The notes below the pieces were generated by a model that did no database searches, was not told the DNA's origin, and saw nothing but the letters and a program-made list of their open reading frames with translations. Below, piece after piece: positions 1-64,000 of a stretch of 64,000 bases of DNA. Position numbers and translations under genes: made by a program. Every line of letters starts with the position of its first letter. Position 1 is the first letter of the stretch. The stretch comes from Candidatus Moanibacter sp. (lineage in GTDB: Bacteria > Verrucomicrobiota > Verrucomicrobiia > Opitutales > UBA2987): contig CBDCEW010000099.1 of assembly GCA_965215885.1 (NCBI GenBank), forward strand, positions 32,001-96,000, given 5' to 3'.

Positions 1-200
1 ATTGGAAGGTAAAGTGGGATTATACTTTTCCGTCCACCGATGAATTGACCAAAAAGTATTACACCGACCCGAATGGGGCAATTATCGTCAGCTATTTTGC
101 GAAGAGATCCCGAGGTCATCTTTTCGTTCTTTTCGCCTATTCGGCGTCGGAACCGTCTAGCAAAGCAACGGAATTGGTAAGAAGGAAGGAGGCAGGCTTA

Positions 201-1532
201 TCAAAAATCATAGCTTATTACTCTCCCTTCAGAAGTGGTTACGCTTATGCGTGTTGTATTCGTGGTTACGACAATTTCTTCGTATATTTCATCCTGAACT
301 CTTTGTACTGCGGAGATATAATCCCGGTTTCCCACAATCTGGTTCAAGCGTACGGACTGAATACCGGTGTCTAAAATATACCGCTGTGCCGCTGACACGA
401 TCATTCGCAGATTGTTCAATACATTTCGATCCTTTGCTTTCGTTTTGTTTTCGGCTGTCATTCTGTTGGTAAGAAAACGATCGTATAGTTCTGAATCGGA
501 GATCTTATTGCTTAACGCGTTCCCTAGATCCTGGTCGGTTTCATAGATTTTCATTGCGATGGTGTACGCAGCCATATCCGTATCCGGGGAAGCAGATTGC
601 CTGTTGATCCAATCGATTGCCTCGTTCAAATCCCCAGAATTGATCCAAGCTTGAACAGCTATTTCAAGAGAATTGGATCTGATGCTTTCGTCGTCGATCG
701 AAACCGCCCAATCCGCTACTTCAAGCGGGCTGTTTTCGACCCAATCAGCTACATAAGTGTAGAGGGACGTTAATCTTATTGGACCTTCTGGTAACTCATT
801 GATCCACTCGCCAACCGCATTGGGCTCGTATTGCACCCATTCTGAAACGATATCGCTGATAAATCGATATTGAGTGTATTGGTCATCTAGCGAAAGAATT
901 CGGGCGGCTACTTCCTTGTAGTGGTCATTCTTAATTGAAGCGTTCACATAAATGCCGAGCCCGCGTCTTTGATTCTGAAAGACAATCCAAGTCCAGCAAG
1001 ACTCGGGGTCCTGTTGGGCCCAACCGGATAGGGCAGCGGAGTACGCCCTCTTCGAAATTTTGTCACCGTCCCTCACTATCAGATTCATCGCCCGCTCACC
1101 ACCAGCCACTCCCAATTGCCGCCACAGCGCGGATTCGACCTCGTCTCGACGATGGGAAGGTGGCCAACTATCAAGGCGTTTCAGTTGGGCAAGGGCGGCG
1201 TCGAAGTCCAAGGTCGATACAGTTCGGTCGGACAGAAAATCGCTCTCGGCGGAATGTTCCTTATCCAAAACCGCTTCCAAGTTCGCAGATTCGAGCAACG
1301 TTGCAGAGTCGTTTAAGTCTTTTCTATCGGGAGGAACTGTTTTTTTCTGGATCGACGGTACGAGGACTCTGACTTTAGGATTAATCTGCGAGGCAGAAGC
1401 TAAGTCTGCAGCTTTGTTCTCAATTCCTGTGCGCTCGGCGTTCTTCCGTCCGAACCAGAAGGCAATACACACGAATCCCAGTGTTCCAGTCAGGAATGCT
1501 AATGAAATGATTAGGTGTCTCACTGTTCGCAA
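201..1532 (-). CDS. Membrane-anchored helical-repeat protein with a C-terminal pilin-like globular domain
   Basis: 443-aa ORF. N-terminal hydrophobic segment, W...P..A..W helical repeats, and a C-terminus (VLNNLRMIVSAAQRYILDTG...) resembling Opitutae pilin bodies. Confidence 0.6.
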   Translation of the reverse strand: MRTVRHLIISLAFLTGTLGFVCIAFWFGRKNAERTGIENKAADLASASQINPKVRVLVPSIQKKTVPPDRKDLNDSATLLESANLEAVLDKEHSAESDFLSDRTVSTLDFDAALAQLKRLDSWPPSHRRDEVESALWRQLGVAGGERAMNLIVRDGDKISKRAYSAALSGWAQQDPESCWTWIVFQNQRRGLGIYVNASIKNDHYKEVAARILSLDDQYTQYRFISDIVSEWVQYEPNAVGEWINELPEGPIRLTSLYTYVADWVENSPLEVADWAVSIDDESIRSNSLEIAVQAWINSGDLNEAIDWINRQSASPDTDMAAYTIAMKIYETDQDLGNALSNKISDSELYDRFLTNRMTAENKTKAKDRNVLNNLRMIVSAAQRYILDTGIQSVRLNQIVGNRDYISAVQRVQDEIYEEIVVTTNTTRISVTTSEGRVISYDF

Positions 1533-1619
1533 TCAGAGGGTTGTATTAGTGTGAGGTCAAGAGACACGGAATTGGATCGAAAATGGGCTAGGATAATTTT
1601 CCGATTCCGCTGAAGAACC

Positions 1620-1692
1620 CCACGTTCTTGCGAACGCGGCTACTTTGCTCCGTAAGTCTTTGATATATGCAGAGGCGTTCGCGAGGACGTGG
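1620..1692. repeat. GTAG-type REP-like inverted doublet
   Basis: CCACGTTCTTGCGAACGCGGCTAC (1620-1643) is identical to 43192-43215; a degenerate inverted copy lies 25 bp away. Confidence 0.7.
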
Positions 1693-1858
1693 TCGCGGAT
1701 ACCAAAAATACGACTTTTTTAGTAGAATCTCCTTTTGCAGTTTACAAGCGGGTGAAATGTTGGCTGTGACCACGGCAGACGGCCTAGAATTCGGCGGATC
1801 AGTTAGACGGATTGGTCGATTGCCGTTCGAATTGGACTTTGAGACAGAGATTTTCGAG

Positions 1859-2383
1859 CTATCCGGCGTTCTCTCTCCTGTATTCGTCGACGAACCACTG
1901 GAGGAGTTTCTCCGCCGCGACATAGATATGGGCAGTCCCGTTAGTCACCCCAAGAATTGTGCGCTCCCATGTCGGTGCATAGATTGAAATAAGGTGTTCA
2001 GTAGACCTTTCCAGGGCGATTTTTTCCTGCAATTCCAATCGGGCCGAGTAGAGATATCCCGAAGTTCCAGAGAGTTTTCCTATCAGTACCTTGAATTCGA
2101 GAATGGGAGAGCCGGGTGCGGCAGAGAGCTCTTCCTCCGAATAAATCGGAACTTCAGCTTTCTGAAGCGCTTGGCGCATGATATCAATGAGAGGGCCTTT
2201 TCTCAGCCCGAACTCCGTGGCGGCAGATGGTAAGTCGGCTACATCGACGCCGACACCCGGGAGGTCCTGCAAAGAGCTTAGAGACACCGCACAGAGTTGA
2301 TCCGTCAATCCAATTCCCTGTATCACTACGACCAACAGGAGATACCGCAATTTCCAAGCCAAAGATACAGTTTTCAAATGCAT
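1859..2383 (-). CDS. Hypothetical exported protein
   Basis: 174-aa ORF with an N-terminal hydrophobic stretch; its start overlaps the stop of the upstream HAD gene. Confidence 0.65.
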   Translation of the reverse strand: MHLKTVSLAWKLRYLLLVVVIQGIGLTDQLCAVSLSSLQDLPGVGVDVADLPSAATEFGLRKGPLIDIMRQALQKAEVPIYSEEELSAAPGSPILEFKVLIGKLSGTSGYLYSARLELQEKIALERSTEHLISIYAPTWERTILGVTNGTAHIYVAAEKLLQWFVDEYRRENAG

Positions 2384-3075
2384 TAATTTCCAGGCAAGAG
2401 TGCCGGAAGATCGGATAGGGTTCGTATTGTAGAGGGATCAGCAGAAGCCCGCTTTGGGTCCAGGATGAGGTAATTCCAATTCGCCGATGCAGCGCCCGCT
2501 GCGTCATGGATTCGGCTGTCTCCGACGTGGAGGATCTCTTCAGGCTCGACTGAGAGTCTTTCTTCGACATGTCGGAATATACGGAGATCCGGTTTCTCAA
2601 AGCCCACTTCACTCGATAGGAACAGCTCCTCAAAAAAAGCGTCGATTTCCAAATCCGCGAAGACCTTGCGAAAACGGCTGTCGGAATTGCTCAGGAGGGC
2701 GAGACGATAGCGACGCCTCTGGAGAGTGCCGAGTGTCCTTCCTGCGTCCGGAAGTGTTCGCCATCGCGAAGCTGACGCAAAGGTATCGTATATCTCTTCA
2801 AAGACAGCGGGAAATCTCTCCTTCGGGCAGAAATTGCCAATCGTATCCCAAACAATTCCGCTCCAGAACTCCTTCTCCGTTTCTTCGTTAATGTTTTCAC
2901 GGACTCTTGATTGTGCACCTCTTAGTGCCTCGTGAAATAGTCGATCGATTTCCGCCGGATCCACATTGACGCCATGACCGCGCAACACTTCGGCGTAGCC
3001 TTCGCCGACCGAAGGATGTGGGATTATGAGCGTTCCGGCGGCGTCAAATGTCACAACTTTGATATTTTGAAACAT
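2383..3075 (-). CDS. HAD-IA family hydrolase
   Basis: Motifs FDAAGTL, LSN, EKPD and HVGDS...D. Confidence 0.9.
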   Translation of the reverse strand: MFQNIKVVTFDAAGTLIIPHPSVGEGYAEVLRGHGVNVDPAEIDRLFHEALRGAQSRVRENINEETEKEFWSGIVWDTIGNFCPKERFPAVFEEIYDTFASASRWRTLPDAGRTLGTLQRRRYRLALLSNSDSRFRKVFADLEIDAFFEELFLSSEVGFEKPDLRIFRHVEERLSVEPEEILHVGDSRIHDAAGAASANWNYLILDPKRASADPSTIRTLSDLPALLPGN

Positions 3076-3158
3076 TGTTGATAGTTATTCGTCGAAATAC
3101 GAACAATCCGCCGTCAAGCTAACACCATAAGAGATGCACCTCGGGGATGTTAGGAATT

Positions 3159-4175
3159 CTATGTCCGGCAGATTCCTGACTCCAATTCCTCTAAACATTC
3201 GAATACTTTTTTGGGCTGAATCAGCGCCATGCAAGGCGACTCTTCGAGACAGGAATCGACGGCCAAAGGGCAGAGACAGCGAGGGGCGGAAAGATTTCTG
3301 TGTTTCGGCCCAAGGGGCGCCCAGCGACTTCTCTCAGAAGGCCCGAAGAGGCTCAAAGTAGGCACTCCCAATCCGGCAGCGAAGTGCAGTGGGCCGGTGT
3401 CGGCGGAGATAAATAGATCGGCTTCCTTTATGACTGCGAGAAAGAGGTCGAGCGAATCGATCCTGGGAAGTATCTTCGAAGAGGGCTCTAATCGCGCGAT
3501 TTCTCGGGCGAGCTCCCTCTCTCGTTCGGTGGGACCACTGGAGAAGCTTATTCCCCTACCAGACTCTTTCACCAGCTGGTGGAATTCAACCCAGTGGCGG
3601 AGCGGCCAGTCTTTCTTGGGCTGTCTCGTAGAAACATGGCAGACGATTCGGTTTTCCCCAAGCATCTGTCGCGCTTTGGAGGCGAGAGAGCGATCGGAGA
3701 CAATATCTATCTCCGGCTGAAGGGGCGACCTCGCGCCAAGTTGGGCGGCGATGTGCAGGTTTCGGCGAATTTCGTTTTCGGTCAGAGGCAACTCCTGGAT
3801 TCTCCTTCGGTAACAGAACCTCCTGCACAGGAAGCCGCGCGGGGCGACCGGACCGAGCCTATTATTTGCTCCCGAGAGCAGGGTGAGAATTGCGCCGCGA
3901 TCGTTACCCACAAAATCGATTGCGGTATCGAATCGCTCCCGGCGTATTGCTCTAATGATAGGACACGAGGCCTTGACGGCGATTTTTCCACGAACCCGGG
4001 GGAATTGCCATATTCTGTCGATCCAAGGCAAAAATTTGAGGATGGGTACCGCATCTTCTGCCACCGCGACATGTAAAGCGACTCCCGGAAAAGTATCCTT
4101 GATAGACCGAAACGCGGGAATAGTAACGGCGACATCGCCCAGGAATTTAAACTTGATGGCAAGGATTTTCCTCAT
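3159..4175 (-). CDS. Glycosyltransferase family 9 (LPS heptosyltransferase-like)
   Basis: LGDV and DTGPLHFAAGLGVPTLSLFGP motifs. The last codons (GICRT*) come from a repeat end at 3149-3179. Confidence 0.9.
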   Translation of the reverse strand: MRKILAIKFKFLGDVAVTIPAFRSIKDTFPGVALHVAVAEDAVPILKFLPWIDRIWQFPRVRGKIAVKASCPIIRAIRRERFDTAIDFVGNDRGAILTLLSGANNRLGPVAPRGFLCRRFCYRRRIQELPLTENEIRRNLHIAAQLGARSPLQPEIDIVSDRSLASKARQMLGENRIVCHVSTRQPKKDWPLRHWVEFHQLVKESGRGISFSSGPTERERELAREIARLEPSSKILPRIDSLDLFLAVIKEADLFISADTGPLHFAAGLGVPTLSLFGPSERSRWAPLGPKHRNLSAPRCLCPLAVDSCLEESPCMALIQPKKVFECLEELESGICRT

Positions 4176-4193
4176 CGCCCGAAGGGTAGTCCT

Positions 4194-5924
4194 TCAGAAT
4201 CCCTTCTGTTTGTCATAGACGTTGCGGTAGAGGGGGCAGCGGTCGTATAGATCCCGATGGGTGCCCTTGTCGATCATACGGCCGGCGTCAAAGACGAGAA
4301 TCTCGTCGACAAGCTGAATGGTGCTGAAGCGGTGAGCGATGATGAATACAGTTTTGCCCAGGAGGAGCTTCTGGAGGGCTCGTTGGACAAAGCTCTCGCT
4401 TTCCGAATCGAGGGCGGAGGTGGCTTCGTCGAGTATCAGTATCGGTGCATCCTTGAGAAATGCCCGCGCAAGGGCGATGCGTTGAATCTGACCACCGGAA
4501 AGCCGAGTTCCGCGATCACCGACCACGGTGTGATAGCCGTCTTCCATATTTTCGATGAAACCGTCAGCGTAGGCATTGTGGGAAGCGTCGAAAATCTCCT
4601 GTTCGGTGGCTTCGGGACGGCTCAACAGGATGTTGTTATAGATGGTGTCGTCAAAGAGAACAGGATCCTGCGCGACAAGAGCGATTTGTCGGCGTAGTCC
4701 TGATAGTTGGATACCCCGAAGGTCGTGGCCGTCGAGCTTAATGGCGCCTGAGTTGATTTCGTATAACCGTAGCAGGAGGTTAATAAATGTAGATTTTCCT
4801 GCGCCACTTGGTCCAACCAGGGCATACGCTTTGCCCGCTTCCAGGGCACAGTTTAAATCTTTCAAAACAGGTGCGTTCCCGTAGCGGAAATTGACGTCGA
4901 CGAGGCCGAATTCTCCTTTGCAGGAATTCAGGGGAATGGCGTCCGGTCGGTCCTGAATCACCACCGGTTCTTGAATGATCTCCTCCATCCGCTCCAGGGA
5001 AGCGAGGCCCCGTTTCAATTCACCACTCACCACGCCCAGTTTCTTAACCGGATCGTAGGCGAAATAGAGCGCAATAACAACCGGTATGACATCATTCAAC
5101 GTCACACCGACACGTCGTGCGTAAAAGATGGCCAGGGCGATCCCCACTGATGTGATAAATTCGATACTGGGAGTTATCGCTTTGAGATGCTTGACCACGA
5201 CAATTTGCAGATCGAGGTATTTTCGGACGAGGGTTGCGAATGCCGTCTGCTGTTGACTCCCAAGATCGAAAGCGCGCACATCTTTGGCGGCGGACAGGTT
5301 TTCCCGCACGAATTCTGTCACGGCGCCGAGTTCCCGCTGCATATCTCTGGCCCGCAAATGAAGCTTTCTGGCGATGAAGCGGATGGGAAAGACGCAAACC
5401 GGCACCATGAGAAGAAAGAGGAGAACTATCCCGATTCCCTTGGTGACAAAGGCCATCCATATAAGGAAGGAAATAGATGCGAGGAGGGTAATCGGTTGAA
5501 TGATGAGATCGTTGGAAACGCGGATAATCGTCTCCTGAAGAATCTGCGTATCATTCATGGTGCGGCTGAGAAGATCCCCGGCGCTATGCCTCTCGAAGAA
5601 ACTGAGGTGCAGTTCCTGCAGCTTGCGAAACATTTGCAGGCGCATTTTTTCAAGAATCCGGACGCCGCAATAAGCGATGAGATAGGCATTGGCAAATCCG
5701 GCAAGAGAACGAATAGCGAAGGCGAGGGGAAGTTGACCGACGATGAGGAAGAGTACCCAGTTTGTGACTTCCAATTCTCCGTAGAGTTTGGGTAGAATCT
5801 CTCTCAGAACATAGGCGAGACCGAAGCCACTCATACCGGCGTATACGAGGCCACAGGCGAGCGCGCCAAAAAAGTGAATTTTCAGCGTATTGAGGAGCGC
5901 AAAATATGGCAGGAGCTTCTTCAC
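4194..5924 (-). CDS. msbA: MsbA-like lipid A ABC exporter (TMD + NBD)
   Basis: N-terminal TM domain, GPSGAGKS, LSGGQ, ILILDEATSALD; LPS gene context. Confidence 0.8.
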   Translation of the reverse strand: MKKLLPYFALLNTLKIHFFGALACGLVYAGMSGFGLAYVLREILPKLYGELEVTNWVLFLIVGQLPLAFAIRSLAGFANAYLIAYCGVRILEKMRLQMFRKLQELHLSFFERHSAGDLLSRTMNDTQILQETIIRVSNDLIIQPITLLASISFLIWMAFVTKGIGIVLLFLLMVPVCVFPIRFIARKLHLRARDMQRELGAVTEFVRENLSAAKDVRAFDLGSQQQTAFATLVRKYLDLQIVVVKHLKAITPSIEFITSVGIALAIFYARRVGVTLNDVIPVVIALYFAYDPVKKLGVVSGELKRGLASLERMEEIIQEPVVIQDRPDAIPLNSCKGEFGLVDVNFRYGNAPVLKDLNCALEAGKAYALVGPSGAGKSTFINLLLRLYEINSGAIKLDGHDLRGIQLSGLRRQIALVAQDPVLFDDTIYNNILLSRPEATEQEIFDASHNAYADGFIENMEDGYHTVVGDRGTRLSGGQIQRIALARAFLKDAPILILDEATSALDSESESFVQRALQKLLLGKTVFIIAHRFSTIQLVDEILVFDAGRMIDKGTHRDLYDRCPLYRNVYDKQKGF

Positions 5925-7888
5925 AAGAGATCTTCTACGGCTCGCAGCACAGCGTCGGGGGAGACCTGGTTAATCGGCATTCCACCGGTTGATGGGCATC
6001 CGGGAGGCTGAATTATTCTCGAAGGGGCATCAAATATCGGACCTGTTCTTATCGGATTGGTGGGCCCGAAAATCCCAACGATCGGCACGCCTAACGAGTT
6101 TGCGAGATGCATTCCACCTGTGTCATTACTGACCACGATGCTACACCGAGAGAGGCGCCGAGCGAATTCAAGCAAGTCAGTTTTTCCGGCGAAATTGGAC
6201 ATGCGCTGGCATGGAAAACCCTGTGCGACCACTTCAGTCACCACCTGATCAGAAGGAGAGCCAAATAGGTTAATATGCATATCGGTGTAGCGCGTAGTGA
6301 GCGACTCGACAAGCTTCCGCCAATGCCCGACCGGCCATCTCTTGGCGGGTTGGTTTTCAGACCCACAGATGAGCCCAATATTAGGAGCTTCTCTTTGCTG
6401 GTTAAATTCGGGACCAGAATCGCACTCGAATCTGACAGGAGATTTTCGGATCTCCTCATTGAGCCCAAAATGCCGCAAATAACTCTCCCAGACCTGAGTT
6501 TGATGGACCTCATCCTCATCTAATTCGGCCGGTATTTTCCACACATTTGAAAGAAGAGGCCGCATCTTTCCACTTCGTTGAATTCCGAACCGCTGCGGGC
6601 AGCCTGTCAACCAGGCTTCGAGGTCACCCGAAATTGAGTTCGTGAAGAGTAAAATGGTGTCGGGATACGCTTTTCTAAACCTTAAGAATGATAAAAAGTA
6701 GGAGAGCGGGTTTCTACTCCGCGGGAGTGCGATAAAGTCTTCCCCCAGACCGGTTGCCTGGAGGAAGGGAATATAGCGCGGCTGGGCCAGCAGAGTAAGC
6801 GCTGCGTCTGGTCTCCCTTTTCTAATCGCGCGAAGAAGAGGAATCATCATGGCGAGATCACCCAGCCAATTGGGTGTGCGAATCCAGAAACGAGTGTCTC
6901 TAGGCAACTCTTCCCACCCCCTTTCGGTGCGATCTTCTTCAAGAAGATTTCTCCTGTTTTGGAGTCGAAGACGGCGAGCTGGTGCGACCTGGTTATTCCA
7001 GCGCCTGTGAATCCAGAACCAGTTGGCAATCTGGTCCTCGTGGCTACGGAGGTAGTTTTCGAGCCAACGGTTAGCAGCCAGAGTAAGATTGACCTCTTCG
7101 TCCGCACGAGCCAGAATCTCGAGGTGGAGTTCCGCTCTCCAGAATGAAATTCTCCTCGGAAAGGTAATCGCGGCAGGGACTTTGAGATTGTGGAAGAGAA
7201 TTTGCGGGAGATCCGTTGCTGAAGCGACGCGTCCGAAAGAGGTGATCAGGCTACCAACGTCACCCGCATTCTGATCAAACGGTATGCTGACCCAGCCTCC
7301 CTTGCGTATCATGGTAACAGCGCTGCTGTATCCTTTCTTGCGAGAGAGCAGTTTAGCGCCGAAGCGTTCGCGAGTTCGCTTGATCCACGCATCGAGGTGT
7401 CTGTTGTCGAGGGGTCGATAGATGTCGCCGAGAGGGGGAAAATGCGCGTGTAGGAGCGGAATATAGGTCAACACTTCCATAAGAATGAAATGAGGAACTA
7501 AGGCGATTCCTCCCCGATTCTTCGCTTCGAGTTCTTCTATAGCCTCGCGCGCGGCTTCTGAAAGCGTAAGTATTTTTTCCGCCCTCGACCTGGAAAAAAA
7601 CGGAGAAGCGAGAATAAACAGGCCCATTTCGGCAGTCCGGTTGCAGGTCAACCGCGCAATCTTTTGGCGCCAGACCTCAGGCCTATCGGGAAAAGCGTGA
7701 TGGAGATTTGAGAAGATGACATGACGCCGGCTCCTGAGAAAGATATATATCAGGCAACCTCCGAAGTAAGAGATGACTTTGACAGCAGATTCGGGAAGCG
7801 TTGCTGTAATTCGACCAACGGTCTTTAATAGTAGTACGAAGAACACGGAATAGAGAGAAAGTTTGCGGCGGTGAGTAATAGGGTTCAA
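5921..7888 (-). CDS. Fusion of lipid A acyltransferase (LpxL/HtrB-like) and GT9 heptosyltransferase
   Basis: N-half has HxxxxE (HFILME), YRPLDN, DQNAG, WFWIHRRW. C-half has PNWLGD and NDTGGMHLA...FGPT. Confidence 0.85.
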   Translation of the reverse strand: MNPITHRRKLSLYSVFFVLLLKTVGRITATLPESAVKVISYFGGCLIYIFLRSRRHVIFSNLHHAFPDRPEVWRQKIARLTCNRTAEMGLFILASPFFSRSRAEKILTLSEAAREAIEELEAKNRGGIALVPHFILMEVLTYIPLLHAHFPPLGDIYRPLDNRHLDAWIKRTRERFGAKLLSRKKGYSSAVTMIRKGGWVSIPFDQNAGDVGSLITSFGRVASATDLPQILFHNLKVPAAITFPRRISFWRAELHLEILARADEEVNLTLAANRWLENYLRSHEDQIANWFWIHRRWNNQVAPARRLRLQNRRNLLEEDRTERGWEELPRDTRFWIRTPNWLGDLAMMIPLLRAIRKGRPDAALTLLAQPRYIPFLQATGLGEDFIALPRSRNPLSYFLSFLRFRKAYPDTILLFTNSISGDLEAWLTGCPQRFGIQRSGKMRPLLSNVWKIPAELDEDEVHQTQVWESYLRHFGLNEEIRKSPVRFECDSGPEFNQQREAPNIGLICGSENQPAKRWPVGHWRKLVESLTTRYTDMHINLFGSPSDQVVTEVVAQGFPCQRMSNFAGKTDLLEFARRLSRCSIVVSNDTGGMHLANSLGVPIVGIFGPTNPIRTGPIFDAPSRIIQPPGCPSTGGMPINQVSPDAVLRAVEDLL

Positions 7889-8008
7889 GTTGGAATTCAG
7901 CCTGCGGAGTTCCCTCTAATCCGGAAGACTCATTAGAATTCCGGGCTAAATTACGTAAGAGCACAGAAGATTCTCCGAAATTTGTGAGAAAAGCGGGCTA
8001 AGAGCAAT

Positions 8009-8950
8009 ATGCAGGAGATTCTTATCATCAAGCCGTCCTCCCTCGGGGATATCGTGCACGGACTTCAGGTAGCCCAGTCGATAAAGACGCAGATGGTGAA
8101 ATGTAGAATCACCTGGGTAGTGAAGGAGATATTTTCTCCACTGATACTGTTGTGTGAGGCGGTCGATGACTGCATAATATATCACCGCCATGGCGGATTG
8201 AGGGGGTTTGTCGGATTGCTGAAGGAAATACGGAAGAGACCGTGGGATGTCTTGATTGATATGCAGGGTCTCGCCCGAACCGGAGTGATGACAGGCGCGG
8301 CTCGGGCCGTGCGCAAGATTGGACGATCGGATTCCCGCGAAGGAGCGGCAATCTTTTATCGCGAAAAGGCACCTTTGCCACAGAATGGTCGCAAGCACGC
8401 ATTAGAGATATTGTTGGAGTTCTTGCCTCTTCTCGATCTGAATAGAGAGCTGTGTGGTCCGTTGGAATTTGGGGAGAAACCTGTGGAAAGTCTTGATAGT
8501 GAGATTCTCAATCAGCGGGCCGTTGTTATGTTTCCGGAAAGCCGCCGCATGGAGAAAACCTGGGATGGTTTTTCGACTCTCACAGAACAACTGCTGAGGG
8601 AATCCGAAAAGGAGCTGATTGTCTGGGCAGGAAGCGACCAGATGCCGGACCCATCGGAATGCTTACCGAGCCGTTTTTTCAACCTGACGGGAAAAACAAA
8701 TCTTGTAGAGTTAGTCGCTTTGATCAAAGAAGCGAAAGTCGTCGTCTCAAACGATAGTGGTCCCATGCATCTCGCGGCTGCATTGGAGATTCCCGTGGTG
8801 GCCTTGTTTGGCCCGACTTCACCGGAGCGATTTGGACCCTACCCGCTCGATTCTCCCCGAAATCGTGTAATTCGCGCTCCGGAGGGCAAGCTCAGAGAGC
8901 TTGGAGTCGATGAAGTGTTTCATGCCGTTTCAAGCATTGTATTACCGTAA
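8009..8950 (+). CDS. Glycosyltransferase family 9 (WaaC-like)
   Basis: IKPSSLGDIVH, DMQGL, NDSGPMHLAAAL...FGPT. Confidence 0.9.
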   Translation: MQEILIIKPSSLGDIVHGLQVAQSIKTQMVKCRITWVVKEIFSPLILLCEAVDDCIIYHRHGGLRGFVGLLKEIRKRPWDVLIDMQGLARTGVMTGAARAVRKIGRSDSREGAAIFYREKAPLPQNGRKHALEILLEFLPLLDLNRELCGPLEFGEKPVESLDSEILNQRAVVMFPESRRMEKTWDGFSTLTEQLLRESEKELIVWAGSDQMPDPSECLPSRFFNLTGKTNLVELVALIKEAKVVVSNDSGPMHLAAALEIPVVALFGPTSPERFGPYPLDSPRNRVIRAPEGKLRELGVDEVFHAVSSIVLP

Positions 8951-9284
8951 ACTTGCCAACCAGGTTTTAAATCTCGAGCCGCTTACGGTAGTTCGTTGGT
9001 CGCTTAGTTCAGAAAACCGACTGCGAAGTCGGAGGCGGCGTTTAGCGCGACCATCGACTACGGTTACGACGACATTCGAGTGAGCGTCCACCCAATCCTA
9101 ATCGTAGTCGAACATCGAAAGTACGACTTTTTCAGCAGAATTAAATGTAAAAGTACGAAGACTCTGAATATGGGCATTTTCGAAAACGAAGCAGAATAAT
9201 AGGAATATAGTCCTAATAGTTCTTATATAATTAGTATTGTATTACTATAAATCTTAATATTCATAGGAATATAATACTGACAAT

Positions 9285-10641
9285 ATGGAAGATCTATTCT
9301 CACTCAGTCGCAGCTTTGGTCTACCAGCTTGACGAGGGGCGGCGGCGGCTATTGGGCGTTTCTGACAACCTCAAGCGCAACGGTTACACATCGAAGCTCT
9401 TCTGACAAAAAAGCGGGACTATCACCCGGCGAAGCTATCTGCAACTGTCTGGAGGCATACATCATCCGTGCTGGAGAAGCGGCAAAATTTCGGATCCAAT
9501 CTCTCGATTCTCATCGGAGCACGAGGGGTTGCGAAAAACGACCGCAATTAACTGGTTTCAGTTTATGTTGTCGAACTTTGAGCAGGATGCTTTAAGCGAG
9601 AAAATGCTCTACGTTCCGGTGGACCATTTCCTGGTAGGCCAACGTACGTTATACGAGATTACAGAAGATTTTGATCGCATTGGCGGACAACTCATCTGCT
9701 TTGATGAGATTCACAGATATTCAAACTGGTCTCGTGAACTGAAGAGTATTCATGATTCGTTCCCGAGGTTAAAAGTAATCGCATCGGGGAGTTCGGCACT
9801 TGAGGTACATCGGGGCAGCCACGATTTGACGCGTCGCGCGATCGTATACCACCTTCCTGGTCTGTCCTTTCGAGAGTTCCTTGAGCTCACGCTAAATCTG
9901 GACTTGCCGGTGCTTTCGATCGAAGATCTGGTACAGAATCATCGAGCGCTGTCGCATAGGGTCATTGAAACTGTAGAGGGAGTTGGCCATAGAATTCTTG
10001 CTCTTTTCTACCGATTTTTGAAAAGCGGTTATTATCCGCATTTTTTGGAGTTTGGTGATGACGAGACTCTTTACTTTATTACCCTTGAACAAGGGATACA
10101 TACGGCTATCGATAGTGACCTATTGACCGTGCATCCCACGCTGTCAGGCGCAAGCGTTCAGAAGATAAAGCGACTCTTGGCGTTTATCGCTCAATCAGTT
10201 CCCTTCAAGCCGGACATGGTGAAACTGAAGCGGCTCCTGGGAATCGGTGATGAGCGGACTTTGAAGACCTACTTGAAGTATCTGGAAGATGCAGCCATCA
10301 TCCGGTCTTTGTACAGTGAAGGCAAGAGTCTCGACTCTTTGAATAAGCCTGAGAAACTCTACCTAAATGACACGAATCTGGCCTATGCTTTGGGAAGGGA
10401 TAGGATTGATCCGGGCAATCAGCGAGAGACTTTTTTCTTCAGTGCGGTTTCGCCCGTGAGAACAGTTTCTTACGCTCGCGTTGGTGACTTCAGAATTGAC
10501 GACTTCGTCTTCGAAATTGGAGGGAAAAGCAAAAGTATGCAAGGGATTGAAGACATTGAACGCTCGTTCCTCGCCCTTGACGGTCTTGAAGTCGGTTACG
10601 GGCGGAAGATTCCACTCTGGCTTTTTGGTCTGCTCTACTAG
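9285..10641 (+). pseudogene. AAA_14/DUF4143-type ATP-binding protein with a disrupted 5' end
   Basis: ORF 9529-10641 has FDEIH, SGSS, GLSFREF, KLYLND, RETFF, FEIGG, IPLWLFG. ATG at 9285 (MEDLFSLSRSF). Walker A (GARGVGKTT) is split by a 1-bp insertion near 9532, and foreign fragments occupy 9317-9470. Confidence 0.8.
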
Positions 10642-10783
10642 CAGCCAGTTGGTCTTGTTCGAACTCTTTTCATTCCCGGCTTGCCGGGACTAGAGGAATC
10701 TGTCGGTCTTATCTGGGTCGGAACGTCGATTTGTCACTCCCGGCGTGCCGGGATTAGGAATTCTAAGTCCGACAGATTCCTAG
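10638..10783. repeat. Two adjacent family-B MITE-like elements
   Basis: CTAG-bounded half element at 10638-10693; element with IRs AGGAATCTGTCGG/CCGACAGATTCCT at 10694-10783. Confidence 0.7.
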
Positions 10784-10803
10784 CCTTAAGAATAAGTGAG
10801 GGA

Positions 10804-12069
10804 ATGATAGATATCAAATTTCTGCGGGAGAATCCGGAATCCGTAAGGGTTGCTATTCGAAAGAAGAAGTTCGAGTGCAATCTCGATGAAATTCTGGATA
10901 TGGACAGGAAACGACGGGCGGCTATCGCGGATACGGAGAAGCTTCGATCGGAACAGAAAGCGGCAAATGCCGAAATGGCCAACCTGGCGAAGGATTCGGA
11001 AACGTTTCGGCAAAAAGTGGAAGAGATGCGCGCCCTGTCCACCAAATTAAAAGCAGGTCAGGCGAAACTCCAGGAGATTGAGGCCACCTGGAGGGAGAAA
11101 TTCCTAACGATCCCAAATATTCCACACAATTCGGTGCCGGAAGGAGACGATGAGAAAGACAACGAAGTGGTGAGAACATGGGGAGAACCGGCTTCAGTCT
11201 CGACAACGGCGCTGGCCCATTACGATATTCCGGGATTTGAAAAACATGTCGATCTGAAATCGGGAACGAAAGTTACAGGATCGGGATTTCCGTATTTCGT
11301 CGGTGAAATGGCCCGTCTTGTTCGGTCACTCATTCAATTCTATCTCGATGAGGCAAACAAAGCGGGCTATCGCGAAATGATGACACCTTTGCTGGTTAAT
11401 GAGGCTAGTGCTACCGCGACAGGGCATCTTCCCGACAAAGAGGGGCAGATGTATGAGCTGGCCAACGAACGATTTTTCCTCATACCGACGGCGGAGGTGT
11501 CGATTACCAATTACCTCCGGGACGAAATCGTGGATCATTCCGCTTTGCCGATAAGCTTTTGTGGCTATACGCCCTGTTTTCGGCGTGAGGCGGGGAGTTA
11601 TGGGAAGGAAGTTCGCGGGCTTAACAGGACCCATCAATTCGACAAGGTCGAGCTGGTCAAGTGGGTTCATCCGGATTCCAGCTATGAAGAATTGGATGCA
11701 ATGTTAGGGCATGTCGAAGCCCTTTTACAGAAACTGGAGCTGCCCTACCGCCTGCTCTTAATGTGTAGCGGAGAAATCGGTTTTCCGCACGCCAAGCAGT
11801 TCGATATCGAAGTCTGGGCCGCGGGTCAGGGGCGTTGGCTGGAGGTATCCAGTTGCAGTAATTTTACCGACTTTCAAGCTCGACGTGCAAACACTCGATT
11901 TCGCAGTGAAGAGGGCAAGCTCCGGCATATGCATACTCTTAACGGATCGGCGCTGGCGATTCCGCGAGTCCTCGCCGCGATCCTGGAAAACAATATCGAG
12001 GGGGAGAACCGGATACGGATTCCGGAGTGCCTGACAGAGATCTTCGGGAAGGATACGTTGGAGCTTTGA
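10804..12069 (+). CDS. serS: Serine--tRNA ligase
   Basis: MIDIKFLRENPE start, LIPTAEV, FRREAGSYG, HQFDKVE, EVSSCSN, HTLNGS. Confidence 0.97.
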   Translation: MIDIKFLRENPESVRVAIRKKKFECNLDEILDMDRKRRAAIADTEKLRSEQKAANAEMANLAKDSETFRQKVEEMRALSTKLKAGQAKLQEIEATWREKFLTIPNIPHNSVPEGDDEKDNEVVRTWGEPASVSTTALAHYDIPGFEKHVDLKSGTKVTGSGFPYFVGEMARLVRSLIQFYLDEANKAGYREMMTPLLVNEASATATGHLPDKEGQMYELANERFFLIPTAEVSITNYLRDEIVDHSALPISFCGYTPCFRREAGSYGKEVRGLNRTHQFDKVELVKWVHPDSSYEELDAMLGHVEALLQKLELPYRLLLMCSGEIGFPHAKQFDIEVWAAGQGRWLEVSSCSNFTDFQARRANTRFRSEEGKLRHMHTLNGSALAIPRVLAAILENNIEGENRIRIPECLTEIFGKDTLEL

Positions 12070-13508
12070 AGGATTGGAAGGAAGGGGCGGAGCGTCTCAG
12101 CGAACTGCTTCCGCGGGAGAAGCTTCATTCGGAAGTATTGGCGGCAATAAAGAAGGCGAGGAAGGGCGATCCCTGGCTAATTGCCTGTTCCGGTGGCGCG
12201 GATTCCGTGTGTACGGTACTGTCGTTATATGCCCACTTTGTCGAGAAACGTGCGGATATGAGGGTGCTGCATTTTAATCACGATTTGCGGGGAGAAGCAT
12301 CGCAAAGAGATGAGGAATTTGTATCGGAAATGAGCCGGAGTCTGGGACTGGCATTTTCAAAAGGAAGATGGGAGAGGCGTGACAAGGAGAAGGTAAGCGA
12401 AGAAGCCGCGAGGAGGGCACGCTTTGCATTTTTCGATCGGGTGCGCGAGGAGAGCGGAGGCCGTCTCTTCTATTTCGGGCATCATAGAGATGATGTCGCG
12501 GAGACACTGCTGATGCGCCTTTCCCGGGGGAGCGGTAGTGCGGGTCTGGCGGCCCCGCGACCCGTTCAGTGTTTTCGGGATGGACGTCTTCATTTGCGAC
12601 CACTCATGGATTTGCGACACTCGGAGATTACGCAGGTATTGAGAGAATCTGACATACCATGGCGGGAAGACTCGTCGAATGGGGAAGACCACTTCTATCG
12701 CAATCGCATTCGGCATGCCGTGGTTTCGGCTTGGCAAAGAGTCTCGCCGCACGATGTCGTGCAAGGTGCCGCTCGAGCGAGAAGGCTGCTGGAAGAAGAT
12801 GATTCTGCTCTGGAAGAGTGGCTCGACACCAAAATCGCCCCGATCGAGTCGCTTGCAGCGTTGGACGTTGCACCTCTAGCGGGCAAGCCCGCAGCCCTTC
12901 ACCGGCGGGCTATACACCGGTTTCTGATAGCGAATTCCCTCGGTGAGGTGCTCTCGAGTGAGGCGGTGGAAGATCTCCTGGGAGCAATGATGGAGAGGCG
13001 ATCGTTCCGGACGAGCGCGGGAAGAAAGCGTTTCATCGCGCTTGAGAATGACCGACTGTTTATAATAGTTGACTCTGTTTCAACGGTATGGCCATCCCTC
13101 TCGATTATTCCTCCGGCGACTGTCTTTCTCCCCGACTCCGCCTCATTGAAAGCGTCTTGGATGGACGTGAATGAGAATGGCCGAAGGGAGGTAATGGGTG
13201 GACACGTGGACGAGAAGGTGAATGCGTTTCTAAATATTGAGCAAGAGAATGGCCGGGGGTTGGTAGTTCGGTGCTGGAAGCCGGGAGACCGCTATGAGCC
13301 TCTGGGAGCGCCTGGTTCTCAGAAGCTTCAAGATCTCTTCACGGATCGAAAGATCCCCCGTTTGGAACGAAAAAAGCTGCCTATTGTCTGTCTTCCAGAT
13401 GGCCGAATTATCTGGTGTCCGGGGCTGCCCCCTTTGGAAGCCTTGAAAATCCGGATAAATACGGAGCGAGCTCTAAGATTGACTTACTTCCCGCCTTCGA
13501 CAGGCTGA
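12066..13508 (+). CDS. tilS: tRNA(Ile)-lysidine synthetase
   Basis: SGGADS, HFNHDLR, GHHRDDVAET, RNRIRH, C-terminal TilS_C-like region. Start placed at the TTG overlapping the serS stop. Confidence 0.93.
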   Translation: MKDWKEGAERLSELLPREKLHSEVLAAIKKARKGDPWLIACSGGADSVCTVLSLYAHFVEKRADMRVLHFNHDLRGEASQRDEEFVSEMSRSLGLAFSKGRWERRDKEKVSEEAARRARFAFFDRVREESGGRLFYFGHHRDDVAETLLMRLSRGSGSAGLAAPRPVQCFRDGRLHLRPLMDLRHSEITQVLRESDIPWREDSSNGEDHFYRNRIRHAVVSAWQRVSPHDVVQGAARARRLLEEDDSALEEWLDTKIAPIESLAALDVAPLAGKPAALHRRAIHRFLIANSLGEVLSSEAVEDLLGAMMERRSFRTSAGRKRFIALENDRLFIIVDSVSTVWPSLSIIPPATVFLPDSASLKASWMDVNENGRREVMGGHVDEKVNAFLNIEQENGRGLVVRCWKPGDRYEPLGAPGSQKLQDLFTDRKIPRLERKKLPIVCLPDGRIIWCPGLPPLEALKIRINTERALRLTYFPPSTG

Positions 13509-13543
13509 GAAGAGCAAATATAGAGGCAATTTGAGAATTCTAC

Positions 13544-15550
13544 ATGTCTGAAGATCAACAGTCCGAACGAGATCAGAACCCTAATCGCGGCTCTAATTCA
13601 GATCGATTCAAGCCGATTCTGATCTGGCTAGTGGTTATTGGAGCCCTCTTCAGCCTCTACTTTTTCAGCGACCCGCGTCCCCGGACTAAGAACGTGTGGA
13701 CGATCAGGGACGTCATTAAGGCGGCCGAAGAGGGGCGCATTGCGAAAGGCAACATAAAGTCGGTCCCGACGGGGGGACCGGATTGGTGCGAGATCACGGT
13801 TACCTTGAAGGAGAGTACCCAGGGCCAGGAACAGATATATGTAGCGAAGGGTCGCCTTACAGAAGGAAACCTGGAACGATTGCAGAGTACTGGGTTGTTT
13901 CAAGAGAACCCTGCCAGCACACTCTTTACTGAGATTCTCGTCACCCTTCTGCCGTTTGTAATCATCATTGGAGTTTTGTACTTTCTGTTCGTGCGGCAGC
14001 TGCGCATGGCCGGGAGAGGGGCGATGAGTTTCGGAAAAAGCCGCGCCAAGATGCTGACGCGTGAGCGCGAGAAAGTGAATTTCAAAGACGTCGCGGGATG
14101 TGACGAAGCCAAGGAGGAAGTCGAAGAGATTGTCGAATTTCTCAAAGACCCAAAGAAATTCCAGAAGATCGGTGGGCGAATTCCAAAAGGTGTGCTGCTC
14201 GTCGGGTCTCCCGGTACGGGTAAGACTCTGTTGGCCAGAGCGGTGGCGGGCGAAGCCGACGTACCTTTCTTCAGTATCAGCGGTTCCGATTTTGTGGAGA
14301 TGTTCGTTGGAGTCGGGGCCGCTCGTGTCCGCGATATGTTTGAGCAGGGCCGGAAAAACGCTCCCTGTATCGTTTTTATCGATGAAATCGACGCTGTGGG
14401 GCGTTCTCGTGGCGCTGGACTGGGAGGCGGCAATGATGAGCGCGAGCAGACTCTGAATTCGCTCCTCGTGGAGATGGATGGTTTCGATTCGCACGAAGGA
14501 GTCATTATAGTGGCGGCGACCAATCGGCCCGATGTGCTCGATCATGCGCTGCTCAGACCGGGACGGTTCGACCGGGAGGTCGTGATCGATTTGCCGGATT
14601 TGATTGGGCGAGAGGAGATCCTGAAGGTGCATGCCAAGAAAATCCAGCTTTCGGCCAAAGCCGACTTGAATATCGCTGCGCGCAATACGCCGGGATTTTC
14701 CGGAGCCGATCTCGCTAACCTTTTGAATGAGGCCGCGCTACTCGCCGCGCGCTACGAAAAGAAGGAAGTCGAGATGAGTGATCTCGACGAGGCGCGAGAA
14801 AAAATTGCTTTCGGTCGTGAGCGGCGCCGTCTCATGGATGAAGAAGACAAGAAGCTCACGGCATTTCACGAAGCGGGCCACGCTTTGGTGGCGGCAATTA
14901 TTGACGACGACCACCTTCCGATCCACAAGGTTACCATAATCCCCCGCGGGCAGAGCCTGGGAAGCACGATGTTCATGCCCAAGAAGGATATCCTGAACCA
15001 TGCCAGAAAGCGGGTCCTGAATCAGATCTGTTGGGCGATGGGTGGCCGGGTTGCCGAAGAGATGAAGTTTGACGATATCACGAGCGGCGCCGCCGGTGAC
15101 ATAAAGATGGCCACCAAGCTGGCGCGGCATATGGTATGCGACTGGGGCATGAGCGACCTTGGTCCGGTCGCATTCGGGGAGAATCAGGACCACGTCTTCC
15201 TCGGAAAAGAGTTTTCGAGGACTCAGAATTACAGTGAGGATACGGCGCTCAAAATCGATTCCGCAATTCGAGAGATTATCGACGCGCAGTATGAGAGGGC
15301 CGTCCAGCTTGCGACCGAACGACGTGAAGAATTGGAGCTGATCGCTCAGGCACTTCTCGATTACGAAACGCTTGAGGGGAAGCATGTGCAGGAGATTTTG
15401 AAATACGGCGAGATTCGCTCACCCGTGATTCGAAATCTGCAACCGGAGCCGGAAAAAGAGGAAGAATCTGTCCAGGAAGGGAAGGGTGCCAAAGATGAAC
15501 GCACCCCCGAAGAACTGGGTCCTGGAACCGAGCCCGCGCTAGCCACCTAG
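13544..15550 (+). CDS. ftsH: ATP-dependent zinc metalloprotease FtsH
   Basis: Two TM segments, [30 protein letters not shown]. Confidence 0.98.
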
Positions 15551-15583
15551 AAGCTTCCGGCTGAGAAGGAATCGAAGGAGGTT

Positions 15584-15870
15584 GCCCGCGGGTGCAGTAG
15601 CCATCCCACGGTTCCATACGGTGGACGATGGATGAAGGAGGGAAGCTCAACTGAGACTGTATTCGAGCTGGGGCTTGCAGTTGCCGGCAGGCACGGTGGG
15701 ATGGGGCGAAGCCCACGGTGGGAGAATATCCAGAAGAAAAGCCCACGGGTGCAGTAGCCATCCCACGGTTCCTCGCGGTGGACGATGGATGAAGGAGGGA
15801 AGCTCAGCTGAGACTGTATTCGAGCTGGGGACTGGTAGTATCCGGCAGGCACAGTGGGATGGGGCAAAGC
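15584..15870. repeat. Two direct copies of a ~130-bp hairpin-forming unit (period 157 bp)
   Basis: 15584-15712 matches 15741-15870; each copy has CCATCCCAC...GTGGGATGG inverted arms. Confidence 0.85.
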
Positions 15871-15877
15871 ATTTAAT

Positions 15878-15973
15878 TTGGTAATTCCCCGTCCCGGCAT
15901 GCCGGGACGGGGTCGCTGACTTTCTCAAGCATTATCGTGCGCGGAGCGCCCGACCCACCCGTAGCAAGGATGC
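15878..15973. repeat. Partial copy of family-C hairpin-ended element
   Basis: Near-identical to 35079-35168 except in the hairpin loop. Confidence 0.75.
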
Positions 15974-16247
15974 CCGCTAAAATACGCGAAAGTGGGATTT
16001 TCGCGGAGGACAGAAGGTTGGTGGCGGCGTAGTGCCGAATCACGAGAACGAGTGAGTCTGTGCCATGCCACCGTTACGCACCTCGGGTGATGGACAAAGG
16101 TGAAAAGCCGGACGAAGTATAGGAATTTATAGGGGAGAAATATGGTGAGTTTGGGAGAGAATTGGTGAATTTGCTGTATTATGAGAAAGGGTTTTGCGGA
16201 CGAATTTCTCAGTGAATGCTCAATCATCAAGAATTGGAGGAACAGAG

Positions 16248-16400
16248 ATGACAAAGGATGAGATTAATGCCTACATATTGAGATCCCTTCTCGACAAGCC
16301 GCTGCAGAAACTGATTACCGACTTGAAAGAGGAGAACGCGGAAGCAGCCCTACTGGAACTGATTGAGATCGGATTACATCTCCGGCACTTCTCCCCTTGA
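16248..16400 (+). CDS. Small hypothetical protein (50 aa), possibly truncated
   Basis: GGAGG ribosome-binding site upstream of the ATG; helical composition; the stop abuts a repeat element. Confidence 0.4.
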   Translation: MTKDEINAYILRSLLDKPLQKLITDLKEENAEAALLELIEIGLHLRHFSP

Positions 16401-16500
16401 TAGGGTGCCGACGGTCGGACTTTCCGATCAGAATTTCCCGTTTTCATTCCCGGCGAGCCGGGAATGAAAAGAGTTCAATAAAGTCCCACAGACTGCCAAG
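16401..16500. repeat. Family-B element with an internal 30-bp hairpin
   Basis: Ends GTCGGACTTT...AAAGTCCCAC; internal TTTTCATTCCCGGC-GA-GCCGGGAATGAAAA. Confidence 0.65.
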
Positions 16501-16552
16501 CGAGTTGATGACAGGGGTTGCCATGTAGAAGTGGTAGGTTTTTGATTCCTGG

Positions 16553-18082
16553 ATGAGTGGGCCGAAATGCGTGGAGATTGAGGCAACTCCTGATGCTTGG
16601 GAGCAGCGGCGACTGTTGAGGTCATGTGCGATCCTGCGAAGTCGATTTGAGCGTATTTTCAAGCTGCGGCGCCAGAAGCTGGAGAAACTGATGGCGCTCC
16701 GTGGAGAAACATCGTCGGCGCATTCAGTAGGACCTGAACAGGTGTTAGGCCGATTGGAATCTCTTCTCGACCGGAATGATACGCTGGAGGAGGCCGAAGA
16801 CTATATCAAAGGTCAGGTCGAGTGGATTGAACGGGAAGTAATTTCCGTAGAGAGTGAACTGCAGGGCGCGTTCGGGGCGGCGCATTCGGAGATTGCCCGT
16901 TATCGGGAATCGCGAAATCGAATCGAGGCGCTGGTTAACGGAAAACTGGTGGAACTTCATGCCCTTGGGTCGGATCTTCTGTCGGAGGAAGAGAGAAATA
17001 CACTGGAGAATCGTTTCCGGGAGGGATTGAAGTCGCTGGGCTGGCCACAAGATCCCATTGAGGAAAACGATTTTACTGGCTGGAAGGAGAAGAGCGAGCG
17101 GGCCGATGCGCTTTCCAAACTCGAAGGAGAGTTAGCGCGTCTTTGGTCCGAATTGGCTGATGGGGTTGCGAGAGACGATTCGAACGTGGCGGAACCTGCC
17201 CTGGAGCTAGGGAAGGCTAAAGCCGAATCAATCGAGAGTTTCTTGAAGGAGCACCCGGTAGAGAGGGTGAAAAGGGAATCTGCACACGATTGGGAGAAAC
17301 AGATTGGCGAGCTCTTTTCCAATATCGCGGCGAGAGGCGGGGAATCAGTTTTGGATGAGTTGATGCATGAAGCTGATAAAATCGGCCGGGAAGATGATAG
17401 CACTCGAGCGCGAATGCTCTATGAGAATCTGGTAATGGAAGCGAGCGCGAAACTGCGAGACTTGAAAGCGTTGAGGAAATTTGAGGAGAGACTGGGAGAA
17501 CTATGTGATTCGATGGAACATCTGCGAGGACGCCGGTCTGTTGAGGAGTTGGTCAATGAAATTGAGACGCTAACACAGCTCAAACGGCCGACATCCCTGG
17601 AGGAACTGGAAGTTCGGATCCAGGAAACGATAGAAAAAGAAGAAGCCGCTCAGGAAAGAGAGAGAAAGAGATATGCGATTCTTGAGTCGATTTTGGCTTT
17701 GGGCTACGAACCGCGAGAGGGATTGAAGACCGGGTTGGTGGAAGGCGGAAAATTGATTGTACGGAAGGCAGATGAAGAAGAGTATGGAGTAGAGATTGTG
17801 CTGAACGATGATTTGAGCAAAATACAGACGGCGATGGTGCGATTTGCAGAATCTGCTGAAATGACTCGGCAGCAGCGATTGAGAGATGTTGAAAGGGAGA
17901 CAGAGTGGTGCGAAGACCACGCTGACTTTCTCGGTAATCTTGAAGAGCGAGGATTCGAACCATCATTTCTGATGAAACTCGAACCGGGGGCGCATCCAGT
18001 CAAAGTTGTGGTTGAAGGGGAGGAAGGGAAGCAGAAGAGACGTGAAGATGAAGTACTTCGGAATAGGCAACTTCAGGAATGA
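16553..18082 (+). CDS. Long coiled-coil hypothetical protein
   Basis: 509 aa, E/R/L-rich heptads, MSGPK N-terminus, globular-looking C-terminus (LGYE...YGVEI...EWCEDH); ATGA overlap with the next gene. Confidence 0.8.
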   Translation: MSGPKCVEIEATPDAWEQRRLLRSCAILRSRFERIFKLRRQKLEKLMALRGETSSAHSVGPEQVLGRLESLLDRNDTLEEAEDYIKGQVEWIEREVISVESELQGAFGAAHSEIARYRESRNRIEALVNGKLVELHALGSDLLSEEERNTLENRFREGLKSLGWPQDPIEENDFTGWKEKSERADALSKLEGELARLWSELADGVARDDSNVAEPALELGKAKAESIESFLKEHPVERVKRESAHDWEKQIGELFSNIAARGGESVLDELMHEADKIGREDDSTRARMLYENLVMEASAKLRDLKALRKFEERLGELCDSMEHLRGRRSVEELVNEIETLTQLKRPTSLEELEVRIQETIEKEEAAQERERKRYAILESILALGYEPREGLKTGLVEGGKLIVRKADEEEYGVEIVLNDDLSKIQTAMVRFAESAEMTRQQRLRDVERETEWCEDHADFLGNLEERGFEPSFLMKLEPGAHPVKVVVEGEEGKQKRREDEVLRNRQLQE

Positions 18083-19959
18083 CGAGCAAGGAATTTGAAC
18101 AGAATGCAGCCACTCCGCGTTGGGTAAAGGATCTCTTCCGCTTCCTAAACGTAAAGGCACAGTTTATCCTCTCCGGTAATATTCGTGACCGGTGCTCTTT
18201 TCCTCTCGAAGGAGGAGGCGCACTTCCCCTCGAACTGCCCTCCTATCTCTCAGAGATTCTCAAATTGAGAGGTTACGATCGTTTTATTGTATTCGATAGT
18301 GTCGACGGGTTCTCTCCCATGGTACCTCGTGGTGAACAGGCGGAGAACACACACAAGTATTTTCAGGAGACTTTTTCACTGGAGTTCGACGAGCGCGGTC
18401 GGCTGGCATGTTCTCTGGAGAGGTCGCTAGAAGTTATCGAAGCTATTGTCGGTGAGCGAAATTCCCTGATTGGGATTCTAATAGATTATGCTTCGCGTTT
18501 GACAGTAAGGCAGGGAAATCTCTCAGAGTCGGAACATGAGTATTTCGCGCGTGTGCTCAAGTTGTCCCAGACGGCGCTACCCCATCCCACGGACAGGGTA
18601 AAGGAGGCGTTGTTCAACACGATATTCTGGTTGTGCGATCGCGAGAATGATTTGCCGGACTGGTTATCCCTCGATAATCCGAGAGTGCGGCAGCTGATTG
18701 TTCCGAGACCCGATCACATTGTAAGGCGAACTCTCATTACCAGTTTGAGCGCCTCTCTATCCGGATACGAAGATTGCACTTCGGAGCAAAAAGAAGTGTG
18801 CACGGATGACTTTGTGGATCAGACGGAAGGCATGATGTTATCCGAAGTTGTGGCAATCACACAGATGTGTAGAAGCGAGAATCTGCTTTTCAGTGAGGTG
18901 GGGGAAGCGGTGCGGCGCTACAAGCTCGGAGTTACGGAGGATCCATGGAAGAAGATTGATCGGAGAAAGATTGAAGACGGCGCGGAGTTCGTTGGGCGGA
19001 GAGTGAAAGGGCAGATTCAGGCGGTTACCAAATCGATGGATATCATTAAGCGTGCAGTCACAGGACTCTCCGGATCGCAGGCATCCAAGAAAGGCGGCCG
19101 GCCCCGAGGAGTGCTCTTTCTGGCAGGGCCGACAGGGGTAGGCAAGACGGAGTTGGCGAAGTCTCTCACAGAACTGCTTTTTGGTGATGAGACTGCCTAC
19201 ATACGCTTTGATATGAGCGAATTTTCAGCGGAGCACGCTGATCAACGTTTACTCGGAGCCCCTCCCGGATATGTCGGGTATGACGCGGGTGGCGAACTGA
19301 CCAATGCTATAAGGGAGAAGCCTTTTGCAGTGGTCCTCTTTGACGAAATTGAAAAGGCGCACCCGCGAATTCTGGACAAATTTCTCCAACTGCTCGACGA
19401 TGGAGTACTTACTTCAGGTCGGGGAGAGCGGGTCTACTTTTCGGAGGCGGTGATCATCTTTACTTCTAATCTGGGAATTTACAAAACCGATCCCGGTGGA
19501 CTTCGCACACCCAACGTGACGTCGGAGGATTCCTATGAAGCAGTGGCGGAGAAAATACGCGATGAGATTAATCGCTACTTTACGAGCGAACTCAACCGCC
19601 CCGAGATCCTCAACCGTATCGGTGAGAATATCGTAGTTTTCGATTTTATTCGGACGGAGGTAGCCGATCTCATATTCGAGAAAATGCTGAATAGCATTCT
19701 TGAACGCGTATTGGATGAGCAGAAAATGACGGTCGAAATACCCTCTCGATTTCTTAAAGAACTAAAAGCGCGATGTGTAGAAGATCTTTCCCATGGCGGT
19801 CGTGGAATAGGGAACCAGCTGGAAGCCTGGTTTATCAATCCCTTGGCCCGCACGCTTTTCGAAATGGAAGCCAGGGATGATTCGAAGGTCGAGGTAACAG
19901 AGTTTGGAGTGCGTGAGAATATTCCTTATCTCGCTCTAGCAGCCTGTCGGACTTTGTAA
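18079..19959 (+). CDS. ClpA/ClpB-like AAA+ ATPase (intact D2 ring, degenerate N-terminal ATPase-like domain)
   Basis: GPTGVGKTE, RFDMSEF, GAPPGYVGY, VVLFDEIEKAHP, TSN, RPEILNRI. Confidence 0.9.
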   Translation: MTSKEFEQNAATPRWVKDLFRFLNVKAQFILSGNIRDRCSFPLEGGGALPLELPSYLSEILKLRGYDRFIVFDSVDGFSPMVPRGEQAENTHKYFQETFSLEFDERGRLACSLERSLEVIEAIVGERNSLIGILIDYASRLTVRQGNLSESEHEYFARVLKLSQTALPHPTDRVKEALFNTIFWLCDRENDLPDWLSLDNPRVRQLIVPRPDHIVRRTLITSLSASLSGYEDCTSEQKEVCTDDFVDQTEGMMLSEVVAITQMCRSENLLFSEVGEAVRRYKLGVTEDPWKKIDRRKIEDGAEFVGRRVKGQIQAVTKSMDIIKRAVTGLSGSQASKKGGRPRGVLFLAGPTGVGKTELAKSLTELLFGDETAYIRFDMSEFSAEHADQRLLGAPPGYVGYDAGGELTNAIREKPFAVVLFDEIEKAHPRILDKFLQLLDDGVLTSGRGERVYFSEAVIIFTSNLGIYKTDPGGLRTPNVTSEDSYEAVAEKIRDEINRYFTSELNRPEILNRIGENIVVFDFIRTEVADLIFEKMLNSILERVLDEQKMTVEIPSRFLKELKARCVEDLSHGGRGIGNQLEAWFINPLARTLFEMEARDDSKVEVTEFGVRENIPYLALAACRTL

Positions 19960-20012
19960 TTCTTTCTAAAAGATCTCTCAAATTCATTCCGATCCCGGCT
20001 CGCCGGGACTAG
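19936..20012. repeat. CTAG-flanked family-B half element overlapping the ATPase 3' end
   Basis: CTAGCAGCCTGTCGGACTT...TCCCGGCTCGCCGGGACTAG; same layout as 10638-10693. Confidence 0.7.
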
Positions 20013-20045
20013 AAGCAAGAAAATGAAACCGAACTAAAAATACCG

Positions 20046-22232
20046 ATGGCGGCAGAGGAGACGAAACTGGAGTCAGTTCTTAGGAGAACCGTAGGCTCGC
20101 AGGGCTCAAAGGGAGAAACTCTCCTGGAGAATGCGACCGCCGGGCAGGTCACGGTCATCGAGGATGACATACAGCAATACCGCAATGACTGCATTGAATA
20201 TCTCGAAAGGGACTTTGGGAAATACGTAATTCGGGAGCCGATGCCCGTGGCTTCAGCAGAGGCGGATCTGTTTCTCGCGAATGATCGCGATACTGGTGTG
20301 GAGGTCGTGATTAAGCATTATCGTTTTGGAGTGGTGCCCAAGGTGGAGATTGCACAGAAGATTCAAGGCCCAGGCTGCGATCACATCATTGGGCTATTGG
20401 AAACAGGCGAGAAAGGAGGGCGGGTATTTGAGGTCATCGAGTATGCTCCTTTCGGAACCCTGGAGAATCTTCTGGAAGACATCAAAAGGGAGGAGAGTCT
20501 TCAACGTGAGACATTAGGCGAAATTGCGGCTGCGATCAATTACCTGCATGGAATCGATATAATTCATCGCGATATCAAACCCTCAAATATCCTCCTACGT
20601 CGACGCGATCCTCTAAACCTGGTGCTGACCGATTTCGGTATTTCGAGTGAAACGCATCTCTCACTCCATTTGACCACGACAAACCGGACCATCACCTACA
20701 GTGCGCCGGAAGCGCTGGTTGGTGTAGTGGCCCAGGCTTCGGATTGGTGGAGCCTCGGAATCATTATTCTTGAAATGACATCCGGGCGTCATCCATTTGC
20801 GGATATGACGGAGACGGCGGTGAATTTTCACCTTGTTTCGAAACCGGTTCCGGTGCCGGAGAATCTACCGGAGGAGTGGCAACAACTAATCAAGGGATTA
20901 CTCACTCGTGACCAGTACAGACGCTGGGGATACCCGGAGATCCAGCGATGGTTGGACGGGGAGACAATAATACCCCTCGATTACGAGAGTGAGACGGAAG
21001 GGGGAGTTTCAACCGGAATTTCCACGAAGCCGTATCGATTCGAAGACTCAGAGTTTGTCGATCCGCAATCCTTAGCGGAAGCGTTCGCCAAGGATTGGAG
21101 GGAGGCGATACAGCACATCGAGCGGCGCTACGTTGAGAGTTGGTTGGCCAACGATCTGGGTGATCAGCAGAGAGCCAAGCAGTTGGGGGATCTCCTTGAG
21201 GATTCGGAACTTCACCGGGATTGTTACCTTTCGCTTGCGCTACTCATCCTCAATACAGATCTTCCGCTTGTATTTAAAGGCGAGGTGGTGTCGAGGGAGT
21301 GGATGGTAAGTAATGTCAGGGACTCCATTCGCATGCTGGAATCGACGTTTCCGGATTGGCATCGGAAATTAACCGGTGATTCATGGATCGCTGATTTGAG
21401 AGATCACCGTATCTCCGTTATCAATGAGCTCGAACCTCACTATGATTTGGTCAAGGAGAGCGGGCAGAGCCCGACTCGCCCACCAATTTCGATGGGGCGA
21501 AGCAAGAAAGTGCCGGCAATGGCGGTTTCTGAAATCGTAAACCAGTATATCCTAAACGAGCCTCAAGAGATTATTGAAGGCGCCGCGAAATTTCGTGAAG
21601 GATTTCACAAAGCCAGGCATCCGTATCTGGCAAAACTCCTCAAACAATCAGAGCTTAGACTCTATGAGGCTATTCTATTGTTGTGTGCGCCACGCGATCT
21701 CTATCTCACTCGCCGACAATCTTACTTTCGCGCTCTATCGCAGTATGGCTTGAGTTTGGATCTTGCGCGTGTTGAACAGCTACTTGATTGCATACCGGAA
21801 GAGGTCGTTGAGCAGGCCATATCCTTTCGTGAGAAGTTTGCCTATAGCAATAACGAGAGGCTGCAGGAGTGTCTGCGGGTGGAGGAACTATCACTGCCGG
21901 ACGCTATTGCACTTCTTACATGTGATCCCGAATATCTGGTAACAGAGGAACAATGTAAGGGGGAGGAACAAGAGAAGCTGGTAAAGGAACGATTCGAGAA
22001 GCTGAGATCTCGTGGGTGGCCGGTTGATCGCGAATATGTCAAAGCTCTTTTCCCCTTTGGGAAATCCGAAGTCGTGCAGGAGGCATTGAAATTCAGGCAA
22101 GATTACAGAAAGGCGCTGGATCCCAATCTGCACGCACTTCTCAAGAAGGGAGATCTTTCATATGCGGAGGCTTTTGCTTTGCTGGCCTCTCCCAGAGACC
22201 TCTACGTGACGAAACTCAGATTCCGGTTATGA
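20046..22232 (+). CDS. Hanks-type Ser/Thr protein kinase with three C-terminal helical repeats
   Basis: VVIK, HRDIKPSN, DFG, YSAPE, DWWSLG; no evident TM segment. Confidence 0.92.
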   Translation: MAAEETKLESVLRRTVGSQGSKGETLLENATAGQVTVIEDDIQQYRNDCIEYLERDFGKYVIREPMPVASAEADLFLANDRDTGVEVVIKHYRFGVVPKVEIAQKIQGPGCDHIIGLLETGEKGGRVFEVIEYAPFGTLENLLEDIKREESLQRETLGEIAAAINYLHGIDIIHRDIKPSNILLRRRDPLNLVLTDFGISSETHLSLHLTTTNRTITYSAPEALVGVVAQASDWWSLGIIILEMTSGRHPFADMTETAVNFHLVSKPVPVPENLPEEWQQLIKGLLTRDQYRRWGYPEIQRWLDGETIIPLDYESETEGGVSTGISTKPYRFEDSEFVDPQSLAEAFAKDWREAIQHIERRYVESWLANDLGDQQRAKQLGDLLEDSELHRDCYLSLALLILNTDLPLVFKGEVVSREWMVSNVRDSIRMLESTFPDWHRKLTGDSWIADLRDHRISVINELEPHYDLVKESGQSPTRPPISMGRSKKVPAMAVSEIVNQYILNEPQEIIEGAAKFREGFHKARHPYLAKLLKQSELRLYEAILLLCAPRDLYLTRRQSYFRALSQYGLSLDLARVEQLLDCIPEEVVEQAISFREKFAYSNNERLQECLRVEELSLPDAIALLTCDPEYLVTEEQCKGEEQEKLVKERFEKLRSRGWPVDREYVKALFPFGKSEVVQEALKFRQDYRKALDPNLHALLKKGDLSYAEAFALLASPRDLYVTKLRFRL

Positions 22233-22234
22233 CA

Positions 22235-22402
22235 CCAGGAACCTGTCGGACTCTGTCGTCGGATTGTTATGCAAGTGCCAAATCGCGTCCGACAGGCTCC
22301 TGGTAAGAAATCTGTCGGTAGGAACTTAGCCTTAACCTGCATTGGTCGCCTTGATATCTAAACCTCGGTATATTGCGAAAGCACAAGTCCGACAGATTCC
22401 TA
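22235..22402. repeat. Two tandem family-B MITE-like elements
   Basis: IRs CCAGGAACCTGTCGGAC/GTCCGACAGGCTCCTGG (22235-22303) and AATCTGTCGG/CCGACAGATT (22304-22402). Confidence 0.75.
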
Positions 22403-23245
22403 ATGGAGATCCAAATAAACAAAGTCCACTTTCCTGTCACGACCCTAGGAGCCGCCCACCGCCAGTTGACCATTCGTTTCGGTTGTCCGGTTCTTTTGTC
22501 CTGCCCGCTGTTGATCGTGACCGGAGCGGATCCATTCCACTGGGTCATGTTCTGGGCCGTTTCGAAGTGCGAACGATCGGTCCCGAACGCGCACAGCAAC
22601 CGGGGACTCATGACCTCGCCGGCTCCGGGAATGCCACTCGGATATGGAAGGCGCGTGGGGATTTGGACACAAGGGTGTTCCATCGTGCGGTGTCCGGGTT
22701 GCGTAAGCCGGGATACGTGGGAAACGCACGCCGGTTCAGCAATTGAAGTCGACATGTTACTTGAGGGGATTTCAAAATGGTTGAGACAAGCGGACGGGGT
22801 AACAGTTTCCGGGGGGGAGCCTTTTGATCAACCGGAGGCCTTGAGTTTTCTACTTGGCAGGATTCGCGCCGAATGTTCAGGAGACATCCTCGTCTATTCT
22901 GGTTATTCGAAGGAGAGACTATTTACGAGATTTTCCCCCTTGGTAGGTAAAATCGACGTTCTCATCTCCGAACCCTACACTCACGATTGCAGTGATAACC
23001 TTTACCTGCGTGGTTCTGATAACCAGAAAATATCTTTCATAACCGACCTTGCTCGAAGTATCGATCCCGAGGGAATCAATTTCATGGAAAAACCTGACCG
23101 CCCTTCATTCGACGTCAGTTTTGATGGCGAGACACTTTGGTTGGCGGGAATTCCAAAACGCGGCGAATTGAAGCAATTCAAGGAAATCCTCCTGCGTAAC
23201 GGCTACAGCTGCGTGACATCTGAGAGTTTGATAGTGCGCGCCTAG
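22403..23245 (+). CDS. NrdG-like radical SAM (4Fe-4S single cluster) protein with an in-frame foreign insert
   Basis: HFPVTTLG...GRRVGIWTQGCS..CPGC, GVTVSGGEPFDQ, YSGY, LRGSDNQ. Confidence 0.85.
   Translation: MEIQINKVHFPVTTLGAAHRQLTIRFGCPVLLSCPLLIVTGADPFHWVMFWAVSKCERSVPNAHSNRGLMTSPAPGMPLGYGRRVGIWTQGCSIVRCPGCVSRDTWETHAGSAIEVDMLLEGISKWLRQADGVTVSGGEPFDQPEALSFLLGRIRAECSGDILVYSGYSKERLFTRFSPLVGKIDVLISEPYTHDCSDNLYLRGSDNQKISFITDLARSIDPEGINFMEKPDRPSFDVSFDGETLWLAGIPKRGELKQFKEILLRNGYSCVTSESLIVRA
22445..22636 (-). mobile_element. Internal fragment of an IS110-family transposase
   Basis: Minus strand reads IPGAGEVMSPRLLCAFGTDRSHF...GSAPVTINSG...VNWRWAAP, matching the IS110 C-terminal (Transposase_20) pattern. 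Confidence 0.7.
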
Positions 23246-23340
23246 GAAGCTGTCGGATTTCGCTTAGCGACTTTTCCGAACGCTCCTGCATTCTGGGACC
23301 ATTCGTGGATCACGGCCGATTCCACTACCGACCTCTTCCT
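23242..23340. repeat. Degenerate family-B element
   Basis: TAGGAAGCTGTCGG...CCGACCTCTTCCT; starts at the radical SAM stop codon. Confidence 0.55.
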
Positions 23341-23432
23341 CGTCACTCTAGGGGCCTTTCGGTATAGTCCGGCAGGTTCTCGTAGGATCGTTTTGCCTTC
23401 CTGCCGTTTCTTTGCCTAACTGGAATTCGAAA

Positions 23433-24071
23433 ATGGTGGAAACGTCCGATTCAAAGGTCAAGATATGTCCCAGCTGCGAAGGGGAGAATTTGTCTGTCGA
23501 CTTTTTCTGCAGGAGCTGTGGGGCGGACATTTCCTCCGTTGAGACTCAGGAAAAGGGGACCGAGTCGGAGAATAGAGAAAAGACGGATGACGAAGAGCAC
23601 CCTCATGAAGGGAAAGTATGTCCTGAATGCGGCAGCAGGGTTGAGGCGGTTTTCCCTCTTTGTTCCACATGCGGGCATGAATTTTCGGAGGAGGGTAATG
23701 AAATTCATGGGCCCGGGAGGGCGGTCGGCAAGGGGAGGTTAATCGAAGAAAGGGAGCCTCTTCAACTAGTAATCGGGGAAGACGTATTTCCGCTTGCCAA
23801 CGGTGATATTCTTGGCCGCGAAGGGACTGTGGCCGGGGATTACTTCAATACTTTTCCAACCGTTTCGCGGCAGCACCTCTTTGTAGCATTCGATGGCCGA
23901 AATTGGTCAATCTCGGTGCCGCGATCGGTAAGAAACCCTACTCTCCTCGATGGCAAAGAAATGACACGCGGTCAGATGCTCGTTCTGAGCGGGGAACATC
24001 GTGTTCAATTGTCGTCTCAATGTTCAGTAACACTGAGAGTATCTCATCACGGTTCTGGCGATGGCCCGTGA
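23433..24071 (+). CDS. Double zinc-ribbon plus FHA domain protein
   Basis: CPSC/CRSC and CPEC/CSTC pairs; FHA motifs LGR, VSRQH, NPT.LDG. Confidence 0.88.
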   Translation: MVETSDSKVKICPSCEGENLSVDFFCRSCGADISSVETQEKGTESENREKTDDEEHPHEGKVCPECGSRVEAVFPLCSTCGHEFSEEGNEIHGPGRAVGKGRLIEEREPLQLVIGEDVFPLANGDILGREGTVAGDYFNTFPTVSRQHLFVAFDGRNWSISVPRSVRNPTLLDGKEMTRGQMLVLSGEHRVQLSSQCSVTLRVSHHGSGDGP

Positions 24072-24081
24072 GCTTGGGGTG

Positions 24082-24263
24082 CTAGCCCGGACATTTCACA
24101 AACCATCTGCTGCGACCACAGATGTCACTGCGGATCAAGGCCTTCTCTTCTTCGGCGACCTCAGAGGGTTCCAACACACTGTCGCCCGCCGGACTGCGAA
24201 AAGACCTTGATCCGCAGCAACCTACGCGGTCTCGCTACGATGTGTGTGAAATGTCCGGGCTAG
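24082..24263. mobile_element. Family-A MITE-like element, copy 1
   Basis: Perfect 19-bp terminal IR CTAGCCCGGACATTTCACA; non-coding; homologous to 29951 and 35369. Confidence 0.85.
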
Positions 24264-24285
24264 AGGCTGGTACTGTAAGAGAATC

Positions 24286-24444
24286 CTACTCTTCAGGCTT
24301 GGTCTTGGGGAGACCGCTGACCCGGTCACCTTCTTTCCATTGTCCTCTTTTCTTTAGAAGGGCTACCCTTTCAAAGCGCTTGAGGACGTTTTTCTTTCTC
24401 AGGGCGCGACCACCGCCCTTTTTAAAGCTGGAGTGCTGGGACAT
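24286..24444 (-). CDS. PVC small basic protein (TIGR04137-like)
   Basis: MSQHSSF...KNVLKRFERV...W...GLPK pattern. Confidence 0.85.
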   Translation of the reverse strand: MSQHSSFKKGGGRALRKKNVLKRFERVALLKKRGQWKEGDRVSGLPKTKPEE

Positions 24445-24487
24445 GATGTTCGCCTGATTAAAGAGAATCATATTGAAAGATCAACGA

Positions 24488-24808
24488 TTATTTTGAACAC
24501 ATCTCCATGGCCCAATCAAGGTAAGGTTTGGAAACGTCTACTGTCTCGAACACGACCCACTCCGGGGTTTCATAAGGATGAATTTTCAAAATCCAATCTC
24601 GCAGCGAATCGGCGAGGCCTTCGGGAAACTTGAACATAATCCGATATTCGGAGGAACTCTCGACTGAGTTTTTCCAAGTATATACGGATTCTATGGGACC
24701 TTCGATCTGTGCACAGGCCGCGAGCTTCTCCTTGACCGCGCCATGGGCAAGTTTTTCGGCATCATCCCGGGTTTCAGTGGTGGAATATCCAATACATAAA
24801 TTGCTCAT
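24488..24808 (-). CDS. cutA: Divalent-cation tolerance protein CutA
   Basis: LAACAQI, SVYTW, HPYETPE, YLDW. Confidence 0.93.
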   Translation of the reverse strand: MSNLCIGYSTTETRDDAEKLAHGAVKEKLAACAQIEGPIESVYTWKNSVESSSEYRIMFKFPEGLADSLRDWILKIHPYETPEWVVFETVDVSKPYLDWAMEMCSK

Positions 24809-24955
24809 GAGGCAAATTAACTAAGAAAGCTGTTGTAAAACCGCAACAATGTTCCCATTTTACCTGATTTTCCATTTTCCTGCGTGGCAGGAAGTGGCTG
24901 TTTAATTGAAGGGACATTTTTGTAATTGTCCTAACTAAAAAGGAGCACGCGCACC

Positions 24956-25171
24956 TTGAGAGACGACTATATTGAGGAAGCACAGAAAATCATCCCCGAC
25001 CCTAATATCTTGATCAATGTGGTATCGCGGAGAGTTAAACAGTTAAAATTTGGCCAGAAGCCACTCGTAGAATCCCTGGAGCGACTTAGCCTGGAAGATA
25101 CCGCGCTACGTGAAGTGATCGAAGGCAAGATAGATTACGAACTCTTCGAGCAGGATTCTGAAGAAGAGTAG
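24956..25171 (+). CDS. rpoZ: RNA polymerase omega subunit
   Basis: LINVVSRRVKQL..G.KPLV...ALREVIEGKI. Confidence 0.85.
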   Translation: MRDDYIEEAQKIIPDPNILINVVSRRVKQLKFGQKPLVESLERLSLEDTALREVIEGKIDYELFEQDSEEE

Positions 25172-25478
25172 CTCGGAAATCTTGTGAGATTGCAAGTAGG
25201 TAGCGGATCTGGTTCACCCAATCCATTATTCCTGCTTTCCGAGTGTGGACAAGGAGTCAGCCGCCTTCGCCGCGACAATATTGCGAGCCAAGAGCCATAG
25301 GCATGCCGTAGGGCAGGATTCGGGGTGAATCGCCTTGCGGGACAGTTGCCCAGATAAATACAAATTACTCCGATCGTGTCCGTCATCGGAGCAGCTTTGA
25401 AATTGAAACTCGTTGGCAAGTGGATACCCTGCTAGTATTCATTCTCATTACCGTTATCTATCAACCAACCCTCGCGAG

Positions 25479-27832
25479 ATGATATCCAATATTAGAGAGC
25501 GAGCGATTCTGCTCCTCGTGGCTTTCGGAATTGCCAATACTACCTACGCTTCAACGCTGATCGATTACTTCGATAATGCTGTCATAGACGCCACTAAGTG
25601 GATCATCCTGCTCCCGATTGCGGATTCCGACCTCTCCGTCTCAAAAACAGCACCATCCAGTTTCGTTCACGCGGAACCCTCGCATCGACACTCAGATTCG
25701 AGGACCGGATCGAAATCGTCGGTCGATTTCAATTCAAGAGTTCCGATGATAACTTCAAAGTCGTTTTCCGCTCGAGCCTCGATTCAGTCAATGAAAGTGG
25801 GGAGAGGAACGGAATCATCGTCGCCTTCGCGAACGATGGAAACGAGGTCAGCATTCAGGAATCCCAGGAAAATTCGATGGAGATCCTCGCCGCGACACCG
25901 GTCGATCTAGAAAATGAACAGGACGTCGAATTTCGGATTAACGACGATGGTCAAATTATCGCACTTTACATCGATGACTTTCAGACTCCCCTCCTCTCCG
26001 CGAATAGCGCTTTTCGAGCCGGAGGGCATGTTGCAATCTACAACCGCGAACTCTCATCCTCGGAGTCCGAATTGGACTTCGTATTCGTGGCTAACGATTC
26101 TGGAGGTGGGATAGGACAGAAATTCAGCGCATCCATTCGCGCTAATTCCTTCTCCTTTTCTCTCGGAAGCACCCGCATAAACACGGCGGACACTGTAGTT
26201 TTCACCACATACGACGGCCTGTCTGAGACACCTCTCTTCGACACTTTTGGCTCTGCGGTGGTCGTGAGCGGTGAATTCAAACCTGTGCCAATTGGAAGTA
26301 CGACATACCGCTCTGACTACGGCGTAATCGATCCGGACGGAAATCTGAACGAATTTGGCACGGTGACCACGCAATTTCCCGAGGTGGACACCGATGGCAA
26401 CGGCGTTGTCGATTCCTTGCAGATCGAGAACAGCACTTCTCTTACAATAAGCGGAACAGCGGTTCCCGACTTCAGTGCAAGTGGTACTGGTGATTCTGTC
26501 TTTACGGTATCGCTCACACGCATGCCGGGTGCTTCATTCGGCAATTACGCCGGCCAATTCTCAAACGCGGTAAACTCCTCTTCTTTCGAGGGGATATTCG
26601 GTCTCCTTGATGTCAGCGGCTTCGCCTTTTACGGGATGGCCACGTCAAACACGATCGAGATAAATCTGGAGAGTCGCTCGCTCGGCTTGCTCCTTCTGGA
26701 TTTGAGTGGCCTTACGACATTCCGCATCGACGGGCTGGATCAACTCACGATTGATTCGTTTACTCTCATCGACCGCCCAACAGGCGATGAATTTGGTGTA
26801 TTCGAATCTGTCCTTACTCGCAATGGCGATACTTATCGGGGCGAGTTTGAGATCTTTGACGGACTTCAAAACACCTCCTGGCGCGACTTTCAAAATTATG
26901 TCATCGAAGTCACGGATCCAAATGATAGTGATAATGACGGAATTCCAAACCTGACCGATCCCGTTCCCAGTCAGGACGACTCCGATTCAATCTTATTGTC
27001 GGGTAGCGCCCGCCTCGTCAACGACCGCACCCTCTTTCAGGATAATATCTACAATGGATTTGAGTTGAGCGGCCCCCGCGCTTCTTTCTCGTCGCGTCCC
27101 GGTGAAATCACAAGAGTGTCTTTCATTGATCCGGACGGCGATCTCATCTTCGTCGAGTTCGGAAGTGACGATGAAAACACCTTATTGACGATTTTACTCG
27201 AGGATTTCCAGGAACCGCAACCTTCTCCCTACACCCAACCGGGGACACGCTATGTAGAGGGCCTTGCTAATATCACAATCGACAATCCCACGCCGGCAAC
27301 CTTCATCTCCATCTTTTCCCTTGGAAACGACGCTGCCCGAGTGGACCCTTCACTCATAAACATTCAGACCCTGGAAATTCCTGTTGATGGAATCGCGGAC
27401 GTTAAGTTCCTTCGGATAAATGCCCCCGAAGGGATGCAGGCGACCATTGGAGGCATAAACGCCGCCAATGCCGACTTTACGGGAAGGTTCGGATTTGTCG
27501 GTATCGACGCGCTCAATACCAACGTCAACCTCTTTCTCTTTATCGGAGACATTACTCCCTTGGACTCAGCGCTTCCAAGAATCATCGTAAACCCGGATTC
27601 CCCCATCTCGGAAATTCGAATTACCGGTGGAGACCTCCGCGAGGCAACCGAAGACAAGCAGATAGACACGAACGGAGCGGTATATTTCTTTGATATCATC
27701 GCTGACGAAGGCCAGCGCTCAATAAGCAACGGATTTCTGCGCTTCGATCTCGGCGACGGAAGTATTCCAGCGGCGACCGATACCTTCGAGGAAAATATCG
27801 ATAGTTACTTCGTGACCGACGGTCAAAGATGA
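25479..27832 (+). CDS. Large secreted acidic beta-rich protein; signal-peptide segment frameshifted near 25642
   Basis: The signal-like MISNIRERAILLLVAFGIANTTYA frame joins ORF 25598-27832 if one A is added to the A5 run. DxDxNG/DxDxDG Ca-binding-like motifs present. Confidence 0.7.
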
Positions 27833-27905
27833 CCTGACGTCATGTTTTTTCGTTCGGCGGGAGTCCGGAGAGAAAAGACGAACGCGAAGGTCCAACGGAT
27901 TTCCA

Positions 27906-28382
27906 TTGAGCAAAAAGAGAGACAGCAAACTCCGCTACAGAGAGATTCGAAACAAAAAGGTCTACAGGAATTTCTTTGTAGGCGAGGCTTTTGAGGCGGG
28001 AATCGTACTGACTGGAACCGAAGTGAAGTCGATTCGGAGCGGGCAGGTACAGATTAGCGACTCCTTTGCAAGAGTGGAAAAGGGAAGGGTGATGCTTTAC
28101 CATGCCCATATCGCGGAATACGCATTTGGAAGTGGCAGCAACCATAATCCTTACCGTCCGAGGGAGCTATTGCTGCACAAACGCGAGATTCGCAAGATCG
28201 GCCAAGAGCTTCAAAGTGGAGGAAAATCTCTAGTGCCTACACGGATGTACTTCAGGAAGGCGCTGATAAAAGTTGAGATCGCTCTGTGCACCGGAAAGAA
28301 ACATGGCGATAAACGGCAGGATCTGAGAAAGAAAGTCGAGCTTCGGGAAGCACAACGCTTTTTAAAGTATCGAGAAAGATGA
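27906..28382 (+). CDS. smpB: SsrA-binding protein
   Basis: EAGIVLTGTEVKSIR, LLLHKREI, GKK..DKR. Confidence 0.97.
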   Translation: MSKKRDSKLRYREIRNKKVYRNFFVGEAFEAGIVLTGTEVKSIRSGQVQISDSFARVEKGRVMLYHAHIAEYAFGSGSNHNPYRPRELLLHKREIRKIGQELQSGGKSLVPTRMYFRKALIKVEIALCTGKKHGDKRQDLRKKVELREAQRFLKYRER

Positions 28383-28403
28383 GAGAACGATCAGTAGATC
28401 GTG

Positions 28404-29954
28404 ATGAAAAGTAAAGGTGTAATTGCGGCCGGACATATTGAAACCGCGCGGGCGGGAAGAGCAGCTCTGGAGGCGGGAGGAAATGCGTTCGATGCCGCAG
28501 TTGCCGCTTTTTTCGCAGCCTGTGTGGCGGAGACGGTTCTCACTTCGCCCGGCGGTGGCGGTTTTCTCCTTGCGCACACTCCGAGTGAGGAAGTGCTCTA
28601 TGACTTTTTTACGCAGACTCCTCGGAATTCCCTATTAAGGGAACTCAATTTTTATCCGGTTGAGGCGGATTTCGGAGCAACGAAGCAAGAGTTTCACATT
28701 GGAATCGGCGCCTGTGCCACACCCGGCGCAATTCGAGGAATCTTCGAAGTCCATGCCAACCACTGTACGCTGCCTATGAATGTCCTCATTGAACCGGCTC
28801 TGAAGTTGGGGAGAGAGGGAGTGGCAATCGATGGTTTTCTGCCGTATCTGTTTAAAGTCGTTGAGCAGATCTACCTCGCTACTCCCGGGTCAGTCGAGAT
28901 TTTCCAAAGTAAGAGAAACCCTCCAAAAGTTGTGGGCGAAAAGGACGTATTGAAACAACATGAATTGGCGGATTTCTTTGAGACGCTTGCTGCCGAAGGT
29001 CCCGATTTTTTCTATCTGGGAGAAGTGGCCCACACCATCGTGGGCGAGTGTAATGAAAGAGGGGGTCAACTCACCCTGGAGGACTTTGCGAAATATAAGG
29101 TGGAAAAACGACACCCCTTGATTGTGAGGTATAATGAGGCGAAGATCCTGACGAACCCACTCCCTTCACTCGGTGGAACGCTGATTGGTTTAGCTCTCAA
29201 ATTACTTGAAGAGGCCCGAGTCCACCAACACTCTTTTGGCTCCTTACCTCACCTTGATATTCTCGCTCGCTCCATGGAACTGACCGGCGATGTAAAACAG
29301 AAGCATTGTGGGTACGAATCGCTGGAGAGTGGCGCGGTGAAGGAGTTGATGGATCCGAGACTGAATGCGGACTTCCAGAAGATCATTTCCCGGCACGCTT
29401 TGAGTATTCAAGGAACGACCCATATCAGTGTGATTGACGTTGAAGGGAATGTAGCCGCTTTGACAATGTCGAACGGCTCCGGCTCCGGTTTTATTGTGCC
29501 AGGGTGCGGCTTTATGTTGAACAACATGCTTGGTGAAGAAGATCTCAATCGGCGAGGCTTTCACCGCTGGGAGCCGAATACGAGAATAGCCTCGATGATG
29601 TCGCCCAGCATTATCTTCAAAGGGAAAGGCATCACTGCGACAGGTTCGGGCGGATCTAATAGAATTCGCTCAGCCATCCTTCAGGTGATGCTCAATTGTA
29701 TCGATTTCGATATGAGGGTGGAAGATTCGGTCAAAAGCCCGCGTATCCATTTCGAAAATGGCCTCTTGAATGTTGAGGATGGATTCCCTCGAGAGGTAAT
29801 CGATTCTCTAAAGAACCAATATGCCAGCCTTAAGCTCTGGCCTGACCGCAGCTTATTCTTTGGAGGCGCCCACACCGCCTACCGCCTCGCTACAGGTGAA
29901 TTGGGAGGCGTCGGTGATCCCAGGCGGGGAGGCGTCTGCCTTTTGGTCCCGTAG
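28404..29954 (+). CDS. ggt: Gamma-glutamyltranspeptidase family protein
   Basis: GGNAFDAAVA, GGGGF, catalytic TTHISV, SMMSP, GSGGSNRI, DPRRGG. Confidence 0.88.
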   Translation: MKSKGVIAAGHIETARAGRAALEAGGNAFDAAVAAFFAACVAETVLTSPGGGGFLLAHTPSEEVLYDFFTQTPRNSLLRELNFYPVEADFGATKQEFHIGIGACATPGAIRGIFEVHANHCTLPMNVLIEPALKLGREGVAIDGFLPYLFKVVEQIYLATPGSVEIFQSKRNPPKVVGEKDVLKQHELADFFETLAAEGPDFFYLGEVAHTIVGECNERGGQLTLEDFAKYKVEKRHPLIVRYNEAKILTNPLPSLGGTLIGLALKLLEEARVHQHSFGSLPHLDILARSMELTGDVKQKHCGYESLESGAVKELMDPRLNADFQKIISRHALSIQGTTHISVIDVEGNVAALTMSNGSGSGFIVPGCGFMLNNMLGEEDLNRRGFHRWEPNTRIASMMSPSIIFKGKGITATGSGGSNRIRSAILQVMLNCIDFDMRVEDSVKSPRIHFENGLLNVEDGFPREVIDSLKNQYASLKLWPDRSLFFGGAHTAYRLATGELGGVGDPRRGGVCLLVP

Positions 29955-30137
29955 CCCGAACATTTCACAAACCTTCTGCTACGACCGCGTATCTCACCGC
30001 GTCTCATAGCCTTCCCTTGCCCGGCGACCTCAGAGGGTTCCAACACGCTTTTCCCGGCTTGCCGGGACTGCGGAAAGGCTTTGATACGCAGCAATCTACA
30101 CAATCTCGCTACGAAGTGTGTGAAGTGTCCGGGCTAG
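29951..30137. mobile_element. Family-A MITE-like element, copy 2
   Basis: TAGCCCGAACATTTCACA...TGTGAAGTGTCCGGGCTAG; overlaps the ggt stop codon. Confidence 0.85.
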
Positions 30138-31167
30138 GAATCTCCGCGGCAAGGCCGGCCGTCAAGGCTTTGCCCAAGCGTTCCACGATCATCCGACCAT
30201 GGCTTTTCCGGTAGGCTTCGCGCAAGGCGGGACCGGCCCGCTGTTCGCGCAGATGGCGCTCGTCTCTGTAGAGATTGTGGATCTGCCGCACCACCCAGCC
30301 GGCCAGCTTCGGACTTATCCCGAGTCCGAAACTGGCTTCTAGTTCTCCAGCGACATTTTACCCCACGGCCTGTGTGCCAGTCGTAGAGCACCTCGCCGCC
30401 GGGTCGCCCGTAGACCCACAGGTATCCTTTCCTGCAGCCCTCTTTCTTGCCTGCGTCCGGATCCAGGTAGCGGATGGGCGTTTCGTCTGGATGTAACCGC
30501 CCTCGAACAATTGTAAGCACATGTAGTTGTAGATGGGTTTTAGCCATTGCGCTACCTGGTGGATCCAATCGAGCATGCTCTGGCGCGCCACCCTTACTCC
30601 GTAGCGTTCCCGGAAAATCTTCTCCTGCCGATACAACGGCAGGTGATCGACGTATTTGCTCAGTAATATGTGCACCAAAAGTCCAGGGATCCCTTTTTCA
30701 ATCAGCCGCGATGGTAATGGCGCCAGCACGGGAGGTTCCTGGGGCTTTTCGCGAGATACATATTTGCGCCGTATATAGCGCCGCCTGATAAATCGGGCCG
30801 GGAGCAAATCTAACTCTTCAGTGACTTCCTCACCGATCAACCGCCACTTTTGCGGTTCAACCTTCACCGCTTCGGGTTCGATTACGATCTCTTCGACTTC
30901 CAGGTGCTCGGGCAGACGCTGTCGCCTCGCCCCAGCTCCTTTGCGCGCCTTCGGCTCGGGTGGTGGCTCTGCCGTTTGCTCAGCGGGTTTGTTTTCCTCG
31001 GCCTGCTCCAGCCCGGCCAGGAGCAATTCCAGCTGTCCCGGATCGATCCGCTCGCTTTGGTTGCCTCCAAAGTAGCGCTTAATGAGCCAGCCGATCTTCT
31101 GACGTAAAAGCCGATTCTCCTCTCGGAGTTGCTCCAGCTCTGTTTGCAAAACCTCGACTTCAGGCAT
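30138..31167 (-). pseudogene. IS66 TnpC transposase, frameshifted, internally deleted and truncated
   Basis: SKYVDHLPLYRQ, DETP (next frame), GYLWVY; downstream piece VRQIHNLY; ends at the MITE. Confidence 0.88.
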
Positions 31168-31234
31168 GAAAACAATACTAAACTAACGGTAATAAGAAAA
31201 GCAATACTTTTTCAAAAAAATCACTTTTTTTGAC

Positions 31235-31585
31235 CTAACGCTGATACCAGGGCCGCATCTTCCCCTCCCTCAGGTCGATCCCGTTCAAGAGCATGCTCAA
31301 CGCTTCAGGGCGCAATGGAAGCTTCTGATCTTTCAAGTCCACTCCCTGCGGCCAGCTGAACCGACCCTTCTCTAATCGCTTTGCGAAAACCCATAACCCC
31401 GTGCCGTCCCAATACAGAATCTTGACCCGGTCCCGGCTGCGATTGCAGAAGACAAAGACCGCTCCGCTCAACGGGTCTTCCTTGAGCTGATTGGCCGCCA
31501 GGGCGTAGAGACCATTAAAACTCTTTCGCAGATCCGTTACTCCCACGGCCAGGAAAACCTTCATCGTTCCCGGTAAGCTCAGCAT
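31235..31585 (-). CDS. tnpB: IS66 accessory protein TnpB
   Basis: DLRKSFNGL, VFCNR.RDRVKILYWDGTG, KRLEKGRF.WP; the tnpA tail (VASLVKALRESGC*) overlaps its start. Confidence 0.93.
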   Translation of the reverse strand: MLSLPGTMKVFLAVGVTDLRKSFNGLYALAANQLKEDPLSGAVFVFCNRSRDRVKILYWDGTGLWVFAKRLEKGRFSWPQGVDLKDQKLPLRPEALSMLLNGIDLREGKMRPWYQR

Positions 31586-31621
31586 CCCGATTCCCTCAAC
31601 GCCTTCACCAGACTCGCCACT

Positions 31622-34070
31622 GTAAAACTGTTATCGGCGATGCCCGTAATCCGATGCCGTAGGTAAGACCTTCATCGCTCGCGTACGATTTGCATGAGGC
31701 GAGCGGTCGGAGAAATTCCCGCCTAAGATAACCGTTCCCATCATTAGGGGAAGATAAACGGGATCGTTTTTCTTGACGCTGCAGGTCATGCCAACACGCA
31801 CGCTTACGCTCGTCTTGTCCGGCATTTGCACAATTAATTTTCGTCCAGAATTTAGCAGCGGCGCCTCTTCGTATTTCGTATTTTGGGACCTTAACCCCTT
31901 TAGCCCAACCGGAGAATCCCTCTTTGACGGCGTCAAAGTATCCCTCATCATCGAGATCTCCGACCGCCACAAGGATCATCGACTTGGGACCGTAATGTTT
32001 CTTGTGAAACTTCCTTAATTCCTGGACGGTAACGGTTTCAATGTCCGAGATGAGCGTCTCAACTGTTGGTTGATAATTGGGGTGGTCTTCCGAATATATA
32101 AGCCTACGAAGAGAGTTACCTGCACGATAGTCGGGATCTTCAAGGAGGCGCTTAAACTCGCCGCTTCTTTGTAATCTCAATTTACTGAGTTCTTCTTCAT
32201 CAAATGCGGGACTACGCAGTTGTTCGGCGAGGATAGAAATAACCTGAGGCAGATCTCGCTTTAAACACCTTCCTGAGATATTGAGATTGTGTGTTGTGAC
32301 ACTGAACGAGAGGGACGCGCCGACACTCTCCAACTTCTCGGCGAGCTCAAACTTTCCGGTTTCCTCCGTACCTTTATCGAGCATGTGGCCGGTCAAATCC
32401 GCGATTGCGACATTTCCCTTCGGGCTGAAGGCGTCGCCGGCCGCGATTGTGGCGAGAATCGTTATCACATCTCTTACCTCCGTCTTCATGGCGATAGCGG
32501 CGATCCCATGGATCTTCTTCTCTACGATTCGATCGGAAATGGTTGATGGCTCCAAAGTCCCGCTAATTTCTGATCTTGAGTGGGAAAGGACGGGGCTATC
32601 GCTCGCAAGAGCGCTCGTCTTACCGGCTGTGGCCGTGGGGAGCGAGCTTCTTGACCCGGCTCGCGGATTCGTATATTGCTGTGTCAGCGGAGGAGACTGG
32701 CCCGGTGCGCCTTTTGGAGGTAAAGGAACGAATGTTCCGCTCGTTCGACTCTCCTCGTTGAAGTATTTGCGCACGACTCTCTTGACTGCGTCCGGCGTTA
32801 CCTTTGCAATCTCCTCCGGAAAGCGCACGTAGTAAGTCCAATCACCCATCGCGATGGCGTCATTGAGAATTCGGGCTACGGAGAAGGATCCGTCGCGGGA
32901 GTATGCGATTTCGGCATTGAGCTGAGTAATCGCTCTTGCCAATTCCTCGTCGGTCACACCTTCTGTCTTCAGTTTCTCAAACTCATCTAGAATGACGTCG
33001 TTTACGATTGTATGATCGACACCTGGAGCAAGATAGGCGAAGGTGATGAACAATCCTGGATCCTTCAGGGCGAAGTTCCAGATAAATATGTCGACAGCCA
33101 AGCCTCTATCGATCAGTGATTTATACAATCGACTGTTCTTTCCCTGGATCAGGATTGCCTCGAGCACGTTGAGGGCGAAAGTGTCGTTGTGCGCGCCTTC
33201 AGGAACTTTGTGTCCGATACCCACAACACCGAGTTGGCCCGCACGTTTAACCATCACGGTACGAGCTCCGCGCTGTGGCGGTTCCTCAGTATATACATCC
33301 GGTATCGGTTTCGGCGAAGCGGGTATGGGACCGTAGTACTTCCCTACGAGGTTGAGGACATCTATTTTCTTAAAGTCGCCAATGGCAGTTAGGGTGGCAT
33401 TGTTGGGCCAGTAGTAAGTGTCGTAGAATTCGCGAAGTCGCTCGATCGTGACGTTTTCAATGTCCGAACGCCATCCGATCGTTGGATGGTGATAGGGGTG
33501 AGCGACGAATGCGGCAGCTACGATCTCCTTCGTCAGGGCCGTGAGGGGACTGTTTTCGCCGCGCTCGAATTCGTTGCGAACGACGTTCATTTCCGGTTGC
33601 CGGTCCTCTTCACGTAGAAAAAGATTTCGCATTCGATCCGCCTCGATCTCGATAGCCAGTTCCAGGTGATCGATGGGAATGTTGGCGTAGTAATTAGTGC
33701 GGTCGAGCCACGTGGTGGCATTCATGCGAGCGCCCACGTTCTGGAGCATACGTGAAACGTCGGTGCCTTTTCCTTTGTCGAATTTCTCCGTCCCTTTGAA
33801 CATGAGGTGTTCGAGCAGGTGGGATGCTCCCGTTGTGCCGGTGACTTCGTTTCTTGAACCAACCCGGTAGGTTACCATGAAAGTAGCAACCGGCGCCGAG
33901 TGGTCTTCCATAAGAAGGACCGTTAACCCGTTCGAATCCATCCGGTACTCTGCAATTCCTTTGAGCTCCTGTATTTCCTCAAAGCCTTCTACACTCTCGG
34001 CGCAGACCTCGAGGGTGAGAAGGAAGACAAAAAGGAGAGATAAATTACGAATTCGAGAACTAAGGTGCAT
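31622..34070 (-). pseudogene. M16 family (pitrilysin-like) zinc peptidase, 3' end frameshifted and truncated
   Basis: Signal peptide, HLLEH, NATT, RY-like motif region EGLTYGI. 7-bp duplication near 31869-31882; runs into the IS66 remnant. Confidence 0.85.
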
Positions 34071-34908
34071 TTCCCTTTAAAGCGGCTAGAAATTCGTCCA
34101 AAGTGGGAGGTTCGGGCCAGTCCTTAAACGGCGCCAGTCGCTGGTAAATCTGGGCTGCGGCGTCGTGAAATCCCTCCGGCATTTCGGCGGCGCGAAAGGT
34201 CGATGCGATTTCCTCCATTTCCCCAACGAAACGCCACGCTTTCGCGCTGTTCGAAGCCGGTACCTTGCGTGCCCTCTCCGCCGTTTCTGGTAAGTGGCGT
34301 TCCCAGACTTCGAAGATGGTGTCTCTTAGTCCGTGGGATTCGGCCACTGCAAGAATGGCGGCGAGCAGTGCCGAGGTTCCTTTCGTATTTGCCGCGAAGC
34401 ACATCTTGAGGGCCGAGGCCTGACCTGCTTCTGATCCGATAACCTCGGTTTCCAATGGGCCCGCGGCGAAGCATGTTGCTGCCTCGGCAGCCCGTCTCCC
34501 TGAGAGATAGAGCCAGGTCTTTTTCCGTTTCCAGGCCGGTCCTCCCACGATGCCGCCGTCTACGAAATCGATGTCGGAATTTTCCAAATTCCTGCCGATT
34601 CGGATCGCTCGTTCCGGGGCAATAGCGTTGGCATCGATGAACAGCCCGGAAAAGTCGCTGCTCGCTAAAGATGCAGCAATTTCCTCCGCTACGCCCGGTG
34701 GACATACACTGACGATGACTGAGCTTTGACAGGAAAGCTCGGCGATTGATCCCGCATCATTTAGATTTTCGCGTTGAGCCCGTTGGGTAGTGGCCTCGCT
34801 TCGGTCGGCGGAAGCCCAGAGAACCTTGCAACCACTGTTCCTGGCGGTGGCAGCCACCGATACTCCCATCTCGCCGGGGTGCAGTATGCCTAGAGTCTTT
34901 GTCTTCAT
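34060..34908 (-). CDS. NAD(P)-dependent oxidoreductase (6PGD-like, DUF1932)
   Basis: HPGEMG, DANAIAP, DGGIVGGP, ASALKMC, KAWRFVGEMEEI. Confidence 0.88.
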   Translation of the reverse strand: MKTKTLGILHPGEMGVSVAATARNSGCKVLWASADRSEATTQRAQRENLNDAGSIAELSCQSSVIVSVCPPGVAEEIAASLASSDFSGLFIDANAIAPERAIRIGRNLENSDIDFVDGGIVGGPAWKRKKTWLYLSGRRAAEAATCFAAGPLETEVIGSEAGQASALKMCFAANTKGTSALLAAILAVAESHGLRDTIFEVWERHLPETAERARKVPASNSAKAWRFVGEMEEIASTFRAAEMPEGFHDAAAQIYQRLAPFKDWPEPPTLDEFLAALKGNAP

Positions 34909-35078
34909 GAGCGTCAGCTTAGCAGAATTGATTCAGAATTGAACGACAAGCCCCTTTTGCTTTGCTTTTGCCGTTCGTCAGCCTGATTTCTCATCAGATT
35001 TTTGGATTAGGCTCCCTGAGAACATTGAACGGTGTTTTTGAATTTTAGGCCTTCTGATAATCGGTTATTATTTTTAAC

Positions 35079-35294
35079 TTGGTAATTCCCCGCAGCTTGC
35101 TACGGGGTCGCTGACTTTCTCAGGCATCATCGTGCGCGGAGCGCCCGATCCACCAGTAGCAAGGATGCTAGTGGTGGATCGGCCTCTCCGGGGACGTTTG
35201 TATAAACTTCGAGTAAAGCATAGGAAATTTCTGTCCGAATGGCGAAAGAATTAGATACCCCGTCCGCGGCATGCCGGGACGGGAAGTTTTCATT
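35079..35294. mobile_element. Family-C non-coding element with IS200/IS605-like terminal hairpins
   Basis: CCCCGCAGCTTGCTACGGGG at the left; ATACCCCG...CGGGAAGTTTTCATT at the right. Confidence 0.55.
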
Positions 35295-35368
35295 GAAAAT
35301 TAAAAAGAAGCGAGCAGATCACTTGAAGATGAGTTCGCCGCGGGCAAGGTGAAATTAAGAGGAGAGCC

Positions 35369-35554
35369 CTAGCCCGAACATTTCACAAACCTTCTGCTAC
35401 GACCGCGGATATCACTGCGTCTCAACCCCTTCCCTTGCTCGGCGACCTCAGAGGGTTCCAACACACTGTCGCCCGACGACCTGCGGAAAGGCCCTGATAC
35501 GCAGTCCCGGCACGCCGGGATCTCTCTGCGAAGTGTGTGAAATGTCCGGGCTAG
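35369..35554. mobile_element. Family-A MITE-like element, copy 3
   Basis: CTAGCCCGAACATTTCACA...TGTGAAATGTCCGGGCTAG. Confidence 0.85.
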
Positions 35555-36433
35555 TTCAGCGCAACTCGCGAGAAAAGCTCGATGGATTGAAAGCGATCTT
35601 GGGCAACCTGTTTCAGGCGGTAGGCACGTCTGGATCGCCACCTCCTTCTTAAAGAGTACTCCGGATGACACAACGATGTCATTGCGAGGAGCGCGCGACG
35701 CGGCAATCCACGATTCCGCCGAGAGCCGCCATTGCGTGATTGCTCTCCCGCTGAGCGGCGTCGTGATTTGGCTCGTGGCATTGTTCGTTATTCGCCGAAA
35801 TACGAACAAAAAGCCGGCAGAAAACTTCCAGACATGATTTCGGATTACTTACTGCGCTCCAGTATCTGGTGAGATCCGGCAGCAGCTTGAGAGCATAAGG
35901 TGAGGCGAAAGGCTTTTGCTCAGACGATCGACGTTGTGTAGGACCGAGCTTGGTCGGGATCTCTACATCGATGTTTAATGTTCGATGTTGGACGTTCAAA
36001 TCGGGGTCGATATCTTTGTCGTAAGCCTCGTCGCAAACTTCGTCGTCTGAACCCCGAATCGAAATACTATCAACAAGATTCCCTCCTACGCTCTTTTTTT
36101 GTGAGCATTGTCGTAAGCTTCGTCGAATTATTGCGTAGTTTTCTGGGGAAAGCGCGACTCTTCGACTGCAAGCTTTCGATCCCGCTCAGCGGGATTTACG
36201 ACCAAGCTGCCGACCAAGGTTCAGGAGATCGGCTAGATTGATTTCGACAAAGCTGACGACGAAGACTCATCTGCGGAAGGCCCTGATCCCGTTCAGCATT
36301 TTGACGGGCTCACCGCGGGCCGGGAAGGGGGTAACCAATAGCCTCGCGTCAACTTCTCATCAGGACTGGACAGGTTTCCCGACACGTGGAGAGAAGCTTC
36401 ACTCATGTATGATCTCCATGAAGATGAGCCACC

Positions 36434-37300
36434 TCACGAACCCACAGCCCTCGGGTCGAAGGCGTCGCGGAGGCCGTCGCCGAGGAAGTTGAGGGAGAAG
36501 AGGGTGAGGGAGAAGACAATGGAGGGGAAGATGAGGAGCCAGGGGTAGGCTTCCATAGCGTCGGCGCCCTCTTTTATGAGAATGCCCCAGGAGGTCATGG
36601 GAGGCTGGACGCCGAGACCGAGGAAGCTGACGAAGGCTTCGAGAAGCATAACGCTGGGGATTGTGAGAGTGGCGTAGACGATGATGGTGCCGAGGATGTT
36701 GGGAAGGAGATGCTTAATGATGATTTTTCGGCGCGACTGTCCAAGAGCGCGGGAAGCCTGGACAAACTCCTGAACCTTTAGAGAGAGAGCCTGGCCGCGT
36801 ACGATGCGTGCCATGGTGAGCCATTCCACAGTCCCGATAGCGACAAAAATCAAGATGATGTTGCGCCCGAATACAACCGTGAGTAGAATTACGAAGATGG
36901 TGAAAGGCATGGAGTAAATGATCTCGACGAGGCGCATCATGATCCGGTCGGTCCAACCGCCGGCGAAGCCGGAAATGAGCCCGTAAGAGACGCCGATGGT
37001 AAGGGAAACGAGAGTTGCAAGGAGGCCGACCAGTAGTGAGATACGCCCGCCGTAAAGCATGCGGCTGATGAGATCCCGTCCCAAGGTATCAGTGCCGAGC
37101 CAATGTTCTGAGGAGGGTGAAGTGGGGCCGAGTGAGAGGTTGGTGGCTTCAAAAGGATAGGGGGCGAGGAGCGGGGCCAATGCGGAAATAGTCCCGACAA
37201 CCAGGATAAAGATTAGCCCGGTGAGGGCCGGTCGGTTGCTTCTGAGGCGTCGCCAGGCGTCGCTCCAGAGGGAATATGGGGCCTCTGTGCTACAATCCAT
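36434..37300 (-). CDS. oppC: Oligopeptide ABC permease
   Basis: HWLGTD.LGRD, ARIVRGQ, HLLPN, FLGDGLRDAFDP. Confidence 0.92.
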   Translation of the reverse strand: MDCSTEAPYSLWSDAWRRLRSNRPALTGLIFILVVGTISALAPLLAPYPFEATNLSLGPTSPSSEHWLGTDTLGRDLISRMLYGGRISLLVGLLATLVSLTIGVSYGLISGFAGGWTDRIMMRLVEIIYSMPFTIFVILLTVVFGRNIILIFVAIGTVEWLTMARIVRGQALSLKVQEFVQASRALGQSRRKIIIKHLLPNILGTIIVYATLTIPSVMLLEAFVSFLGLGVQPPMTSWGILIKEGADAMEAYPWLLIFPSIVFSLTLFSLNFLGDGLRDAFDPRAVGS

Positions 37301-37452
37301 CAGAACCAGGTTTTTTTAACACGTCTTGGGGTGTAGCATGGTGGTATTCAAAGCTGTGGAGTTCAGCGTGGAAGGACCCACGAGTTTGGTTGCGGCTACG
37401 CTGCGCTAGGCCCTTTCGTATGCTCCTGTCTGATTTCATGGCCAATCAATTG

Positions 37453-38370
37453 CTACTGATATCGGATTCTTGGGTTGAGAAGGCTCTGGAGGATGTCGAC
37501 GAGGAGATTGAGTAAAATGAGAAGGGTGGCGTAAAATAGAACGGTACCGATAACCATGGTGTAGTCGCGGTTGAAGGCGGCGTTGACGAAAAAGCGTCCG
37601 AGACCCGGAATGTGGAAGATCGTTTCGACGACAAATGAACCACTGATAACGCCGGCCGCGGCGGGGCCGAGAAAGCTGACTACCGGCAGGATACCGTTGC
37701 GGAGCGCGTGAACGAGGGTAACCCGCCATTCCGGCAGACCTTTGGCACGGGCGGTGCGAATGTAGTCCTCGTTGTGCACTTCGAGCATGCTCCCACGGGT
37801 GAGTCGCGCCACGTAAGCGGCGTAAAAAATCCCAAGAGTGAGCGACGGCAGAACACGATCACCCAGCAGGAACCAGCCGGATACATTGAACCACTCGAGT
37901 TTGAGGGCAAAAACGAGAACGAGAATGGGGCCGAGAACGAAGGTGGGGAGGCAGATACCGATCATAGCCAAGGCCATGGGGAAATGATCGCTCCACCGAT
38001 TCGGTTTCAGGGAAGCAATGACTCCCGCGCTCGTGCCGATAAGAACGGCGATGATGAGGGCATAGATTCCCAATTCCAGGGAGACGGGAATCTTCGCCAG
38101 GATGAGTTCATTGACTGTCCAGCCGGGATATTTAAAAGAGGGACCGAGATCTCCGCTGAGCAGGTTGCCGATAAAGCGGAGGTACTGCACCAGCATGCTG
38201 TCATCGAGTCCGTAATGGGCGTTGAGGGCTTCTTCTACTTCTGGTGAGACGGTCTTCTCACGGTCAAAGGGTCCACCTGGGGCCAGGCGCACAAGGAAGA
38301 ATGTGGCAGTGGCGATGATGAAGAGAACCGGAATGGCTTCGAGGAAGCGGCGTATGATGAGTTTGGGCAT
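37453..38370 (-). CDS. oppB: Oligopeptide ABC permease
   Basis: APGGPF, YIRTARAKGL, HALRN, NRDY. Confidence 0.92.
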   Translation of the reverse strand: MPKLIIRRFLEAIPVLFIIATATFFLVRLAPGGPFDREKTVSPEVEEALNAHYGLDDSMLVQYLRFIGNLLSGDLGPSFKYPGWTVNELILAKIPVSLELGIYALIIAVLIGTSAGVIASLKPNRWSDHFPMALAMIGICLPTFVLGPILVLVFALKLEWFNVSGWFLLGDRVLPSLTLGIFYAAYVARLTRGSMLEVHNEDYIRTARAKGLPEWRVTLVHALRNGILPVVSFLGPAAAGVISGSFVVETIFHIPGLGRFFVNAAFNRDYTMVIGTVLFYATLLILLNLLVDILQSLLNPRIRYQ

Positions 38371-38743
38371 GGGAAGTGTAGTCGTCCTCGTTCTCGTAAT
38401 CGTTCTCGTTCTCGAAAGAGGGATGCCCGCTAAAGACGCGAAAATACGCGAAAGCGGAGTCTTCGGGGAGGATAGGTTGGTGCCAGGGAGTCTGTGAAGA
38501 GAGTTCTATTGAGGTTCGCGAAAAGGGTGCCGGGAAAGGCGAAGATACCGCGGGAATAGGGACATATTCCTTCTAATGCGTACTTGCGTATTATCGATGC
38601 AGCAGACCTTGTCCCGAACCTTGTCGATTGGTTGCGGCTCTGCTCCGAAACCAGACACCAGAAACCCGAAACCTGTGACCTCGTGTTATCTCCTGTTTCG
38701 GACTCGACTATGTTCACTGCAGACGGTTTCGACACAACGCTAA

Positions 38744-40381
38744 TCACCCCCCCTCAAGATAGACGAATTTGTAGGGGTGCTGGTCGAGGATATTGGGGTG
38801 CCACGACCGCACGGAAGGTTGTTTGAGGTAGGTGCGCACGTAGAAGTAGATGGGGATGATTGGGAGTTGGTCGACGAGGATGGATTCTGCCTGCTGAAAG
38901 AGTTCGTAACGCTCCGCAGGATCAAGAGTAAGGCTGGCCCTTTCAATGAGGGAATCATAATCGGTATGGCTCCAACCGGAGTGATTATTTCCGGAAGTGC
39001 TGGTAAGGAGATCGAGAAAGGTATTTGGGTCGTTGTAATCGCCGATCCAGCCGGCCCTGGCGATGGCAAAGTCTCCGTTGCTACGTGACGCCAAGTACAC
39101 TTTCCACTCTTGATTCTCTAAAGTCACTTCGATGTTGAGATTTCTCTTCCACATGTCCTGAATCGCCTCAGCGATGGGGCGATGGGCCTCTGAGGTATTG
39201 TAAAGGAGGGGAAGCGCTGGAAATCCCTCTCCGTTTGGATAACCGGCCTCGGCGAGGAGTTTCCTTGCCAATTCGTCGTCCTCCGATAAACGGGCCCGGG
39301 CGGTGTATCCGGCAGTGTTGGGTGGCGTGAAGTGATAGGCGGGTAGTTGGCCGCCCTGCGTTATGTTTTCGACGATGGCGGATCGATCGATGGCGAGATT
39401 TAGCGCCAGACGCACTTTCTGTTGGTCGAGGGGAGGAACATTCGTATTCAAAAGATAGTAGTAGGTGCCAAGCCATGCGTGGAGTTGGAGATGATCGGGC
39501 CGCTCTCTTCGCAATCTTTCCATACTGTTGAGGTTCACGGTGTTGGTTACGTGGAGTTGACCAGAACGGAAATTGCGCTCTTCCGTAATCTGATTCTCGA
39601 TGGCGTAAAAGCGTATCTCCTTAAGCTTCACTCGCTCGGCGTCCCAATAGTGAGGATTCTTTTTCACCACAACGACATCGCCTAAGTTCCAAATATCCAG
39701 GATGAAAGGACCATTGCCTACATGGTTTCCCGGACGGGTCCACCGCGTGCCCCGGCGATCCATCGGTCCAAATTTCAGAATCGTAGACGGGTTTACGGGA
39801 TACCAGGAGTTGTGGTTGATAAGGGAAAGAAAATAGGGAGTGGGCGCTTTCAGAGAAATTCGGAGGGTGGCGGGATCGAGCGCCTCAAATCCAACTTTGG
39901 AGAATTCGGTTAGCTTGCCTTGATGATAAAGCTCAGCGTTCTTCACGACATAGAGCATGTAGGCATATTCGGCTCCAAATCCGGGTGTCAGCATGCGGCG
40001 GTAGGAGAAGACGAAGTCTTCGGCCGTGACGGGATCGCCGTTTGACCAGCGCGCGTCGGATCTGAGGTAAAAAGTGTAGCGAAGACCGTCGTCAGATATC
40101 TCCCAACGTTCCGCAACACCCGGAATGGGGTGCAGGTCTTCGGGATCAGAGTTCACCAAACCCTCGAAAAGAGCCATGTGGATATGATGCTCGGGCAGGC
40201 CGGTAGTCACCTGCGGATCGAGGTCTTCCGGATCCGTGCCGTTTCCGAAGAGAAGGATCTGCTGCGTGTTACCCACCTCGACCGGAGTAACACGTTTACG
40301 GCATGCGTTGGAGAGGCATAGTGCGGAAATTACGAACAGGAGAAAGAACGAGGTTCGCAGACTCTCAAGTATCCTTGGCAT
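38744..40381 (-). CDS. oppA: Oligopeptide ABC substrate-binding lipoprotein
   Basis: Lipobox-like LSNAC, LFEGL, WSNGDPVTAEDF, GNGPF, RAGWIGDY. Confidence 0.92.
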   Translation of the reverse strand: MPRILESLRTSFFLLFVISALCLSNACRKRVTPVEVGNTQQILLFGNGTDPEDLDPQVTTGLPEHHIHMALFEGLVNSDPEDLHPIPGVAERWEISDDGLRYTFYLRSDARWSNGDPVTAEDFVFSYRRMLTPGFGAEYAYMLYVVKNAELYHQGKLTEFSKVGFEALDPATLRISLKAPTPYFLSLINHNSWYPVNPSTILKFGPMDRRGTRWTRPGNHVGNGPFILDIWNLGDVVVVKKNPHYWDAERVKLKEIRFYAIENQITEERNFRSGQLHVTNTVNLNSMERLRRERPDHLQLHAWLGTYYYLLNTNVPPLDQQKVRLALNLAIDRSAIVENITQGGQLPAYHFTPPNTAGYTARARLSEDDELARKLLAEAGYPNGEGFPALPLLYNTSEAHRPIAEAIQDMWKRNLNIEVTLENQEWKVYLASRSNGDFAIARAGWIGDYNDPNTFLDLLTSTSGNNHSGWSHTDYDSLIERASLTLDPAERYELFQQAESILVDQLPIIPIYFYVRTYLKQPSVRSWHPNILDQHPYKFVYLEGG

Positions 40382-40725
40382 ATTAGGCTTATCCCGTTGT
40401 AACTCTGTGCTCCCTATTACAATCCATCAGTACTTTGTTTCTTAATGCGTTTTGGAGAGTAATATGTTGGAATTCAAAGTAGTGCGGTCGACAAGGTTCG
40501 GGACAAGGTTCGCGACAAGGTTACCAGGGAGGTCGGAGTTACCTTCTCAATTTCGATCATGATTGTCCTTACTGGTAACGGATTCGGCTCACCGCAGGCC
40601 TACTCAGAACTCAGCGGAGTAAACCTCGTCCCAAACCTTGTCCCGAACCTTGTCGATTGGTTGCGGCTACGCTGCGCTAGGAATCTTTGTGTTACCTCTT
40701 TTCTCCGGTCAAAAGTAAAACTGAT

Positions 40726-42208
40726 GCCTCGTCAGCAGAATCTGTGGGTTATTTCGGGTTCAGGCAAGTCGCCCATGGTATGAAATAGGGCGATCTTAAG
40801 CACTTCGAAGCTCTTAAAGCCGTATGCTTTTCTGATAGTGAGATTTATATTGCGGTTAAAGCCCTCCACAATGCCGCAGGAAAAGGCCTTTTTGGCCCGA
40901 AACCAGTTGAGGATGAGCGGCTCGTGTTTGCGCACCGAGCGCACGAACCTTTTGATCGGTTTGAGGCGCGAACGCATGGCGCGCGTGCACCATTTTTTCA
41001 GATACCATTGGGCCCAGTAGGGACTTTTATAATGCCACAAGAGCTGAAAGCTCTCCTTTAGTAGATAGGCCCGCACGCTCTTCAGATCGTATTGGAGCAC
41101 CTCCTTGAGGCGGATCTGTTGGGTGGGGGTGAGATTTTGCGGATTTTTGAAGAAACAGTATTTGCTTTTGACCAGCACGTTGATGTAGCCGTCCCGTTGC
41201 AATCGCCTGGCTTCCGCAGCACGAATCTCATTGAGGGCCTTGTTCAGGTTGGCTACCAAGTGGAAGCGATCGAGGATGTGCAGCGCCTGGGGTGCCTTTT
41301 TCTTGATCACTTTGAGGTAAGGCTTCCACAGATCCGAGCAGACGTAGAGGATCTGGCTGCTCTTTTGCGCTCCCAATTCCCAGAAAAAACGCAAGAGCGA
41401 TTTTACGTTGCGCTTATTGAATACGCCCAATAGCCGCCGCCGCCCCTCGTCAAGCTGGTAGACCACGGTGAGATAGTGATGGCCTCGATGATACTGCACC
41501 TCATCGACTCCGATCGCCTCAATCCCGCTCATATCGCGCCGTTTGAGCCCCCAACGCACCATCGCCTCGACCGACTCGAAGACGTTGCGCCAGTTCGTGC
41601 GAAAAACCCTTGCCGTCTCTTCCCAGCTCAAGCGCCTCGCCCACTGGGCCAGAAACCATTGCATTGGCCAACTCAGATGACTCTTGCCCTTGGCCCAGGG
41701 CACCTCTTCGACCTTCACCCCGCACCGCCGGCAATTGACCCGCCGCATGCGGTAACGAAAATACACCTTCATCCCCCACAAGGGCACAAATTCAAAATGC
41801 CTCGCCTCGCTCATGTGGTCGTAGCCGCTGGCCGTCCGGCCACACCCCGAACAGCACACCCGACTATTCTTGCGCGGCTCAATCTGCACCACAATCGCCT
41901 CCACCGATTTCACCATTTCCATACTCGCCTTTGCGTAAACAAAGCTCTTGAGCCAATAGCACCGATTCAGTAGCGTTTTGATGAGCACTGGGTCCTCCGT
42001 GTTCAGGATGTATTTTCGGTACTACTTTCATCCTCGGAACGGCCCGGTGCTTCAACCTTTCAATCCCATATGCAAAGAAAACACCGACCAGCCCCTCCGG
42101 CTGTGGAGGAGCGGGATTCAGGGCAGCGCCCTGACTTCTCCTTGTGCTCACCGACTCTATTTCCTCTTGTAAGCGACGTTACCCACCCACAGATTCTGCT
42201 GTAGACCC
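40726..42208 (-). mobile_element. ISL3-family insertion sequence, intact
   Basis: IRs share CAGCAGAATCTGTGGGT; 8-bp target duplication AAACTGAT at 40718-40725 and 42209-42216. Confidence 0.95.
40732..41988 (-). CDS. ISL3 transposase
   Basis: Zinc-finger CxxC motifs, IGVDE, CSDLW, LDRFH, VEGFN, AYGF. Confidence 0.95.
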   Translation of the reverse strand: MLIKTLLNRCYWLKSFVYAKASMEMVKSVEAIVVQIEPRKNSRVCCSGCGRTASGYDHMSEARHFEFVPLWGMKVYFRYRMRRVNCRRCGVKVEEVPWAKGKSHLSWPMQWFLAQWARRLSWEETARVFRTNWRNVFESVEAMVRWGLKRRDMSGIEAIGVDEVQYHRGHHYLTVVYQLDEGRRRLLGVFNKRNVKSLLRFFWELGAQKSSQILYVCSDLWKPYLKVIKKKAPQALHILDRFHLVANLNKALNEIRAAEARRLQRDGYINVLVKSKYCFFKNPQNLTPTQQIRLKEVLQYDLKSVRAYLLKESFQLLWHYKSPYWAQWYLKKWCTRAMRSRLKPIKRFVRSVRKHEPLILNWFRAKKAFSCGIVEGFNRNINLTIRKAYGFKSFEVLKIALFHTMGDLPEPEITHRFC

Positions 42209-42323
42209 AAACTGATTAATTAATAGTTATCCGCAATATGGGTAGTGAAAGTAGAAAGTGGGAATAAACGTCCCCGGAGGGGCCGTTCCACCCGTGAGAT
42301 CCGAGTATCTGGTTCACAATTCG

Positions 42324-43133
42324 CTAAATCTTGGGCACTGCGGCCAGGAGTTTTCGAGTGTAATCGTTTTTCGCTTCGGTGTAGATTTGAGAGGAAGTCG
42401 CCTGCTCCACAATTTTTCCGTTGTTCATTACGAGAACAAAGTCGCTCAGGTGTTCGATCACGGCGAGGTCGTGTGCGATGAACAAATAAGTAAGTCCCAG
42501 TTCTTCCTGCAAGTCCTGGAGAAGGTTAATGATCTGCGCCTGGACTGAGACGTCGAGAGCGCTCACAGGCTCGTCGCAGATGATGAATTCGGGTTCGACC
42601 GCGAGCGCCCTTGCGATTCCAATACGTTGCCGCTGGCCGCCGCTGAATTCATGGGGATAGCGGTCGATATGCTCGTTCTCGAGACCGACTTTCTTCAGCA
42701 GTTCGACGACGCGTTCCCGTCTTTGCTCCTTGCTCCAGGTAGGAAAGTGAATCTCCAGTGGTTCTGATACGATCCCGTAGACGGTCATTCGAGGGTTGAG
42801 GCAGCCAAAGGGATCCTGGAAGACCATTTGAATGCGTTTTCGGTAGGGAAAGAATTCTTTCGTTGGCAATTTGGAGATTTCCTGGCCGGAGTAGGCGATT
42901 GAGCCGGAGTTTATCGAGACCAAACGGACGATGGCGCGACCAATCGTCGTCTTGCCGCTCCCGCTCTCACCCACGAGACCTACAGTAGAGCCGCGTAATA
43001 CCGAAAAGGAGACCCCGTCCACCGCTCTAATGGAACCGGCTTCGCGGCGCGTGACCCCGCCGCCGGTCACGGGAAAGTGCACCTTCAGGTCTCGGACCTC
43101 GAGGAGGTTCTGTTTGTTGGTCGGTTCGTGCAT
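42324..43133 (-). CDS. oppF: Peptide ABC ATP-binding protein
   Basis: [26 protein letters not shown]. Confidence 0.85.
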
Positions 43134-43191
43134 TCGCTTTATTTCATGTTATTGGGTTCTGGTGAAAAAGGCGTGATTTCGGAATCAGTGA

Positions 43192-43264
43192 CCACGTTCT
43201 TGCGAACGCGGCTACAAAAAAGAACGACTTACCGAGCATCGTACCTGCGTTCCCAAGAACGTGG
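43192..43264. repeat. GTAG-type REP-like inverted doublet
   Basis: Same 24-mer and same 25-bp spacer length as 1620-1692. Confidence 0.7.
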
Positions 43265-43309
43265 GAATTTTTCAGCGGAATCCATTAATGTTTTTGTGAC
43301 TTTTTTCCA

Positions 43310-44158
43310 TCAGACTCCTAGAGCGGCGTAATCGATCGTGGTGAGGCGCCGTTGGTTTTTCCCGATTTGCGGGATACAGTCGATGAGGGCACGAGTGTAA
43401 GGATGTTGTGGTTTTTCCAGGATTTGCCGCGCTGGGCCGGACTCGACGATCTCGCCGCGAAACATCACGACCACATCGTCGGCGAAGTCAGAGACGATGC
43501 CGAAGTTGTGCGTTATGAGAATGACCGACATGGCTGTCTCCTCTCTGATTTGGCGCAAGAGATCCATAATCTGAGCCTGGATGGTGACGTCAAGAGCAGT
43601 GGTTGGTTCGTCCGCCACGAGCACACGCGGTTCGCAGGCGAGAGCCATCGCAATCATAACGCGTTGCTGCATACCCCCACTGAGTTGGTGGGGATAGTGG
43701 TCGACACGAGTATCCGGGTCTCTAATACTGACGCGTTCAAGGGAATCGATGACGCACTTTCTGACGTCTCTAACGTGCGGCAGGTGCAGTCTAATCGCTT
43801 CCGCTATCTGGTAGCCGATAGTGAAAACCGGATTGAGGGAGGAAGAGGGCTCTTGGAATATATAGGCGATTTCCTTTCCGCGGATTTTACGGATCTCTTT
43901 ACCAGCGAGGGCGAGGAGGTCCCTTCCTTCGAATATCACCCTACCGTCGATTATGCAGTTGGGCGGCTGAGGTAGGAGACGAGTGAGTGCCAGGGCGGAG
44001 ACCGTCTTTCCACTCCCGCTCTCTCCCACGATTGCTAAGGAACGGCCCGATTCGAGGACGAACGAGACACCCTTAACGGCTTCGTTCTCTTTGCCTCGAC
44101 TGAAGAAACTGACCCTGAGATTTCTGGCTTCGAGGATATTGGGAGTATTGTGTTTCAA
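43310..44158 (-). CDS. oppD: Peptide ABC ATP-binding protein
   Basis: [25 protein letters not shown]. Confidence 0.85.
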
Positions 44159-44209
44159 TATGCTTATCGGTTGGAAAGTGACGATTTACCGAGGTGCGCA
44201 TCGAGGCTC

Positions 44210-45916
44210 TTAGGCGAGGAAATTTCGAATGGATTGGCGACTCTCTCTGTTGCCCGGTCTAGGAACGGCGGAAACCAGTTCCCGCGTATAATCTTGTTTA
44301 GGAGATTCGATAACTTCAGTGGTGTCGCCCTCTTCGACAATTCTTCCATTTTTCATGACGACCGTCCGGTCTGCGATTTCCTTTACGACGCCCAGATCGT
44401 GTGTGATGAAGAGGTAAGAGAGGTTATATTTCTCCTGCAGATTAATGAGCAGGTCGAGAATTTGCGCCTGAATGGTTACGTCTAGCGCACTGACCGCCTC
44501 GTCACATACGATGAATTTGGGCTTCAGTGAGATTGCCCTTGCGATGCATATGCGCTGTCTTTGCCCTCCGGAAAACTCGTGAGGATAGCGGTGTCGATGA
44601 TCGGGTTCGAGGCCGACTTCACGCAACAGGCGAACGGCCGTGTCTTCTTTCGAGTCCGTTAATTCGCGGTGTTCCACGAGGCCTTCGGTCAGGATGTCCA
44701 GTACGGTCATTCTCGGATTCAGGGAAGAAAACGGGTCCTGAAAGATAATCTGCAGATCCCGGCGAAGTGGCTTGAACTGGCTCCGATTCAACGTCATCAG
44801 ATCCCGCTCCTCATAGTAGATCTCTCCCTCTTGCACCTTTTCCAGTCCCAGGATTGTCCGGCCCAGTGTCGTCTTTCCGCTGCCGGATTCTCCCACCAGG
44901 GCCAGCGTCTCACCGGGCCGAATAGCAAGGCTCACTCCATCCACCGCCTTGACATGACCAACGACCCGCGCGAATATTCCCCGTCGGATCGGAAACCAGG
45001 TTTTTAAATTGCGTATTCTGATGACCGCGGTTTCTTCCGGCTCGCCCTCTACGGAATCGCCGTTTAGCTCGCTCATTACCTCCAGGGGACGGCGACGGGG
45101 CGGAGAATTCAGACGTGGCACGGCAGCGAGGAGACTTCGTGTATAACTGTGTGCGGGACGCTCAAAAAGCTCTTCGATGGGACTTTCTTCGACAATTTGT
45201 GCCTCCTTCATGACAATGACGCGGTCACAGAGCTGCCAGATTACACCCATATCGTGTGTAATGAAGAGCAGCGAAGTCTTTTCGCTCTTCATCCGGATGA
45301 GGAGCTCAAAAATCTGTCGCTGCGTCGTGACATCCACGGCAGTTGTCGGCTCGTCCGCAATGATCAGACTGGGATTCAACATGACGACCATCGCAATCAT
45401 AGCCCGTTGCCGCATACCCCCGGAGAATTGAAAAGGGAAGGCGCGCATTCGCTCTTCCGGCTCCGGGATTCCGACCTTATCCAGCCAATCGACGCTCCTC
45501 TTCCAAGCCTCTTCTCTGGATATGGTTTGATGAAGAAGGAGAGATTCGACTAGCTGATCTCCGATCGTGTGAAGAGGAGATAGGGCAGTCATCGGTTCCT
45601 GAAAAATAATGCCGATCTCTCGACCGCGGACCTTCCTAAGTTCCTTAATAGGCAAGCTGAGAAGATCTCGGTCCTTGAAGCGTGCGGAGCCGGATTCAAT
45701 CTCTCCTGGGGGACAGTGAATAAGCCGCAGCATACTCATTCCGGTGACGGATTTACCACTACCGGACTCCCCAACGAGGCCGAGAATCTCGCCTTCATCG
45801 ATATGAAAATTCACATCTCTGACGGCTGTAACCTTCAATTCCTCCGTCCTGAAGGAAACGGTCAGGTTCTTAACCTCGAGGAGTCTCTTCACAGCATCAC
45901 TCATTTTGCGATCCAC
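44210..45916 (-). CDS. Double-NBD peptide ABC ATP-binding protein (YejF-like)
   Basis: Two full Walker A/signature/Walker B sets. Confidence 0.9.
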   Translation of the reverse strand: MDRKMSDAVKRLLEVKNLTVSFRTEELKVTAVRDVNFHIDEGEILGLVGESGSGKSVTGMSMLRLIHCPPGEIESGSARFKDRDLLSLPIKELRKVRGREIGIIFQEPMTALSPLHTIGDQLVESLLLHQTISREEAWKRSVDWLDKVGIPEPEERMRAFPFQFSGGMRQRAMIAMVVMLNPSLIIADEPTTAVDVTTQRQIFELLIRMKSEKTSLLFITHDMGVIWQLCDRVIVMKEAQIVEESPIEELFERPAHSYTRSLLAAVPRLNSPPRRRPLEVMSELNGDSVEGEPEETAVIRIRNLKTWFPIRRGIFARVVGHVKAVDGVSLAIRPGETLALVGESGSGKTTLGRTILGLEKVQEGEIYYEERDLMTLNRSQFKPLRRDLQIIFQDPFSSLNPRMTVLDILTEGLVEHRELTDSKEDTAVRLLREVGLEPDHRHRYPHEFSGGQRQRICIARAISLKPKFIVCDEAVSALDVTIQAQILDLLINLQEKYNLSYLFITHDLGVVKEIADRTVVMKNGRIVEEGDTTEVIESPKQDYTRELVSAVPRPGNRESRQSIRNFLA

Positions 45917-45963
45917 CCCATTGATTCAATAATTCGAGAAGTGATGGGTCAAGACCATGGGGG

Positions 45964-47553
45964 CTACTCGATTTTACTGTTAGTACGTGGATCAAATGCA
46001 CTCCTAACGCCTTCGCCGATAAATACACCGAAGAGGACGACGACGAAAAGCGCGGTGGACGGATAGAGGACAAGCCACCAGGCGTAGCGGAATTCCTGGG
46101 CTTGAGAAAGAAGCTCTCCCCAACTGGGAGTTGGAGGCGGAAGGCCAAATCCGAGATAGTCCAGGGCGGCAAGGACGCCGATGGCTCCGACCAATGAAAA
46201 AGGAAAAAACGTGATGATGGGCACTAGTCCGTTTGGAAGGATATGCTTGAAGACGACTTTGAAAGTCGAGAGCCCCATGCAATGGGCAGACTCAACGAAA
46301 GGCTGTTTCCGCAACCTGAGAAACTCGGCGCGCATATAATAGGAGATACCGATCCAATTGAATAGACCGTAAAGGAATAGCAGGATGACGAAACTTCGGC
46401 CGTAAACTGATCCGATGAGGATGAGAATATAGATGAAGGGAAGTGATTCCCAGATTTCGATTAGCCGTTGGCCAGCGAGATCCGTTTTGCCTCCGTAGTA
46501 ACCCTGGAGTGCGCCGAAAAGGATTCCGATTACCATTGTCGAGCAGACCAGAAGGAATCCGAAATTGAGAGACGTACGAAGGGCATAGATGATCCGCACG
46601 AGCACATCGCGACCGGAGCTGTCCAATCCCATTATGTGGCTTTTTGTCGGCCGATACGGGAAATAGAAATCTTCTTTTTCGAAATTTACGCGAAACTGTC
46701 GGTCACCGATCACGATCGTTTCGAAGGCCACTGCCTGATCAAAGCGATCTTTGACCTTTTCGAGCAATGCCTCTCTTTGCATCTCGGCGAGATTTTCCCA
46801 GAGGGGAGGCGGCTTTGTTTTTGGCCTCAATTCCGAATCAAACTCAATCTCTTCCGAAGCTTCAGCTTGAACAATCTCGCGCAGGGTTAAACGTACCGAT
46901 TTGGGCGGTCCTACTCTGGGTTCATATTGCGAGAGGGAGATAGTGACTCTCACGCCTTCGGAATTCTCGGTGTCGGAGGACAGGGAGGGCATGAATCGGT
47001 TTTGGAATCGTCCGGAGACGGCCTCTTCGATCTTTTCCGGAATTCGAAAACGTTCTCTTACCGATAGATCCCGGACAGATCTGTCGCGATCGACAGCGAA
47101 AAAATAGGCGCTCCCCCGGGATCGACTAATGCTATAGTCCGTGCGAATATTTACGGTAGCAACCCGCTGGTTCCGCTCAAAACGAACCGTTACGCCTTCA
47201 GTAAAATCAATCGAATCCTTAGAGACGCTTTCGTTGGGTTCGTAGGGGAACGGTGAAAAGATGACAACATTACCTGGGTTCTTGCCAAAGTTAGGATCTT
47301 GAGCCAGTTGCTTGTAATCGGGTCTGGTCAGACGCCCGTTCTTCAGGAATGTGTCTTCGGGATAGTAGAAGAGAATAGGCAGATATACTTTCCCTTCATA
47401 GCGGAGAAACAGGGGAAGATTGTTACAGAGCAGGTTCGCCATGAGGCCAATAACATAGAGAATGAGGAGAGCCCAGAATGACCAGTAGGCGCGCTTGATC
47501 TGTCTAAAGCGACCAAGACGCCTTTTAGTAATCGGGTTGAGGTTCAGTCGCAT
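45964..47553 (-). CDS. Peptide ABC permease (YejE-like) with an enlarged extracytoplasmic loop
   Basis: KRAYWS, GRDV, LDYLGFGLP, IGEGVRSAFDP. Confidence 0.88.
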   Translation of the reverse strand: MRLNLNPITKRRLGRFRQIKRAYWSFWALLILYVIGLMANLLCNNLPLFLRYEGKVYLPILFYYPEDTFLKNGRLTRPDYKQLAQDPNFGKNPGNVVIFSPFPYEPNESVSKDSIDFTEGVTVRFERNQRVATVNIRTDYSISRSRGSAYFFAVDRDRSVRDLSVRERFRIPEKIEEAVSGRFQNRFMPSLSSDTENSEGVRVTISLSQYEPRVGPPKSVRLTLREIVQAEASEEIEFDSELRPKTKPPPLWENLAEMQREALLEKVKDRFDQAVAFETIVIGDRQFRVNFEKEDFYFPYRPTKSHIMGLDSSGRDVLVRIIYALRTSLNFGFLLVCSTMVIGILFGALQGYYGGKTDLAGQRLIEIWESLPFIYILILIGSVYGRSFVILLFLYGLFNWIGISYYMRAEFLRLRKQPFVESAHCMGLSTFKVVFKHILPNGLVPIITFFPFSLVGAIGVLAALDYLGFGLPPPTPSWGELLSQAQEFRYAWWLVLYPSTALFVVVLFGVFIGEGVRSAFDPRTNSKIE

Positions 47554-47557
47554 CGTC

Positions 47558-48601
47558 TTATTGTGAAGAAAAAGTGATCCTCGGATCGATCAGTAGATAG
47601 CAGAAATCAGAAAGGATCCGTCCAATCAGACCCAGAAGTGAAGTGAGCGCGAGAATCCCCATGAAAACCATATAGTCTCTGCTGATGATTGCATCGAGAC
47701 TGAGAAGGCCCATGCCGGGAATTTCGAAGACCTTCTCGATGAGGACGGAACCGGCAAACATGAGGGTCATGATACTTCCGAATCCCGTCGCTATGGGTAT
47801 CAATGCGTTGCGCAGGGCGTGTCCCCAAACGGCGCGATTCATAGTGCCCCCTTTAGCAAGAACGGTCCTTACGTAATCTTGTCCGATCTGATCCAATAGA
47901 GAGTTTTTCATTAAGAGCGTAAGGACGGCGAAATTCCCGATGACATAGCATGAGACCGGAAGGAACATGTGCATAAACTGATCTTTCACTTTGTCCCAGA
48001 AGGAGAGCGATTCGAAGTCATCAGAACGGAAGCCGCCAAGGGGAAAGATGTCGAAGAAGTGTTCGGATGTGCCTGACAGAAAAAGCTTTAGCAGCATACC
48101 GAAGGCGAAGGCTGGAATTGCATAGCCAACAAAGACGACAACGCTCGAAACGAGATCGAAGACGGTACCGTTTCGCAGCGCTTTGGCTATTCCTAACGGG
48201 ATGCAAATTAAATAGGTGAGGACGAATCCGGTTATTCCGAATGTGAGCGAGATCGGAAATCGTTCAATAATGAGCTGCCAGACGGTCTTGTTCGTGTACT
48301 TATAGGAGTCGACGGTCATCCCCATACGGTGCACCACGAGCCACTCCCAATAGCGTGTCAGGATTGGCTTATCGAATCCGAAATGAGTCTCCAGTGCTTC
48401 TCGCTGTTTTTCCGAAATTGACTCCGAGGGTAAAGTCGCGCTACCGGCTTCCGCGCCGCCGATACCCCTCATTTGCATCATGATCTGTTCGACCGGACCC
48501 CCGGGGACAAACTGGCAGAGGACGAAGCAGCTTATCGTTATGCCTATAAACGTCGGTATGACGAGGAGGAGTCGCCGCAAGAAATAGCTGAGACGGTCCA
48601 T
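47558..48601 (-). CDS. Peptide ABC permease (YejB-like)
   Basis: YFLRRLLLVIPT, PGGPVEQ, FGFDKP, HALRNAL. The start is trimmed because the longer ORF runs into repeats. Confidence 0.9.
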   Translation of the reverse strand: MDRLSYFLRRLLLVIPTFIGITISCFVLCQFVPGGPVEQIMMQMRGIGGAEAGSATLPSESISEKQREALETHFGFDKPILTRYWEWLVVHRMGMTVDSYKYTNKTVWQLIIERFPISLTFGITGFVLTYLICIPLGIAKALRNGTVFDLVSSVVVFVGYAIPAFAFGMLLKLFLSGTSEHFFDIFPLGGFRSDDFESLSFWDKVKDQFMHMFLPVSCYVIGNFAVLTLLMKNSLLDQIGQDYVRTVLAKGGTMNRAVWGHALRNALIPIATGFGSIMTLMFAGSVLIEKVFEIPGMGLLSLDAIISRDYMVFMGILALTSLLGLIGRILSDFCYLLIDPRITFSSQ

Positions 48602-48868
48602 TAGGAATCTGTCGATCTTTGCCCGGAAATACTGTGAGATATCCGGGTTAGCAGCCTGTCGGACTTTGCTTTCAATGGGACCAGTCCAAGTGATTCTGGT
48701 CAGCCACTCGCCTGTCATTGCGAGCGCAGCGTGGCAATCCACGGTTAGGAAGGTGCGAAAACCTGGATTGCTTCGTCATTCTTCCTCGCAATGACAGGGT
48801 TCGCATGTTTTCGTGGCTTGTTGCGCCGACGTTTTCATCTTTTCATTCTAAGTCCGACAGGCTGTTAG
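48602..48868. repeat. Nested repeats: family-B element (48648-48868) containing an 88-bp palindrome (48711-48798), preceded by A/B remnants
   Basis: IRs TAGCAGCCTGTCGGACTT/AAGTCCGACAGGCTGTTA; stem CCTGTCATTGCGAG/CTCGCAATGACAGG. Confidence 0.8.
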
Positions 48869-48887
48869 CTCACCGGTGGGCTCAGGT

Positions 48888-50687
48888 TTACTTTTCACCA
48901 CCCTCAAAGGCGTCATCGAAAACAACCTTGAATGACTTTGAAGGAAGCGCTTGGCCGGAGCTTATGGCCTCTTCCAGATCAGCCTCAGAATCGGGGTCTA
49001 CCCACCAGTAGGAGTAGGCGGCTTGTTCGTCTCCATATTTGTCGAGAATTGTTTCGGGCATCCCGAATTTGTTCCAATAGAGAAGCCGTGTATAATTGAT
49101 GTTCCAGAGAAGAATGTAGGGCACCTGACTGTAGACGATGGAGTCAACCTCCCGAACGATCGCGTTCCGTTTTTCAATATTAAAGATGGCTCGCTGTTGA
49201 TCGATCAGCGAGTCGACCCGTTGGTCCATAAAGCCGGTTATATTGTTACCGGAAGGGCGATTCGCCTCTTTGGAGTGCCACATACTCTCCGGGTCCTTCC
49301 AAATTCCGGCTCCCCAGGCCGCCCAGGTCATATCGTAATTGTATTCATCCATATCTCGCGCCCAGGCAGCCCAATCCTTCTTATCGATTATGAGGTCGAT
49401 GCCGACGTCTTTCAGATCTTCCTTATAGATGACGAGGAACTTATCTGAAGAAGCGGAGCGTGTGAGAAACTTGATCAGAAACGATTTTCCTTCTTTCTCG
49501 AGAATTCCGGTTTTCGGATTGGCCTCCCAACCCGCCTCCTTGAGGAGATGCCGGGCGGCTTCCTTGTCGAAAAGAATGAGCGCATTCGGGTTAGGATGTT
49601 CACGATCGTAGAGGTCCTCGTAGTAGGACTTGTGAAGAAAATACTGGTTGTGCATGAGGTTTGCGTTCATCTTCTCGCGATCCAGGAGATGGGCGAGGGC
49701 TTTCCTGACTTTCAGGTCGTCGAAAGGTTTCCTCCTCATGTTCATGGCGAACCCCTGGAATCCGACCGGGTTGTAATTATAGACCTGCTGCTTGACGATA
49801 TGATTGCGCATAAACCTCTCACCATTGGTCTGCTGGACCCAGCGGTGCGAAGTATAGACTGCGAAAAAATCTATCTCACCTTTCTTGTAGGCTTCGTAAG
49901 CGGTTTCTCTCTCCGCGTAGAAACGAAACTCGAGGGTTTGAAAGTTGCCTGTGCCCTGGGCACGCTTCCCCTCCCGGTTCCACCAATCATCGCGCCTCTC
50001 CAGTCGTACATATTGTCCCTCTTTGACTTCACCGAGCCGGTATAACCCGGAGGCAACCGGAAACTCGAAATTAATCTTATTGAAGTCCTGGTCCTCGAAA
50101 ATGTGTTTTGGCAGGATTTCGAATCCTCCCAGGGAGAGTAGATTTCTCCAATGCACCTCTTTCGCCTTGAAGCGTATGGTTCGTTCATCGAGGATCTCCG
50201 GCGTATCGAATTTCTCCAGCGCCACTTTGTGTGGACCAGTTAGATTTTCCGGTTTCATGATCGCGTCGTATGTCCACTTGACATCGAGCGCCGTGATCGG
50301 TTTTCCATCACTCCATTGCGCTTTTTCAGACAGTTTAAAGGTAAAAGTCATCTTGTCGTCAGAGACCGTCCACTGCGCGGAGAGGCCGGGCTCATGGGCG
50401 AGGGTAATGGGGTTGTTAGTGAGCAGTGATTCGAAAAGGAGACTGAAGAGCCGTGCGTTGAATACGTTATTGTCGAGATAGTAGTTAAAGCTCTTCGGAT
50501 ACTGTGAGGCAAAGGCAGAGAGTTTGCCGCCTATTTCCGCGTCCGGGCTGGCCAACGGGTTGTATTGGTCTTCCCAGTCCGATGCCGGATACGTCTTTTC
50601 TGCCGCGCTCATCGTTGCGCCACTGATCAGAACCGCGAGAATGAGCACGAGCGCTTGTTTCATTTGGTATTTATTAATAGACTTCAT
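48888..50687 (-). CDS. Peptide ABC substrate-binding protein (YejA-like)
   Basis: Signal peptide, LFESLL, WSDGKPITA.DV, C-terminal WWVD. Confidence 0.9.
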   Translation of the reverse strand: MKSINKYQMKQALVLILAVLISGATMSAAEKTYPASDWEDQYNPLASPDAEIGGKLSAFASQYPKSFNYYLDNNVFNARLFSLLFESLLTNNPITLAHEPGLSAQWTVSDDKMTFTFKLSEKAQWSDGKPITALDVKWTYDAIMKPENLTGPHKVALEKFDTPEILDERTIRFKAKEVHWRNLLSLGGFEILPKHIFEDQDFNKINFEFPVASGLYRLGEVKEGQYVRLERRDDWWNREGKRAQGTGNFQTLEFRFYAERETAYEAYKKGEIDFFAVYTSHRWVQQTNGERFMRNHIVKQQVYNYNPVGFQGFAMNMRRKPFDDLKVRKALAHLLDREKMNANLMHNQYFLHKSYYEDLYDREHPNPNALILFDKEAARHLLKEAGWEANPKTGILEKEGKSFLIKFLTRSASSDKFLVIYKEDLKDVGIDLIIDKKDWAAWARDMDEYNYDMTWAAWGAGIWKDPESMWHSKEANRPSGNNITGFMDQRVDSLIDQQRAIFNIEKRNAIVREVDSIVYSQVPYILLWNINYTRLLYWNKFGMPETILDKYGDEQAAYSYWWVDPDSEADLEEAISSGQALPSKSFKVVFDDAFEGGEK

Positions 50688-50729
50688 TGTAATCTTGGGA
50701 GCGTCGCATCAACGATCGGGTTCCTTAGT

Positions 50730-52650
50730 TAGACCCCATTCGAAAAGCCTTTCGAGCGGGCGGTTTAAGGTTCTCCGCCACGGGCGGACCAGCCTATGGC
50801 TGGCAGGTTTCGGGTTTTAGGCTGCCGGCGCTGCCGATGAGCAGGTATTGAGCGGCCATCGGCGTGGCTTGCTGCACAATACGTATATTTGCCGCTGTCT
50901 GGAGGCATACTCATCCCGTGGTGCTTTTTTCTCTGAGCTTCAAAGCGGTCAGATTCAGGCTGCCTGTTCCAGTTCCTCCCCTCGGCGTTTCTTCATCAGT
51001 ATGATGCGGCAGAAGTTGTAGGCCAGAACCTTCTCGAGCAGTTCATCGCCTACCGCATCGATGCCGCGGCGGCCGAGTTCGCCAAAGGCAAATCCATCTT
51101 TAATCGTGAACATCAGCGACTCCACTGCGGAGCGATCGCGGCGTGCCTCGCGATACGCCTCGCTCTCCCAGTCCTCGGGGGTGGTCAACTTCTTGCCCTT
51201 CGCCCCACTGATACTGATCTGCTTTACCCCCATGCTCAGCACCTCCTTGCGTCCCTTCGCCGAAGCATATCCGTCATCGGTGCTGACCAGTTCAGCAATG
51301 ACACCGGTGCGCTTGATCGAATCGCCGATGGCCGGCGCCAGCTCAATGGAGTCTGCCGCATTGCCTTGCGGTACGATCAGGCTGGTGACAAAACCGTTTT
51401 CGCTGCGAACCAGTTGTGGCTTGTACCCGATCACTGGATTGCGGCTGCCCTTCTTGATGTAGGCCGCCGATCCGTCCGAGAGGCTCAGGACCTTCTGTGT
51501 GGACGGTAGCTTCTTTTCGTGAAACACCCGATCATGAGCATACTCAACAACCCGCTTGGCGTCGGCAATATCGCCCCTGATCTGGCTCAATGCCCGCTCC
51601 AGAAGCTCCCGGCGAGTGGGAGGCAGTGAATCCATCGACAGGCCCTCTTCAAGATGGCTCAGTTCCCCCGTTAGTGAGTCGGCCGCCTTGCGGCCCCGCT
51701 TGAGCAACCGCCGGTAGTGTTTCTTCAGCTTGCCCTTCGACTTCGGTTTGCCCGCGGCCAGACAAATCTGAAACTCCAGCTTGTCCATTTCCTCCAGCCA
51801 ACGCCCAACCCATCCCTTGCGAAAATCCTCCAGCCCGAAGACATGCAACTTCTGACCCAAACGATTGGCCCGCATCAAAAGACCGCTCAGAATCTTCCCA
51901 TCGGTGGGCCAGCAGCTGTTTGCTTTCACCGAGGTGCTGTCGATCGTCAGCTTCCCGAAATCGTCCCATTGCTCCTGGAGGATAAACCCAATCTGTTTAT
52001 CAAAGATCAACTCGCGGGTCGTATGGCTGACCAGGTTCACGTTCTCCAGAATCGTCGTCACCGCCGGCATTCTCAGTCCCCCGCTCTGCAAAAATCCGTA
52101 CAAGCTCATCGACTCGCGCACAAACCGCCGTGCCGGTTTCGTGGTCAACGAACCCAGAAACCCTCGAATCATCACGAACACGTATACCGCATAAGCCGGC
52201 ATCCGCGGCCGGCCTGCCCCAAGATTCAATTCAGCAGCCAGAATATTCTCCTCCTCGATGTCCAGCTCCGGCAGCTCCGCTGTGCGCCCTTCAAAGAACC
52301 TGCGATCTTCCAATCGAAGTTTCTTCTTCTCACGCGCATGGGCGTCCAGATCCTTCTCGATCGCCTCGATGATTTGCGCCGCGAACCCGGCCAATTCTTC
52401 AACTTCATCCAGAAAATCACGGAAATCCGTGTCTGGAACCGGCAGAATGAGGTTGCTAAGGGGCGTCTTATCGCTTTTGTTCTCCTCTGTCGCACATGTT
52501 GGCATGTTTAACTCCTTTCTTAATCTTAGGTTGTTAAACACTAGCATGTAGCGACACTTTTTATCAAGCCACAAAATGATTTTTCTCAAGTTTTTCTTGC
52601 GCCTTTTGCGCCTCTTTGCGGCCAATCAGTAGCTTTTCGGATAAGGTCTA
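50730..52650 (-). mobile_element. IS5-like/ISNCY insertion sequence
   Basis: Imperfect IRs TAGACCCCATTCGAAAAGC / TAGACCTTATCCGAAAAGC (16/19) flank one transposase. Confidence 0.8.
50955..52505 (-). CDS. DDE transposase (IS5-like/ISNCY)
   Basis: IDST...WPTD, IKKG...GYK, STDDGY, RSAVE. Confidence 0.85.
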   Translation of the reverse strand: MPTCATEENKSDKTPLSNLILPVPDTDFRDFLDEVEELAGFAAQIIEAIEKDLDAHAREKKKLRLEDRRFFEGRTAELPELDIEEENILAAELNLGAGRPRMPAYAVYVFVMIRGFLGSLTTKPARRFVRESMSLYGFLQSGGLRMPAVTTILENVNLVSHTTRELIFDKQIGFILQEQWDDFGKLTIDSTSVKANSCWPTDGKILSGLLMRANRLGQKLHVFGLEDFRKGWVGRWLEEMDKLEFQICLAAGKPKSKGKLKKHYRRLLKRGRKAADSLTGELSHLEEGLSMDSLPPTRRELLERALSQIRGDIADAKRVVEYAHDRVFHEKKLPSTQKVLSLSDGSAAYIKKGSRNPVIGYKPQLVRSENGFVTSLIVPQGNAADSIELAPAIGDSIKRTGVIAELVSTDDGYASAKGRKEVLSMGVKQISISGAKGKKLTTPEDWESEAYREARRDRSAVESLMFTIKDGFAFGELGRRGIDAVGDELLEKVLAYNFCRIILMKKRRGEELEQAA

Positions 52651-52652
52651 GA

Positions 52653-53285
52653 ATGAGAATATCGATGGCAATCGAGGAAACTCTGGCACGAGACACTGCT
52701 GAGAATCTTAGCGCTACGGATGAGGACCTGGCCTATGTGCGCCGGGTGCAGGGTGGCGATGTGGCCGCTTTTGATCATCTCGTTCTCAAATATCGAGAGC
52801 GGCTCTTTTCTATCATATACAACCTCACTTCGAACCGAGAGGATGCGGCTGATCTCACGCAGGAGTCTTTCATCAAGGCATTTCGCTCCATGAAGCGATT
52901 TAAAGAGAAGGCGTCCTTTTTTACCTGGCTCTACCGCATCGCAATTAATGCCACGCTGACCCATTTGAAACGGAACAGGCTGCGACGATTCTTCAGCTTC
53001 GAGAATATTAACGAGGAGGTCAGCTCGTCCGAGATCATTGAAGCGCTTGCCGTCCGAACCAATTCCGACAAGTCCACCCTGCTTAGTGAATTGCAGGAAA
53101 AATTGAACGAAGCGCTGCACAAATTGTCTCCTAAACATAGGACGGTTGTGGTCCTTTTCGAGATTGAGGGTCTCAGCCACCACGAGATATCCGATATTAT
53201 GAAGTGTTCGGTGGGGACTGTGCGATCGCGTCTGCATTACGCGAAGCAGCAGCTGCAGGCATATTTGCAGGATTATTTGGATTAG
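52653..53285 (+). CDS. ECF sigma-70 factor (RpoE-like)
   Basis: DLTQE.FIKA, F.TWLYRIAIN, S..EI, GTVRSRL. The start may be 52665. Confidence 0.93.
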   Translation: MRISMAIEETLARDTAENLSATDEDLAYVRRVQGGDVAAFDHLVLKYRERLFSIIYNLTSNREDAADLTQESFIKAFRSMKRFKEKASFFTWLYRIAINATLTHLKRNRLRRFFSFENINEEVSSSEIIEALAVRTNSDKSTLLSELQEKLNEALHKLSPKHRTVVVLFEIEGLSHHEISDIMKCSVGTVRSRLHYAKQQLQAYLQDYLD

Positions 53286-53300
53286 GATATCGATTTCCGC

Positions 53301-53873
53301 ATGTCCGATTTTTCAAGAGATTCGAAAAGCAAGATCACTCTGGAGGAGATCCTTAAGCTCAAGCGAAAGGAGAGACCACCGGCCGAATTTTGGGAGGCGT
53401 TCGATCGCGATCTGCGGCGCAGAACTCTACAGGCACTGGTTAACGATGAGCCTTGGTACGGCCGCTACTTGGGATCGGCTTTGGGCCGAATTCTCGCTGC
53501 CATTCCGTTGTCGGCTGCAGTAGTAGCAACTTTAGGTTTCATAATCTATCAGAATAGTGTTAACCTCGCGGAAAGGCTGCCACCTCCCACAAATACTCAT
53601 AAGCCACAGTATGCTTCTCGGATCGTTCATGATGAACCCGGTTTGAAGAGCTCCCAAAGGCTCAGTATAGCGGAAGCCTCTCGTATGCAGGTGGAATTTG
53701 TCATCGATGTCATCCCCATTCCGCGGGACAATAAACTCTCCTATGAAAAGGTGATGGCGCCGCAGACATTTACAGCCTACTCAATGGCAAGGGGCGACCC
53801 GGCGAGATATTCAATGGGAACTGCTTCACCGGATGTTCACTTTGTTTCGGCCCCATCGCTGGAGTATTTTTAG
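53301..53873 (+). CDS. Single-TM hypothetical protein, candidate anti-sigma factor
   Basis: Directly follows the ECF gene; LKRKERP.AEFW N-terminus followed by one TM helix. Confidence 0.65.
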   Translation: MSDFSRDSKSKITLEEILKLKRKERPPAEFWEAFDRDLRRRTLQALVNDEPWYGRYLGSALGRILAAIPLSAAVVATLGFIIYQNSVNLAERLPPPTNTHKPQYASRIVHDEPGLKSSQRLSIAEASRMQVEFVIDVIPIPRDNKLSYEKVMAPQTFTAYSMARGDPARYSMGTASPDVHFVSAPSLEYF

Positions 53874-53883
53874 GAGCGGAGCA

Positions 53884-54995
53884 ATGAGGATAAGCCATAG
53901 TCGGTTACAGTTGCTGCTTCTTTTTTTTTGATTTTGCGGTCGATTACATTCGCTCAAAGCGAAGGTGATTTCTTAAGTCTTCAGCGCCGCATTATTGAAG
54001 TATACAAGGAGAACAGACCGGCAGTGGTGCGCGTTAATGCGGCCTATCCCAATGCCGGAGAAGATGGAAAGACCCTGGTCAGGATCGGCAGCGGTTTTTT
54101 TATAAGCCGGGAAGGCCACGTTCTAACCAATGCAAATTCGACGGCGGGTGCGGAGCGAATCTGGTTGGTCCATGAGAAGATATCCTATGCGGCGGAGCTA
54201 ATCGGCAGCGATGCCTACACTAATGTTTCGTTGTTGCGTATTTTGACCCTCCCTGAGAGCTTCAGCTTCCTGCACCTGACCGATTCACCGGAAGTGCCAC
54301 CGATCGGCACGATGGTGCTGCGCATTAGCGCACTCCTTGAATTTGAGCCGAGTCCCTATTTGGGGCTCGTGACGGGGACGGAGAGTCGATTCGGCAACAA
54401 TCTCTTTCCAGTCCCTCATATTAGAACGAACATCCCGGGCGGTTGGGGTGAAGGGGGAGCGCCACTTCTCGATCTCAACGGGAAGCTGATCGGAATAATG
54501 GTGGCAGCCTTACCACCTGAGGTGCAGGGTTCGTATTCATTGCCGGCGAGAGCGGCCTTGCGCATCCGCGATGACCTTCATTTCTCGGGCAAGATAACCT
54601 ATGGCTGGATCGGAATCCAGGTTGAACCACTCACTTCCACAAAAAACGGATCGCAGGTGAAGATTGGAGAGGTCATTGGAGAAACACCAGCCGCGAAAGC
54701 AGGTTTGCTCTCCGGTGATGTCCTTTTGCGACTTGGCGATAATGATATCAATGAGGTGAGTGATGTGAGCAAGACAGTCTTTTACCTTCGTGATGGACAG
54801 TTTGTCGCCATTACGGTGAGAAGGGACGGTCAGACGCTTGACTATACAGTACCGGTCATTGCGCGTCCTGATGCGGAACCATTTGATGGTCTGGCGCCAC
54901 CGCAGCAGGAGGGACTTTCGGCGTCGGCAAGAGCGGATCCCGAACAGGTCCCGGACGGCGACTCACCAATAATTGAAGAAGACCTCGAACCGTAG
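53884..54995 (+). CDS. HtrA-like trypsin + PDZ protein lacking the catalytic triad; frameshift in a T9 run
   Basis: GSGFFI, TNAN, GEGGAP, PDZ (TPAAKAGL..GD). ATG 53884 joins ORF 53928 if T9 becomes T10. Confidence 0.8.
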
Positions 54996-55000
54996 CGAAG

Positions 55001-56386
55001 ATGAGAATAGAACGTGATTCCATGGGAGAGATGGAAGTGCCCGAGGATGCCCTTTATGGCGCCTCAACACAGCGCGCTGTCCTTAATTTTCCCATCAGTG
55101 GCCACCAGATGCCAGTCGGCTTTATTGAAGGGCTCGCCCTGGTCAAGAGCGCCTGTGCCACTGCCAATGAAGAGTTGGGGCGACTGTCTCACGAAAAGGC
55201 CGAACTTATTCGCGTTGCGGCACAGGAGGTGGCGGATGGAAAGCTGGGAGCACACTTCCCGGTCGATGTATTTCAGACTGGTTCCGGGACCTCGACAAAT
55301 ACGAATTTCAATGAAGTCATTGCGAATCGGGTCAGCCAGATGACCGGTAAACCGATCGGTTGCAAGGAGCCGGTGCATCCCAACGACGATGTCAATATGG
55401 GCCAATCGTCCAATGATATCGTTCCGACCGCGCTGCACGTTAGTGTAGCGATGGCTCTTGAGGCGAAACTCACACCGTCTCTTTCGTATCTTGAAGCGGC
55501 CTTGACAGAAAAGGCGAATGCCTGGCGAGAAATTGTCAAAATAGGCCGCACCCATTTGATGGACGCCACCCCACTCACACTCGGGCAAGAGTTTTCGGGA
55601 TATAGTGCCCAGATTCGGAAGAGCGCAGATCGGGCGCACAGAGCTGTAAAAGCTCTTCGTGAATTGGCCATAGGTGGAACCGCCGTGGGAACCGGCATAA
55701 ACACTCATCCTGAGTTTTCCGCAAAGGTCTGCGCTCTACTCTCGGAAAAGACGGGTATTTCTTTTCGGGAGGCAGAGAACCATTTCGAAGCGCAGGCGGG
55801 GCGCGATGATGCCGTTGAAGTGGCAGGTCTGTTAAATACGATCGGCGCGAGTCTGACGAAAATTGCGAACGACATACGAATGCTCGGATCGGGACCTCGC
55901 TCCGGTTTGGGAGAACTATCCCTTCCCTCAACCCAGCCCGGCTCTTCCATCATGCCGGGCAAGGTCAACCCTGTGATGAGCGAAATGCTTGTCCAGGTAT
56001 CCAGCTATGCGATGGGCTTGTGTCATGCCGTCACCCTGGGGGGGCGAGATGGCCATTTCGAACTCAACGTAAACATACCGCTGATTGCCTACGCTCTTCA
56101 TGAGACGATAAACTGTCTGAGCAGCGGGGCTCGAGTCTTTGCCGAGCGCTGCGTCGTGGATATTGAACCCAATGAAGAAAAGTGCAGGGAGCTGGTGAAT
56201 CGGTCTCTCATGCTGGTAACCGCTTTGAATCCTTATATCGGTTACGATAAGGCTGCCGAGGTCGCTAAGACGGCGTTAGCTGAAAATAAGACCCTTCGTG
56301 AGGTCATTTTGGAGAAGGGTCTCCTCGACGAGGAAACTCTGGATAAGGCGCTTGATCCGACGGAAATGACTGAGCCGAAAGGTTGA
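55001..56386 (+). CDS. fumC: Class II fumarate hydratase
   Basis: RIERDSMG, QTGSGT, GRTHLMDATP, GSSIMPGKVNP. Confidence 0.93.
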   Translation: MRIERDSMGEMEVPEDALYGASTQRAVLNFPISGHQMPVGFIEGLALVKSACATANEELGRLSHEKAELIRVAAQEVADGKLGAHFPVDVFQTGSGTSTNTNFNEVIANRVSQMTGKPIGCKEPVHPNDDVNMGQSSNDIVPTALHVSVAMALEAKLTPSLSYLEAALTEKANAWREIVKIGRTHLMDATPLTLGQEFSGYSAQIRKSADRAHRAVKALRELAIGGTAVGTGINTHPEFSAKVCALLSEKTGISFREAENHFEAQAGRDDAVEVAGLLNTIGASLTKIANDIRMLGSGPRSGLGELSLPSTQPGSSIMPGKVNPVMSEMLVQVSSYAMGLCHAVTLGGRDGHFELNVNIPLIAYALHETINCLSSGARVFAERCVVDIEPNEEKCRELVNRSLMLVTALNPYIGYDKAAEVAKTALAENKTLREVILEKGLLDEETLDKALDPTEMTEPKG

Positions 56387-56404
56387 AGACCTTTTTTCCG
56401 CTTT

Positions 56405-56675
56405 TTTCGATCAGCTTCTGTGGGCCGTTCAGGAAAACTCGGAGGCACTCCTTCTCCATTGGCGTTTGGAAGCCGCTAATAATTGTGCGATTTTTTGAGC
56501 GGAGTATGTGGGCATAGTGGTCGGTTTCCACAATAATCACTCCCGGGCACTTGCGGGAGCAGAAAAGCGCGAGTTTGTTTGAGGACAGGATCTCGGGATT
56601 ACCGATGTAATCGATGGCCTGCGCCGCGCCACCGGCAGATCCTGTGGTCAATGGGTCTCTCGTAAGAGTATTCAA
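56405..56675 (-). pseudogene. Truncated DprA/Smf-like (Rossmann-fold) fragment
   Basis: GN..IL...KLALFCSRKCPG...IISGFQTPMEKECL, then the similarity stops. Confidence 0.55.
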
Positions 56676-57658
56676 CTCTGTCTAGTTGCGAGCTGATTGT
56701 AAATCCACTGGTAGGTAACTTCCAGACCCTCAGACAGCCGCGTTTGTGGTTCCCAGCCCAAGGCCGACTTTATCAGAGTATTGTCACTGTTGCGGCCGGT
56801 GACCCCTTTCGGTGCGTCGAGATTGTAGCGCCGTTTAAGCCGGGTTCCAGCGATCGACTCAACGATATCCACGAGCCCGTCTATTGTCACCAATTCACTG
56901 CTCCCGAGGTTGATGGGATCCTGGAAGTCGCTCCTGATGAGTCGGTCCATCCCTTCCAGGCAATCATCGATATATGTGAAACTTCGAGTCTGCTTGCCGT
57001 CACCCCAGATTTCGATCTCGTCTGTGCCGTCAAGCTTTGCCGTGATCACTTTTCGACAAATCGCGGCCGGCGCCTTTTCTCGGCCTCCATCCCAGGTTCC
57101 GTTGGGACCGTAAACATTGTGTAGACGCGCTACCGCGACATCGATTCCAAAGTCTTCGTGAAAGTGGCGACACATTCGCTCACTGAAGAGTTTCTCCCAG
57201 CCGTAACCGTCTTCCGGCATGGCTGGATAGGCGTCGGTTTCTTTGAGCGGTACAACTTTCGGAGAAGTCTGTTTTTCCGCGGCGTAGACGCAGGCAGAAG
57301 AGGTATAGAAAAACTTACGCACTTTGGAGTTTTCGGAGGCCAGGAGAAGCTGGGTATTGATAAGGCTACTCAACATGCAGAGTGCCTTGTTATTCTCTAT
57401 AAATCCCATTCCTCCCATGTCGGCGGCCAGGTTGAATACGATGTCGATGCCGTCTGTCGCTGTTTCACAGGCTTCTTTCTCCTGTAGATCGAGCACAACA
57501 TTTTCGGCCTCGGGGAATCGCTGATACCACTGTTCAAGCGGTTTGCTATCGACTGCTCGAACGTTCCCAAAGCCTTTTTGGAAAAGATTCTTAACGAGGT
57601 GACCTCCGATAAAACCACCCGCTCCCGCAACCAGCACTGTTTCTCTTTGATCCACCAT
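56672..57658 (-). CDS. NAD-dependent epimerase (GDP-mannose 3,5-epimerase-like)
   Basis: GAGGFIG, LAADMGGMGFI, YGWEK, GGREKAPAA.CRK. Confidence 0.9.
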   Translation of the reverse strand: MVDQRETVLVAGAGGFIGGHLVKNLFQKGFGNVRAVDSKPLEQWYQRFPEAENVVLDLQEKEACETATDGIDIVFNLAADMGGMGFIENNKALCMLSSLINTQLLLASENSKVRKFFYTSSACVYAAEKQTSPKVVPLKETDAYPAMPEDGYGWEKLFSERMCRHFHEDFGIDVAVARLHNVYGPNGTWDGGREKAPAAICRKVITAKLDGTDEIEIWGDGKQTRSFTYIDDCLEGMDRLIRSDFQDPINLGSSELVTIDGLVDIVESIAGTRLKRRYNLDAPKGVTGRNSDNTLIKSALGWEPQTRLSEGLEVTYQWIYNQLATRQS

Positions 57659-57674
57659 GAAAACCGCTCGTGAT

Positions 57675-58538
57675 TTACCGTTCCAGGGGGTATTCTTTCA
57701 AGCCCGTAATCTGGGTGAAGACGCGGTATAGAAAGAGTGGATTATTCTTCAAATACCGTTTCCAGAGCCGGCGTGGTTCGAGGCTGAGGCGAAAGAGCCA
57801 TTCAAAGCCCGAGCGCTGTATCCATCGGGGAGCCTGTTTCATCTTTTTTGCATGAAAATCAAATGCCGCGCCCACCCCTATCATCAACGTAGTCTTCAAT
57901 TTGTGGAAATGTTCCGCCATGAAACGCTCTTGTTTTGGGGTGCTCAGACCCACCCAGAACAAGTCGGGTTTTCGGTCCTCCAGAAGTCGCATAAGATTCT
58001 CTTCTTCCTTCTTGTTGAGGGGACGGAAAGGTGGAGTGTAGTGCCCGGCGATCTGCATTTTGGGAAAACGCTCCATGAGATTGGAGGTCAATTTTTCAAC
58101 GACTCCGGGTCCTCCACCGTAAAAGAAGTGCCGAAATGAAGTACCTTCCGTGGACCGGCAGATATCAAGCATCAGATCCGGACCGTAGACACGGTCAACT
58201 TGATTTCCAAATTGACGTCTGCCCAACCAGACGAGCGGCATGCCGTCCGGAGTATTGAGAAGGGCCCGATTCAGAATACGACGAAACTCCGGATCGGACT
58301 GGGCTTCACTGACCCCGTGCACACCGGTTACACAGACATAGCCCTTCTTACCTTCTTCGAGCGCGGAGAGCATGGCCTGCCGAGCGGAATCAAGGTTAAG
58401 CACCCCTACGCCGACTCCAAGTACATTGAATCGTTTATTCTCGGAAATTTCCCTTTGCACTTCAGATATGGAGGATTTTTCGATATATATAGCACCTGTG
58501 TCTGGAATTGTGAAAGTTCTTTCGTCTACTTCAGTCAC
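57675..58538 (-). CDS. WecB/TagA/CpsF glycosyltransferase
   Basis: PDGMP, RVYGPDL, GLSTPKQE, GVGAAFD, EPRRLWKRY. Confidence 0.93.
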   Translation of the reverse strand: MTEVDERTFTIPDTGAIYIEKSSISEVQREISENKRFNVLGVGVGVLNLDSARQAMLSALEEGKKGYVCVTGVHGVSEAQSDPEFRRILNRALLNTPDGMPLVWLGRRQFGNQVDRVYGPDLMLDICRSTEGTSFRHFFYGGGPGVVEKLTSNLMERFPKMQIAGHYTPPFRPLNKKEEENLMRLLEDRKPDLFWVGLSTPKQERFMAEHFHKLKTTLMIGVGAAFDFHAKKMKQAPRWIQRSGFEWLFRLSLEPRRLWKRYLKNNPLFLYRVFTQITGLKEYPLER

Positions 58539-58714
58539 TTCCTAGAAGCGTGCAAGAGGGCGGCTGACCTATTCACGATTCTGAAAGACGGACAGACGGT
58601 AGGTAGCGGTAAGATGAGCGAGACTGCCAGGAGTCCGGCTTGACTTAAGCATGGTATTGGATTATCCTGTCCAACTGAATTATAGAATCTTGAGTCTGGA
58701 TATTTGATTGTATT

Positions 58715-59188
58715 ATGGGGAACTCCCGTTTTTCCCGCCGCTACGGATTCACACTTGTGGAGATCATGATTGTCGTCGTGATCTTAGGCCTTCTGGCGTC
58801 GCTCGCCTTACCCGCCTATCAAAAAGTGAGACGCAAGGCACAGAATGCAACTTTCATCGGAGAAATGAGAACCTTCGCGGGTGCCGCGGAAACTTATATG
58901 CTGGAGACCGGTAGTTATCTTGAGGACTCCGGCAGCGGCGCAGTGCCCAGTGGCTTCGGGGATTATATTTCGGTCGGGAAATGGACAAACGGCACGCCCC
59001 TCGGTGGTGTTTGGGATATGGAGTTGGACTCCTTTGGCATAAAGGCGGGATTTGGAGTCCATGGGCCGATTGCTCCAAAAGAGCAATTGGAGGAAGTCGA
59101 CGAGGATTTTGATGATGGCGATCTTTCAACGGGCAAGTTTCGCCAGATTGCCGCTGATCGCTATTACTATATCCTCGAGGATGTTTAG
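58715..59188 (+). CDS. Prepilin-type N-terminal cleavage/methylation protein
   Basis: GFTLVEIMIVVVILGLLA.LA.P. Confidence 0.9.
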   Translation: MGNSRFSRRYGFTLVEIMIVVVILGLLASLALPAYQKVRRKAQNATFIGEMRTFAGAAETYMLETGSYLEDSGSGAVPSGFGDYISVGKWTNGTPLGGVWDMELDSFGIKAGFGVHGPIAPKEQLEEVDEDFDDGDLSTGKFRQIAADRYYYILEDV

Positions 59189-59256
59189 AACCTGTCTTTG
59201 CGAGACTGGGCCTGATTAGCGTGCCGGGTAGAAAGCTTTTGGACGATCTACTTTGT

Positions 59257-60024
59257 ATGCGTTTTCAAACCTGCGCATTCTGTCTGATCAGTTCTGCTTT
59301 GCTCTATGGTGGCTGTCGCGGCAAGCCCGTCGATTTGGTCTCAGAGGAGCAGGAGAAACATTATCTGCGCGGGAAGAGCCTTCTGAAGGAAGGGAGGAAA
59401 CAGGAGGCACTGAGCGCCTTTCTTCGAGTCATCGAAAAGCGCTATGATGCGGCGGAATCTCATCTGGAAACCGGGCAGCTCTACCTCAACCATATAAGGG
59501 ACCCCATTGCGGCCATTTTCCACTTTCGCAAGTATCTTGCCTTGAAACCGGATTCACCGCAGGCGGGTTTGGTTCGCCAGCTAATCGACACCGCGAAGAA
59601 GGAATTTGCGCGGACCTTGCCCGCGAAGCCCTTTGAAAACGAGTTGGAGCGGCTCGATCTGATGGAACTCATAAATCAGGTGAAGTCGGAGAATCTGGTG
59701 TTGAAAAGACAGCTCCTCCAGGCAAAGCAAAGAATACGTGAGCTCTCTGAAAGCGGTGACCTCTCCTCGGAACACAATTTCGTTTCTGCCGCTGAGAATG
59801 CTCATGACATCGAAGGCGGAGACGAGAATTCTACTTCCGGGCAAATGAGTGGCAACGACCCGATTCCGGCAACTTATATTGTCCAACCTGGAGATAACTT
59901 GAATAGAATAAGCATCAAGGTATATGGTACTCCCGGGCGATGGATGGACATATACCAAGCCAATCGTGATCGTCTCGCGAGTCCTCATGATCTTAAAGTT
60001 GACCAAGAGCTTCGTCTCCCTTGA
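59257..60024 (+). CDS. TPR + LysM lipoprotein
   Basis: Lipobox-like LYGGC, TPR-like helices, C-terminal LysM (YIVQPGDNL..I...YG). Confidence 0.85.
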   Translation: MRFQTCAFCLISSALLYGGCRGKPVDLVSEEQEKHYLRGKSLLKEGRKQEALSAFLRVIEKRYDAAESHLETGQLYLNHIRDPIAAIFHFRKYLALKPDSPQAGLVRQLIDTAKKEFARTLPAKPFENELERLDLMELINQVKSENLVLKRQLLQAKQRIRELSESGDLSSEHNFVSAAENAHDIEGGDENSTSGQMSGNDPIPATYIVQPGDNLNRISIKVYGTPGRWMDIYQANRDRLASPHDLKVDQELRLP

Positions 60025-60037
60025 AAACGCACTCGTG

Positions 60038-61201
60038 ATGCACTATTTTGATAATAATGCCACCACGCCCGTGGCTGAAGTTGCTCAAAGGGCTTGGATC
60101 GAGGCTGTGCGGGAGAGTTGGGAGAATCCATCCAGTCCTTACAGAAGGGCAGCCCGAGTCAAGAATCTGCTCGAGGATAGGCGAGAGCGATTGGCTAATT
60201 TGCTGGGATGCGCGAGGGCAGAGATTGTATTCAATTCAGGGGCAACGGAAGGAAACAATTCCATTATTAATTACTTTCGTGAAAGGAGTAATTCGCGTTC
60301 GCGTGTGGTAATATCTGCAATTGAGCATCCCTGTGTTATCGAAGCCGCTGAATCGGCCTTTGCCGGCAGGGTCGATTACCTACCTGTCTCCGAGGATTGC
60401 GTGGTTGACATTGAGACTCTACGGAAATATCTGAATGAGGGAGAGGTCGCCTTGGTTTCCGTGATGGCCGCGAATAACGAAACTGGAGTGTTGCAGCCTT
60501 GGGAGGAGATAGGGCGGATTTGCGGGGAATCCGAAGTGCCTTATCATTGCGATGCCTCGCAGTGGCTCGGCAAGCTTCCGGCCGGCGAATTGGGAGAGTG
60601 TTCCTATGTCACCGGCTGTGGGCACAAATTCAATGGGCCCAAAGGAATCGGATTTGCGAAGATTGAAAAAGAGGATAACGACTTTAAGTCTCTCTTGGGC
60701 GGCGAGCAGGAATCGGGACACAGGGGAGGGACGGAGAACTATCCGGCCATTGCCGCAATGATTGCCGCACTTGAAGAAGCAACAGGCGCTATTTACTCCG
60801 CGAACGAGGAGCAGCTTTCCTATCGCAAGGAGTTTGAGGAAACCTTGTCTCGACAATTGGAAGGAGCAGAGATTGTGGCGGGAAAGGCCGAACGGCTGTG
60901 GAATACGGTTTCGATTATTCTGCCCGAGCACGAAAATATTCGTTGGGTGAGAAAGCTCGACAAGCTGGGGTTTGCAGTCTCCACGGGATCGGCTTGTGCG
61001 ACGGGAAAGGAAGGTCTGTCGCATGTCCTCGCTGCCATGGGAGTTTCCCGTGAGAAGATCAGGAGGGTTGTGCGAATAAGCGGAGGTTGGTCTACTCCGC
61101 GCGATGCCTGGCGCTTTTTGGCCGAAGCTTTCGTTCGCGTATGGAGCGGTTTCAAAACGACGTCGACCGCGGCTGACCGGACATACGTGATATCTATTTG
61201 A
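60038..61201 (+). CDS. Cysteine desulfurase (IscS/NifS-like)
   Basis: YFDNNATT, SGATE, NNETG, GHKF.GPKG, STGSAC. Confidence 0.92.
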   Translation: MHYFDNNATTPVAEVAQRAWIEAVRESWENPSSPYRRAARVKNLLEDRRERLANLLGCARAEIVFNSGATEGNNSIINYFRERSNSRSRVVISAIEHPCVIEAAESAFAGRVDYLPVSEDCVVDIETLRKYLNEGEVALVSVMAANNETGVLQPWEEIGRICGESEVPYHCDASQWLGKLPAGELGECSYVTGCGHKFNGPKGIGFAKIEKEDNDFKSLLGGEQESGHRGGTENYPAIAAMIAALEEATGAIYSANEEQLSYRKEFEETLSRQLEGAEIVAGKAERLWNTVSIILPEHENIRWVRKLDKLGFAVSTGSACATGKEGLSHVLAAMGVSREKIRRVVRISGGWSTPRDAWRFLAEAFVRVWSGFKTTSTAADRTYVISI

Positions 61202-61207
61202 CTGGGT

Positions 61208-61789
61208 ATGCCGCGTAAATCGGCTAGAGACCTTTGGAAGGCGAGACTGGCGGGAAAGCTACCTCCCCCCGAATTTGGTGACACTCCTTACTCGGTTGGC
61301 CGACGCCAATTTCAAGGCATCGTTCTAGGGATAGATCCGAGTCTTCGCGGAACGGGTTTGACTCTTTTGAAATTCGCTTCCGGTGGGCGGGTCAAGTTAC
61401 TCCTCAGCCGGACGGTAAAGCTCAAGCAGAGCCTCTCGATGGCGAACTGTTTGGGCGAAATCTCGAGAACCGTCAGGCAAATTCTGGTAGAATTCCATGT
61501 CGACCATGTTGCGTTGGAACAGTCGATCTATGTCCAGAATACGCGGACAGCATTGATCCTGGGTGCGGCGAGGGGAGCGGCTATCGCCGCTGCCGACTGT
61601 AGCGGTCTCCCCGTATTCGAATACGCACCTCTGAGGATAAAGCAGGCCGTGGTGGGCTTTGGAAGAGCCAGCAAGCACCAGATGGCAAGGACTGTAAAGA
61701 GCTTGCTGGGACATACCGATATTTTGAAGCCGGACGAAGCGGATGCAGCCGGAGTGGCATTATGCCATGCCTTCACCTACAAGGAATAG
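61208..61789 (+). CDS. ruvC: Holliday junction resolvase
   Basis: LGIDP, ALE, EYAP..IKQAVVG.GRASK, DEADA..VALCH. Confidence 0.95.
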   Translation: MPRKSARDLWKARLAGKLPPPEFGDTPYSVGRRQFQGIVLGIDPSLRGTGLTLLKFASGGRVKLLLSRTVKLKQSLSMANCLGEISRTVRQILVEFHVDHVALEQSIYVQNTRTALILGAARGAAIAAADCSGLPVFEYAPLRIKQAVVGFGRASKHQMARTVKSLLGHTDILKPDEADAAGVALCHAFTYKE

Positions 61790-62097
61790 CCTGAAAATCT
61801 CACAAGATTCCCGGGCTATATTACAAAAGGGCACAGAAGATATTGAATGCAGGATTGTTATGAATTATTCTCGAAGATTCATTTGACGGTTCCCTATGAC
61901 AATCTGTTCCGTCGATCCACCTCCATGGTTCTTTGCCGGAAGACGCATATTGAATTCCCTGGACTCCTTCAAAATCTTCTGAGCCCTTTTGTTCGATAGC
62001 CCGCTTTTTGTGACCGGGAAGCTCTGCCGTACGGCAGAGTTGGAAAGAGCATCTCGCTACAATACCTTCCTCAAAAATTTGTGAGAAAAGCGGGCTA
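61787..62097. repeat. Family-A-related short elements (61787-61818 and 61997-62097)
   Basis: TAGCC...GGGCTA ends; IR TAGCCCGCTTTT/AAAAGCGGGCTA; the right end is also present at 7978-8000. Confidence 0.65.
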
Positions 62098-62556
62098 TGT
62101 CTCCTTCAGCTTGCTCTCAATGGCCTGGCGTAGTGGATTGGTTCTTGCAGTGATGGCGGCGACGATCATTTCAAACTCGCGTTGGCGAGAGAGGTAGCGC
62201 GCGACATAGACGCAGGTGCCGTTTGCGCTGACGATGCGATAGAAGCCGAGTCCGAAGAAATTACTGATTCCCGCCTCGGAGATGTGTTCCCATGGAATGA
62301 AAGAAGAACCACCCCACCAGTTGTAGCTGGTAATCCCTTCCACACTGATTTCGCTCTTCAGGGCAAAGACAAGGATAAAAGAGCTCATTAGCGAGACGAT
62401 AACGATGCTATTGAAATGCGCGAGCACTTCCAGATCCTCGAGCCGAATACGCTCAATAAATAGCATCCTGAGCGTATCCAGCACTAAAAGGAAAACTATG
62501 ATCCAAAGAAAGAGCGTCGAAAAGCTGCAGCGATACGATTGCGTTGGAGAGGTCAT
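62095..62556 (-). CDS. Hypothetical membrane protein
   Basis: Two TM segments followed by a beta-rich IPWEHI-containing domain. Confidence 0.65.
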   Translation of the reverse strand: MTSPTQSYRCSFSTLFLWIIVFLLVLDTLRMLFIERIRLEDLEVLAHFNSIVIVSLMSSFILVFALKSEISVEGITSYNWWGGSSFIPWEHISEAGISNFFGLGFYRIVSANGTCVYVARYLSRQREFEMIVAAITARTNPLRQAIESKLKET

Positions 62557-62660
62557 TGCCCGCTTACCTCACGGATTTGCTCGAAACAGAAACGGATTAT
62601 TTCCTGCCCGTCCCGCATTGCAAGCACGGACATTTCAAAAACATGCCTCGAAGCAGGATT

Positions 62661-63482
62661 TTACGGATCGAGCAATCGATCGAAGAGTCGACCCTTGTAG
62701 CGGCTGCCGAGTTCGCTTTGGTCGTTTAGTCCCCAATCGTAATCCATGTATTCAAGGAGGTAATCGCCCGATTCAAGAAATTCCCGGTGTCTCTCCGGAG
62801 CGTAGGTGGCGAGTATATTCTTGAGGTTACCTCCATCCACAAAATCCTCTTTATACCACTTGAAGATAGCCGAGATTTCGATCTTTTTCTCCTGAGGGTT
62901 AAATCGGTTTAGGTCCAATCGGCTTAGCCAGCTGCTATAGGCGTCGATTATTTCTTCTTCAAGCGTCGCGGCCCTATAGGCGGATCTTCTCAATGGTGGG
63001 CAGCTTCGAGCAGCACATACTACCACTGCGTGTACCTTCCATCCAATCATTGGGCGAAGAAAATCGTGCTCGATTTGGTCGAGAGAGATATCCCTGCCTC
63101 CCACGCGATGTCTTCTCTCCGACCATGAATCAACCAACTTCCGAATGCTTGCAACCGGGTAGTTAGTCAGAATCCATTGGATTGTGAGGGCGTTGTAGAC
63201 GTTGATGAGAGAAGCTACCTTTTCCGCGCCATCGGCCGGAACTGTCGGCTGAGGAGAGTACTGACTGATGTAATCATTAAGTTCTCCAAGATCTACCGGA
63301 TTCGCTTTCCATTTGCCATAATCAACCAAACCCCACTCGTTGACGTATTCGCCGAGGAGGGCATCCCAAACCGTATGATCAATCCCTGCCGGTAGGGCGA
63401 CCTCATCAGCGCGGGAGTGAGCGACACCAATGGGGAAAAGGAAGGAGCACAGAGTGGCTGTTAAATTCGAAATCCGTATCAC
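62661..63482 (-). CDS. DUF547 domain protein
   Basis: GLVDY, INVYNA, SLDQIEH, H...VCAARSCP, IFKWY..DF, YDWGLN. Confidence 0.9.
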   Translation of the reverse strand: MIRISNLTATLCSFLFPIGVAHSRADEVALPAGIDHTVWDALLGEYVNEWGLVDYGKWKANPVDLGELNDYISQYSPQPTVPADGAEKVASLINVYNALTIQWILTNYPVASIRKLVDSWSERRHRVGGRDISLDQIEHDFLRPMIGWKVHAVVVCAARSCPPLRRSAYRAATLEEEIIDAYSSWLSRLDLNRFNPQEKKIEISAIFKWYKEDFVDGGNLKNILATYAPERHREFLESGDYLLEYMDYDWGLNDQSELGSRYKGRLFDRLLDP

Positions 63483-64000
63483 TGTGAAGAAGCTGTGCCT
63501 GGCGGGTTTTCAGAAGCGCCTTCCAACTCTGCCCCTCGAAGCGCTTTGCGCGCAACCTTCGTGATGTAGACGGTTACAATCGCGGTAATCACCAATCCGA
63601 AACCCAGAAAGGCATATTCCAGAGGGGTCTTCCCGCCACCACCGGAAGCGGCTTCGAGTCCCGCTTTTCCGATGTGGCCAAGGTATACATAGAGCACCGT
63701 GCCGGGCATCATCCCCAGCCAGCTACCGATGACATAATGCCAGAACTTGACCGCCGTAAGACCAAGAAGGTAATTGAGTGCGTTGAACGGAAAAACCGGA
63801 CTCAGCCGGAGGAGCAGGACAATCTTGCCCCCTTCCTTTCCAATAGCTGAATCTACGGCCGCGAATTTCTCGTTTTTACTCAGTCTCGATGCCACACGAT
63901 TTCGGGCGATATACCGGCCGATAAGGAAGGCCAGGGAGGCGCCGACCGTCGACGCGACGGAAACCGCCACGGAACCTCCGATTACACCGAAGAGAAAACC
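63479..64000 (-). CDS. TVP38/TMEM64 (DedA/SNARE-associated) membrane protein, 5' part outside the window
   Basis: GASLAFLIGRY, LLRLSPVFPFNALNY, PGT.LYVYLG. Confidence 0.9.
   Translation of the reverse strand, partial: GFLFGVIGGSVAVSVASTVGASLAFLIGRYIARNRVASRLSKNEKFAAVDSAIGKEGGKIVLLLRLSPVFPFNALNYLLGLTAVKFWHYVIGSWLGMMPGTVLYVYLGHIGKAGLEAASGGGGKTPLEYAFLGFGLVITAIVTVYITKVARKALRGAELEGASENPPGTASSQ

Follow-up and report, generated by a model that had tools for sequence, protein, structure and literature searches.

A mobile accessory cassette of Candidatus Moanibacter sp. combining a coiled-coil protein, a chimeric AAA+ motor and an NrdG/PflA-like radical SAM enzyme, with a predicted role in defence

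Five genes in a 64,000-nucleotide stretch of Candidatus Moanibacter sp. DNA (the window; GenBank assembly GCA_965215885.1, contig CBDCEW010000099.1, positions 32,001 to 96,000) form a real, mobile and conserved accessory gene set. Its constant core is a coiled-coil (CC) protein and an ATPase, usually joined by a radical SAM enzyme. What looks new is the composition, along with the CC family and the chimeric motor; the function is predicted from sequence, and the cassette is probably a defence system. No match to a described system was found, and a literature search, with supplementary files outside its reach, returned no published description of the cassette, so the module appears to be undescribed, as the initial annotation had supposed. 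The features of the locus are as follows.

13544-15550: ftsH, left neighbour of the cassette
15580..15970: left flank, dispersed short repeat cluster (~40-65 genome matches per position)
16553..18082, + strand: CC gene, 509 aa, ORF confirmed
18079..19959, + strand: chimeric tandem AAA+ gene, 626 aa, ORF confirmed
20046..22232, + strand: Ser/Thr kinase gene, 728 aa, ORF confirmed, Pkinase
22373-23245 (assembled ORF; ATG 22403), + strand: radical SAM gene, NrdG/PflA-like, Fer4_12, ~215 aa once assembly errors are discounted
22445..22636: assembly artefact, 192 nt, inner piece of a multi-copy IS110 transposase gene, in frame, reversed
23412-24071 (open ORF; probable ATG 23433), + strand: double zinc ribbon (DZR) and FHA gene
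24090..24260: right flank, dispersed short repeat (~165-200 genome matches per position)
24286-24444, - strand: right neighbour, 52 codons, which we take to be the small basic protein gene

The co-oriented arrangement between ftsH and the small basic protein gene was recovered as initially annotated, with all five ORFs on the + strand and the CC and ATPase genes coupled by an ATGA overlap at 18079-18082. Because ftsH lies no more than ~2 kb from rpoZ-smpB in 6 of 7 same-family genomes compared, the set was interpreted as an insertion into a conserved ftsH-rpoZ-smpB locus. The GC content of the cassette is host-like. Promoter and terminator scans of the locus gave signals at chance level, and an Rfam search gave zero matches. 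Contigs of the RNA run X8 cover the CC, ATPase and kinase genes; such contigs cannot show transcription. Hydropathy analysis agreed with the annotation in finding no transmembrane (TM) segment in the five proteins, the single peak lying within the artefactual insert of the radical SAM ORF. The domain calls held for AAA_2, Pkinase, Fer4_12 and DZR, all above cut-off, and weakly for FHA.

The cassette was absent from all 40 relatives, and is thus not a core locus of the order. It was detected in 1/400 genomes of its own phylum, 17/400 Pseudomonas, 7/400 and 4/300 genomes of two other phyla, and 9 plasmid records; 50,697 phage records gave no match, and one IMG/VR contig matched, cut at its end. 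Gene order is shuffled among phyla, and one locus (L096) has the exact order of the window. Homologues co-occur elsewhere: among 30 loci with enough flank, counting the window and the duplicates L105/L106, radical SAM and kinase genes were each present at 28 and a CC gene at 25. Of 16 loci collected without bias, 14 have a CC-like gene next to the ATPase gene; radical SAM is present at 10 of them, kinase at 9 and FHA at 4. Some of the six loci missing radical SAM are on short contigs. Pseudomonas carries a compact four-gene form, complete at 15/16 loci. A scan of genome contigs was dominated by ClpB, with true orthologues at 9/80 loci. By inspection, none of the recurrent clusters of neighbour genes resembled T6SS, the setting of ClpV/PpkA/Fha/PppA.

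The ATPase had been described as single-ring, a description that does not survive structural modelling (pLDDT 92.5): residues 1-290 adopt an additional AAA fold, inactive and of the classical clade, ahead of an intact Clp-D2 motor (293-607). The best folds for the first module are FtsHi, p97, VAT and Vps4 (Z 12-13, rmsd 3.2-3.9 over ~210 residues); it lacks the Walker A Lys and the Walker B Glu, the Walker positions reading LSGN(x)RD and DFASR. In the D2 motor the Walker A, GYVG, DE, Arg finger and sensor 2 motifs are kept in 183-188 of 188 sequences, variable Val positions excepted. This part matches TIGR03346 (E 4e-72 over residues 292-607), and AAA_2 exceeds its Pfam cut-off. The protein falls under the NCBIfam cut-offs for ClpA, ClpB and TssH (243.8 vs 1232, 207.8 vs 885 and 194.3 vs 993 bits) and has no Clp_N domain. 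The IGF/L motif, the ClpP-docking loop of the protease partners ClpA/C/X, is missing, and a conserved G-x-R-x-x-N-V follows sensor 1 instead. The motor would be a remodeller rather than a protease feeder, its dead ring docking CC and its D2 ring threading it.

The dead module is related to those of tandem AAA proteins (profile E 5e-14 to 7e-11), one of which, at locus L231, adjoins a PspA_IM30 gene. This relationship, together with the TM segments of many of the kinases and a defence-neighbour enrichment that is not significant (below), would fit a role in envelope or stress remodelling. On that view the tandem AAA would recycle the CC protein, its client polymer or scaffold, much as has been proposed for PspA with its own tandem AAA, the membrane kinases would sense envelope signals, and the helicase-nuclease fusion would be one lineage's addition. 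We regard this as rather unlikely, given that CC has no PspA match, that the distribution is much patchier than that of housekeeping stress systems, and that nuclease or helicase effectors occur in two separate subtypes.

The CC protein was modelled with pLDDT 84 (AlphaFold). An N-terminal strand (5-11) and a C-terminal alpha/beta region (~385-487) align together as a single small domain, and helical bundles fill the stretch between them; fold rows span residues 3-471. Sites M1-S-G-P4, G384-Y385, Q425, E449 and C453 are invariant in 149/149 aligned sequences of a family comprising 1638 clusters at E<=1e-10. No match was obtained against Pfam, NCBIfam or PADLOC, nor at E<=0.001 against PDB and BFVD (Foldseek). 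PF04012 (PspA/IM30) gave nothing at E<=0.1, and no PspA/ESCRT-III chain appeared among the best 50 fold matches listed. An Atlas structure search returned unnamed clusters only, the C-terminal part being without any match. Alignments of the terminal domain with Chk1 KA1 (Z 8.6, rmsd 2.7, 88 aligned) and with AMPK, TUT1 and SAD-B (Z 7.7-8.1) are near background. A Ycf35/DUF2997 fusion, which would tie CC to the Ycf46/Ycf35/DUF2997 system, was considered and was unsupported by hhalign (C-terminus vs DUF2997/DUF1257, probability <=7.6%; 1/30 shuffles outscored the real sequence). The cyanobacterial-type CC is linked to that of the window by a weak profile match (3.6%); the case for their homology comes from where the gene lies, from the MSG(S/T)PK start and from the Cys. 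That Cys is retained at loci without radical SAM (L224, L225, L226, L228), and therefore is not there solely as the target of that enzyme.

The radical SAM ORF matches Fer4_12 at E 2.6e-23. Its best matches are NrdG and PflA, both protein-acting activases, with PFL activase the closest solved structure (E 4.9e-7); against the NrdG equivalog it scored 83.6 bits (cut-off 126.1) on the ORF including artefacts. The Cx4C motif and the IS110 piece in the assembled gene are assembly errors. The 192-nt piece matches, without a single difference, part of the interior of a 1.7-kb element, IS110 by Pfam, with 10 full copies and one contig-end copy in the genome, and 22444 is joined to 22637 in contigs of all three DNA-type runs. 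The second error, 3 extra nt at 22685, is absent from public runs X1 and X2. Disruption of the gene by an IS fragment was rejected on the grounds that run contigs skip the piece, with the reservation that contigs drop rare variants and may have lost a rare but real one. Once the 3-nt error is discounted the window's enzyme has CxxxCxxC, as do 56 of 59 homologous ORFs, the other three being short ORFs in which the motif was not found. The initial annotation had noted no glycyl-radical enzyme in the window, which extends to the source genome (G000, 90% complete; 0 matches to PF01228); one of five other hosts has such an enzyme.

It is quite improbable, in our estimate, that the enzyme produces or alters a small molecule or nucleotide serving as signal or toxin (viperin-/QueE-like logic), with CC and the motor merely controlling it. 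In favour are the lack of an identified protein substrate, the absence of any further candidate effector from the window's copy, and a weak QueE match (E 0.001); against these stand the protein-acting best matches and the six of 16 unbiased loci that lack the gene, some on short contigs.

The kinase domain (Pkinase, E 2e-37) of the window's copy has all of the catalytic residues K/D/K/N/D, and is followed by a conserved helical region (~330-470) and three ~75-aa helical repeats (498-560, 576-638, 665-727). The protein ends right after the third repeat, with no C-terminal tail or TM segment. Elsewhere the tails comprise Sel1, a PQQ propeller, FtsK-gamma, FGE-sulfatase, TM segments or DUF4011-helicase-MTES_1575. 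Two generalisations of the initial annotation do not extend to the family. A cytoplasmic location is at odds with TM segments in 6 of the 8 further full-length kinases in the clade of the window's copy, and phosphorylation gating with 34 relatives whose kinases are dead. At least 30 of these are fused to an Hhe-like helicase-nuclease, and none of the 34 has FHA or PP2C. All of the 34 but L137 belong to a single clade, and so they represent one or two events, not 34. Long kinases match Hhe (E 9e-65) and PDC-S37 (E 5e-148). DUF4011, an SF1 helicase and a Vsr-like nuclease were found in five of six long kinases scanned, the sixth having the first half only, and a domain scan of the window's kinase found none of the three.

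The fifth protein has a DZR domain above the Pfam cut-off (E 2.8e-8) and a weak FHA match (E 0.0086), with G-R and S-x-x-H, the FHA motif, conserved in its alignment. Neither vWA nor PP2C was detected by Pfam in any of the five genes; the only other PP2C of the source genome sits on a different contig. The annotated lack of a phosphatase thus stands for the window's copy and fails for the family: PP2C occurs at six distinct loci of the closest (Verrucomicrobia-type) group, which makes its absence a trait of this copy.

These features bear on whether the family is functional and the window's copy reduced or decaying, which is compatible with the other readings and which we consider unlikely. 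The stop after the third repeat, where 7/8 sister kinases have a TM segment or further domain, points that way, as do the missing PP2C and one X2 contig (depth 2.65) in which a degraded 5' end of CC, at 16877, is connected with 24259. Against decay, all catalytic motifs are intact, the apparent radical SAM lesion is an artefact, L096 and L100 are likewise without PP2C and L103 is tail-less, and the genes differ at only a handful of sites between the runs of two studies.

Defence associations were sought by scanning 129/148 neighbour proteins; L014, L016, L017 and L019 were omitted because of their size, and loci that were duplicates or lay on plasmids did not enter the set. Defence genes lay within 2.5 kb at 6/56 loci vs 1/30 ClpB control loci, drawn from 71, which is not significant (p = 0.41). 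Both counts took near-full-length, defence-specific matches only; partial or housekeeping matches (MkoA-like helicase halves, DrmC/DrmD parts, cysteine desulfurase, TnpB-like, ABC ATPases) were dropped. Neighbours elsewhere include JetA, JetABC, SduA, MzaE, type IV REase, PDC-S41, ThsB and Lamassu, and at L181 the core is joined to vWA, PP2C, kinase and an MkoA-like helicase. Against a defence role, the window's copy has no recognisable effector, its GC content is host-like, and the flanking proteins examined include no defence gene. A 2020 study reportedly validated hhe and TerY-P. Together with Mokosh these are listed as antiviral systems in PMC13223576. Since other subtypes carry Hhe-like or TerY-P-like parts, the conflict role first proposed is plausible; its gating and cytoplasmic components are not upheld for the family at large.

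We put at about even the chance that the cassette is a mobile anti-invader system in which the motor remodels CC and thereby licenses a variable module borne by the kinase. The radical SAM enzyme would modify a system protein, most likely CC, with the free Ser-Gly-Pro N-terminus and the invariant Cys453 as candidate sites; we infer that both it and the ATPase act on CC. In a complex prediction with the L011 radical SAM, dead AAA module, CC and 4Fe-4S the median was 0.41, and 0.55 in a control with the AAA replaced, so that the prediction weighs on neither side. The state of CC would license or restrain the kinase-borne module, which in proteobacteria may act as a helicase-nuclease effector and, in the clade of the window's copy, as a membrane or repeat sensor; kinase, FHA and PP2C would be an added on/off layer, the window's copy having no PP2C. 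If this anti-invader reading is right, more than 1,600 divergent CC clusters join bacterial immunity, an orphan NrdG-like enzyme gains a partner, and a reusable control core sits atop known effectors; the compact Pseudomonas form makes the system directly testable.

A more speculative version, improbable in our view, makes CC a protein-radical carrier: the orphan activase would radicalise the N-terminal Gly, the radical would be relayed to Cys453, and the AAA+ motor would expose or reset the site, so that the core would be a radical-armed switch on varied anti-phage effectors (Hhe-like, TerY-P/Mokosh-like, membrane kinases). CC would in that case join the glycyl-radical-type partners without belonging to the known ten-stranded barrel enzymes, and protein-radical chemistry would be in use in immunity.

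Several known systems resemble parts of the cassette. The radical SAM enzyme shares CxxxCxxC, GGEP and short size with the NrdG/PflA activases, and differs in having no glycyl-radical enzyme in the source genome or the loci examined. To our knowledge Hhe, TerY-P and Mokosh occur without a CC/AAA/radical SAM core; their domains are fused to or lie beside the kinase in other subtypes, and none is in the window's copy. The TerY-P triad (vWA, PP2C and kinase) is absent from the window's five genes and present at L181. Class I Clp/Hsp100 proteins (ClpA, ClpB, ClpC, ClpV) share the D2 motor, which is complete in its catalytic and pore motifs. They have two active modules, whereas module 1 of the window's ATPase is dead and of p97/FtsH type, and the protein lacks Clp_N, scores below curated cut-offs and sits in a dedicated cassette. 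PspA-associated tandem AAA+ proteins with an inactive N-terminal copy are a family noted in PMC11237479; they share a related dead module and a gene beside that of a coiled-coil protein, but their second module is classical and the L231 partner is PspA, where the cassette has Clp-D2 and a CC without Pfam match. The NTP-dependent ternary conflict systems, in the accessible text of PMC7159879, have a conserved chaperone core with interchangeable FGS, propellers, kinases and FHA, and one FtsH subtype has radical SAM. Their cores are described in that text as MoxR with vWA or other NTPases, with no Clp-like core; the cassette, in contrast to the vWA-MoxR systems, has no vWA and is built around an AAA_2/Clp-like ATPase.

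The five ORFs of the cassette lay at the positions assigned in the initial annotation, and the ATGA overlap (18079-18082) proposed to join the first two was present. These genes and other features of the region are as follows.

9529-10641, + strand, ATPase with AAA_14 and DUF4143 domains, upstream of serS
16553-18082, + strand, coiled-coil protein (CC)
18079-19959, + strand, ATPase
20046-22232, + strand, kinase
up to 23245, + strand, radical-SAM ORF
up to 24071, + strand, double zinc ribbon/FHA protein
15580-15970, 19983-20033, 22235-22400, 23246-23350 and 24090-24260, intergenic spaces with short dispersed repeats (tens to about 200 genome matches)
25598-27832, + strand, 744-aa ORF, acidic and rich in beta structure, between rpoZ and smpB

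Pfam searches returned AAA_2, Pkinase, Fer4_12 and double zinc ribbon, with FHA weak; for CC, none of Pfam, NCBIfam and PADLOC gave a family. The names of the closest proteins point to a verrucomicrobium as the probable host. The 7.5-kb cassette is an insertion into a housekeeping locus, as rpoZ and then smpB lie within about 2 kb of ftsH in 6/7 same-family genomes. Dispersed repeats, which match no Rfam family, stand at both cassette ends, and cassette GC is similar to that of the surrounding DNA. The 744-aa ORF was not found at its site in the 7 relatives examined and is a second insertion.

The radical-SAM ORF carries 67 residues at a point where its homologues have 3, and reads Cx4Cx2C where 56/59 homologous ORFs have CxxxCxxC. 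The genome's IS110 transposase gene contains an internal segment identical to this additional DNA. In contigs of three DNA-type public runs from two studies, position 22444 is joined directly to 22637, and in two of the three runs 3 nt at 22685 are missing; one run, possibly the source sample, otherwise matches the window letter for letter across stretches of 4080 and 2508 bases. Since these contigs skip the insert, and the version that includes it has the support of none of the contigs listed, the gene is most likely intact, at about 215 aa. That the window's copy is decaying, a matter separate from its role, has a modest chance. The 1.7-kb IS110-family element (G000:C104:324373-325680 in the window's own genome; L214:174-1481, - strand) occurs at 10 other places in the genome, and was recently active, as its 10 full copies are 99.8-100% identical; one more lies at a contig end. 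One contig of run X2 (depth 2.65) joins a degraded CC 5' end (window 16663-16877) to the far flank at 24259, possibly from a co-occurring strain left without the cassette after loss.

Residues 1-290 of the ATPase were modelled confidently as an AAA module (pLDDT 92.5), with FtsHi, p97, VAT and Vps4 as best fold matches (Z 12-13), in agreement with Foldseek; no Clp chain was among the matches listed for this module. It has lost the Lys of Walker A and the Glu of Walker B, while D2 retains all motifs, and a ClpP-docking tripeptide was not seen. The module 1 profile also picked up tandem AAAs whose second module is classical, one of which adjoins pspA; these fit the tandem-AAA family mentioned in PMC11237479. 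The fold matches, the motifs lost and kept, and these related tandem AAAs show the protein to be a dead classical AAA module joined to a Clp-D2 motor.

Full-length orthologues of the ATPase were found in 0/40 relatives, where matches were ClpB/C-type only. Phylum samples were searched with a profile of the N-terminal module, leaving out the genome at the centre of each search; it matched 1/400 own-phylum genomes, 17/400 Pseudomonas genomes, 7/400 and 4/300 genomes in the phyla of loci L011 and L018, and 12/200 in that of L063, 5 of these strongly. Nine plasmid records and no phage records carried the ATPase. The CC family comprised 1638 clusters at E<=1e-10. Broken cassette copies in L188, L219, L223, L092 and L163, with a split ATPase or split kinase-helicase, are consistent with frequent cassette loss.

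Ninety-five loci were collected, and gene content was counted in the 30 with enough flank: radical SAM and kinase each occurred in 28/30 and CC in 25/30, the five misses being two cut by the locus end, one MSGPK protein overlooked by the profile, and two (L017, L131) showing no CC. Gene order was shuffled between loci; L096 has the exact window order. Because this set was skewed to close relatives, the 16 strong matches of three phylum samples were fetched as a second set, in which a CC-like gene adjoins the ATPase in 14/16, with radical SAM in 10/16, kinase in 9/16 and FHA in 4/16. CC and the ATPase are the constant pair of the system. At L012:8813-14212 this pair occurs without kinase or radical SAM, and the genes after it encode an RtcB-family ligase and a protein with an RF-1 domain; in Clostridia (L014, L016, L017) the ATPase, again without either, precedes a protein of ~245 aa that matches no Pfam family.

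In the CC model (pLDDT 84), helical bundles accompany a small alpha/beta domain, which the first strand joins and whose likeness to KA1 domains is at background level (Z 8.6). At a mean identity of about 33%, M-S-G-P, G384-Y385, Q425, E449 and C453 are invariant in 149/149 sequences, which suggests a chemical or docking site and not a plain coiled coil; the Cys is kept also at loci without an encoded radical SAM. Divergent CC proteins of L224, L226-L229 and L218 start MSG(S/T)PK, with an extra Ser/Thr-Pro site at the conserved N-terminus.

Three subtypes were distinguished. Subtype A, the clade to which the window's cassette belongs (10 loci; support 0.996), has a kinase active by its motifs, FHA and often PP2C, and kinase tails that vary by locus (Sel1, PQQ propeller, FtsK-gamma, FGE-sulfatase, TM segments); in the window the kinase has no tail and stops once its three helical repeats are complete. 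Subtype B, complete in 15/16 Pseudomonas loci, consists of ATPase, radical SAM, a ~2100-aa zinc-ribbon-kinase-DUF4011-helicase-nuclease and CC. Here the catalytic Lys, Asn or DFG Asp is missing from 34 kinases; the helicase part is present in at least 30 of these, and their loci have neither FHA nor PP2C. By catalytic residues, kinases beside FHA/PP2C are active in 9/9 cases. Of the dead kinases, 33 form a single clade and one stands apart, and catalytic residues are retained in four kinases fused to the helicase, so one or two losses are indicated by the sequences. In subtype C, CC, ATPase and radical SAM lie beside vWA, PP2C, kinase and an MkoA-like helicase (L181) or beside vWA and Hsp70 (L227). 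A ~1130-aa nuclease/RNase H/SF1-helicase gene recurs next to the proteobacterial subtype at 17 loci, many related, including L126, L127, L130, L133, L136, L139, L145 and L158.

In the mechanism we propose, the motor would remodel CC, whose state would control the kinase-borne module. With no glycyl-radical enzyme in the window's genome (one of 5 other hosts has one), the radical SAM enzyme would act on one of the system's own proteins, CC being the likeliest. A role in defence, to which we give about an even chance, is favoured by the interchangeable tails, the patchy distribution and two subtypes in which the core is joined to parts of antiviral systems listed in PMC13223576 and PMC11232893. 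Defence neighbours were found at 6/56 cassette loci vs 1/30 control loci, a difference that is not significant (p = 0.41), and against defence likewise stand the many Pseudomonas copies among housekeeping genes and the lack of an evident effector in the window's copy. Envelope or stress remodelling is an unlikely role, and a small-molecule product quite improbable.

No description of the cassette was found in full-text searches that covered few subscription papers and no supplements. PMC10853773 is, in its available part, unrelated to the cassette; PMC7159879 is the nearest paper, and the systems described in the part of it available differ from the cassette.
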